64,000 nt of DNA from Eledone cirrhosa (Eukaryota). The stretch lies in the NCBI GenBank assembly GCA_964016885.1, contig OZ024741.1, positions 386,384,001 through 386,448,000 on the forward strand, in the 5' to 3' direction. Below, one piece after another: positions 1 through 64,000 of this stretch. The notes beneath the pieces are model-generated. The model saw nothing but the letters and a program-made list of their open reading frames with translations, was not told where the DNA came from and did not search any database. A program made the position numbers and the translations under genes. Within the stretch, counting starts at the first letter, position 1. Each line of letters begins with the position of its first letter.

Positions 1-952
1 TCCCATTCTGAAGGCGGATGTGGTCCGGGATTGTCTTCACATTCTCGAGCCTGATCTGGAGAAGGATCTCCAGGTCAACCCCGGACCACTCCTCTCTGGC
101 CGTTCTGGTCACTTCTATAGGGACGGTATCCGTTCCTTCCACAATCACACATCCCATAAGCCACCACATGTCAAGTCCTGGTGGGATTCTGGGAATGCGG
201 AGACAGGCCGTTCTTTTTCCCATGTGGGAGGGGTACATCATGACCTTGCTGGTTTTGCAAGGAGTCATGGCGTGTTTCATAGCGAGGGCTTCTGACTTGA
301 ACAACACCGAAATGGTGCCGTACTGTCTGCCCCTCTCTATGTACTGGGTGTTTTCTCTGATGCACCTCAGCGCGACTTCGACATCTTCTTGTGGGATTAA
401 AGCTGCCCATTTTGTTTGTGCTGAGATGCATCTATAATGCACCGTTCTGCGCTCCACTGCCTCAATAACATCTACCGGGACAGTTAATTTAGCCCAAGTT
501 TGCTCTTGCTTGATGAGCTTCCGTGCCTGGGCCAACTTTTCACCTTTGTTTTTTCATCTGTATTTTCGTTGTAGCTGTTACTGTCATTTTTTTTTCAAAA
601 TTAGAGTTCTCATTGGTATCATTGTGTCGTTGTTTACCTTGTCTGTGGTGGTGTTTGTGTTATCAATTTGTGTTAATTTCGCTGTAGCGCTCCTCTCAAC
701 TTCTACGTCGTTGTCGCACGACAGAAGACATATCGCTGGGGGCGTGGCTCAGCCATGTTTTTTTTTTTCTCCGTAAATTTTTTAACATGTAAAAAAAGTT
801 CAAATATTTGGGCCAAAAGGCCCAAATATTATACTTTCCCCTTCAGGGGCAAAGTCTAATCCCTTACACAACAAGAAATATTTAACAATAAATAATTTTA
901 ACAGTCAAATAAAGCGACTTACTGGGAGCGAGCAAAATACGTCCGCTTAGAC
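1..952 (-). mobile_element. 5' part of an L1/Tx1-like LINE (5'UTR + ORF1 remnant), continuing past the window start
   Basis: Minus-strand translation of ~1-510 (…VHYRCISAQTKWAALIPQEDVEVALRCIRENTQYIERGRQYGTISVLF…YPSHMGKRTACLRIPRIPPGLDMWWLMGC…) aligns by eye with ORF1 of the LINE at 24900-25470 (…LIYRTVAIKSKRPELAPQSKCEKALEGI…YPSYRRRATARVRIVGIPSVLNVWWVLAC…). The 5' end abuts (AAT)n at 953-972. Confidence 0.65.
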
Positions 953-974
953 CAATAATAATAATAATAATACT

Positions 975-3835
975 TTCTTTATTAACCACAAGGGTTTACA
1001 TTAAGTAGACATTATGGACAGTACAGGACAATACAGGGCGGTACAAATGGGCATTTCTGCGTGTAAAAAACAAAAAACAGAGGATGTAACAAAAAATAAC
1101 AATGAAAAATTCCCCAATAGGGGGGAGACTTTCGAAGGACATTTGTTGAAAAAGCCCATTAAAAGGCCACAGTGACCCTGACCACCAGGGCAAGTGCTCT
1201 CTCCCAGTTTTCCACCTTTAATTCACAGACACATACTTAGAGTAGGCCCATTCACCCGGGCCATTCTTGCTTCTCTGACACTTCTTTCAACAAAATGCTG
1301 GGAAGAGAGCACTTCCCTCTCTACCCTGATTTTCCTTTTCAAATGAAATTTGAAAAAGTTAATCAGGGCATCACCGAAGAGGTAAGTGCTCGTCTTCAGC
1401 CCTTTCAAACGTGTCCACCATACTATCTCTTTCGCCATGGCCACCAGACAGATAAAAACTGCCGCCCTTCCCGGCTAAAGGAAGAGGGCAGGGCAATACT
1501 CACGATGGACTCAGCTGATAGCTGGATCCGTCCTACACGCGACAGCAGGTGTTCGACATAAACCCACAAGCCAGCAATTCTCGGACACAGGACGAGTGCG
1601 TGCAGGACGGTTTCGTCGCCCTGCGCGCATCTCGGACATGCCCGGCTGACGGCACCTCCATGCCTGTAGAGTTTATCCCGAACTGGCAAAGCTCCTCGGT
1701 AGCACTGCCAGGCCAGGGATTTCTGGATGTTGTCCATAGGCCCCGGCCCGAAAGTTCTTCCGAAGAGATTGGCTAGTTGATTTTCGTCGACGCCTAGAGT
1801 ACCCCAAGTACGTCGTCGCTCCCCTCCACACACTAATCCTCTATAGAACGCCAAGGTGAAGTTTCCACCGATCACATTGCCCGATTGGTCGAGGGCTGTG
1901 AGCGCCTGAAGACATTCCAGTCTCCAAGCACTCCCACTCGGTCTTCGCTTGACCCAGGACTGCAGCTCCGTCAAGGAGACGAGCTGGGGAAAGACGCGTC
2001 TAGCAAACGGCGACCACACCTGATCACCGTCGAGGAAGAGGTGGAGATGTTGTAGCTGAGCGCGTGTCTGCGCATCATCAGCCACGGCATGCCAGCCCTC
2101 CACGTAGCGGGTGTTGACAGCAGATGGACCGCCTGACCATCGGAGCGCGTCCCTTCCACAAAAAGCGAAAGAGCAAACGCTCCAGCGCAGTCAGGGAGGC
2201 TTAGGACAAGGTACGACGGTCAGGCGGTAGTAGATGACGGACGCAATGTACGCGTTAGCCACCTCCGCTCAACCTTTCAGGGATAGCTTCCTCTCCGCCC
2301 ATTTCTGGGTGAGAGAAGCCACCCTGCTCGTCACCTCGTCCCCGTTTTTGTCCGGCTGGAGGTCCGGACCGAACCAGACCCCTAGCAATTTCACCGGTCC
2401 GTCCAGCGCCCGACAACGCTGTTGGACGGCATGGACCTGCCTCTCCAGGTGCCGATCGCCTCGATGTGTTTGGCGTTCGACACCACTACGATGACATCGT
2501 CCGCATATGCTGACACGGATCTTCCACATCCTAGTTCGCGCGGGATCCCTCTCAACGTCTCCAGTTTGTGCAGTAATGGCTCGAGAGTCAATACGTACAA
2601 GAGGGACGAGAGGGGACATCCTTGGTGGACCGAGCGAATGATGTTGAACGGTTCCGAAAGGTGACCGTTCACTCTCACCACAGAGCAGATGTCGCCTCTG
2701 AAGACGGGCCCAAAGCCAGCCGCCCTCAGGACTGTCGCTAGGTAACGATGGTCGACCCTATCGAAAGCTTTCGACTGATCTAAATTGATCAAGGACCCAC
2801 CCGTGTCAGGTTCCCTAGCTACCCTCTCTACGATGTATCGCATGAAGTGGAGGTTGTCGTGGATGGATCTGTCGGGAATGGCGCATGTCTACGCCTCTCC
2901 CACCAGACTACCAACGACAAGCGCCAACCTCTTTGCTAGCACCTTGGCCAAAATCTTGAACTCTGTGTTTAGCAGAGTTATGGGCCGGAAATTATCTATG
3001 TTATCCCCCTTGTTCGGATCCTTTCTCAGCAGCACCACCGCTCCTCGGCTCACAGAGCTGGGAATTCTCCCGTTCTGTTGCCAGTTGCAGTAGACGTCCA
3101 CCAAGAGGCCTCCGAACAAGTCTGGCATCTGTACGTAAAGTTCATAGGGCAGACCATCCAAACCAGGCGATTTACCCCTTGTGCAGCCAGTCATTTCCTC
3201 CCGTATTTCAGCGGCTGTTATCGGCTTTTCGTAACACTCCGCCTCAATGGCCGAGAGCCGCGGCAGTCCGTCGAGGTAGACACTAAAGTCCATCCCTCGA
3301 CCCGGTCCGCCGCTGCCCCCGAACAGCTGAGCGAAGTGTCGCTGAAAAATTTCACACATTTGCCTGGGTTCGAGTAGCATGTGCCCGTCGTGGTCCACCA
3401 AAGACCGGATCGTGGCTTTGTTTCCACGACGCGCCTCCGCCACTCGGGCCCATTGAACGGCTTTCGTCCCCTCGTGTCTGAGAGCACGCACCCTAGCTCT
3501 GACAACGCAGCCTTCGTGCTTTGCATTGAAGAATTGGTCAAGGGCCAATTTCGCCGCAAGTACGTCGGTCGCGATGCCTTTGCTAAGCGCCTCGTTCAAT
3601 TTTGGTGTAGCTGTGAGTCGTCCATGATTTTTTCAAAGAAATTTTTTGTTTGATAATTATAAAAGTTTAAATTTTGAGCTCAAGGCCGCAATCTTTTTGA
3701 GTGTCCTTTTCCGAAAGCAAATTTTGTGACTTTATAAGTTAATAACAAAAATTTTCCAGAAATGGCAATTTTAAACAAACGAAAACAACAAACCTTTGCG
3801 GAGCTCACGATGATACGTTTCCTACGTAGGTTGCC
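975..3835 (-). mobile_element. L1/Tx1-like LINE, internally deleted and frameshifted (RT + zf-RVT + 3'UTR)
   Basis: ORF pieces 2889-3599 (GKSPGLDGLPYELY, NFRPITLLNTEFKILAKVLA), 2391-2843 (LDQSKAFDRVDH, QGCPLSSLLY, AYADDV) and 1423-2103 (CPRC…ETVLHALVLCP). The 3' end has AATAAA next to (ATT)n. The 5'UTR (3620-3835) is joined directly to mid-ORF2. Confidence 0.88.
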
Positions 3836-3888
<53 letters not shown>

Positions 3889-3891
<3 letters not shown>

Positions 3892-4090
3892 AAAAGATAG
3901 TACTAATGGGAACTGCCCATATACTTAGGAAGATTCTGTCAATATAAGTACATCACAAGTCTAAACACTAAAGATGCATGTGTGAGTATGTATGTTCTTT
4001 CTTGAACATGGCGGACCTTGTTGTCTCTTGAGGTCACTGGTTGTGACTTGGTGATAACTCGTATGAACATAAAGCAAGATAAATGCAACT
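3889..4090 (+). mobile_element. 3' terminal fragment of an R4/Dong-like (restriction-like endonuclease) non-LTR element
   Basis: Encodes QKIVLMGTAHILRKILSI*, resembling the R4/Dong C-terminal motif QK..LLGTA.ILR.VL. Flanked on both sides by (TAA)n, the known Dong target. Confidence 0.55.
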
Positions 4091-4137
<47 letters not shown>

Positions 4138-4325
4138 TGTTTCTACTTTAGGCACAAGGCCAGCAAATAATCCAGTGCATTACTGGTACTTTATTTTATC
4201 GACCCCGTAAGGATGAAAGGCAAAGTCAACCTCGGCGGCATTTGAACTCAGAATCCCGCCGAGGTTAACTTTGCCTTTCATCCTTATAGGGGTCGATAAA
4301 ATAAAGTACCAGTAATACACTGGGT
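4138..4325. mobile_element. Two partial SINE copies in inverted (fold-back) orientation
   Basis: The SINE core GCCGAGGTTAACTTTGCCTTTCATCCTT..GGGGTCGATAAAATAAAGTACCAG occurs on minus at ~4180-4250 and on plus at ~4253-4325. Confidence 0.75.
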
Positions 4326-4327
4326 AG

Positions 4328-5755
4328 CTTTCTTTATTAAACACAAGGGTTGACAATGTATAACATTAAGGACAATACAGGATGCTACAATTGGCATTTC
4401 TGCGTGTAAAAAAACACCCCAAAACAGAGGATGTAACAAAAAAGAAACAATGAAAATTCCCCAATAGGAGGGCGACCTCCGAGGGACATTCGTGGAGAAT
4501 GCCCATTAAAAAAGCCACGGTGACGCTGACCACCAGAGCAAATGCCCTCTCTCAGTTTTACACCTTCAATCTACAGGCGCATACACAGAGTAGGCCCATT
4601 CACTCGGGCCATGTTTGCCTCTCTCACCCATCTTTCAACAAAATGCTGGGAAAGGAGCAATTCCCTCTCTACCCTTATTTTCCTTTTCAAATGAAATCGG
4701 GTTAATCGGGGCATCACCGAAGAGGTAAGTGCTCATCTTCAGCTCTTTCAAACGCGTCCACCACACTATCTCTTTCGCCATGGCCACCAGACAGATAAAA
4801 ACTGCCTGCCCTTCCCGGCTAAAGGAAGACACGCGACAGCAGGTGTTCGACATAAACCCACAATGCTCGGACACTTGACAAGTGCGTGCGGGACGGTTTC
4901 ATCGCCCTACGCGCATCTCGGACATGCCCGGCTGACGGCACTTCCATGCCTGTAGATTTTATCCCGAACTGGCAAAGCTCCTCGGTAGCACTGCCAGGCC
5001 AGGGATTTCTGGAAGTTGCCCATAGGCCCCGACCCACAAGTTCTCCCGAAGAGATTGGCTAGTTTATTTTCGTCGACGCGTAGAGTTTCCCCAAGTACGT
5101 CATCGCTTTTCCCCTCCACTAAACCTCTATAGAGCGACAAGATCGCATTGCCCGACTGGTCGAAGGCTCTAAGCTCCTGAAGACATTCCAGTCTCCAAGC
5201 GCTCCCTCTCAGTCTTCGCTTGACCCAGGACTGCAGCTCCGTCAAGGAGACGAGCTGGGGAAAGACGCGTGTAGCAAATGGCGACCACACCTGATCACCA
5301 GGAAGAGGCGGAGATGTAGCCTGAGCGCGTGTCTGCGCATCATCAGTCACGGCATGCTCAGCCCTCCACGTAGCGGGTGTTGACAGCAGATGGACCGCCT
5401 GACCATCGGAGCGCGCCCCTTCCACACGAAGCGAAAGCGCAAACGCCCCAGCGCAGTCTGGCGAGGCTTAGGACAAGGCACGATGGTCAGGTGGTAGTAG
5501 ATGACGGACGCGATGTACACATTCGCCACCTCCACTCGACCTTTCAGGGATAGCTTCCTCTCTGCCCATTTCTGGGTGAGAGAAGCCACCCTGCTCGTCA
5601 CCTCGTCCCAGTTTTTGTCCGTCTAGAGGTCCGGACCGAACCAGACCCCTAGCAATTTAACCGGTCCGTCCGTCCAGCGCCCGACGACGCTGTTGGACGG
5701 CATGGACCTGCCTCTCCAGGTGCCGAGCTGCAGGCCCACTGACTTTTCCTGGTTG
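4328..5755 (-). mobile_element. 5'-truncated copy of the same L1/Tx1-like LINE as 975-3835
   Basis: Near-colinear with 980-2450 (LAWQCYRGALPVRDK, WAERKLSLKGR). The 5' break is next to (AAT)n at 5759-5772. Confidence 0.85.
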
Positions 5756-6769
5756 ATCATAATAATAATAACAACAACGGAAAACATTGAATAATGCAGT
5801 ACCAGGTGGACTATATCTAAAAAAGAAAACATGATGATCACGCATGGAACGCTTTTGATCAGTTCAATAAGGGTTCTGATACTAAACAACAACAAAAAAA
5901 AAAACGTTCTCTTTTCACGGATAAAACTATAGCCTTAAAAACACACATACAAAAAACATACAGAAAACTTGAAAGAAAAAATACTGCACTATTAATGTAT
6001 TTATCATTTCAGTCCGTTATGTACCTGTGATATTTGTAATAGAAGCTTCGAGCGTTCATCTGGATTTCCTGCACTCAGAATATGTAAGGATGTGTTCGGA
6101 ATCCCAGCAGTTTTGGTGCGATTAATAACGTGTTCGAAGAAGTGTAAAAGTCATATCTAATGAAAAATGACCAATGATCATGCAAATTTCAAAATAAATC
6201 TTCATACAATGGCATGGTTTTTGTTGTTTATTGCAGTTGTTGTTGTTGTTGTTGTTGCAACTATAACCTAGGTTGGACAATGCTTTGTGAATGAAATTTG
6301 GTAGATGGTAACTATATGGAAACCCATTGTTTATATACGTATATGTATATGTGTGTGTGTATGTCCATGTGCTATTTCAGATCCCGTAACCTAGCGATTC
6401 AACAAGAAGAGATCGATAAAATAAATATCAGTCATAAGAATAATCTATACTGTGGTGCGATTTGATCGATTAAAAACTTACAAGCCATGTTCCTGTGTGC
6501 TCGCAGTCTCATGATTGAAACCAATAACAGAATTGTTTGGGGGTGGAACGCTTTAAGAAGTTTGAACATTAATCGTAAAGTAATGGTTTTTCTTTAAATT
6601 CGTCTTTAAATTTGTCCTTGCGCATGACAAGGGAGGACAATTGCGGAACCGCTACTACACTATGCAGTGGTAGCTATAACTGGATCCCGAAATCTAATGT
6701 CACACATACATGTTAAGTGTTTGAACTTTGATATGAATTATATATATATATCTATTTATTTATGTAATA

Positions 6770-7002
6770 AACAACATAAGATAGTTATTTCATTTACCAG
6801 TGGTTTCTTGAAATAGGTTTTCAAATCCACATTTAATAAAAACACCAGGATTTTTTCATTCTGACGACTGAAAGCAGATTTGTTTGCTTTCAAGAAACCA
6901 CTGGTAAATGAAGTAATTATCTTATGTTGTTTATTACATAACTAATAAGCTCTGTAACCTACATAGAGCACTCTTTTTTCCTGGACCTTTCCGACGGAAT
7001 TA

Positions 7003-7005
<3 letters not shown>
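6770..7005 (+). mobile_element. Short PLE 3'-end/pLTR with inverted upstream tail, inserted in (TA)n
   Basis: 6770-6813 is the reverse complement of 6892-6940. It contains an HHR. A second copy lies at 7523-7770. Confidence 0.65.
6855..6912 (+). ncRNA. Type I hammerhead ribozyme
   Basis: TTCATT-CTGACGA-C TGAAAGCA..TGCTTTCA A-GAAA-CCA C TGG-TA-AATGAA. Stems I, II and III pair; the cleavage triplet is GUA. Confidence 0.8.
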
Positions 7006-7059
<54 letters not shown>

Positions 7060-7224
7060 TTAACGAGGTATCATTTAAGGCAATCCAAGTAAAGGTTATG
7101 AGTACTCTGTATCGAGGATAGTTCTAATGTTCGGCGTTGTTTGACTCAACAAGAAGTTTACTTAGTTGTGGTGTTCGGGTGGCCGATTCCTGACAGTTTC
7201 TAGGTAAGCAGTTCCTGGAGTATT

Positions 7225-7468
7225 AATAATAAAGGAGTGAAGAATAACACGAATCACCTGTACAGTAGGATTTATTCCAAGTATTAACAATGTTTCATTT
7301 GTCCGGTATTTTGAGAATTTGGTTGGATATAAACTCTAATTAAAATCGAGTGCCACGGCACACTGCGGAATGCGGTTTTTAGACGCACAAGAACAATGAA
7401 ACATTTGTTAATACTTGGTATAAATCCTACTGTACAGTCGATCAATGTTATTCTTCACTCCTTTATTA
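7225..7468. repeat. Inverted repeat (~75 bp arms) between (TA)n tracts, probable truncated PLE tail
   Basis: ATAATAAAGGAGTGAAGAATAACA..CAATGTTTCATT (7225-7300) versus its reverse complement at 7395-7468. Confidence 0.6.
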
Positions 7469-7469
7469 T

Positions 7470-7521
<52 letters not shown>

Positions 7522-7617
7522 CTATGCAATAAACAACATAAGATAATTATTTCATTTACCAGTGGTTTCTTGAAAGCAAACACAATTTGCTTTCAGTCAT
7601 CCTGGACACCAGGATTT

Positions 7618-7678
7618 TTTCATTCTGATGACTGAAAGCAAATTTTGTTTGCTTTCAAGAAACCACTGGTAAATGAAA
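7618..7678 (+). ncRNA. Type I hammerhead ribozyme (second copy of the 6855 family)
   Basis: TTTCATT-CTGATGA-CTGAAAGCAAA..TTTGCTTTCAA-GAAA-CCACTGG-TA-AATGAAA. Confidence 0.82.
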
Positions 7679-7780
7679 TAATTATCTTATGTTGGTTATT
7701 ACATAACTATTAAGCTCTGTAACCTACATAGAGCACTCTTTTTTCCTGGACCTTTCCGACGGAATTACTTCATTCACACA

Positions 7781-7901
<121 letters not shown>

Positions 7902-8140
7902 ACACACATACACACACACACATATATATATATATCGACGCCACCCCATCTATGGCTCAACTAACCACTCGACTCCCGGGAATGAATATGACCGCAGCTA
8001 GTAAACAAGGACCCACACCCCACCCCCCGCACCAAAATTAGACTTATCGTCCCCTGCTTTTGCTCTTTACTCTCTTTACTCTCTTTACTCTTTGTTCTTG
8101 AATGTTTGGTTGGTAGAGTCCATAACACCAATCAAACCCC

Positions 8141-8200
8141 TTTTATAGCGCTGACGAATCCTACGGTTACGTAAGGAAGAAACATTGTAAGCCAATAAAA
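8141..8200 (+). ncRNA. HHR motif in the 5' pLTR (stem I mismatch)
   Basis: TTTTATAGCG-CTGACGA-ATCCTACGGTTACGTAAGGAA-GAAA-CATTG-TA-AGCCAATAAAA. Confidence 0.6.
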
Positions 8201-8403
8201 ATCTTTTGATGTTGTAGACGCTCTTGTGTTCTTTATCATATATACGGCTCTGCTCCAAAGCATAGAGCTAATTATTATGCTGCCAATACCTTAATGGGAC
8301 ACGGGTATACAATATCTAACTCCTATTAACCTAAGTATTTCTACGGCTCCCCCCGGTTGAGCTAAATCCTTATAACCTGTCCACCTTGTGTGTATGATTA
8401 TAA

Positions 8404-10956
8404 TTGATTGGCAGCATGCTAACTAAAGACTACCTACCTATATCACTCAAGAACATCCCAACCCCATCCAGGACTACTTATGAGAAATTACTGATAGCTA
8501 GTGTCAACTCCTTCGTTAAGCGTATTAGATGGCGCACTTTCCACTTCGATAAGAGAAATAAGAAATCAACCACGGTGTCCCCCAATAATAAATTCGGTTT
8601 TAAAACCTATAGGAGCCCGCCCCATAACTCCATGCTAGAAGGATTTGAGAATGACCTCCTATCACTAGTAAGGGATATTAAGTTTAAAAACCCCATGGGA
8701 ATAGCAACAAATTCCGGATGAAACTGGAAACCTTAGTTAAGGGCTTTAACGATAAAAGAGATATCCTGGTCACCTCGGATAAAACCAGAAATATTTATAG
8801 CTTAAATTATGATACGTATCGCAGGTTTATATACAATGAATTAAATAGAAACTATAAAAAGACAACAAGCGCAAACCTAGATGAAATTAATAAGGAAGCA
8901 TGCGCCATAGTGGATAAACTAGGCCTGGAAAAGTATACCCAACCATATACCCCTAGGAAACCCAGGTTCACCCTTAAAGACCATAAGGCTGACTTCATTA
9001 GTAAACCCTCTGTTAGATTAATTAGCCCATCGAAGTCAGATATAGGGATTATCAGTAAGAACATTTTAGACGGCGTTATACCTACCATCAGGAGGAAAAT
9101 AAATCTAGAGCTATGGGAGAATACGGAAGAGGTTTTGAAATGGTTCTCAAGCCTTAGCAACCATAAATCCCTTAAATTTATACAATTCGACATCGATGCG
9201 TACTACGCCCCAATCTCCCCCATACTCCTTAATAAGGCCCTAATCATGGCCATGCAGAAAAGTGACCTCACTAGGTCCCAAATTGATGTCATTCTTGCGG
9301 CCCGGAAAACGATAATCACATTTGAGGACGAATTGTGGACCCGCAAGAATACGCCCAATAACTTCGACATCACAATGAGATCTAGTGACTCTGCACAAGT
9401 AACGGACCTGGTAGGATTGTACCTCTTAAAGAAGTTACATGAGACATTACCGCACCTGAAGGGCGGCTTATATCGTGATGACGCCCTCCTCACTCTCGAG
9501 TATAAAAAGTGCAATATAGAAAGAACTAGGAAACAGTTACGTAGGTTCTTTAAAAGCTTTAATCTAAGTATTACCATAGATGCAAATGACAAAACAGTAA
9601 ACTTCCTAGACGCCACCCTTGACTTAGAAACTAAAACATTTGCACCCTACCATAAACCTAATGATAGACTAACATATGTAAACGCCAGCTCCAACCACCC
9701 CAAATCAGTCCTAAACGCTATTCCCAGGGGGGTCTCTAATAGAATTATCAGACTGTCCTGTAATGAGAGTATCTTCAACTCCAATGCAGAGTATTATGAC
9801 AGGGCCCTAGCAGAATCTGGTTACGGGAATAGATTATCATATATACATAAGGACTCCCAAACCATGAGTGTGAAACCTACCAACATAATCACACACAGTA
9901 TGGCCACAAAGCCTAACCAACTTAGAGGCAAGAATAATAGTAAGAACCCTAATGGCGGTAACCCAGATAAATGTAAACCACGTAGAGACAATTCTAGAGT
10001 TCCTCACCACAACTCTAAAACAGCAAATGATCATGCCATGAATATAAACCATCTGGGCTTAAGCAAAACAGACAACGCCACTAACGTTAATAACGGAACC
10101 CTACAAAATAGTATGCACAGTAACGAGACTCACCCCACAGATAAGAAAAATAGAAGAAGGAAAAACATGTATTTTAACCCACCTTTTAACTCTGAGGTCC
10201 TCACTAACCTCCCCAGAGTATTCTTCTCATTATTAGAAAAAAACTTCCCACTAGGCAATAGATATCGCAACATTTTTAACAAAAACGTGATTAAATTATA
10301 CTATTCGACCACACCTAACCTCGCATCACACCTAGCACGCACGAACATTAGGAAAACTAGGGAAGGTTTCGAAGCAATTAAAATGGCAGTTAACCACCAG
10401 CAAACGACTACACTGGAAAATGGGCAACATAATAGCATCACTGAGCCATCTAATGATATAGAGGCACCTAGTGATAATGCTAGTAACCAAAGTTCGGGAG
10501 GTACGCTAACTGATCGAACCCGCAGTTGCAATTGTAGGCAGAGTAGTAATTGTCCCCTAAGGGGGGGCTTGCCTCATGAAAAACATCGTATATGCATGTG
10601 ACGTAACCACACACAACTCTACCAAAACATATATAGGATCAACGTCCAATACATTTAAAACTAGATTTAACGCGCATATATACAGATTTAGACACGGTAG
10701 ACATAAGAATGCCACCTCACTGGAGGGATACATCTCCTTTTTAAAAAATAATAGTACCCCATACAAACTTTTTTGGAAGAAGCTTACTAGATCCACGCCA
10801 TACCGACCGCAGAGCAGGAGTTGTGACCTGTGTTTACTGGAATGCCATGCCATAATACACTCTAAACTGAACCTGCTTAACAGGAAATCGGAAATTTTCT
10901 CCTCTTCCCAACACCAAATCCTGAGTTCCTTCTTCTATTTTAAACCTAGCACATAG
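8404..10956 (+). pseudogene. PLE reverse transcriptase + GIY-YIG endonuclease, two frameshifts (~8710, ~10570)
   Basis: Motifs FIQFDIDAYY, FDITMRSSDSAQVTDLVG, GLYRDDAL, VNFLDATLDL, YVNASSNHP; linker CNCRQSSNCPL; endonuclease IVYACDV…TYIGSTSNTFKTRFNAH…CDLCLLE…LLNRKSE. Confidence 0.88.
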
Positions 10957-13008
10957 ACGTAACATATATTACGCAACCCCCACCACGACATACCCCTCCT
11001 TGACTATAGCTTCCCTCCCAACCCATAACCCAGATAGATAGGTAGCCTAAGGGTGGAACAGTCCCCTACAAGGTTTGTGTTTGTGTGTGTGTGTGTATGT
11101 GTGTGCGTGTGTGTGTGTGTATATTCTCCTTTTCTCTCTCACACACACATATGTATATATGTGTGTGTACGTGTGTGCATGCATGCATGCATGTGTATGT
11201 GTATTGTATACATGCATATTGTATATATATATATGTATATTGTATACATGTGTATTATATTGTGTGTATGTGTATATGTGATATGTATGTATATATATAT
11301 ATGTATGTGTATATGTGTATATGTGTGTGTATGATATGTATATATGTGTGTATGTATATTTTTTCTGTAGAAGTCTTCTCTATATGTGGTGTTTGGCATG
11401 AATTCCTCCTATAATACTCTTCTTTGAGTGGAGCACGATATGTAGAGTAACACATATGTATTGTCGCAGTTGAAACTGAGAACCACCACCCCTCCTGCTG
11501 ACCCAAATGTTTACTGAGGACCAGAACACCATTCTCTACAATATAAGAGAGGAATGCGCTTGCCGGACTATTGATGACCAAAACATCACATTCCAAGGTA
11601 ATGGCAAAACACAGTGAATGGTAAACACGACCAGAACACCACAACATGCACATCGGAGCAACAGAGATATAATATCAATAAGCGAATCAATTGAATTTTT
11701 TGAGTTGAAATACATATAAATATGTGTCTGTGTATATCGGACACACGTACACATGAAGAAACTGCTGACCTAAATGTACCTGTCATGCCTGTCTGAATTC
11801 CTAAGAGAATTTTCGGTCAGTTACTATCTTGACCGATTACCCTCACAATTACTACGTAGCGGTTCTTGCACGTGACTGCTAGACCCGGATGAAACGAAGA
11901 CGAAGAATTTCCTTGCGTACCGTTTTGTACCACAGATGTGATCTCACTATGCCTCGTTAATGTTCAATCAACACCAAAGTTCTACGTTCGGGCAATAGAA
12001 TTGAATCCAACCACCAACAACATAGTTGGATGACCGATAATCACACCAAACTGGAGTACTGTGATCCTTGTGATTTCGAGATATACAACCACTGATACTG
12101 TTACGAAGACCAGAAAACCATACTCCATAATATTGAACCAAGTGATTGATTTGTGCGACCAAAATAACACCACACACATATTGAACTAGGAATATTGGAT
12201 CCTCCGTCAATGTCTGGGTGAGCAAAAATAGATTTCTATCTGCATTGGAATTTACGAACTTGTCAAAAACAAACGCACATGACCGCACAGATGAACAATG
12301 GACTATGCCACGTGGGTTGAACCTGCAAGTGAATTGAAGGATGTGTAACTATGATATACAGATTATTTATTATTAAGATGTATAAACTTGACATAACTAT
12401 TATAATCTTATATTCTCTCAACTAATCACATTTGATTATATTTCTCTATCCCGTTTTCTCCCCCATATTTATATTTTTATTTGAAAAAATCGTTTTTTTT
12501 ACATTGTGTTTTTCCCTTTCTAATACTTGCTTATATTTCTTTATATATTCTCTATATATTTTTTTATATATTTTTTTTTATCTTTATTCTTATTTTCACT
12601 TTTATCCTCCTTTATATTTTACCTTATTCTTACTTTTATACCTTATTATAGTGTAATCTTCCCCATGCCTTATTATACATTATTAATTATAGATTATTAT
12701 TATTACTCTTTTTCCATTTCTAATTACCTCATGTACTTTCTCCTCCGTTATATATATATTGTATGCCCTTTGTGTGTGTGTAGCCTCTGCACACCCTCTG
12801 CACCCTACTATCGACGCCACCCCATCTATGGCTCAACTAACCACTCGACTCCCGGGAATGAATATGACCGCAGCTAGTAAACAAGGACCCACACCCCACC
12901 CTCCCGCACCAAAATTAGACTTATCATCCCCTGCTTTTGCTTTTTACTCTCTTTACTCTTTGTTCTTGAATGTTTGGTTGGTAGAGTCCATAACACCAAT
13001 CAAACCCC

Positions 13009-13068
13009 TTTTATAGCTCTGACGAATCCTACGGTTACGTAAGGAAGTAACATTGTAAGCCAATAAAA
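13009..13068 (+). ncRNA. HHR motif in the 3' pLTR (core GAAA mutated to GTAA)
   Basis: TAGCT-CTGACGA-ATCCTACGGTTACGTAAGGAA-GTAA-CATTG-TA-AGC. Stem I GCT/AGC pairs in this copy. Confidence 0.5.
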
Positions 13069-13106
13069 ATCTTTTGATGTTGTAGACGCTCTTGTGTTCT
13101 TTATCA

Positions 13107-13145
<39 letters not shown>

Positions 13146-13612
13146 GTGTATCATATCAAAAATCATATATCACATATATTTCAAAATTTGTCAGTAATAT
13201 ACTTTACTTTACATCTCGATTGCTACATTAGAATCTAATTTAGAGAAGCTAATAAATATAAATATAGAAATATCTTAAATAAAACACAGACTAAACAAAG
13301 GGAAGATCTTAGTAACATACTTTAAAATAAAGAAACTTCGCAAACATCTCACCCTAGTGGTAGAGTATTCGTTAAGCAACCTAAAGTTAGAGGGTTCAAC
13401 AAATGTTCCCCTTACTGCAGTTTCACGACCAAAAGAACTGACCATTTTAATTAATTAAGATAGTTCGTTCTCCCAAATATGGCAAGTTCTGGCAAAAAGA
13501 ACTATCTGATTTATTTGTGCTTTATTATATATATATATATATATATATATAGGTAGAACACTGGAAGGTAATATCCGTAGTGGTAGAGCACTCAGTCCAT
13601 GGGATGAGTTTG

Positions 13613-13817
13613 GTAGAAGAAGTAACACAACAATTAGTTCACCATACCGAGAACAATTGTTTCACCTTAGCGGATCTTCAGCTCGGACTGGTAATGGTTA
13701 TACGGAACAGGAAGAGGGTTTTTCCTGTTCCCTATAACCATTACCAGTCCGAGCTGAAGATCCGCTTAAGGTGAAACAATTGTTCTCGGTATGGTGAACT
13801 AACTGTTGTGTTACTTC

Positions 13818-13822
<5 letters not shown>
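13613..13822. mobile_element. Fold-back PLE tail (~100-bp inverted arms) with two opposed HHRs, in (TA)n
   Basis: 13613-13712 is the reverse complement of 13722-13822. HHR on plus at 13749-13789: CCGAG-CTGAAGA-TCCGCTTAAGGT-GAAA-CAATTG-TT-CTCGG. Minus copy at 13647-13686. Confidence 0.75.
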
Positions 13823-13901
<79 letters not shown>

Positions 13902-14086
13902 TGGGTACACAGGCATTAGGACGTGTGTTTTCCTGCCAGCAACATATCAAATATATCGATTTTCATCTGAGGATACCGTTCTCATAATCAACAGCAAATG
14001 CATGAAGGACATCTCGATTGCATGGAGAAGCGTGGAAATAATTATTATGATTAAACGATATATGTAACCTCAGTATCTTATTTTGT

Positions 14087-14145
<59 letters not shown>

Positions 14146-14689
14146 CCTGTAATTCAATGAGCTCAAAGCGGCTTGTTCTGTTCATACCACCGGTCATTGC
14201 CTCGCGCACGTATTTCCCTCTATTCACACGTGCTAAAGGTCAGTTACTATAGTCATCTTTAGTAGTGGGGACAATATCAGCTTGAGCACTTGCTGATGAT
14301 CCAAGAGCTGAGTTTGAAACCACTAATGCGGTGAAACAATCTTTTAGTGAGTTTGTACAAGGGGTATTTAGATATGAGGTAGGTTTTTCACTTTAATTTA
14401 TCCTATCCTATATATATATATATTTATCAAAGGTATATATTGAGTTAGAAACTCAAAATAGTCTCATTACAATAAAATAACTCTAGGAAAGAGATTTTTC
14501 CGAGCCGTATATTATAACTGAATATAAAAGAAAAACGAACACAGATATATACATATATGTGTTCAAATCGTAAGGGACCAGATTCACTAAGATGAAAAGA
14601 ATACTAACTATAGACAATAGGGTTTGCCAGACTCAATTTAAGAATAAATCACGAAAATAAATACAAACCGGAATTGTGGTAACTACCAA

Positions 14690-14769
14690 TCACCCGGACA
14701 GATTTGATAATGCTGTTTCGCAAAATTAATTGTGAAGAGGAATACCAATTCTTGCTCATCAGCGGGTGA
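14690..14769 (-). ncRNA. Type I hammerhead ribozyme with extended stems (GUC)
   Basis: Reverse complement reads TCACCCG-CTGATGA-GCAAGAATT…AATTTTGC-GAAA-CAG…CTG-TC-CGGGTGA, with a perfect 7-bp stem I. Confidence 0.85.
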
Positions 14770-15074
14770 AGAATTAAGTATCCTGGTTACTTATAAGTAT
14801 ATTCAGTTATAATATACGGCGCGGAAAAATCTCTTTCCTAGAGCTATTTTATTGTAAGAGACTATTTTGAGTTTCTAACTCAATATATACATTTGATATA
14901 TTCGGCTCCGTTAGTTTGTTGAGCTAATTCAAATGTCGAGTAAACCTGGCTGCTATTTTTAGTGGTGTGAGTTTGTAAGACACGCTAAGTTCAGATACCA
15001 TGTGCGTTATTATATATACGCACACTATTCAGTTTTTTAATATATTTAGAAGTGACCAGGATACTAATAATTCT

Positions 15075-15152
15075 TCACCGCTGATGAGCAAGAATTGGAT
15101 TCCTCTTCACAATTAATTTTGCGAAACAGCATTATCAAAACTGTCCGAGTGA
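15075..15152 (+). ncRNA. Type I hammerhead ribozyme (second copy of the 14690 family)
   Basis: TCACCG-CTGATGA-GCAAGAATT…AATTTTGC-GAAA-CAGCATTATCAAAACTG-TC-CGAGTGA. Confidence 0.75.
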
Positions 15153-15321
15153 TTGGTAGTTACCACAATTCCGGTTTGTATTTACTTTCTTGATTTATTC
15201 TGAAATTGAGTCTGGCAAACCCTATTGTCTATAGTATTCTTTTCACCTTAGCGAATCTGGTCCCTTACGATTTGAACACATATATGTATATGTCTGTGTT
15301 CGTTTTTCTTTTATATTCAGC

Positions 15322-16973
15322 AACCTTTACGGACTTTCGAAGATCCACAAGTGTAAAATAATTAACGATGCCTGTAAACAATCCTCCTCAACCTGCGTGA
15401 ACACACAATACCCAACAAACCTTAAATTAAGACCAGTTGTAGCGGGCCCACAATGTGAAACACACAGACTAAGCAACTTTATTGACATACTACTAAAACC
15501 AATTCTCAAACACATACCAAGCCTTGTAAGAGACGATCTGGACCTCTTAAACCACATCCCCAAACATGCCAACAACGACACTATTATTGTGTCTTTCGAT
15601 GTAGTGAATCTCTACAAAACGATCCCACACCAATACGGACTACAAGCAATAGGATTCTGGCTAGAGAAATATCCCAATGAGATACCTGACAGAATAGAAA
15701 AAAGCTTAATCACCGAGGGATTAAAATTTATTTTTCAGAACAACTTTTTTGATTTCGATGGCAGTACTTACAAGCAAATATCGGGGACTGCGATGGGTAC
15801 AAAAGCCGCTCCAACTTATGCCAACTTAGTCATGGCATACTTGGAAGTCCAGATATATGAACAGTCCAAATCAAAATACGGATTGAACTTCCACAAATAT
15901 TTATCAGAGAATTGGAAACGCTACTTGGATGATTGTCTCATTCTTTGGTCTCAAACACTCGACCAACTAAATGATTTCAAAAATTTAATTAACGGCATCA
16001 ATAACCACATCCAATTCACAATGGAATATAGCCAAGATCAACTCCCATTTCTGGACATCTAAATCATAAAAAAGACAAATATTGAAACTGACATACACTA
16101 CAAACCAACAGATTCCAAACAATACCTGCTATTCACCCCCAACCATCTAAAGCACACCAAGACGAACATCCCTTTTAACCTAGCAAGAAGAATTTTCACA
16201 ATTGTCTCCAATTATGAAACGCGAAATAAAAGACTTCAAGAATTAAAGGAAATTCTACTCGAAAGACAGTACCCACCATTACTAATAAATAATGGAATAG
16301 AAAGGGCTAAAGCAATAGGCATTGATAAATTACGAAAACAGAAACAAATTCAAGGTACGTCCAATATTCTATCATATATCTAAACACTCAACCCAAGAAA
16401 TGCGGAAGCTTACAACACTATTCACAAGAACATCCACTATTGAAACAAGACCCAAGAATGAAAAAAAGCCCTTGAAACACACAAAATAATCAAAAGCAAA
16501 AGACAACCGAAATCACTAAAAACATTACTCACCAATGCCAAATTACCTACCATAAACCCACAACCAACTGTCAAAAAATGTGGTCGCTCTAATTATGGAA
16601 CCTGCACTCACCTCATTGAAGACACCATCTATACATTTCAATCAGGACAAAATTTTGCTGTAAAAAATCACTTCACTTGCTCATCAAAAAATCTAATTTA
16701 TGCCATTAAATATAAAGGATGCATGAAGATTATATAGGACAAACAAAACTCACACTCAGAAACAGAATGACAGTTCATCGCCAACAATTACGAGATCCTA
16801 CCACAAGACAGCTACCACTAAGTGCACATCTAGACATATGCGCAAGTAATAAGACACCCAAATTCCAAGTCTTCCCATTTTATCTTTGCGCTGACAATAC
16901 AACAGAACAAATACGAATAAATAAGGAAAATATGTTTATTCAAATATATAGACCAACATTAAATATAGTTTAA
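15322..16973 (+). pseudogene. 5'-truncated PLE RT + Cys-linker + GIY-YIG (Neptune/Poseidon-like), with stops and frameshifts
   Basis: LRPVVAGP, SFDVVNLYKTIP, QISGTAMGTKAAPTYANL, WKRYLDDCL, LPFLDI; YIGQTKLTLRNRMTVHRQQ…ENMFIQIYRPTLN. Confidence 0.87.
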
Positions 16974-17239
16974 TATACATTATGTCAACACCATAACATG
17001 CTAATCATCCAAACAGACACATACATACACACACACACATAACACCTATTTTAGAAAATAAAAACCCGAACTAAATAAACCTTAACATACGTTATTACTC
17101 TAACACCTTAGCATGCTAACCCCCCATCCACACACACATAACTCCCTCCCCCATTTCTACTAACGGAATCATTTTCCTACACACACACACACAAATATAT
17201 ATATTCTCTCCATCTTAACATGCTAACCATACTCCCACA

Positions 17240-17278
<39 letters not shown>

Positions 17279-17332
17279 CACCCATACACACACACAACTC
17301 CCTCTCCCATTTCTACTAATAGAATCATCTTC

Positions 17333-17394
<62 letters not shown>

Positions 17395-17702
17395 GCACAC
17401 AAATAAACATACATATCTCTACTTGCTTTATTTCAATAGACAGTCTGAATTTTGACACCCCCGCACACCAGCCATATCCACTGAATCAGAACAATTCGCC
17501 CCATCCCATTTTTCTTGACCATTATCTTTTGTTTGGCACAAAATTCTCTAAAAGGCTACAAAATAAATTCCCAAATACGGGCGCGAAATTTAATGTACTT
17601 GTTCACGTGACAGTGATAATTTCATTTATAACCAATCAAATTACATTTCAGCACATCAGTCATACTCAGAACAACTTTCTCCATCCCTCTTTCTTGACCA
17701 TT

Positions 17703-17880
17703 GAATTGGCAGTATTGGTAGAGGGTCAGATATGCTTTCCAGCGTAGTTACGTCCCTTTACGATCTGAGTTCAAATCCCGCCGAGGTTAACTTTGCCTTT
17801 CATCCTTACGGGGTCGATAAAATAAAGTACCAGTAATACACTGGGTAATTTCTGGCCTTGTTCCAAAAGTAGAAACATTT
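17703..17880 (+). mobile_element. tRNA-derived SINE (family A)
   Basis: A-box-like TGGCAGTATTGGTAGAG, B-box-like GAGTTCAAATCC, conserved core GCCTTTCATCCTTACGGGGTCGATAAAATAAAGTACCAG, 3' end GGCCTTGT.CCAAAAGTAGAAAC. Confidence 0.8.
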
Positions 17881-18701
17881 ATCTTTTGTTTGGCACAAAA
17901 TTCTCTAAAAATAAATTCCCAAATACGGGCCGAAATTTAATGTACTTGTTCACGTGACAGTCATGATATCATTTATAACCAATCAAATTACATTAATAAA
18001 AAAAAAAAGCCTTCGTGAGCCACCTTTTTTTTTAAGTAAAAAGAAATTCAAACACAAACTGGCGCGAAAGCTGATGTACTTATTTACGTGACTGCATCAA
18101 CCAACCAAACTTAACTAATATATGAAAAAACAACTTGAGCTCCCCCTATTTTTGAAGGTAAATATAATAAGAACTTTGTAACGCGAACTCGCGCGTAATT
18201 TATTATACTTATTCACCAACCAACCAAATTACTTCTCTAAAAACCTAGCATTTCGAGGCACTGTTTTCCATATAAAACAGAAGTAACATTCAAAGACCAA
18301 CCAGATGTGAGAAAAACCATAAACCCTCCAATCTCAATTTTACTTTTGAAAAGCAGAAGAACTGCGAAACCGGTAAAGGAACCAAATAAATATATATTAA
18401 AAAAAAGACTCCAGTTGCATTTTCGATTTCACCTTTTTTCCTTATATATATATATATATATATATGCATATGCGTACACACACACACACAGATACACACA
18501 GACATACACATACATGTACAGGGAGAGAGAGAGAAGGTGAATCGCTAAGGAGGAATTTAGGTTGTATAAAGTTATAAAAGTATCGAAATATCAACAACTA
18601 TATTGAGAGACAGAGATATGTAAATTTATAGAGGAATTCTCAAGCAGTAACAACAACAATAACTCTATAATTAGCATTGATAGTAATATCATCATTATTA
18701 T

Positions 18702-18890
18702 TGGATTGGCAGTATCGGTAGAGGGTTGGACGCCATACTTTGAAGCATAGAGTTACCTCCCTTTATGATCTGAGTTCAAATCCCGCCGAGGTTAACTTTG
18801 CCTTTCACCCTTACGGGGTCGATAAAATAAAGTACCAGTAATGCACTAGGTAATTGCTGGCCTTGTGCCAAAAGTAGAAACAATTATTAT
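18702..18890 (+). mobile_element. tRNA-derived SINE (family A)
   Basis: Same head, core and tail as 17703; ends in (ATT)n. Confidence 0.8.
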
Positions 18891-19149
18891 TATTGTTTTT
18901 CTCCTCATGAGGCGGGGCTAACATAATTAACAGAAGTGGCTGTTGCTTTTTGAATAAAAGATAGTTCGTTGGCCATCGGTTAGTGTCAGGCCACTTTCAC
19001 TGAGATTTAAAGAATTCCTTATCGCGCACATCGAGCAGGTAATGTTCTTATTGATAAAGCTGAGCCATGTCGAGTATTCTCTGGTGCCATTAATATATAA
19101 ACAGACAGAATTGAGGCCAATCCCTATTTTTATTTATATGACTAAAGGT

Positions 19150-21250
19150 TGTGGTATCAGATTCTATGTTAGTCAGGATTATAAAAAGAGAAAGTTTTAA
19201 AGTGTTTATGCCTGCAATTGAAAACTCGTTCTAATCTATGATTTATTATTTATTATTTTTTTCGGAAATTATAAAGTACAAATCTAGTATACAGATATTA
19301 CAAATACCCGTATCTTATTTGTATAGGTCGGCGAATCCCAGGACAGACCAAGAAATCTCGTCTCCAGTTCTCATATTTTGTTGGTTAAAGTTGTAGAATT
19401 CCTAAGTTTATGATTTTTGAAGGAATGTGTGTGAACATACCACCTTTTCTTAAATACATTTTAAGTAGCTTCTATATATTTTATTTTCTGTTTGTTTGGA
19501 CTGATTACACATTGGTATACAATGTTATTGCACATACACATATTTTGTATGGGGCAGTTCTCAGGTCATAAGCAATTGCATCTTATCTCTTTTCTGTGGG
19601 ATTGTTCACTATTATTATTGTGGTAGGTATGAGAATAGGTTGTGATAGATTTAATTTCCTACTTCTAGCTTTTACTGCCTTGGGTCCATTTATCCGTGCC
19701 GGTTGAGAACATCCAATAGTGTTCATTTTAACATTAGAAGTTTGTTTAGTATCATAGGTATTTAAGCGTCTCTTATTCAATTTACTTATGCAACCATCCA
19801 GATTCATAGATGTTGAGTAATATAACCTAATAGTATTTCTGTTTAATATCTTATGGTATCTATGTGACTGCGGGAAATGCTTGTCAATCAGGTTAAAGAA
19901 TATGAAGGTTAGTCTAGTCTTAATTGCAGAGCACTGGATTATATACCCCAGGTATGTTCTGGTTCTAATTTGTTTTGTGATGTTATTCTTGAGGGGGGGG
20001 GGGGTTTCTTGGGGATTAGGAGAAATCTTACCTTTCTGCTGTTCACTATTATTTGGCCTGTGACGAGAGTATTTATAACTATTTTTAGAATACGGGTTTC
20101 TTCTCATCCGGTGATGTGTAACATATCTACTTCACTTGCTTTCATTTATATATTCTACCTCCCTCCTATGCGCTGCCTTCCATAATGTATCGTTATAATA
20201 CTCGACGTATTCATTAAATATTTCTAGATACGTGGGATATTCTAAGTGATACGTTACTAACTATAGAGTTAATTATAGATTTAGGGTGGCTAGATTGATA
20301 GTTAATATACGACAGGTTCTCATTATTTTTATGGTAGCGTTTGACTAGACCTCAGTTGAGATTCAGAATCACATCCTAGAAGTTAGTTTTTTTAAATTAT
20401 GTCCAAATGATATTTTTCGGCCTATTCTATCGAAAAAAGATCCAATTTATTTACGTATTCTCTATAATTTCTGACCATTAATGCTATTTAATTAATAGAA
20501 GAACGTCACATCTCAATAAATTTCTCCTAGGAGGTTATTAAATTACCTATGGAGATTATAGGCTATGTACATACCTACTATATCCATCACCTGCACTGAG
20601 TCACTGGAGCCCATAGTGATATCAAAGCCATCTATTATATCCTTGCGTACTCAGTATTCATCCCCAAATGGAATAACTGATCGTCTAGCTGTTATTGGTG
20701 GATTGGCAGTGTCGGTAGAGGGTCGGACGCCATGCTTTGCAGCATAGAGTTACGCCCCTTTATGATCTGAGTTCAAATCCCGCCGAGGTTAACTTTGCCT
20801 TTCATCCTTACATGGTCGATAAAATAAAGTACCAGTAATACACCTGGATAATTGCTGGCCTTGTGCCAAAAGTAGAAACAATTATTATACTAAGTTTTTC
20901 CTAACGAAAGTGAGAGCCTTATTAAGGAGAACAGGGGTTATAGAAAGGTAGTACTCATTTATATCAAATTGTATAAATTTAGAAATCTCCCTGTTTTCTA
21001 TTCCCCTAAACCAATTTATTATCTCTCCCGTACTGCCTCATAATTTGATCATTAATCTATTTTTCCTTTGAGTTATAATTCTATCTAGAATATGCTTACT
21101 TATTCGGCCTACATTGGATTCGATTGTCACATTAGCCTAATGGAGGGGGTAGAATCAAACTCTCTTTTGTGGTCCTTAAGATTGAATGTAGGGCACTTAG
21201 GTATAAGGGGTTCCGTCCTATCAGCTAAGCCCAATTAATTCACGATAATT
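19150..21250 (-). pseudogene. Highly decayed PLE related to the 8404 element
   Basis: ORF 19583-20107 has IFFNLIDKHFPQSHRYHKILNRNTIRLYYSTSMNL, matching VFFSLLEKNFPLGNRYRNIFNKNVIKLYYSTTPNL. The RT region near 20600 reads as FDITMGSSDSVQVMDIVG. Interrupted by a SINE. Boundaries are approximate. Confidence 0.7.
20696..20888 (+). mobile_element. tRNA-derived SINE (family A) inserted into the decayed PLE
   Basis: Same family consensus. Confidence 0.8.
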
Positions 21251-21350
21251 AGTCCTAAATGTAATCACTTACATATTAACGAAACGCGTGTCAGTTACAT
21301 AATAAATATTAATCCTTCAATTGTGAAATTGACGTATTCATATAATTTAT

Positions 21351-21479
<129 letters not shown>

Positions 21480-21626
21480 GTATGTATGTTGTGTGTATGT
21501 GTGTGAGTGTATGTATTTTTCAGTCTCACTCACAAAGTATTGGTTAACCTGAGGCTACAGTATGATGTTGCACAGTACCATCGAACTCAGAACCTTCTTA
21601 ACCATACAGCCATGTTGTGTTAATCC

Positions 21627-21870
21627 TCTTCTTCTTCTTCTTCTTCTTCTTCTTCTTCTTCTTCTTCTTCTTCTTCTTCTTCTTCTTCTTCTTCTTCTTC
21701 TTCTTCTTCTTCTTCTTCTTCTTCTTCTTCTTCTTCTTCTTCCTGGGAGAGTTGTGGGGCCAGAGTCCTACATGAACTGGCCTAGTCTCGCTTGGAGACT
21801 CATGTATGTTATCTAACCATATTGCTCGTGGGTCTACGCCTGGGTCTCCTACAAGTTGGTTTTGCTAGTA
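21627..21870 (-). mobile_element. (AAG)n tail with a short LINE (RTE-like) 3' fragment
   Basis: (CTT)n at 21627-21742 is adjacent to sequence reading KPTCRRPRRRP on minus. A similar fragment plus (CTT)n occurs at 24668-24895. Confidence 0.35.
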
Positions 21871-22687
21871 AAATGTTAATCATTATTGATAACATTTTTA
21901 TACATTTGATACTGTGCACTTTTGTTATTTTATTGTGTATGTATCTAATATTGCATTATATAAAATGTACTTACTTTGCTGTTTTTGTGGTTGTTGTGTA
22001 GCTACAAGCCTGACCGTACCCGTCGTCAAAGAGAAGGTTCTGGATGGCACTGCTCAATTGTTACTCTCAGATTTAGAAGATTTACGATAATATTCTTATT
22101 CCCAGCCCCGCCATAGAATTAATGCGAATTAAAGAGCCCACCTAGTATATTCTGAAGCTCCTGAGCACCAAAGCCCGCCGACAAGCTTCAGTTAAATCTG
22201 ATCGTACAAACCTATGTTCAAAAGTATTTCATCCATTACTGGCTGTCTTCTTTTGATCCAATCCGCAGCTCGGTATAACACTGCCATTTAGTTGGTCTGT
22301 AAGTGTCTGTAGCGGACTCTAATCTGTTGCAAATATTAGGATCAGGTCTTCTTCTTTCTACTGCAACCCATTGGTTTTAATTTTTCTCTCTCTCCTCACC
22401 GCCAATCTCGTTGACCCTGCGAAAGATACGGGTGCTAGAAATCAACAATACGGGTGCTTGAAACCAAATATTGTCTTTAAAAAGGTTGAAGGATAATGTA
22501 GCCCTCAAACATTATGTCTGAAAACAAAAATGCGTTGTTCGTGACTGTAATACCTTTAATGATAGGTTTGTTTCATCGAGGTTGTCTTAGGGTTAAACAA
22601 CTTTTAGAAGAAATTGATAATTCCCTACATTTTCCCAATTTTTTAACCCTGTGTAATTTTTCTAGTCTCATTTATTCCTTCAAAATA

Positions 22688-23078
22688 ATTCTTTCTACTT
22701 TTGGCACAAGGCTAGCAATTACCCCAGAGCATTACTGGTGCTTTATTTTATCGACCCCGTAAGGATGAAAAGCAAAGCTAACCTCGGCGGGATTTTGAAC
22801 TCAAGACGTTAAGGGCCATAACTCTATGCCACAAAGTATGGTGTCTGACGCTCTACCCATACTGACAATCCACTGCCATAATTAATTCAAAATAATTGTT
22901 TCTACTTTTGACACAAGGCCAGCAATTATCCCAGTGCATTACTGGTACTTTATTTTATCGATCCCGTATGGATGAAAGGCAAAGTTAACCTCGGCAGGAT
23001 TTGAACTCAGATCGTAAAGGGGCGTAACTCTATGCCGCAAAGCATGGCATCCGACTCTCTACCGATACTGCCAATCCA
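22688..23078 (-). mobile_element. Two tandem family A SINEs
   Basis: Reverse complement of the family consensus at ~22688-22875 and ~22895-23078. Confidence 0.8.
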
Positions 23079-23909
23079 AATAATATTCTTTCATTCGTAA
23101 TGTTTATTCGGTGAATGACTAATATCTTTCCATTATCATTCATTAGTTTAGTACATTTGAAAACATTTGTTTTACACACGAATTTTCTCTGGTATTCTAA
23201 TACATTGTCTATGCGTGTGAAAAAAGTGAGTGTGGTGGTGGAGAGGAAGGGGAGGGGGGCGAGGATGAAGGGACAGATTTTCTTTCACAGAAAGAAAATC
23301 TCTTATAATTATATCATTTTTATCTTCTTCCTATTTACTATTTATTTAAATCGCGTTTATTTTATATTCGTCTTGGAGGCATTTTCCTGTGCGTAAATTA
23401 CTTCAGTCTTCTTCTGGAACCATCTCAACCTTTGCGATTCTGCCTACATTTCTTACAACAGTGTTTTTCCTTTTCATTTGCTTTTCTTTTAAATATTTTT
23501 CCCTTTTAGATATAGTTTGCGCTACTGATCTTGTTTAATTTCGCATATTTTGAAAAATGATATTCATTTTTCTTTATTTTTTTCCCCCAAGACATTATTT
23601 CTGGTTATTCTTTCTTTCGGATTTCATATATTCTATCTCGATCTCAATTTTTATTAATTTCCTCTTGAGTAAAAAAAAAAAAAGAAAAAAAGAAAAAGAG
23701 AAAAAAAAGAAACAGCATAAAATAAAACAAGAAGCAAAATACAAATAAAAAACAAAACAAAAAATGAAAACACTCCCACCCCTACGCCACCCAGTTACTT
23801 TTTTTCTTTTCACAAAAGTTGTTTTGCTGCCTTGTTTTGTTTCGGTTGGTTTTAACACGAGATTCCTCAGTTGATTCTTGTTCCTATGGATATTATTATT
23901 ATTAATACT

Positions 23910-24612
23910 ATGGTTCAGTCTCTCAAGACGAGGTTCGCATCGCTCCTGTAAGTTTGTCCTATTTTCCCTGTTATTCAACATTTTGCATTGAAATTTTGAA
24001 ATCGTTTTGAAGCTAGGTGAGCCAGTATCCTTGTCAGCTGATTCATTTAGCTCCACTTGAAACCCTTAGGGGCCAAATCTGTGTTTGTTTTTAAAACACG
24101 CCCCTCAATTTTCTGCTAAAATTAATGATGGTGGACAAAAATGTTGCATCCGCTAAACGGAATGGCAGGCTGTCCATAGAGTAGAACAGCCAAAATTCTG
24201 AAAATAATAACAGCAGCAGCAGCAGCGACCAAAATTTATCTCGTGAAAACAAAGCGGACTTTCCAGCTGTGCCAATGTTTATTTCGGTGAATGCCGCCAC
24301 CACAACGACGGTAGGCCAACACCACAGACACCCACACACCCCTTCAAACAACGGAAACGAAAAACAAAATTAAAACGAACACACACGACAGCGACAACAT
24401 AAAATATAACAACATAAACAACAATAACAATAAGACCACCACCAACACCACCACCACCACCTCCCACACCACCACCACCTCCCACACCACCACCAACAAC
24501 AGTGAAAATGAAGACAGCAGCATCAACGGCAACAGCAACAACAAGGACAACAACAATAACAACAATAACAAAACTACGTTCGCAGCTACACCAGCGAAAG
24601 CCACTGAACTAT

Positions 24613-24668
<56 letters not shown>

Positions 24669-27600
24669 CTTCTTCTTCTTCTTCTTCTTCTTCTTCTTCT
24701 TCTTCTTCTTCTTCTTCTTCTTCTTCCTGAGAGGGTCATGGGGGCATAGTCCTCAAACACTCCTTCCTGCAGGTCCTGTCAGAACCAACCATCTCCAACT
24801 GATCCAGCTAGATCCCCAAGCGAGACCAGCCGAGCTCATGGATGTTATCCAACCATCTTGCTCGGGGTCTACCCCTGAGTCTCTTACCAGTTGGTTTTTC
24901 CCATTCGTTCTGGACTTCCTAAATAAAGAGGAACCCTTAGAAGAAGCCGCTCAATTAATCAAAACACAAAATATAAGGGCTGGAATAGCCATCCCGTCCG
25001 TGGTGTTGGCGGCTAAAGAAAAGAAAACTTTAATTTACAGAACTGTTGCAATCAAATCCAAACGACCAGAATTAGCACCTCAGAGCAAATGCGAAAAGGC
25101 ACTAGAAGGCATTTGTCTCGATATAGAGCATATCACCAGAACCAAGCAATATGTGGAAATGTCAGTGCTTTTCACAACAGAAGAGCTGACTGTTAAACAC
25201 TCTGTAGTCCTAATCCAGACAGACCAATACGTTCTATACCCTTCGTATCGCAGAAGAGCGACTGCAAGGGTCAGAATCGTTGGAATCCCTTCAGTACTGA
25301 ACGTCTGGTGGGTCCTAGCCTGTCTGGTGCGAGAAGAAGGTAGTGATACATTCTTTGAAGTCAAGCACGCCCGGAGAGAAAACTTGTCAGGAATGTGTTT
25401 AGAAATTATCTCACATATCAAACCAGAGAAGATGGAAAACATCCCTGACCTCATTTATATAACAGAGGAACAACAAAAACCTAAAATACCCCCCCCCCCC
25501 CAAAAAAAAAACACAAGAAGAAATCTCACACACCAACACAAACAACAGCAAACAGAGAAGACACACTCGCACCAAACAGAGACACACATACTACAACACA
25601 CACACACCCGCAACAACACAACCATAAACACAAACACCACCTCCACCAACAACACTACCACTAACACAAACAACTAAAAGAAAACACACACAGCAACAAC
25701 TCACAACCACAACAAAACCTAACTTCATGTTAGCAAGAAAGGCTAACAAAAAATTAATAGCCCTCATAACACGAAGCAAGGAAATAGAGAAAGGGGGGGG
25801 GGGAGGCATTTAGCACCTGCACCTTAAAAGTGCCGCAAACACTTTTGCTGGTTCGGATGCCAGTAGACAATTACAAAACCATTAGAGAGAGCTTCCTCAA
25901 CGACGTGGGAACACCCAGTTTAAAAGCCTCAATTAGGTTTTTAAAGGGGTTCCCAAAAGAACCCCACCAACCAGAAACGGAGGTCGAACCAGCTGACCTC
26001 CAACAGCACCCGGAGGGTAAGTAACCCTCCTTTTCTCCTATTTTTCTGATCAACAGGGGATGTGAAGAGTGGGATGCATAAATGTTCGTGGCCTGGGGTT
26101 GGCCTGGAAGCAAGGCCGCCTGCTCAACGACCTCAGGTCACTAGCTGTGGATGTGACAGCCGTCAGCGAGACCAAGATTTCCGACATACACGCACTAGCC
26201 CCTATTCGTGACGACTTTGAGATCTACGCATCTCTTATTCAGTCTGGAATGGGAGTCGGGGTGGCAGTGCTATTTAGAAAAGGCCCGAGTATCGAGATAC
26301 GACGATCTTCCTGGACCCGGACGGTAAGCAGGTGGTCCTAGATGTGGACAATTGTGAAAGTGGTGCTTTTAGACTGGTAGCTGTCTACGCTCCAACTGGG
26401 ATAAGACGGCCAGCTTTCTTTAGGTGTCTGGGAGCCTTTCTAGGAACGTCTCGCCCTTTACTGTTGGCAGAAGACTGGAACGGCATCTTGGACGTACACT
26501 GGGACTGTGTGGGAGTAGTCGATAGAAGTGGGGGGTGCAAAAGCCTCAAGTATCTGATCAGCCAGTTCCAACTGTCTGACAAGTACCGATTAGGTTTCCC
26601 TAATGTGCCAGTGTAGACCTGGACAAACCGCTTAGGGACATCTAGATCGTACTTAGATAGGTTTCTAATTAGGTTATTCGATAATGATAGTATAGGGTGT
26701 CCACAATTACATACGGTCGCCTATTCATACCACACGTTTGTGATCTTCATGGTCAACCTAGATAGAACACATAGACAGGGACCCGGTTATTGGAAGCTTA
26801 ACACGCCGTTCCCGGTGCATAAAGCGTACGGCGACTGGATCAGCAAATTAGGAGCCATCGTCAACAACAGGTAGTGGGTCGCTCACAAAAGAGCGATTAG
26901 AGTAGAATCCATAGCATTCAGTAAAGAAGTAGCAATAGGAAAAAATAAAAGGGAGGGGGAGTTAGTAACTAAATTAGATGAGGAGATTAGAAGTGTCATT
27001 GCAGCCGACGTGCTAGCTGCAAGGATGGCACTAGACCATTTCGTCAATGCGAAACCCGAAGGCTGCATTATCAGAACCAAGGTGCGTGCTCTAAGAAACG
27101 GGGGAAAGAAAACTGATCGATGCGCCCAAGTGGCAGAGGTGCAGCGTGGTAACAAAACCACAATTCAGTATTTGACGGACCAAGACGGACGCGAGCTGAA
27201 CGATTCCAAGCAGATGTGTGAGGTCTTTCGACTGCACTTTGCTTGGTTGTTCGGTGGGAGTAGCGGGACGAAGACGGTAGCGGTTTCAGTCCTTATCTCG
27301 GCGGCTTACCACGTCGAAATTCCGGATGCCCTAGTCGGTCGAAATTCCGGATGTCCTAGTCGGCTGTACGAGGCGCAAGCCATCCGGTTTGGATGGTCTG
27401 CCATACGAGCTTTACGTAGATATTCCAGACTCGTTCTCCGATCTCCTCGAAGCGCTCCACTGCAACTGACAGCAGAACGAGAGTACTCCCAGTTCTGTGA
27501 GCCGGGGCGTAGTAACGCTGGTGAGGAAAGACGTGAACTAGAGGGACACATTAGATAACTTCAGGCCCATAACTCTGCTCAACACAGAATTTAAGATTTT

Positions 27601-29935
27601 GGCCAAGTTGTTAGTAAAAGGTTGGTGCTCGTCGTCGTGATTTGGTTAGGGAGGCGCAAACTCGCGCACCCGACCAGGTTCATATACGACAACCTCCACC
27701 TCATGCGATACATCTTAGAAATGGTAGGGTATAAACCTGGCTTCAGTGGGGCTCTGATCAATTTAGATCAATTGAAAGTTTTCGATAGAGTCGACCATCG
27801 ATGCCTGGAGATTGTCAAGGCAGCTAGCTTCGGTCCCGTGTTCAGAGGCTGGATCGCTGTATCTACTACCACCTGACTGTCGTGCCTTGACCCGTTCGTG
27901 AATCGCCAAATTGCAACGGCTTCTCTTCATCCTCTTGTAGAGGGGACGGGTTCCGTTGGTGAGGTGGTCCATCTGCTGCAAGCACCCTATACGCGAGCGA
28001 AGGGCTGGACATGCCGTGGCTAATGATGCGCAAACATGCGCTGAGGTTGCAGTATCACCAGATATTCTGCTTAAACAGTGAACAGGTGTGATCTTCGTTT
28101 GTCAGACGGGCCTTTCCGTAGCTCGTCTCTTTGACTGAGCTGCAGTCCTAGGTCAAGAAGAGACCGAGACTAGATGCCTGGCATCTGAAATTTGCCAGGT
28201 ACTCACTGCCAGGTACTCAGCCGGATAATGCGGTCAGTGGAACCTCCACTCTTGAGTTCTATAGAGAATTAGTGGTGGGTAAATGGGACGACGCACTCGG
28301 TGAGGCTCTGGGCGTCGACGAAGACGAACTGGCCTGTCTGTTCTGGAGGACTTTCGAGCCGGGGACGATAGATAAATTCTAGAAATCCATCGCTTCGTAG
28401 TGCTACCGGGGGTGGAGGTTCGAGATAACTCTACAGGCACGGAAGTATTGTCAGACGGGCCTGTTCGAGAAGCGCGCAGAGCGACGAAACCGTTCTGCAC
28501 GCACTCGTCCAGTGTCCGTTCATTACTGACTTGTGGAGTTATGTCGATCAACTGTTGTCGTGTGTAGAACGGATCCGGCTATCGGCCGAGTTCACAGTGA
28601 AGATCGACTCGCCGCCTTCTTTTGGCCAGGAAGGGCAGGAAATTTCCCTCTGTCTGGTGGCAATAGCGAAAGAGGTTGTATGGTCGACCAAGTTGAAAAG
28701 TGAGGGCGGAGAGAAAAGTGCTCCCTCCAGTACATTTGCTAAAATGTGGTGAGAATGGCCCGTGTGAATGGGCCTACTCTGAGCATGCGCTTGTAGGCTG
28801 GTTAATTTGAGGATGAGAGGGGTGTTTTCCCGGGTGCCCTCGAGCGAGGGGTGGTTCAAGAATGGTGGGGTACCTAAGTCAACCCTGGGTGGTTGATGAT
28901 GATGTGGTCTAGCATAATGCAATCAAACAAGCGTACTGCCAACAACTTCGAGCGTACTGCCAACGTACTGGAACAATAGCGTATCGACAGTGTATGGGCT
29001 TCGCAAAGACCACAAAGCAAATAGTGACCCATTCACAAGACCTCCAGCACGACCAGTCTATGGAGCCAACATTGCTAGCAACTACAGACTCTCCAACTTC
29101 CTCTCCATGATCATACACCCCATAATCGAAATGTCCCCAGACATATGTCACAGTACGGAGGAGCTTCTCAGCAGAATCAATGGATACGACATATCTGGGG
29201 ACCTGGCAGGATGTACAATATGTAGTATGGAAATTATGTCCCTACACCCATCGATCGACGTTGATTTTGCTGTGGAAAAATGTGTAGAGATGATCAGCGA
29301 GAGCTATGTAGAATTCCGTGGGATTGATACAAATGAGCTGGAGCTCCTACTTAGACTTACATAGGATAAGGATTACTTAGATACACACGACCATATCAAC
29401 GCCTGTCCTACACGACCATATCAACGCCTGTCCCACACGACCATATCAGCCCCTGTCCCACACGACCATATCAGCCCCTGTCCCACACGACCATATCAAC
29501 TTCTGTCCCACAAGGCCAGAGAGAGACAGACCAGTTTGAATTGACTGAAGACAGACACTTTTCTCTTCAACTTTGTCTAGTTTCACTTGGAAAGGAAGGT
29601 GAGGGTAGAGCGAGAAGTGTTGCGCCCCCAAGTACATTTACTAAAAGGTGGCTGAATGTGGCAAGAATGGCCCGTGTGAGTGGACCTACTCTGAGCATGC
29701 GCCTGTAGGCTGGTTAATTTGAGGAGGAGATGTGTGCCCTTCCCGAGTGCCCTCGAAGCGAGGGGTGGTTCAGGATTGGTGGGGGTACCTGAGTCAACCC
29801 TGGGTGGTTACCTCCCCCCTATTGAGGAACTCTGTATGTTCTTGTTATTTTGTTATTTATATATTTTAAATCGATTTTTTGTGTAAAACGCCCACTGTCC
29901 CCTATATGTCGGCCCTTGTGGCCAATAAATAAAAC
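23910..29935 (+). mobile_element. Near full-length decayed L1/Tx1-like LINE (ORF1, APE endonuclease, RT, zf-RVT, 3'UTR) with nested insertions
   Basis: APE motifs GCINVRGL…AVSETK, LVAVYAP, LLAEDWNGIL, GYWKLN (26069-26800); RT NFRPITLLNTEFKILAK, LDQLKVFDRVDH (27555-27870); zf ETVLHALVQCP (~28480); AATAAATAAAA at ~29925. The 5' end follows (ATT)n. A microsatellite/RTE insert sits at 24610-24895 and a PLE fragment at 28897-29535. Confidence 0.82.
28897..29535 (+). mobile_element. PLE RT fragment (same family as 46170-48480) nested in the LINE 3' end
   Basis: YGLRKDHK…RPVYGANIASNYRLS…SMEIMSLHPSIDVDFAVEKC is nearly identical to 46620-47150. ~23-bp tandem repeats occur at 29385-29510. Confidence 0.8.
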
Positions 29936-29944
29936 AATTATTAT

Positions 29945-31172
29945 AAAGCACCAGTAACGTACTGGGGTCGATTTAATCGATTTTCCCCTCCCTCAAAATT
30001 GCTGGCATTGTGCCTATATAAGAAACCATTATTATTAATAACGAGGGCGGTGGGTTGGCGGTATCGGTAGAGGGTCGGATGCCATGCTTTCCAGCATAGT
30101 TACGTCCCTTTACGATCTGAGTTCAAATCCCGCCGAGGTTAACTTTGCCTTTCATCCTTACGGGGTCGATAAAATAAAGTACCAGTAATGCACTGGGTAA
30201 TTGCTGGCCTTGTGCCTAAAGTAGAAACAATTATTAATAACGAGATAATGGAGATGAAGATAATAGCATTATCAAAAAGCCAATAATAATGATTTCTGAT
30301 TTAGGCAATAATAATTATTTCTCAGGAGAAAGTCGATTGAATCGATCCCAGTGCATTACTGGTTCTTTATTTTATTGACTCTGTAAGGATGAACAGCAAA
30401 GCTAACTTCGGTGGAATTTCAACTTAGAACATAAAGGGACAAAACGTCTTAATGGTTACCGATTTAGGCACAAGGCCAGCAATTTGGGGGAAGGCAAAAG
30501 TCGATTATATCGACCCCAGTACTTAACTGGTACTTTATTTGACCGACCCTCGGAAGGACGAACGGCAAAGTTTACCTCCGTGAGATTTGAACTCAGAACA
30601 TAAAGAAACTGTAGCCAAATGCTGGAAGACATTTTGTCTGACGCTCTACCAATTCTGCCAGATTTCTAAATTTCTAATTTAGATACAAGGTCAGCAATCC
30701 GGAAGAAAGAAAAGTCTATTGAGTTAATAATTGTTTCTATATTTGGCACAAGGCCAGTAATTTGAAGGAAGGGGAAAAGTTAATTAAACAGACTCCAGTG
30801 CATTACTGGTACTTCATTTCATCGACCTCGTAAGGATGAAAGGCAAAGTTAACCTCGGCGGGATTTGAACTCAGAAAATAAAGGGCCGTAACTCTATGCT
30901 GCAAATCCTTTTGACCGCTGCTCTACCAATACTGCCAATCCACCGCCCTCTGTTGAGTTAATAATTGTTACTACTGTAGGCACAGGCCAGCAATTTTAGG
31001 GGAGAGGAAAGTCGATTAAATCGATCCATTGCATTACTGGTACTTTATTTTATCGACCTAGAAAAGGATGAAAAGTAAAGTTAACTTCGGCGAGAATTGA
31101 ACTTATAACGTAAATGGCCGTAACTCTATGCTACAAAGCATGGCATCCGACACTCTACCGATACTGCCAATC
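29945..31172. mobile_element. Cluster of about six family A SINE copies or fragments in both orientations
   Basis: Plus: ~29945-30030 (3' part), 30045-30235. Minus: ~30330-30440, 30455-30660, 30730-30950, 30965-31172. Confidence 0.78.
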
Positions 31173-31446
31173 CATCGAATAACAATAATACACTGTTACC
31201 ACCTGCACCCGCACCACCACCACCACCACCACCACCATCATCACCACCACCACCACCACCACAACTACTACTGCTGCTGCTGCTACAACAACAACAACGA
31301 AAGAAATCCATTACAAATCGTTGTTGATGGTACATTGCAAGCCTTAAGACGCACCAATCTGAAGAAAGACTAAATTGTAACGGCCTCTTCCACACTTATA
31401 TACGCACCTATACAAACTTACATTTACATACACACATATATAAAGA

Positions 31447-31483
<37 letters not shown>

Positions 31484-31598
31484 ACACACACATATAAATA
31501 TATATATAAATGCACCCCCACACACATACAGATCCATACACACACACACACACACGTATATATATATATATATATATATAAAGGCACACACAAGGCAA

Positions 31599-31661
<63 letters not shown>

Positions 31662-31879
31662 CACTCACGCACATACATATAGACACACACACATATATAC
31701 ATACACACACACATACAAACCTTTGAAAACGCCTTTAATCTTCAATACAGATTTACTACTCATATTTTTCAACTTCCCGACAGAGCAATGCCTTGTAAAC
31801 TATTAGTAATAGTACACGGCATTGCTCACCAGTACACACCAGCCTACAGCACCACCATTATTAACACTAACACACACAC

Positions 31880-32130
31880 ACTCACATAAAACACACGAAC
31901 ACACATAAAAACAAACACACGTGCACACATAAAAACACACCCAGCCACACACAAAAAAACACACACAGGCACACACATAAAAACACACACAGGCACACAC
32001 ATAAAAACACACCCAGCCACACGCATAAAAACACACCCAGCCACACACATAAAAACACACACAGGCACACACATAAAAACACACACAGGCACACACATAA
32101 AAATACACACAGGCACACACATAAAAATAC
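31880..32130. repeat. 24-bp minisatellite (ACACACATAAAAACACACACAGGC-like)
   Basis: About 10 tandem degenerate units are visible. Confidence 0.75.
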
Positions 32131-32265
32131 ATATTCTTGTGTACACTACATATCGACCTGGTTCTTTCTCTGCAGACTTCAAACAACATTGATTAGCATT
32201 TTGAAATCCATTCCATTTATGAATGTTGATACATGCACACTCATATACAAGTACATCACTGTACA

Positions 32266-32309
<44 letters not shown>

Positions 32310-32404
32310 ACGCGTGCGCGCGTACACATTCATTATAACAACATAGTATAGCCATATATATATATCTATATATCTGTATATATACATATATGTATGTATA
32401 TTTG

Positions 32405-32437
<33 letters not shown>

Positions 32438-32648
32438 ATGTATATATATGTGTGTGTGTGTGTGTGTATGTATATATATATATATATGTAGATATATATA
32501 TATGTATATATATGTGTGTATATATATGTATATATGTATATATATGTATGTGTATATATACATATATATATATATATATGTGTGTGTATGTATATATATA
32601 TATATGTGTATGTATATATATATATGTATGTATATATATACGTATATA

Positions 32649-32753
<105 letters not shown>

Positions 32754-33187
32754 ATATAGATACATACGTACATATACACATGTATACATGCATATATATA
32801 TATATTTATATTGGAAAGGGAAAATACGTATATATTTGTAAAATGAGAGAATGGAAAAAGAGAAGTACAGAACGAGAGAATCGACAAACGAAAGAGAGAT
32901 AGAAAGAAAGAAATAAAGAAGTAAAGAGAGAAAGAGAGAAAAAAGGAAGGAGAATGTTGCCATTTATTGAGTGATTCAACAATGATAGCGAGTGCCAGAA
33001 GTAATTTACGGTCTGAAGAATTCCGGATATAGTGAAAAGAGAAAATAAAATTCAACTTTAGTGAGCAAACAACCTGAATATATATACATATATACATATT
33101 TATATACATACATATATATATACATATATACATATTTATATACATATATACATACATACATACACACACACACATATATATATATAT

Positions 33188-33712
33188 AATATGTATAAAT
33201 ATTTCGTATCTCCAAAGAAATACGGTTTTAGGAAGCCGTAGCTATGCAAACACCGGGGGGGGGGGGGGGGCTAACGCCCTCTGGTGATGTCCAGCAGAAG
33301 CAAGGGGGACAGCCGTCTATACATTTCAGGCTTAACTGGTTTTCGTCAGGACGGCCCCTCCCACCGCTTGCAACTGCTGGACTAGAAGACAGGCGAGAAT
33401 ATATAGTTTTCTCGTCTGTGTAAATGAGGTGATTAATCTCATTTGCATATGAAGCTGCATAAGTTGGCTCAACTTATAATAAAAAAGAAATAGGATTTCG
33501 CTTCAATCATTTGTATTTCAGGCTTAACTGACAAAGGCCAGTTAAGCCTGAAATGCATAGACGGTTGTCCCCCTTGCTTCTGGTGGACATCACCAGAGGG
33601 CGTTAGCCCCCCGGCGTTTGCATAGCTACGGCTTCCTGAAACCGTATTTCTTTGGAGATACGAAATATTTATACATATTGTATAAAGCTATGTTTGAAGC
33701 GAAATCCTATCT

Positions 33713-33716
<4 letters not shown>
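33188..33716. mobile_element. Retrozyme-like HHR element (~330-bp unit plus inverted partial copy) in (TA)n
   Basis: 33190-33340 is inverted at 33535-33680. The minus-strand HHR is at 33313-33354. ATTTGCAT is at 33441-33448. Confidence 0.6.
33313..33354 (-). ncRNA. Minimal type I hammerhead motif
   Basis: Reverse complement reads CCGTC-CTGACGA-AAACCAGTTAAGCCT-GAAA-TGTA-TA-GACGG. The inverted copy has an intact stem II (AGGC…GCCT) and a palindromic stem III (ATGCAT). Confidence 0.65.
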
Positions 33717-33769
<53 letters not shown>

Positions 33770-33840
33770 GTAAACATTGATGCAATTCAATTCAAGCACT
33801 CAACGTACTTTTTCCACATAGGAGTGACGGAGTAAATATC

Positions 33841-35140
33841 GAATAAGGAAAAGCGAAGTAGTTTCAGATGTTCAAGTCCTTTAATAATAATGCTGTGATA
33901 TATATTTCAGTGACTACACTGGCTACACTGTTCTGTGTGCGAGGGTCGTGTCATCATCAGACAGCTTGTTACATAATAAGGTTATGTTTCCGAGGCAATC
34001 CAAATTGGATCGACAAGGGAACGGATGAATTGCGTGTTCTTGGGTTTTTCATCCGCTCCCTTGTGAGTACCAATTCCCCCCACCGGCCTGCGCAAGCGCA
34101 TGTCCGAAGGAAGTTGACCATTCTCCACCGCAGACTTCAACGAAATTTGCTTAGTCAGTTCACCCTGTCATCCAAAACAATGGCCCACCAATGCCTGTAC
34201 CATATTTTACTGCTACCCATCACGGCTGTGGCAGTCAGCCGAGAGCCAGAGGGGATGGGAGAGTGTTAGTTTTTACAGGTCATAATACTACCCCTCACTA
34301 AGCGTTGCCGGTACGACTGACCATCACCTTATTAGGGAAAATAAACTATTCTAGGTATCATGGTTTTACGTTGGAAGTTAAGAGTGAGAGTTGGAAATAA
34401 AAATTAAATATCAGAAATTATAAATTAAACAATTAAGAAATTAACAATTAGAAATTAAAGAATTAAAAAAAGAATTTTAAAAATTCTTTTCAGGTGATAA
34501 TTCGGATTGAGGTGAGTAAAAATATAGACTGAAGTGAGTAAATAATATGGAGAGAGGTGTTTAAGTAATATGTTCTGAGAGGGATTCTAGTGTCACAGTT
34601 ACTCTATCCACATATTGAACGACGGTGTCGTACATTATAACTACAGGGCTCCAGGCATTAGTGAATCTGGTACACAGTCCTAATTTCCATCACATGGAAC
34701 AAAATCAAAGAAAAACAGACATAAAGTACATAGAAGAAAAGAACAGAACCAACAGTGAATAAATGCAAAAACACAGAGTACATATATGATCCATATGATT
34801 GTCCATCTGTCCATGTATAGATTGAATTGAAGGGGCCTCTGTTCAAGTGCGATTTGGTGCAGGAAAATAGGGGTTAATCCTATTATTTGTTTCCGCGTAT
34901 TTATCCTGCCGAAAGTTATTATTATGTCCGTCCAGTGTAAGGGGTTTCCATCCCCATGGTAGAGGGAATTTCCGGGGTAGCTTATGGTTGGTTCCTCTCT
35001 TCTCCACCATATGTAACAAGCTGTCTGATGATGACACGACACTCGCACACAGAACAGTGTGGCCAGTGTCGTCACTGAAATATATATCACAGCATTATTA
35101 TTAAAGGACTTGAACATCTGAAACTACTTCACTTTTCCTT

Positions 35141-35143
<3 letters not shown>
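33841..35143. mobile_element. Element bounded by ~135-bp inverted repeats, each carrying an HHR (PLE 3' end with inverted tail)
   Basis: 33841-33975 is the reverse complement of 35010-35143. Flanked by (TA)n. Confidence 0.7.
35020..35093 (+). ncRNA. Type I hammerhead ribozyme (AUC); minus-strand copy at 33892-33965
   Basis: GCTGT-CTGATGA-TGAC ACGACACT…AGTGTCGT CACT-GAAA-TATATA-TC-ACAGC. Confidence 0.75.
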
Positions 35144-35235
<92 letters not shown>

Positions 35236-35649
35236 TAAACGGACGGTAGTCCGTTTAGTAATATTGTTGTGGTCGTGTTTTCGTTGGCAATCGTCTGTTT
35301 ACGACAGTACAGCGCGGCTCTACTTTATTTAACTGAGATAAAACTTATATGAGCATGAACAGTAGATCATTACGCATCTTTTGGCTTAAAAATCTAGAAA
35401 TTTGGTCCAGCGGGAAAAAATTTATAATCAAAGTTTGCTGATAAATCTTGTGTTCAAGTGAGTGAGTAGTAAGCGTGACGCTAGGGGAGGTAATCCAGAA
35501 ATGACGTAGCTTTGTCATTAAACCAGTTGCCTCAACTAGATTGCAATTATATCCAGAAGAACTTTAAAATGTCAATCACTTGTCAGTAATTCACTATGAT
35601 CATTTAATTATTAGATAGTTGTTGCTTGCATTGCCTTAAAAAATAGTAG

Positions 35650-36744
35650 ACCAGATAGAAAAATGCGTACAGCAAAAAAAAGTAATATTGTTGGAATATA
35701 AACCTTTAAAAATACAGGACAAGAAACTAAAATAAAACTTTAAAAGAATAGGACAAGAAACTAAGATGAAACTTTAAAAGAATAGGACAAGAAACTAAGA
35801 TAAAACTTTAAAGAATTGGACAAGAAATAAAAAATTTTACAATAATATTAGTGGCAAATTTTTTTTATTCGTTTCCTATGCTATGCCCCAGTATCTTCTT
35901 GATAAGTGCACAATAATTGTCATGCTCTCATTGTGCGTTGCCCCTGAGCGGTTGGTTCTGGTTGGGGTTGGTTGGCTGAGCAGTTCTGCTCCGTCAGAAT
36001 GACCATTGCAAGAAGAATTGGCCGATGCAGCTGCATGTCTCCTCCAAGAATGCACTTCTGGTCCCGCAACACCAGACGAAGATGGAGAAGACGACCGGGA
36101 CAAGATGTCGACTCTGACCACCGACTACGGCGCCTCCCTCAACCACCGGTCCTCCCTCCCTCTGTCCCGTCATCCCTTCAGTCCTCCTGCTCCCCCTTCC
36201 TGTACCAGAAAGCTGTGGCACGCATTTATCTGGACTGCCGGACTTGAACCCAAGGACAAGATGCAAGGAGAAGATGGACGGGTTGGTCAAGATCAAGGAT
36301 GAGCGGGACGACAAGACCGTCCGCTGCTGCTCAAGATCTGTGCTCATGGGCCCATAGGTCCATTCACATTATGCATGACACATGAGGCGTGTCGCCGAAT
36401 GATGAAATAGGGGTATGGTTATGGCCCAATTGGTGTTCAAACCAAGATCAAATGATCCCCCCGGTCTGACGACGACCTCTGAATGTGGAACCCAGAGCCT
36501 ATGAATGTGGAACTCGATTTTTTACCAATAAAGATTTTGCCACTAATATTATTGTAAAATTTTTTATTTCTTGTCCAATTCTTTAAAGTTTTATCTTAGT
36601 TTCTTGTCCTATTCTTTTAAAGTTTTATCTTAGTTCCTTGTCCTATTCTTTTAAAGTTTTATTTTAGTTTCTTGTCCTGTATTTTTAAAGGTTTATATTC
36701 CAACAATATTACTTTTTTTTGCTGTACGCATTTTTCTATCTGGT
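35650..36744. repeat. ~210-bp inverted repeats with internal ~32-bp tandem units, enclosing a GC-rich segment
   Basis: 35650-35862 is the reverse complement of 36530-36744. Confidence 0.75.
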
Positions 36745-36750
36745 ATATAT

Positions 36751-36828
<78 letters not shown>

Positions 36829-37683
36829 CAATAACAGAGATAGTTTAAAGCTAAACTCTGACTGGTAACCATCTCACTCAACAAACATTAGGTTATATTT
36901 AAATATAAACCCAATTTAAGTGTTTGGGGTGCTAACAATATGTATAATGTGGACAAACCAGTTGTATTATTTTATGAGATATAATTAAAGTTAAAGTATA
37001 TCTCTCTTTCCAAACAATTGTTTCATTATAAGTTTTCTACAAGTTGGGAGAATATTTCCAGTTTATGTAGAAGCCTAATATATATTCATGTAAGAATATA
37101 TTTAGGTGGGCGTTTATAAATCATTAGTGGAAGCCCAATAAACTTTGATATAAGAAAGAAATTCTTACCGCAGTCAAAAATCGTGTCTGTTAAGTTGCTC
37201 CTTCTCGCCTCGAATGACCGCCAAATTTGAAATTCCAGCAGTTTTTGACTGAGGAAGTATCATAGCGACACGAAGCGGGAAGGGGAGACAACTATGATCC
37301 ACGAAAGGAGGAAAAAAATAATATACACGCGGGTTAATTAGTTTTTTCGAAAACATTATCAATCCAACGTGTTAAGAACTCAATTGAAAGTAAAAAAATA
37401 AATATATGCGTGTATAAATTACACACGCATATAGATATTTTCTTAGGCTAAAATCAGAAGTTGTACCCGAATAAGAACCGCATCTCATAACCGCAGTAAA
37501 TACAGAAAGTTATGCTTTAAAGGGCAAATGGGAATGTAAATCTCCGGCCGAATTAAGAGTAAAATATAAAACACACGCGGGTTAATTAGTTATTTCAAAA
37601 CTAATATTAATTCCTCGTGTAAAGAACTCAATTAATTAAAGAAAATAAATGTATGCATGTAATTATATACATAGGCATATATA

Positions 37684-37870
37684 TTAGTGGTTAGAGCATT
37701 GGCCTTGCAATCGAAAGGTTGTGAGTTCAATTCTCAGATCGGGTGATGTGTTGTTTCCTTGAGCAAGACACTTTATTTCACATTGCTCCAGTTTACTCAG
37801 CTGTAGAAATGAGATGATAGGGACTGGGGTCCTTATCATTCCACTGTAAAGTGGACGTGGAGGTGCCACG
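37684..37870 (+). mobile_element. CORE-type tRNA-derived SINE
   Basis: TAGTGGTTAGAGC…GAGTTCAATTC head, followed by CCTTGAGCAAGACACTT…CAGTTTACTCAGCTGTAGAAATG, which resembles the CORE domain. Confidence 0.65.
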
Positions 37871-37910
37871 GCAACAAAGCACCCAGCTCTTATATATATA
37901 TATATATATA

Positions 37911-40900
37911 TATTGTTATACTTGGGGAGGGTCATATTTGTGTAATAATATTGCCAGAATTAATAACAGAACACACTCACTGTTTGGTTGGTTTTCGCTC
38001 CTGTGTCTTTTATATCGGTTAATTTAATTTATTCGGTCCTCAATGTTACTATTGACAGACCAACGGTCAAAAATACAGATACAATATAGACACAAACACA
38101 TATATATAGTCTAACAAAGTTCTTTTGTTGCACATCTGCAACATCGTCAGTGGTGCTATTATGTTTCCTCCTGTTGTATTGTATGCCTACGCCATCTTTA
38201 TTTAGTCTGTTTATTTATTTTTTTGTCTTCTTTGCGCATGCGTTTGCGTGTGTGTATAGTGTTTGATGTGTGTTCGTGTTTGGGTGACTGTGTATTGGTT
38301 ATTGTATTCTATCTTAGTTTACTAGTGTGTGTTTATATGTGTTTGTTGTTATTGTGCTTGTGTATGTATTTATTTATTTATTTATACTTCTCTTAGATCA
38401 GTATTGTTTGTTTGGGTGTTGTTGTTATTCCATTCATTTTTTCTGTTTAGCCTTGGCCTTCTAAGTTCTATTTCGCTGGCCTCTCTGATTTGCCTATCTG
38501 CTGGGTCATTTCTATGTTTAGATATTATTCTATTTTCTATGTTTAGATATTATTATAATTTCTATGTTGTCTATGTTACCGTCGCGTTGTTGTCTGGCAT
38601 GTTCGTATAGTACTGAACCGTTTTTTCGTCCTTTTAGTTCCCCCCAGTGTTGGTCTATCCTTTCACCTATGCTACGAGCTGTCTCGCCTATGTATGTGGT
38701 TGTCATGTTTCTGCAAGTACCCTCTGTACACATTATGCTATAGACTACGTTTCTAGTTTTACAGTTTATCCGGGGTTTACTTTACTTATAATACATTTCC
38801 TATTAGTACAGTGGGTTTTCTTAAAAGGGTAGGTTTTGTTGATCAGGGATTTTATGGTGGTTCCTGGCTTTTCTACCACCTTAATCTTTAAGTGGGTCTT
38901 TCTCAGGGCCTTTCTACACTGGTTAGCTAATTTCCCTCCAGGGGTAGCGTCCACAAACATGACACTGGTATCTCTGGTTGTCGTACCATGAGGTGGCGTT
39001 CCCTATCTTATGTCAAGTCCTATCTAAGCTATTCCATGTTTGCTCCTGTATAATAGACAAATTCCTTTCATGTCCAGTTCTATGGGGGTCTTATACTTCT
39101 CCGTGGCTCCTTCATATACTCTGATTCTGTCTCTTTGGTTGTAGCCAGAGAACTGCATGCGGTTGATGAAGTGTTGGATGTGTCTTTCCATTTCTGTTGG
39201 GTCGCACATGCGGGACACGTTCTTCATCACTCGTACCAAGTCTGCGATCAGAATATTAAAGTTAGCACTACTGGACATTGCTGAGTTTTTTAGTATCAGG
39301 TATTTGGAGGCCATGGGTTTAGCGTAGTGTGAGTGGAGAATTTGGGCTCTCTCGTCTATAGTGTTAATCCAGAGTTCCGTGTCTAATACAGGTAGTCTAT
39401 TGTTAGGGTGTTTGGAAGGGTAGTTGATAGTTACAGTTATACTCTGGTGTATGGAATTAGCTATCTGCTGGATGCATTCCATTGTGCTACGTTCTAAATC
39501 AAACTTGTTAGTACTATCTTGTGGGGATGTCGTTATTACTATATTGATGTCGTCTACGTAACGAGAGTACATGATGAGGTCTATGGAGCTCTCATCAAGG
39601 AGATCTTTGAGTCTCCTTTCCCACCATACCATAAAAAGGTTGGCAACGTCACCAGCTATCCTGACGCCAATGGCTGCTCCCTCATTTTGGGTGTAGATCT
39701 TCTCGTTGAATTTGAATATGTGGCCCTTTAGGGTAGTTTTGATACTAGCCCCTATTGCATGTGCGACCATTTTTCTTACCTGATCATTGTTGGGGGGGGG
39801 GGGGGGTCCGTATAGCTTTGGTCCACCCAATCAACCTTCCCATGGGAGTCTTTTTTACCATTGAGGTTATGGTGGGGGTCTACCTCTTATGGGTCTACTA
39901 TGGCTGTCTAGGTAGTCTGTGTCATAGGTAAGTCTAAGTAGGAGGCCCAGTTCGTCTATGTCGACGTCGCTGAACTCCACCTCACTCTCAATGATCATCT
40001 CCACACATTTTTCCACAGCAAAATCAATGTTAATGGATGGGTACAGTGATACCACATCCATACTGCCTATTATGCAGTTGGATAGGTTTTTGTTTTTGTT
40101 GCACTCACTGATTCTGCTGAGGAGGTCCTCTGTACTGTCACATACATCTGGGGACATCTTGATTATGGGGCGTATAACCATTGATAGGAAGTAGGAGATC
40201 CTGTAGTTGCTAGCTATATTAGCTCCGCATACAAGTCTTGTTGGTGGTCCTGTTGTCGAGTCGTCGACTGTCTTATGGTCTTTGCGGAGCCCATACAAGG
40301 GTGGTATGCCATTGTTAGACGCCTGGAAGTTGTTGGCAGTGCGTCTGCTTGGCTTTAGGATGTCGGTCCACATCATCATGTGAGCGTTGAGGATTTTCTC
40401 TCTCCCATCATGTATTTGCTGTGCAGTTTCGCTCGTGTTGGTGATGTGGGGTTGCATAGCTTTGATGTAGTTTGGCATGCTGTCTATTGACATCCTACCA
40501 GACTTATCCGTAGGTAGACATACTACCTCATCATCCCTTGTGCGCTGCTTGAGGCAAACCAAGCCTTCTACAGGTTGTTGGACCTCTGGTCTGCTTTGTC
40601 TCTTAGTATATCGATCCACTATTTGTCTAATCTTATTTCTAGCTATGGTGAACTGTGCCTCTGTCTCGTCATCTATTTGTTGTGATATACAAACCCTTTT
40701 ATTAAAGGGTAACCTCGTAGGATGGATATTACCCATCTTATATGTTTTGTCAGCTGGATTGAAGAATAGTTTCTCTAAGGGGTTGTCATTATATCTATCG
40801 TCATAGTTGTGTGTGTTGCTATTATTGTTATTATGGTGGTTGTTGTTGGTCCTATCATTAGCATTATTATTATTGTTATGATTGCTAGATGTATTGTTGT

Positions 40901-41495
40901 TGTTACTGTTATTTCTACCATTGTGATTGTTACTTTTATTATGTTTCTTGTTTTTGTTGTTGTTGTTGTTGTGTCTATCATTAATGTTGCTACATGTATT
41001 ATTTCTATTATTACCACTGTGGTTATTGTTGTTACTCGTATTATTACCATTATTTCTACTGTGGTCGCTGCTGCTGTGTCTGTAGTTAATGTTTCTATTA
41101 TTATTATTGTGGTTGTTGTTGTTGTTCTGTCTATCGTTAATATTATTACCATTATTACTATTTCTCACTCTCCTGCTATTGTTATTGTTATGACTATTAC
41201 TATTAAAGCTGTTATTTCTATACTCAGAGTTATTGTTTATATTACTGTTAGACTATATATATGTGTTTGTGTCTATACTGTATCTGTATTTTTGACCGTT
41301 GGTCAGTCAATAGCAACATTGAGGACTGAATAAATTAAATTAACCGATATAAAAGACACAGAAGCGAAAACCAACCAAACAGTGAGTGTGTTCTGTTATT
41401 AATTCTGGCAATATTATTACACAAATATGACCCTCCCCAAGTATAACAATATTTGTTTCGACACACGATTTCATATAAAAAAACCCACAAAACAC
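37911..41495 (-). mobile_element. Penelope-like element (RT + GIY-YIG) with inverted terminal segments
   Basis: ORFs: 39867-41168 (PPLYGLRKDHK, GSMDVVSLYPSI), 39024-39830 (GAAIGVRIAGDVANLFM, YSRYVDDI, LPVLDTELW), 38766-38960 (MFVDATPGGKLA), 38530-38733 (YIGETARSIGERIDQH). 37911-38115 is inverted at 41247-41452. A degenerate HHR lies at ~38110-38145. Confidence 0.87.
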
Positions 41496-41514
41496 TATAT
41501 ATATATATATATAT

Positions 41515-43980
<2,466 letters not shown>

Positions 43981-44539
43981 GTATGAATAAGATCTCAACA
44001 CACACAAATGCATGCTAAGGTTTCAAACTTCAACCAGCATAGGAGATCATCAGACCCACCCACTTTGAGGTCTCCCACCACTTTGAGATCTCCCACCCAC
44101 TTTGGGGTGGGTGAGAGATGTCTTCTCTTGTGAAAATAGGTATACGTTTCCTTATTTAAAATATCCCAATTTTGCCTCATTTCTCCCCGTTTGGGGCTTT
44201 TTCTTTCGTGGTACTCCCCGTTTGGGTTTTTAGAGATTGGAATGTCAGGGACATAAATATTTTCTGTCAGGTTTTGCCTGAAGATAACTAAACTGCCAGA
44301 CATAGAATGTTTATGTCCTATGCTTGTTGAAGTTTGAAACCTTAGGTAGCATGCATTTGGATTGAGTTCTTATGAATATAATATATTTTCGTTCTGTACA
44401 TTACATAGAGCGCTGTTTTGCGTTGATCTATTCTTCGGAAACTTTTGGCACTATGTGTATTTATATATACATATATATATATATATTAAGTAAGAATATT
44501 TTCGAAACAGCGAGTGGGTTTGAAATTATTAGAAATGTA

Positions 44540-44979
<440 letters not shown>

Positions 44980-45421
44980 TTCGTTGTTGCTTACTGCTAC
45001 TTTTTAGCACCAAAGCCAGCAGCGCGTCTGTAATATTCCCGCTTTTATTAGCGGCCAGTTCACGTGTGGGTCACTTTAACGGCCATAACTCATACAAGCT
45101 GGTAATTGGCAATATATTTGCAGGATGTGGGACTTGATCCTATAGAGTGGAAATAGTTATCTGATGAAATTTACTTTTCCGTTAGAAATTCTGTGAATTT
45201 CTAATGTTTTGTAAAGCGAAACCGACGGTAATAGCATTATGAACAGGTAGATATTTAAATCATTTTTTAATTTTTTAAAGGAATTGTTTAATGTTTGTTT
45301 ATTCTGCTCATCTCAATTTTTATAGATCTGGTATCTCAAATTAGTACCATCGAACAACAATTATATTATAGACACCCTATATACCTCTATGTGTACTTAG
45401 TACCCAGAGAGATATTTACCT

Positions 45422-45639
<218 letters not shown>

Positions 45640-48480
45640 AGTTATATTTTGGGATGGTCCTGTTGTCAATATTGTCAATAGAAACAATTACACACACACA
45701 CCACATAATTTTCATTTTATCTTTATTGTTCGTTATTCATTAGTTTATCAAAGTTCTTTCGTCACACATTCTTTGACATCTTCAATGACCATCTGTTTTG
45801 TGCCTCCTCTTTTTTCTGGTCTTAAACTGCTACTCCATTTTGTCTTTGTTTGTTTTGTGGTGCGCTTTTCGTGTTTCGTCTCTGCGCATGCGTCTCTCTG
45901 TGTGTATGTGATTTTGTGTTTGTTATGTCTATGTGTGTTTTACGTGAATTTGCATCTTTTGCTGTTTTGATGCGTGTGTTTCTTTCTATTGGCAACATTG
46001 GCAACAGTATCGGTTTCAACACACGATTTCATATCAAGAATCTTTCAGAACACACACATGTATTGTTACACACACACGCACACACACACGCACACACACA
46101 CACGCACACGCACAGGCACACACACACACACACACACACATATATTGCTATACTTCGGGATTGTCATGCTGCCAATTAGGACGCCCAATGCATGTAGTGT
46201 CCCTATACCATCCATCTATAACCCATCTTATAAGTCCTTTGACATGCAACGCATTTATCCGACGACATTATAGTTTACCAAACGTACCTATCTCCCATCA
46301 CAAGCCGATGATCTAACGGAGGCTCAATTAACAATAGCTAGGGTTAATCTTAGACAGATTCTGGAACAATATAATGGGAGACAGAATAGAATGTAACCCT
46401 AGCAACTTGGGAAAAAATCCGCAAATGGTTTGCGTAAGCTCACACATCGCTCGCGAAATGGAAAAATTGTATGCTTTCCAAAGGACAAGTCTGGCAGAAT
46501 GTCCGTAGGCAACCTGTCAAACTACATCCAGGCAATGCCAGCCAACATCATCAACACAAGAGAAGCAACACCACAAGAGCACGAAGTAAAATAAAAAAAA
46601 ACCTCAACGCTCACATGATGATGTGGTTTAGCATAATGCAACCAAACAAGCGTATTGCCAACAACCCCAGGACTGAAACAATGGCGTACCGACATTATAT
46701 GGGCTTCGCGAAGACTACAGAGCAAATAGTGACCCAGTCACAGGACATGCAGCATGACCAGTCTGTCAAGCCAACATTGTCTGTAGTTACTGCCAGTAAC
46801 TACAAACTTTCCTACTTCGTCTCCATGATCATACGCCCCATAATCGAAATGTCCCCAGACATATGTCACAGTACGGAGGAGCTTCTCAGCAGAATCAATG
46901 GATACGACATATCTGGGGACCTGGCAAGATGTACAATATGTAGTATGGAAATTATGTCCCTACACCCATCGATCGACGTTGATTTTGCTGTGGAAAAATG
47001 TGTAGAGATGATCAGCGAGAGCGATGTAGAATTCCGTGGGATTGATACAAATGAGCTGGAGCTCTTACTTAGGTTACAGAGGATAAGGATTATTAGATAC
47101 ACACGACCATATCCCCCCCCCTGTCCCACAAGGCCAGAGAGAGACAGACCACCTACCATTACTTAAATGGCCAAGAAGATACACATAAAAAGATGGAGCG
47201 GGTGGACCAGAGCCATAAAGACCCCTGAAAACTACAACCAAGTAAAGAAAATGATCGCACGTGCGGTGGGGGCCAGTATATGACCAACCCTTAAGTTCAA
47301 TGACAAAACATATGCACAAGAGGAGGAGAGACCATTGCTGGTGACATAGCTAACCTCTTTATGGTATGGTGTGACAGGAGACTTAAGGAACACTTAGATA
47401 AGAACTCTATAACCCTGACTATATACTCCCGCTACGTAGATGACATCAACGTCATAGTGAAAACACACCTGCAGGAGAACAGTCAGGAATTAGAGAACAC
47501 CATGAAAGCATCCAGCAAATAGCTAACTCCATCCCCAGAGTATTAAAGTTACTATAGACTACCCAACTAAATACCGCAACCATAGATTACCTGTATTAGA
47601 CACAGAACGCTGGTTAGAAACTATTAGTAATAAAACATAAATCCACCATTTTCCAAACCCATGACCTCCAAATACTCCACTAAAACCAGTCATTTCGGAT
47701 AACATGAAAGTCAACATACTAATCGCGGACTTAGTAAGAGTAATGAGAAATGTGTCGCGCATATGCAATCCTAAAGAATTAGGGAGACACATACAACACT
47801 TCATCCACTGCAAGCAGTTCTCTGGCTACAATCAGAGAGACATGATCAGGGTATATAAAGGAGCCAGGGCCAAATAGAAAAGAAATTGTAGAAAATGATG
47901 CGAAAGGGACTTGCCACATGTATAGGAGCAATCTTTGTAATAAGATAGACATAATTAATAATAATAATAATATAGTCAACTCGAGGTATGGCAGCAATAA
48001 ATACTAGAGTGTAATGTTCGTCAATGCAACCCCCAGAAGCGAACTAGCTTACAGATTTAGAAGAGCCATAGACAAACTAAAATTGAATATCAAGAGAGTT
48101 GAAAGACCAGGTATCCCTATAAAAGCCCTAATTAGTATAGCATATAAAAAAAAACCTGTGTTGATAGGAAATGTATAGTCTGTAAATTAAGCCCTCAAAT
48201 TAACTGCAAAACTAGGAACGTTGTATATAGCATAAGATGTATGGGGGGGACAGTGTAGGAATAGGAACACAACTTACATAGGTAAAACTACCCGTAGCAT
48301 AGGAGAAAGAATGAATGAACACTGGCGAGAACTCCAAGATAGGAAGAACTCATCAGTACTCCACCAACATGCCAAAATGGAACATGGGTGTACATTAGAG
48401 AACATAGAAATAAAGATCATATCCACACACAGAAAAGACGCAATACTCCGACAGATTACAGAAGCGACAAACATAAACGA
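45640..48480 (+). mobile_element. Decayed PLE of the same family as 37911-41495, with an inverted pLTR remnant upstream
   Basis: Fragments HMMMWFSIMQPNKR, SMEIMSLHPSI, YSRYVDDINV (~47425), VMFVNATP (~48010), YIGKTTRSIGERMNEH (~48275). The remnant at 45640-46050 includes a degenerate minus-strand HHR at ~45745-45790. Confidence 0.82.
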
Positions 48481-49398
48481 TATCTTATAATTTCTGGTCA
48501 ATCCGGCCTAATTTCGTTTTCCATTTTCTCTTCTCTTCTCTCTTTTCCCTCCTTTTTCTTCCCCGTTCCCTACCCACAATATATGAATCAAGTAGATTTT
48601 TTGACCAGCCTTAATCCTTCCTCTTTCTAAACTTTTCTTACAACTCTAATATTCTTCTCATTGGTTATTTGGATTGTAATCCCCCCCCCCCCCCGCTTAC
48701 AAATATTGTATCTATACTTGGTATATTTATTGTAATTCATGGTTTTATTCTTTTCTTTCTTTATTATCTTTATTATGTTTTGCTTTTACTAGTTTTGCTT
48801 ATTATTTCTATATATAATATGAATTAGAGTATATAAATTAATTCTTGCTTTACATATCGAGAGCTCATTCTTCTTTCGTAATACGGAATCACGTTCAAAT
48901 AACTACACTCAACTCCCATGATAACTCAACTCCCATTTTATATGAGGGGGCCACTATACGGGTTGTAATACAAAGTTGCTAGATACACAAAGTTACGATT
49001 TAAGAAGCTTAAGATTCTAACAAAATAAGCATAGTTTATGTTTTGAGTTCCTGTAATACTTTATAATAATCTGGTAGAAATAATCTTAAATTTCTCTGAT
49101 ATTTTCGTTTTCTTTAATATATTTTCTATTGTTTTATCTTAATAATTCTTTCTCGCGACCGCCTGTAAAATCAGGCCCTATTTTTACTCCTTTTTTTCTT
49201 CTCGTATTATAATTATTTTTAGAATAAATATAAAAAAGAATGAATAAATAAAGAGATAAAGAATTCAGTATTTTTTAAAAATATTAAATGTACTTATTTC
49301 AACTAGCGTTTCTCTCAATGGTGTTTGATACGTACGGCAGGATTGTTGTTATAAAGAAGTTTTGGCTATATTGTAAGTCATTTTAGAATTTTCTCGGG

Positions 49399-49451
<53 letters not shown>

Positions 49452-49547
49452 ACCAGGTGGACCATAATGCACCAGAGTACTCAATACTTAGGGTATATAG
49501 GAAAAGTGTCAGGACCCTGACGGCTGAGCTCCGGCCGTTTCGGACAG

Positions 49548-49595
<48 letters not shown>

Positions 49596-49609
49596 GTTAT
49601 AGAATTATA

Positions 49610-49685
<76 letters not shown>

Positions 49686-49691
<6 letters not shown>

Positions 49692-50295
49692 TATGTATAC
49701 GTACATACATATATGTATACAGACGTACAGTAGTATGTATAATCATACATACATGCACACATATATATATGTACGTATGGATTTCCCGAACATTTATTAT
49801 AATGCTCGGTGTGTTTGTAAACAAACATCCCGAATTAAGCCGTAGTGTCTAGCAACCATCGTTGCTCTTTTGTTCAACACTGACAAAGGAACGATGTACT
49901 AGTTTCAAGCTTATTAACTATCGCCAGATGATTGAACGTCTGAAAGTATATACTTTCTTTATGCATATTAACGGCTGAGCAGCCTAATTTGCATATCGAG
50001 TGAGTTAATCGGCCGGGCGCACCGAAAACGATAAACGGAAAAAATGAAACGAAATTTCATTTCTCACTCTTAGTACGGCTGTTACTTAAATATAAGTATG
50101 TACAAACACACCGAGCATTATAATAAATGTTCGGTAAATCCATACGTACATATATATATATGTGCATGTATGTATATATATATATATATATATACATACT
50201 ACTGTACGTCTGTATACATATATGTATGTACGTATACATACTTATATTTAAGTAACAGCCGTACTAAGAGTGAGAAATGAAATTTCGTTTCATTT
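49686..50295. mobile_element. Decayed relative of the 41.5-kb retrozyme-like unit (~405 bp) with inverted partial copy
   Basis: Shares GGAACGATGTACTAGTTTCAAGCTT and GGCTGAGCAGCCTAATTTGCATATCGAGTGAGT. The unit wraps to its start at ~50090 and is inverted at 50100-50295. The HHR core is damaged (CTGGCGA, with stem I 5' strand deleted). Confidence 0.7.
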
Positions 50296-50555
50296 TTTCT
50301 CCTTTATATATATGTATGTTGCTTGTTTTTCTTCCCATCTTCGGTTAGCTTTTCCTTCTTGTTGTTTACTTGTCTCACTCGCTTTACGCGTTTCACTTGT
50401 CCCAATAGCTTATTTTAGTTATTGCTCGCACCAACCTGAGGTATATGATTTTTAATGCGATGAAATACCAATGATCGTTGGCAAATCACTGATGAGGGAC
50501 TAATTTTATAATATGTAATCCATGTGCAACCATGCAGTATTCTTCTCCCCATGTT

Positions 50556-50612
<57 letters not shown>

Positions 50613-52194
50613 TGTGTGTGTGTGTGTTCCGGTATCAATACATATTTAATATGTATGGTCATTATGTTCCTCAACAAATAAGCTCAATGGACCTAAATAT
50701 CTGTCGAGAGCTGAGAGTTTGTTTAAATCTCTATTCCACATGGTGTCATAAAAAAAGTTTAATGGCCAGGGCAGATATAAACAGGAGTGGACGTGTTATG
50801 GGCTAGAAAGAACTCTGAAGTACCAGTCCTAGTTGAAGCAACTCAACAGATTAATAAATTTGGAGTAGTTATATACTATGTTAAGGCATCAATACATATT
50901 TACTATGTATCATGGTCATGTTTCTCAATAGATAAGCTCAACGGATATTCGTTCTGAGCATCAAAACTTCAAATTGAAAAGATATATGTTGAGAGAGAAA
51001 GAATCATATATTGTTTGAGAAACACATAGTGAATATAGACCGTGGGTGTCATCAGAATTTAATTAAAATACCGATACAAGTAACCCAGGAAAAACATTAG
51101 AACAGATAATATATATATCACTCATCAAAGTATCACGATACAAGTTTACAGTTAGAAATACAGTTAAAAAACCTCGTAGTCAGAATAAGGAATGAGTAGC
51201 AAAGCACTCAATAAGGGTAGGTTCTCAGAGTAATAACATTACGTTTAGATAGCTTGACAAATTGAAAATTGCGGCAGGCAAAACCCAACCATACAATACC
51301 AAAACAACGAAAGAACTAATCAGGTTAGACAACCGACCTGGACAAATCGAACGATATTCTGCAATACGTCCGATATGTTTCTATGAAACCCGAAATCATC
51401 AATCTAACTTGCGTAACACGTAAGCTTGTGGTATTCTATGATCGAACAGGGGACTCACTTCATCGACATGTATTTCGTTCTAGGCCTCAAACCGGTGTGA
51501 ACTGTAACTCAATGCGACCGTTACAATAGACAGCCTTCAGTCATTTCGTTGTCACGTGTTATTTCCAACGAGTAAATTCAATGGAAAATAATTCCGTTCA
51601 ATATTCCGAATAAAAGTTCTCAACTAGATGTTATTAAACAAACATAAATAATTAACCAATCAACAGAAATGTCTAATTAAATTAATTAATTAATTATTAG
51701 ATCTAGGAGATAATAATACACGTGGTAGCAAAACCCAACCATACAATACCAATATATATATAGGGTTATAATAAGTAATATAAGTAACTTTTTATATTCT
51801 GATTGCTTTTGTATCTGTAATATGTATTATATTATATAATTATATTGTTTTTCTGTAATATTCTTGTATAAGTGAGCTCTGGAACGGTTTGTTCGAGTCT
51901 TCCATTGAGCTTTTATAGAACAACGAAATCAAGATTTTTTTATTTCGATTTATTTTTTATATTTAAGAAAAAGATTTTGTCAGTGATTCGTTTCGTCAGA
52001 CTGTGAGTTCTATCAACCATAGACACCTGTTATATATTCGGATATATTCTGTGAATGGTGTGTGTAATAATTGCCATGTAGACAAGCTTTTTAAAGTAGC
52101 AGAATTTGAACGAATGAAAAAATGAATTGCAAAGTATAAATTATTCTTAATTGGAGCTAGAATGTTTTAGTGGAGGAATAAATATAAAAGTAAA

Positions 52195-52520
52195 AGGTGA
52201 TGAGGGAGGTGGTGGTGGAAATACAATGATAGTGATATTGGTGGTGGTGATGATGGTGATGATGGTGATGATGGTGGTGGTGGTGGAAATACGATGATAG
52301 TGATATTGGTGGTGGTGATGATGGTGATGATGATGGTGATGATGATGATGGTGGTGGTGGTGATGATGGGAATAATAATGATGATGGTGATATTAGTGGT
52401 GGTGATGGTGGAAATAACAATAATGATGTTGGTGGTGGCGATGGTGTTTGTGGTGGTTGTGATGATGGGGATGATGGTGATGGTGGTGATATTGTTTGTG
52501 GTGGTTGTGATGATGACGAC
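52195..52520. repeat. (GGT/GAT)n compound microsatellite
   Basis: Direct inspection. Confidence 0.8.
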
Positions 52521-52801
52521 TCACGAGAAAAACATTCTATAGCAACTTTTTGAAAAGATATTTTCAGTCGCTAAAAAAATAGAAAATTAAAAAAAATTGG
52601 TTTTTGATAAGTGGGTTAAATAATACACTGACATTAATATATATTTATTTCAGATATATATCTGCATAACAAAATATATATTTCTCAAAATTTATCAAGA
52701 TGTACTTTCCTGGAAGAAGTTTTAATTCGCTCGATAAATTCATATAAAAATATCAAATTTTTTAGCGTTAATAATGTAAATAATGCGACAGTGGTATACA
52801 A

Positions 52802-52858
<57 letters not shown>

Positions 52859-52959
52859 TGTATATATGTATATGTATGTGAAAGTGTAATATGTATTATA
52901 TATTAAATAGTCATTTTTTAACATGTGTACTATTTGTTTTCAAGTATCTCGTTGTTTAC

Positions 52960-53034
<75 letters not shown>

Positions 53035-53214
53035 AACAGAAATAACAAAGCAAACGACACAGTACAATGACGAAATATATATATATATATATATATAGTT
53101 AGATAGATAAGATGTTACTAATTAAGACTAATGAGACCATTTTTCAATTTAGTGCTCCATACTTAAGGAAAGTGGAGTGTAGATACTATCCGGTGAATTG
53201 ACACTATCGATAGA

Positions 53215-53410
53215 GCGGTGGGCAACATATTTTGCAACGTATAGTTACGACCTTTTACGTTCTGAGTTCAAATCAAGCCGAAGTTAGCTTTGCCTTTCAT
53301 CCTTACGTGGTCGATAATATAAAGTACCAGTAACGCACTAGGGTCGATTTAATCAACTTTCTTCTTCCCTTCAAATCTGTGGCCTTGTGCCAAACGTAGA
53401 AACAATTATT
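53215..53410 (+). mobile_element. Family A SINE whose 3' tail is the insertion site of the 469-bp array
   Basis: Core and tail GGCCTTGTGCCAAACGTAGAAACAATTATT. Confidence 0.75.
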
Positions 53411-53415
53411 ACAAT

Positions 53416-56400
53416 AAAAACAAATAACGAAACGAAATTAAATTTCGTTTCGTTTGTAACTCACTTTTGTATGACTGACGCTCAAACAATTAAGTCAAAG
53501 ATGTACATCCATATATGTATACTGAAATACTAGTATGTATATGAATACACACACGTATACATATGTAGATGTACCAAGTTTTTTTTCACTGATCACTTTA
53601 CTGTGAGTGGCCAGCTATTCTGTATGTAAACACACAGACAAACCGGTTTTTAGAGTCATACTGGTTTTTGAGGAAACACCTTTCCTCTATTCTCCAGAAA
53701 GCCAGACAAGGAATATTGAACTAGTTTCGTTGTTGTTACAACTCATCAGCAATATTTACCTATCTTCCGGCCTCTCTAGAGAATCGTAAAAGCACATATC
53801 GCTATATGCTTTTTCTATGAAAATTAGTAGTGGGCAGACCAACTTGCATAGAGTGTGAGTAAGTACCGGTTCAACGGAGACGATAAAAACAAATAACGAA
53901 ACGAAATTAAATTTCGTTTCGTTTGTAACTCACTTTTGTATGACTGACGCTCAAACAATTAAGTCAAAGATGTACATCCATATATGTATACTGAAATACT
54001 AGTATGTATATGAATACACACACGTATACATATGTAGATGTACCAAGTTTTTTTTCTCACTGATCACTTTACTGTGAGTGGCCAGCTATTCTGTATGTAA
54101 ACACACAGACAAACCGGTTTTTAGAGTCATACTGGTTTTTGAGGAAACACCTTTCCTCTATTCTCCAGAAAGCCAGACAAGGAATATTGAACTAGTTTCG
54201 TTGTTGTTACAACTCATCAGCAATATTTACCTATCTTCCGGCCTCTCTAGAGAATCGTAAAAGCACATATCGCTATATGCTTTTTCTATGAAAATTAGTA
54301 GTGGGCAGACCAACTTGCATAGAGTGTGAGTAAGTACCGGTTCAACGGAGACGATAAAAACAAATAACGAAACGAAATTAAATTTCGTTTCGTTTGTAAC
54401 TCACTTTTGTATGACTGACGCTCAAACAATTAAGTCAAAGATGTACATCCATATATGTATACTGAAATACTAGTATGTATATGAATACACACACGTATAC
54501 ATATGTAGATGTACCAAGTTTTTTTTCACTGATCACTTTACTGTGAGTGGCCAGCTATTCTGTATGTAAACACACAGACAAACCGGTTTTTAGAGTCATA
54601 CTGGTTTTTGAGGAAACACCTTTCCTCTATTCTCCAGAAAGCCAGACAAGGAATATTGAACTAGTTTCGTTGTTGTTACAACTCATCAGCAATATTTACC
54701 TATCTTCCGGCCTCTCTAGAGAATCGTAAAAGCACATATCGCTATATGCTTTTTCTATGAAAATTAGTAGTGGGCAGACCAACTTGCATAGAGTGTGAGT
54801 AAGTACCGGTTCAACGGAGACGATAAAAACAAATAACGAAACGAAATTAAATTTCGTTTCGTTTGTAACTCACTTTTGTATGACTGACGCTCAAACAATT
54901 AAGTCAAAGATGTACATCCATATATGTATACTGAAATACTAGTATGTATATGAATACACACACGTATACATATGTAGATGTACCAAGTTTTTTTTCACTG
55001 ATCACTTTACTGTGAGTGGCCAGCTATTCTGTATGTAAACACACAGACAAACCGGTTTTTAGAGTCATACTGGTTTTTGAGGAAACACCTTTCCTCTATT
55101 CTCCAGAAAGCCAGACAAGGAATATTGAACTAGTTTCGTTGTTGTTACAACTCATCAGCAATATTTACCTATCTTCCGGCCTCTCTAGAGAATCGTAAAA
55201 GCACATATCGCTATATGCTTTTTCTATGAAAATTAGTAGTGGGCAGACCAACTTGCATAGAGTGTGAGTAAGTACCGGTTCAACGGAGACGATAAAAACA
55301 AATAACGAAACGAAATTAAATTTCGTTTCGTTTGTAACTCACTTTTGTATGACTGACGCTCAAACAATTAAGTCAAAGATGTACATCCATATATGTATAC
55401 TGAAATACTAGTATGTATATGAATACACACACGTATACATATGTAGATGTACCAAGTTTTTTTTCACTGATCACTTTACTGTGAGTGGCCAGCTATTCTG
55501 TATGTAAACACACAGACAAACCGGTTTTTAGAGTCATACTGGTTTTTGAGGAAACACCTTTCCTCTATTCTCCAGAAAGCCAGACAAGGAATATTGAACT
55601 AGTTTCGTTGTTGTTACAACTCATCAGCAATATTTACCTATCTTCCGGCCTCTCTAGAGAATCGTAAAAGCACATATCGCTATATGCTTTTTCTATGAAA
55701 ATTAGTAGTGGGCAGACCAACTTGCATAGAGTGTGAGTAAGTACCGGTTCAACGGAGACGATAAAAACAAATAACGAAACGAAATTAAATTTCGTTTCGT
55801 TTGTAACTCACTTTTGTATGACTGACGCTCAAACAATTAAGTCAAAGATGTACATCCATATATGTATACTGAAATACTAGTATGTATATGAATACACACA
55901 CGTATACATATGTAGATGTACCAAGTTTTTTTTCACTGATCACTTTACTGTGAGTGGCCAGCTATTCTGTATGTAAACACACAGACAAACCGGTTTTTAG
56001 AGTCATACTGGTTTTTGAGGAAACACCTTTCCTCTATTCTCCAGAAAGCCAGACAAGGAATATTGAACTAGTTTCGTTGTTGTTACAACTCATCAGCAAT
56101 ATTTACCTATCTTCCGGCCTCTCTAGAGAATCGTAAAAGCACATATCGCTATATGCTTTTTCTATGAAAATTAGTAGTGGGCAGACCAACTTGCATAGAG
56201 TGTGAGTAAGTACCGGTTCAACGGAGACGATAAAAACAAATAACGAAACGAAATTAAATTTCGTTTCGTTTGTAACTCACTTTTGTATGACTGACGCTCA
56301 AACAATTAAGTCAAAGATGTACATCCATATATGTATACTGAAATACTAGTATGTATATGAATACACACACGTATACATATGTAGATGTACCAAGTTTTTT

Positions 56401-59400
56401 TTCACTGATCACTTTACTGTGAGTGGCCAGCTATTCTGTATGTAAACACACAGACAAACCGGTTTTTAGAGTCATACTGGTTTTTGAGGAAACACCTTTC
56501 CTCTATTCTCCAGAAAGCCAGACAAGGAATATTGAACTAGTTTCGTTGTTGTTACAACTCATCAGCAATATTTACCTATCTTCCGGCCTCTCTAGAGAAT
56601 CGTAAAAGCACATATCGCTATATGCTTTTTCTATGAAAATTAGTAGTGGGCAGACCAACTTGCATAGAGTGTGAGTAAGTACCGGTTCAACGGAGACGAT
56701 AAAAACAAATAACGAAACGAAATTAAATTTCGTTTCGTTTGTAACTCACTTTTGTATGACTGACGCTCAAACAATTAAGTCAAAGATGTACATCCATATA
56801 TGTATACTGAAATACTAGTATGTATATGAATACACACACGTATACATATGTAGATGTACCAAGTTTTTTTTCACTGATCACTTTACTGTGAGTGGCCAGC
56901 TATTCTGTATGTAAACACACAGACAAACCGGTTTTTAGAGTCATACTGGTTTTTGAGGAAACACCTTTCCTCTATTCTCCAGAAAGCCAGACAAGGAATA
57001 TTGAACTAGTTTCGTTGTTGTTACAACTCATCAGCAATATTTACCTATCTTCCGGCCTCTCTAGAGAATCGTAAAAGCACATATCGCTATATGCTTTTTC
57101 TATGAAAATTAGTAGTGGGCAGACCAACTTGCATAGAGTGTGAGTAAGTACCGGTTCAACGGAGACGATAAAAACAAATAACGAAACGAAATTAAATTTC
57201 GTTTCGTTTGTAACTCACTTTTGTATGACTGACGCTCAAACAATTAAGTCAAAGATGTACATCCATATATGTATACTGAAATACTAGTATGTATATGAAT
57301 ACACACACGTATACATATGTAGATGTACCAAGTTTTTTTTCACTGATCACTTTACTGTGAGTGGCCAGCTATTCTGTATGTAAACACACAGACAAACCGG
57401 TTTTTAGAGTCATACTGGTTTTTGAGGAAACACCTTTCCTCTATTCTCCAGAAAGCCAGACAAGGAATATTGAACTAGTTTCGTTGTTGTTACAACTCAT
57501 CAGCAATATTTACCTATCTTCCGGCCTCTCTAGAGAATCGTAAAAGCACATATCGCTATATGCTTTTTCTATGAAAATTAGTAGTGGGCAGACCAACTTG
57601 CATAGAGTGTGAGTAAGTACCGGTTCAACGGAGACGATAAAAACAAATAACGAAACGAAATTAAATTTCGTTTCGTTTGTAACTCACTTTTGTATGACTG
57701 ACGCTCAAACAATTAAGTCAAAGATGTACATCCATATATGTATACTGAAATACTAGTATGTATATGAATACACACACGTATACATATGTAGATGTACCAA
57801 GTTTTTTTTCACTGATCACTTTACTGTGAGTGGCCAGCTATTCTGTATGTAAACACACAGACAAACCGGTTTTTAGAGTCATACTGGTTTTTGAGGAAAC
57901 ACCTTTCCTCTATTCTCCAGAAAGCCAGACAAGGAATATTGAACTAGTTTCGTTGTTGTTACAACTCATCAGCAATATTTACCTATCTTCCGGCCTCTCT
58001 AGAGAATCGTAAAAGCACATATCGCTATATGCTTTTTCTATGAAAATTAGTAGTGGGCAGACCAACTTGCATAGAGTGTGAGTAAGTACCGGTTCAACGG
58101 AGACGATAAAAACAAATAACGAAACGAAATTAAATTTCGTTTCGTTTGTAACTCACTTTTGTATGACTGACGCTCAAACAATTAAGTCAAAGATGTACAT
58201 CCATATATGTATACTGAAATACTAGTATGTATATGAATACACACACGTATACATATGTAGATGTACCAAGTTTTTTTTCACTGATCACTTTACTGTGAGT
58301 GGCCAGCTATTCTGTATGTAAACACACAGACAAACCGGTTTTTAGAGTCATACTGGTTTTTGAGGAAACACCTTTCCTCTATTCTCCAGAAAGCCAGACA
58401 AGGAATATTGAACTAGTTTCGTTGTTGTTACAACTCATCAGCAATATTTACCTATCTTCCGGCCTCTCTAGAGAATCGTAAAAGCACATATCGCTATATG
58501 CTTTTTCTATGAAAATTAGTAGTGGGCAGACCAACTTGCATAGAGTGTGAGTAAGTACCGGTTCAACGGAGACGATAAAAACAAATAACGAAACGAAATT
58601 AAATTTCGTTTCGTTTGTAACTCACTTTTGTATGACTGACGCTCAAACAATTAAGTCAAAGATGTACATCCATATATGTATACTGAAATACTAGTATGTA
58701 TATGAATACACACACGTATACATATGTAGATGTACCAAGTTTTTTTCACTGATCACTTTACTGTGAGTGGCCAGCTATTCTGTATGTAAACACACAGACA
58801 AACCGGTTTTTAGAGTCATACTGGTTTTTGAGGAAACACCTTTCCTCTATTCTCCAGAAAGCCAGACAAGGAATATTGAACTAGTTTCGTTGTTGTTACA
58901 ACTCATCAGCAATATTTACCTATCTTCCGGCCTCTCTAGAGAATCGTAAAAGCACATATCGCTATATGCTTTTTCTATGAAAATTAGTAGTGGGCAGACC
59001 AACTTGCATAGAGTGTGAGTAAGTACCGGTTCAACGGAGACGATAAAAACAAATAACGAAACGAAATTAAATTTCGTTTCGTTTGTAACTCACTTTTGTA
59101 TGACTGACGCTCAAACAATTAAGTCAAAGATGTACATCCATATATGTATACTGAAATACTAGTATGTATATGAATACACACACGTATACATATGTAGATG
59201 TACCAAGTTTTTTTTCACTGATCACTTTACTGTGAGTGGCCAGCTATTCTGTATGTAAACACACAGACAAACCGGTTTTTAGAGTCATACTGGTTTTTGA
59301 GGAAACACCTTTCCTCTATTCTCCAGAAAGCCAGACAAGGAATATTGAACTAGTTTCGTTGTTGTTACAACTCATCAGCAATATTTACCTATCTTCCGGC

Positions 59401-59765
59401 CTCTCTAGAGAATCGTAAAAGCACATATCGCTATATGCTTTTTCTATGAAAATTAGTAGTGGGCAGACCAACTTGCATAGAGTGTGAGTAAGTACCGGTT
59501 CAACGGAGACGATAAAAACAAATAACGAAACGAAATTAAATTTCGTTTCGTTTGTAACTCACTTTTGTATGACTGACGCTCAAACAATTAAGTCAAAGAT
59601 GTACATCCATATATGTATACTGAAATACTAGTATGTATATGAATACACACACGTATACATATGTAGATGTACCAAGTTTTTTTTCACTGATCACTTTACT
59701 GTGAGTGGCCAGCTATTCTGTATGTAAACACACAGACAAACCGGTTTTTAGAGTCATACTGGTTT
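53416..59765 (-). repeat. Tandem array of a 469-bp HHR-bearing unit, ~13.5 copies (HHR sense on minus)
   Basis: Period is 469 bp (one 471, one 468), from the ORF track and direct reading. There are 13 HHRs, the first at 53712-53756. Confidence 0.95.
53712..53756 (-). ncRNA. Type I hammerhead ribozyme (one per array unit)
   Basis: Reverse complement reads AATATTG-CTGATGA-GTTG TAACAA CAAC-GAAA-CTAG-TT-CAATATT: 7-bp stem I, 4-bp stem II, palindromic ACTAGT stem III, GUU triplet. Confidence 0.85.
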
Positions 59766-59786
59766 GACTGGTTTTTAGAGTCATAC

Positions 59787-61671
59787 TTGTTTGAGCGTCA
59801 GTCATACAAAAGTGAGTTACAAACGAAACGAAATTTAATTTCGTTTCGTTATTTGTTTTTATCGTCTCCGTTGAACCGGTACTTACTCACACCCTATGCA
59901 AGTTGGTCTGCCCACTACTAATTTTCATAGAAAAAGCATATAGCGATATGTGCTTTTACGATTCTCTAGAGAGGCCGGAAGATAGGTAAATATTGCTGAT
60001 GAGTTGTAACAACAACGAAACTAGTTCAATATTCCTTGTCTGGCTTTCTGGAGAATAGAGGAAAGGTGTTTCCTCAAAAACCAGTATGACTCTAAAAACC
60101 GGTTTGTCTGTGTGTTTACATACAGAATAGCTGGCCACTCACAGTAAAGTGATCAGTGAGAAAAAAAACTTGGTACATCTACATATGTATACGTGTGTGT
60201 ATTCATATACATACTAGTATTTCAGTATACATATATGGATGTACATCTTTGACTTAATTGTTTGAGCGTCAGTCATACAAAAGTGAGTTACAAACGAAAC
60301 GAAATTTAATTTCGTTTCGTTATTTGTTTTTATCGTCTCCGTTGAACCGGTACTTACTCACACTCTATGCAAGTTGGTCTGCCCACTACTAATTTTCATA
60401 GAAAAAGCATATAGCGATATGTGCTTTTACGATTCTCTAGAGAGGCCGGAAGATAGGTAAATATTGCTGATGAGTTGTAACAACAACGAAACTAGTTCAA
60501 TATTCCTTGTCTGGCTTTCTGGAGAATAGAGGAAAGGTGTTTCCTCAAAAACCAGTATGACTCTAAAAACCGGTTTGTCTGTGTGTTTACATACAGAATA
60601 GCTGGCCACTCACAGTAAAGTGATCAGTGAAAAAAAACTTGGTACATCTACATATGTATACGTGTGTGTATTCATATACATACTAGTATTTCAGTATACA
60701 TATATGGATGTACATCTTTGACTTAATTGTTTGAGCGTCAGTCATACAAAAGTGAGTTACAAACGAAACGAAATTTAATTTCGTTTCGTTATTTGTTTTT
60801 ATCGTCTCCGTTGAACCGGTACTTACTCACACTCTATGCAAGTTGGTCTGCCCACTACTAATTTTCATAGAAAAAGCATATAGCGATATGTGCTTTTACG
60901 ATTCTCTAGAGAGGCCGGAAGATAGGTAAATATTGCTGATGAGTTGTAACAACAACGAAACTAGTTCAATATTCCTTGTCTGGCTTTCTGGAGAATAGAG
61001 GAAAGGTGTTTCCTCAAAAACCAGTATGACTCTAAAAACCGGTTTGTCTGTGTGTTTACATACAGAATAGCTGGCCACTCACAGTAAAGTGATCAGTGAA
61101 AAAAAACTTGGTACATCTACATATGTATACGTGTGTGTATTCATATACATACTAGTATTTCAGTATACATATATGGATGTACATCTTTGACTTAATTGTT
61201 TGAGCGTCAGTCATACAAAAGTGAGTTACAAACGAAACGAAATTTAATTTCGTTTCGTTATTTGTTTTTATCGTCTCCGTTGAACCGGTACTTACTCACA
61301 CTCTATGCAAGTTGGTCTGCCCACTACTAATTTTCATAGAAAAAGCATATAGCGATATGTGCTTTTACGATTCTCTAGAGAGGCCGGAAGATAGGTAAAT
61401 ATTGCTGATGAGTTGTAACAACAACGAAACTAGTTCAATATTCCTTGTCTGGCTTTCTGGAGAATAGAGGAAAGGTGTTTCCTCAAAAACCAGTATGACT
61501 CTAAAAACCGGTTTGTCTGTGTGTTTACATACAGAATAGCTGGCCACTCACAGTAAAGTGATCAGTGAAAAAAAAACTTGGTACATCTACATATGTATAC
61601 GTGTGTGTATTCATATACATACTAGTATTTCAGTATACATATATGGATGTACATCTTTGACTTAATTGTTT
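59787..61671 (+). repeat. Inverted arm of the array: 4 units, HHR sense on plus
   Basis: Reverse complement of the unit. HHRs at 59989-60033, ~60460-60504, ~60929-60973 and ~61398-61442. Confidence 0.95.
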
Positions 61672-62492
61672 AATTATTACAATGTCAAGCTTAAACTGTC
61701 GAGCATATATCTGTGAGAGAGAGAGAGAGGAGCTAAGTTAGCTTAAAGACAAGTTCAACCCCTACTGCACTGTCGAAAAATGTTCCAAAAATCTCGGATC
61801 AGATCAACCCTATCTTTTGCTTGCTTCTAATGATCTGAAAGCACTTCCCAAGGGAGTGAATGTGCCTGTATGGATGAGTGTATGTATGTGTATATATACG
61901 CACAGGCATTTATGTGTGCATATATGAATGTGCTTGTACCTGTGTGTATACTTTACCCACTCTCTCCACCTACTCATTTATTTGCACTCTAAAACCTTTC
62001 CTCACCCCATTCCTTCCATTCAAATAATAATTGATTCTTTTATTCATGAATTTCTATGTAAAACCTTCTAAAACTCCCCAGTATACTGTTGTGTGTGTTT
62101 GTGTGTATGCTGTGTGTATACACATAGTACATACACTTCACCACTGGTTACCAACCCATATAACCCACTTTGTATTGTTAATTCTTCACTTAAATACTCC
62201 TTCAGCCTATAAGCCCTATCTATAAATAGCCTTACCCCCCACCTTCTATTCCTATGACCATTATGCCCCTTCTTCTATTCCATTCCTATCTACTAACCAT
62301 CCCTACCCCATCATCACACACTGCTTGCTGACCCCTTGCCTGTCCAGATACACTTACCAGTGTCTGGCCTTCCACTTTCTCCATCCGACTAGTTTATTAC
62401 TATGATAAATTCAACCGAAACACTACCAAGACCAGTGACCTATTTTTTCACAACGTACAAATATTACTACACACTTGAAAAGGCTTGCTGGA

Positions 62493-62915
<423 letters not shown>

Positions 62916-63579
62916 TATATATAAATTTATATATATATATAAATTTTTGTACAGCATAGACGAAGCTCTAGTATACGGCCAAGCTAGCGTGTATGCTTAT
63001 TCGGTTTGTAGCTTTAGCACTCATATGAGGTAAGACCACAGAGTATAACATTATGTTCAGACAGCTTAGCAAATTAGATATAGCAGTCGGCAGTCCGACC
63101 GCATCACTAGAGCAACGAAAATACAGGACCCAGGTATGTATATATATATATATATGTATATATATATAAATTCAGCGAGAATCGTATTTCGGCGGATAGA
63201 AATAAGCGAAACGCAATTTCCGAGTCATGCTGGCAAGCGCTCCATGGACCAAAAGAGACCAGAGCAATAAACATAGGTTATAAAGGCCATACAAACTGAG
63301 AAGGCGGTTAAGAAGCTAACAACTACCTAAGCCAAAGAAACGAGGCAAGCTAAACGGGTCAAACAAAATAAATTAAATATTCACCCGGACCCCTGGGAAT
63401 GATGGTATGATCCAGTACAGGGGTTTTGCGACACCTAAATCAATAATACTGTCTGCTTAAAATAATAAGCTTTTGGTATAATGATCGAACAAGGTTGTCA
63501 CGTTATCAACAGGTATTTTGTTCTGTGCCAGCGTTATGGATATATATATATAATAGTAAAAGGTATAGTACCAGGAAAA

Positions 63580-64000
63580 ACATGAACGACTAGGCAAGAA
63601 GTAAAGGTTAGAGGGAGAAAAAATTATATAGAGTTTGTTCCTTAACATATGTTTCTGTACAACATCAGTCTACAAGTGCTAACTGCATAGTCCCATGCTC
63701 AATCGCAGGCATTACGTAAAATATTTCACTTCATCAGAAAGAGTAGAAGGTTCATAATCTAAGGTAAGATATGTGTGCCTGTTAACTATAGGTCCGAGTA
63801 GGTAGCAGTAAGAGATTTTTATTACGATCTCACATTCTACTCTTTCTGATGAAGTGCAATATTTTACGTAATCTCTGTGATTGAGCATGGGACTATGCAG
63901 TTAGCACTTGTAGACTGATATTGTACAGAAACATATGTTAAGGAACGAACTCTAAATAAATATTTCTCTTTCTAACCTTTACTTCTTGCCTAGTCATTCA
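63580..64000. repeat. ~165-bp inverted repeat, probable PLE tail
   Basis: 63585-63748 is the reverse complement of 63835-64000. It contains CTGATGA followed by a hairpin, but GTAA replaces GAAA. Confidence 0.65.

Follow-up and report, generated by a model that had tools for sequence, protein, structure and literature searches.

Paired fixed start sites in a hammerhead-bearing tandem array of Eledone cirrhosa point to one-step insertion by a Penelope-like enzyme, probably on a circular RNA

An 8.3-kb array of a ribozyme-bearing repeat, flanked on both sides by a 12-base copy of its target, was probably inserted into the genome of Eledone cirrhosa in one event by the enzyme of a Penelope-like element (PLE) that primed from both target ends and probably rolled on a 469-nt circle. 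Pasting in one step is likely because the 12-base target copies flank the array and because the same fixed starts recur at dozens of copies. Within this reading, PLE-type two-strand priming is very probable, and a monomer circle is the likely usual template. Two questions meet in this family, namely how retrozyme arrays spread, whether by rolling reverse transcription or by unequal crossover, and how PLEs come by their inverted arms and one-end tail.

Results

Architecture of the array and its target site

The array was analyzed within a 64-kb stretch of DNA, here called the window, and its features are given below in window coordinates.

53206..53415, plus strand: dispersed SINE-like repeat, its AT-rich tail forming the target site; many copies of 78-89% identity elsewhere in the window
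53404..53415, plus strand: left copy of the target-site duplication (TSD), 12 bp; the unit at site A shares its final 2 nt (AT)
53416..59765, minus strand: arm A, 13.5 tandem 469-bp units that run from fixed site A, the tail-bearing end; RNA sense is minus
53416..53483, minus strand: ~70-nt 'tail' of the first unit, separating sites A and B and including a perfect hairpin at 53426-53454
53499..53574, minus strand: long hairpin (predicted fold) just 5', in RNA sense, of site B
53696..53767, minus strand: minimal type I hammerhead of the first unit (each unit has one), with a palindromic stem III
59766..59786, no strand: 21-nt insert where the arms meet (inner junction), templated by the end of arm A; an end-joining scar
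59787..61671, plus strand: arm B, 4.0 units in inverted orientation, with its start on the right, at fixed site B (no tail); RNA sense plus
61672..61683, plus strand: right TSD copy, 12 bp, which pairs with the left copy

Within the 64-kb window, both strands considered, AATTATTACAAT has just two occurrences, at 53404-53415 and 61672-61683. Neither edge of the match can be extended, and the composition-based probability of such a match arising by chance is 5e-7 per position, or 5e-5 with 100-fold slack for the boundaries. An initial annotation of this DNA had reported a 12-bp TSD with its left copy at a SINE tail, and the TSD was borne out, its left copy being the tail of a dispersed repeat that is probably of SINE type. 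The unit is 469 bp long with a GC content of 0.36, and 13 of the 16 complete units in the window are identical, the other three differing by T-run indels and one substitution. The two arms, as counted in the assembly, comprise 13.5 and 4.0 units, are mutually inverted and face inward. This recovers the layout of near-identical units annotated initially and, because the first arm carries the hammerhead on its minus strand, the earlier assignment of 3' and 5' portions relative to hammerhead sense was right as well. The array had also been described as starting at an arbitrary phase of the unit; instead, its outer ends lie at sites that are fixed across the family (phase 468/1 and phase 69-73), and only the inner ends are arbitrary.

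An assembly artefact was considered and ruled out by the unique flanks, the TSDs and the same layout in diverged old copies. Reads of four sequencing runs were compared with the left array end, where the read depth of the family was very high in X1, mostly from a divergent haplotype, low in X4 and X5, and nil in X21; no pieces bridging the empty site were found among these runs.

The unit resembles a non-LTR retrozyme

Judged by its sequence, the unit is a non-LTR retrozyme, because it carries a minimal type I hammerhead. It has one hammerhead per tandem unit, is short, non-coding and low in GC, lacks an LTR, and occurs in dispersed copies with TSDs of more than 4 bp. No ORF of at least 150 aa was found within the array, and thus none with the reverse transcriptase (RT) and GIY-YIG domains of an autonomous PLE. 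The hammerhead matched Rfam HH9 with an E-value of 9e-8 and 37.7 bits, which is below the gathering score of 52; at the gathering threshold Rfam returned no hammerhead in the window, and the E-value search alone recovered it. There are 17 matches to the hammerhead motif inside the array, and older copies show a compensatory change in stem II. Cleavage is predicted between unit phases 303 and 304, and the predicted fold of the unit has a z-score of -11.7. Genome-wide, there were 2526 exact matches to the A-end hairpin pattern.

Arms start at two fixed sites that are paired with each other

The young set consisted of 38 loci, 28 two-armed and 10 single-armed. Sites A and B, which are ~70 nt apart, were paired with each other in 27 of 27 resolvable two-armed loci (25 of the 28 by script and 2 more by inspection of the flanks; in one, the B end falls in an assembly gap), and the arms were convergent in all 28. 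Single-armed loci started at A in six cases and at B in four, and no A+A or B+B pairs were found among the 38 young loci. In a second sample of 40 stretches, chosen solely on the presence of an A end, 22 stretches, plus 1 duplicate, had a second arm starting at B, 2 had one starting elsewhere and none had one starting at A; 14 were single-armed and 1 had no match. The same rule holds in older copies at 85-96% identity. Thus, the circularly permuted start points that had been anticipated at other insertions were not observed, the starts being fixed at A and B. No description of paired fixed ends in retrozyme arrays was found in the literature searched, most subscription papers lying outside it.

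Arm length varied from 0.1 to ~17 units, with a random stop phase and no scar where the ribozyme cut site was crossed; 256 intact 26-mers span that site. Insertions of the family have AT-rich or (TA)n flanks. At other loci with informative targets, a TSD of at least 10 nt with at least three breaks of (AT)n was present in 9 of 45 true flank pairs versus 6 of 1980 mismatched pairs, which upholds the earlier proposal of a single insertion event with a real TSD. Fixed ends without TSDs had been named as evidence against that proposal; the ends are fixed, but the TSDs are present.

Inner junctions are arbitrary

The inner ends were spread uniformly over the unit, and the start of the second arm was unrelated to the stop of the first, with offsets from -219 to +181 nt at 26 loci; both inner ends fell within 12 nt of each other at 4 of the 26. 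Microhomology of at least 1 nt was present at 18 of 22 insert-free junctions (mean 1.7 versus 0.73 simulated), and at locus L037 the arms join at a hairpin centre. Arm ends showed no clear pile-up at the ribozyme cut site. Five of 124 lay no more than 3 nt from phase 304 (1.85 expected, p 0.04), an excess that lost significance at 5 or 10 nt and hints weakly at templates that were linear and cleaved.

Penelope-like elements in the same genome and the mode of priming

A local PLE has an intact 775-aa ORF with RT and GIY-YIG, and many 775-aa open frames in this genome carry both motifs. A tail-bearing end was paired with a tail-less end, inside (TA)n, in 9 of 9 simple two-armed copies of this PLE (12 stretches), and its tail is 63 nt long. 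The arrays likewise have an inverted second arm, a one-sided tail and AT-rich or (TA)n targets, in a genome with an intact PLE. No PLE sharing sequence with the unit was found in 92 stretches (30 + 12 + 50), a small sample of more than 10,000 candidates. Retrozyme copies adjoining PLEs (L108, L161 and L219) were rejected as evidence of partnership, being insertions into the (TA)n flanks of PLEs. In the portions of PMC11167929 used here, an anole PLE in vitro cut and extended both strands, preferred AT-rich DNA and had two internal start sites that bound the tail. As a point against the reading favoured here, its start sites were alike on both strands.

The A/B pairing, with the same tail/no-tail pairing and (TA)n targets in the local PLE, therefore argues for PLE-type rather than L1-type priming, and the view that both arms are cDNA primed from the two target ends is supported. 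L1 twin priming yields a TSD and oppositely oriented cDNA arms joined by microhomology; the first cDNA starts at the poly(A), and the second primer then anneals internally near the first cDNA end. Since a TSD with a 5' inversion is the familiar signature of L1, and since LINE fragments occur in the window, classical twin priming by an L1-type LINE had to be weighed, and twin priming was the mechanism initially annotated. However, poly(A) is present at neither end, there are two fixed starts, the position of the second bears no relation to the stop of the first arm, with uniform offsets, and the (TA)n targets and tail/no-tail pairing fit the local PLE, leaving L1-type insertion vanishingly improbable. 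Where the annotation had allowed a LINE or a PLE as the source of the RT, the results thus retain the PLE and not the LINE. The inverted arm might also have arisen by fold-back, the first arm priming its own copy, a mechanism that has been proposed for Penelope elements of rotifers. Palindromes at the inverted junctions of Adineta PLEs (PMC3846280, in the part used here), the hairpin-centre join at L037 and the four loci with neighbouring inner ends are in keeping with this, but the offsets of the inner ends spread across the whole unit, shared variants did not lie at mirror distances from the junction at the two loci tested, and the end of the second arm at the complementary fixed site is left unexplained. 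A fold-back origin is largely refuted and extremely unlikely.

Haplotypes of the units and the nature of the template

At 7 of the 28 two-armed loci, and at 7 more among 14 further stretches, every unit of both arms shared a fixed substitution. At one 15-kb locus, 33 of 33 units had the 137+264 haplotype, which occurred in no other array of the assembly, 137+183+234 was fixed at a single other locus only, and many loci each had their own fixed variant set. As markers, 137C>A alone was dropped because it was found at 3 loci, only combined haplotypes being private, and a 2-nt insertion in one unit per arm of the window array was dropped because it recurs at other loci; taken singly, 234T>C is frequent in a 465-bp subfamily. 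The window array has the commonest haplotype and therefore carries no private marker. Other loci were heterogeneous and speak against one monomer as their template: at L063, arm A has five units of a 15-SNP subfamily and arm B is of the common type; the first A unit of L041 is without the locus variant; L040, L042 and one C4 locus have a variant common to both arms in some units only; and L037, L055 and L065 show period-2 patterns. Nested shared variants were also seen along a 30.5-unit arm of an older copy. Some loci thus reflect mixed templates or later unequal exchange.

Private haplotypes fixed across both arms favour, as far as such sequence markers tell, a monomer circle as template, and with it the rolling reverse transcription suggested initially. 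The same PLE two-strand priming might instead have used a long uncleaved linear array transcript or a mixture of multimers. This would accord with the anole PLE, which mainly used uncleaved linear RNA in vitro (PMC11167929), with the mixed-unit loci L063, L041, L040 and L042, and with reports, in the parts of these sources used here, that minimal hammerheads cut poorly as monomers (PMC7229834) and that 8 of 9 Xenopus dimers were not cleaved (bioRxiv 10.64898/2026.07.22.740005). We nevertheless consider it unlikely, in view of the haplotype fixed in 33 of 33 units with no source array in the assembly, the many loci with private variant sets, and the expectation that truncated copying would shorten the arms every generation; source arrays of private haplotypes, absent from the assembly, could yet exist. 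A further alternative is a short two-armed PLE-type seed that grew by unequal crossing-over, its inverted arms exchanging sequence by gene conversion. Li et al. 2026 (bioRxiv 10.64898/2026.07.22.740005, in the part used here) proposed that arrays amplify locally through unequal crossover, and the nested variants of the 30.5-unit arm and the period-2 patterns are consistent with it. However, partly spread substitutions are missing from young arrays of 8-33 units, e.g., the 33- and 20-unit arrays, and the window array has one substitution in 16 complete units; expansion of both arms would therefore have been needed before any mutation, and seed growth is very unlikely. Accordingly, the earlier statement that unequal crossing-over did not build the array fits the young window locus but not the whole family, given the older arm.

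Discussion

In the mechanism that we favour, PLE-type priming on a circle, the hammerhead would cleave array transcripts, which would then be ligated into monomer circles, and the GIY-YIG endonuclease of a PLE would make a staggered break in AT-rich DNA, cutting the strands ~12 bp apart and leaving two 3' overhangs. As the genomic pattern indicates, one end would prime at site A and the other at B, the same site never being used twice. Each arm would then extend past the ribozyme cut site over the lengths recorded above, and the cDNA ends would be joined head to head via short microhomology or a templated insert, consistent with the junctions observed; fill-in would create the TSD. We give roughly even chances to the most specific form of this model, in which the arrays record a PLE dimer working on one 469-nt circular RNA from two fixed sites, with up to ~17 turns per arm. 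If that is true, the inverted arm and one-sided tail of PLEs are the obligatory outcome of asymmetric two-strand priming, and ribozyme circles are genuine transposition intermediates in the animal germ line.

The family offers ~2500 insertions with mappable start sites and clonal markers that separate circle from concatemer, in a genome that also supplies young intact PLE candidates. For the in vitro PLE assay that already exists, it provides a substrate of 469 nt with exactly predicted start sites, and it shows a route to satellite-like palindromes of 8-15 kb in one step.

Comparison with known systems

The array resembles products of L1 twin priming in its TSD, two opposed cDNA arms and microhomology join, but differs in that both of its starts are fixed sites flanked by structure.

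Metazoan non-LTR retrozymes, as described in the parts used here of Cervera and de la Pena 2020 (PMC7229834), PMC7761336 and bioRxiv 10.64898/2026.07.22.740005, are likewise non-coding tandem repeats of less than 45% GC whose units each hold one type I hammerhead, in dispersed arrays with TSDs of more than 4 bp and co-occurring PLEs; the 469-bp unit slightly exceeds the quoted 150-450 bp. Reverse transcription round a circle, giving cDNA of more than one unit, had been put forward in this literature as the likeliest retrozyme pathway. Searched by word, the texts of PMC7229834 and bioRxiv 10.64898/2026.07.22.740005, supplements aside, gave no mention of inverted arms or fixed ends. The retrozyme review (PMC7761336) describes repeats without a motif that identifies the helper, whereas here the A and B ends point to a PLE as the helper.

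Compared with PLEs that have inverted pLTRs (PMC3846280, PMC8557442 and PMC11167929, in the parts used here), the array has no ORF, its arms are tandems of many units, its tail is ~70 nt rather than 30-40 nt, and none of the PLE ends examined matches its unit in sequence. It is like them in its inverted, 5'-truncated second arm, its tail at one end, its TSD within the range of ~8-16 bp, its (TA)n or AT-rich targets, and its two internal RT start sites, with both strands being extended by PLEs in vitro.

The array and its unit

The initial annotation had reported a 12-bp duplication enclosing an array of nearly identical units, 13.5 in one orientation and 4 inverted, and each of these points was confirmed by the following features:

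53404-53415 and 61672-61683, two copies of the flanking 12-mer
53414-59765, 469-bp tandem array, 13.5 copies (arm A; Tandem Repeats Finder)
59787-61671, 469-bp tandem array, 4.0 copies, reverse complement of the 13.5-copy block (arm B; Tandem Repeats Finder)

The 12-mer occurs only at these two positions within the 64-kb window, the match is not extendable, and its left copy forms the tail of a SINE-like repeat that is dispersed. Thirteen of the 16 complete units are identical, the rest differing by T-run indels and one substitution, and at the inner junction there is a 21-nt insert templated by the end of arm A.

Every unit contains a minimal type I hammerhead (stem I of 7 bp, stem II of 5 bp, palindromic stem III), which lies on the opposite strand from arm A. 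The unit matches Rfam HH9 with an E value of 9e-8, under the HH9 gathering score; in older copies, the hammerhead shows a compensatory stem II change and has C in place of U at the cut site. The RNA strand of the unit is predicted to fold much better than shuffled sequences (z of -11.7). These features fit a non-LTR retrozyme (PMC7229834). Both arms are antisense to the ribozyme strand and run inward from the two target ends, as would be expected if the two 3' ends left by a staggered cut had each primed cDNA synthesis.

We also observed the unit's sequence words in sequencing runs of 16 differently coded organisms (runs X1-X20). Since unit depth was very high in X1 and was 10-17 in X4 and X5, there together with the SINE, contamination or diet is as likely an explanation as horizontal transfer.

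Outer ends across the family

At least 318 unit matches were found in the 3.0-Gb genome, and from 150 of these that were listed we assembled a set of young loci comprising the window and 37 others. Their outer ends are fixed, one arm starting at phase 468/1 (site A, the tail-bearing end) and the other at phase 69-78 (site B). All 28 two-armed young loci, including the window, are convergent; the A+B pairing was recovered in 25 by script and in two more (L054 and L065) by reading the flanks, and one end of the remaining locus falls in an assembly gap. The 10 single-armed young loci start at A (6) or B (4). The A-end pattern has 2526 matches genome-wide, and we analyzed 40 stretches from the first listed of these. 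The second arm began at B in 22 (including 2 resolved in further analysis), plus one duplicated locus, and elsewhere in 2; 14 were single-armed, one gave no match, and in none of the 40 did a second arm start at A. Copies that are 85-96% identical retain the same outer ends. Because the starts are fixed in the young loci, the A-end stretches and these older copies, the proposal that arrays begin at an arbitrary phase is wrong for the outer ends, and circularly permuted outer starts at other insertions are not supported.

Related arrangements were seen elsewhere. Window positions 49680-50310 contain a member of a sister retrozyme family, which has the same hammerhead stem III and matches parts of the unit at about 70-79% identity; this member is two-armed within (TA)n, with a B-type start at left and an A-type hairpin end at right, and the family has further copies in L208, L219, L220 and L233. 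Another young subfamily, with units spaced 465 bp apart, accounts for many long arrays with two arms (G000:C3:205538995-205548087 and others). Two blocks of 34-bp tandem repeats, inverted relative to each other and lying between (TA)n tracts (window 35145-36825), are possibly a further insertion of the two-armed type made by Penelope-like elements (PLEs).

Targets and inner junctions

The flanks of most loci are (TA)n, in which a target-site duplication is unreadable. Duplications of at least 10 nt with at least 3 breaks of AT alternation occurred in 9 of 45 true flank pairs versus 6 of 1980 mismatched pairs, most being 12-16 nt long, which supports target-site duplication at other insertions. 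The target top strand at window positions 53400-53408 has 9 nt in common with the unit at site B, although on the strand from which arm A was primed, and L043 has an 8-nt match on its priming strand; these matches may be fortuitous or may reflect RNA-assisted targeting where the site is not (TA)n.

Inner arm ends are evenly spread over the unit (124 ends), and the lengths of the two arms are uncorrelated. Among 26 young inner junctions, 4 carry inserts of 4-21 nt and 22 are insert-free, 18 of the latter with microhomology (mean 1.7 nt versus 0.73 simulated).

Nature of the template

The window array has the commonest haplotype of the family and thus carries no template marker. Elsewhere, 7 of the 28 two-armed loci, and 7 more among 14 further stretches, have a substitution that is fixed in every unit of the two arms. 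The substitution 137C>A was found at three loci, each with its own distinct set of fixed variants; in the largest (16 + 17 units), 264C>T is present in all 33 units, and the six other 264C>T matches are single units at loci lacking 137C>A. As no source array for the 137C>A + 264C>T haplotype was found in the assembly, the simplest reading is that a monomer template was copied repeatedly. The ribozyme cut site is crossed within arms without scars (256 intact 26-mers), and judged from such sequence patterns the template was probably a monomer circle. Several observations count against this: variants common to only some units (L041, L040, L042 and one C4 locus), period-2 unit patterns at four loci, and the mixture of two subfamilies between the arms of L063. 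An anole PLE also used uncleaved RNA in vitro (PMC11167929). In arm A of L063 (1544-5672), five units of a 15-SNP subfamily are followed by a 22-nt deletion and then the common type, and arm B is of the common type; a template switch between two RNAs is possible in this single insertion. Nested variants in an older 30.5-unit arm are typical of later unequal exchange.

Comparison with known systems

A review, PMC7761336, had already put forward rolling reverse transcription for retrozyme circles and remarked that the helper was identified by no motif. A 2026 preprint (bioRxiv 10.64898/2026.07.22.740005) ties retrozymes by homology to PLE terminal repeats (pLTRs) and argues for local amplification via unequal crossover. 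Neither retrozyme insertions with two arms and fixed paired starts nor clonal haplotypes spanning the arms were described in the literature searched and the main texts consulted. The element is thus of a known kind, and its integration anatomy is newly documented.

A protein search of the same genome identified a young family of PLEs in which many 775-aa open frames carry RT and GIY-YIG motifs, and which we take to be Neptune-like from its CxxxxCxxC linker. The 12 stretches examined comprise 9 simple two-armed copies, 2 with one end visible and 1 complex copy. All 9 simple copies lie within (TA)n and have a 63-nt tail at one end and none at the other, a pairing equivalent to the A+B rule of the retrozyme. 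None of the PLE stretches compared had an end resembling the retrozyme unit. In the hammerhead of this PLE family, the core pair is U3-A8 rather than the usual C3-G8 (L101:7400-7450; L220). Two more hammerhead motifs lie in the window on the plus strand (6855-6910 and 7619-7675), near a PLE-like RT frame (8688-10601), and 61990-62940, 300 bp right of the array, is probably the decayed 3' end of a PLE; it has a hammerhead-like motif, and an inverted repeat surrounds its (CT)n(TA)n(AG)n. PLEs are described as having an inverted arm and a tail at one end (PMC8557442, PMC3846280), and in vitro the anole PLE cuts both strands and extends them, with starts at two internal sites delimiting the tail (PMC11167929).

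The initial annotation had taken the duplication plus the inverted arm as a signature of twin priming, and this comparison did not hold. During L1 twin priming, the second priming is related to where the first cDNA stopped, whereas in the retrozyme arrays the end position of arm A is unrelated to the start of arm B (26 young junctions).
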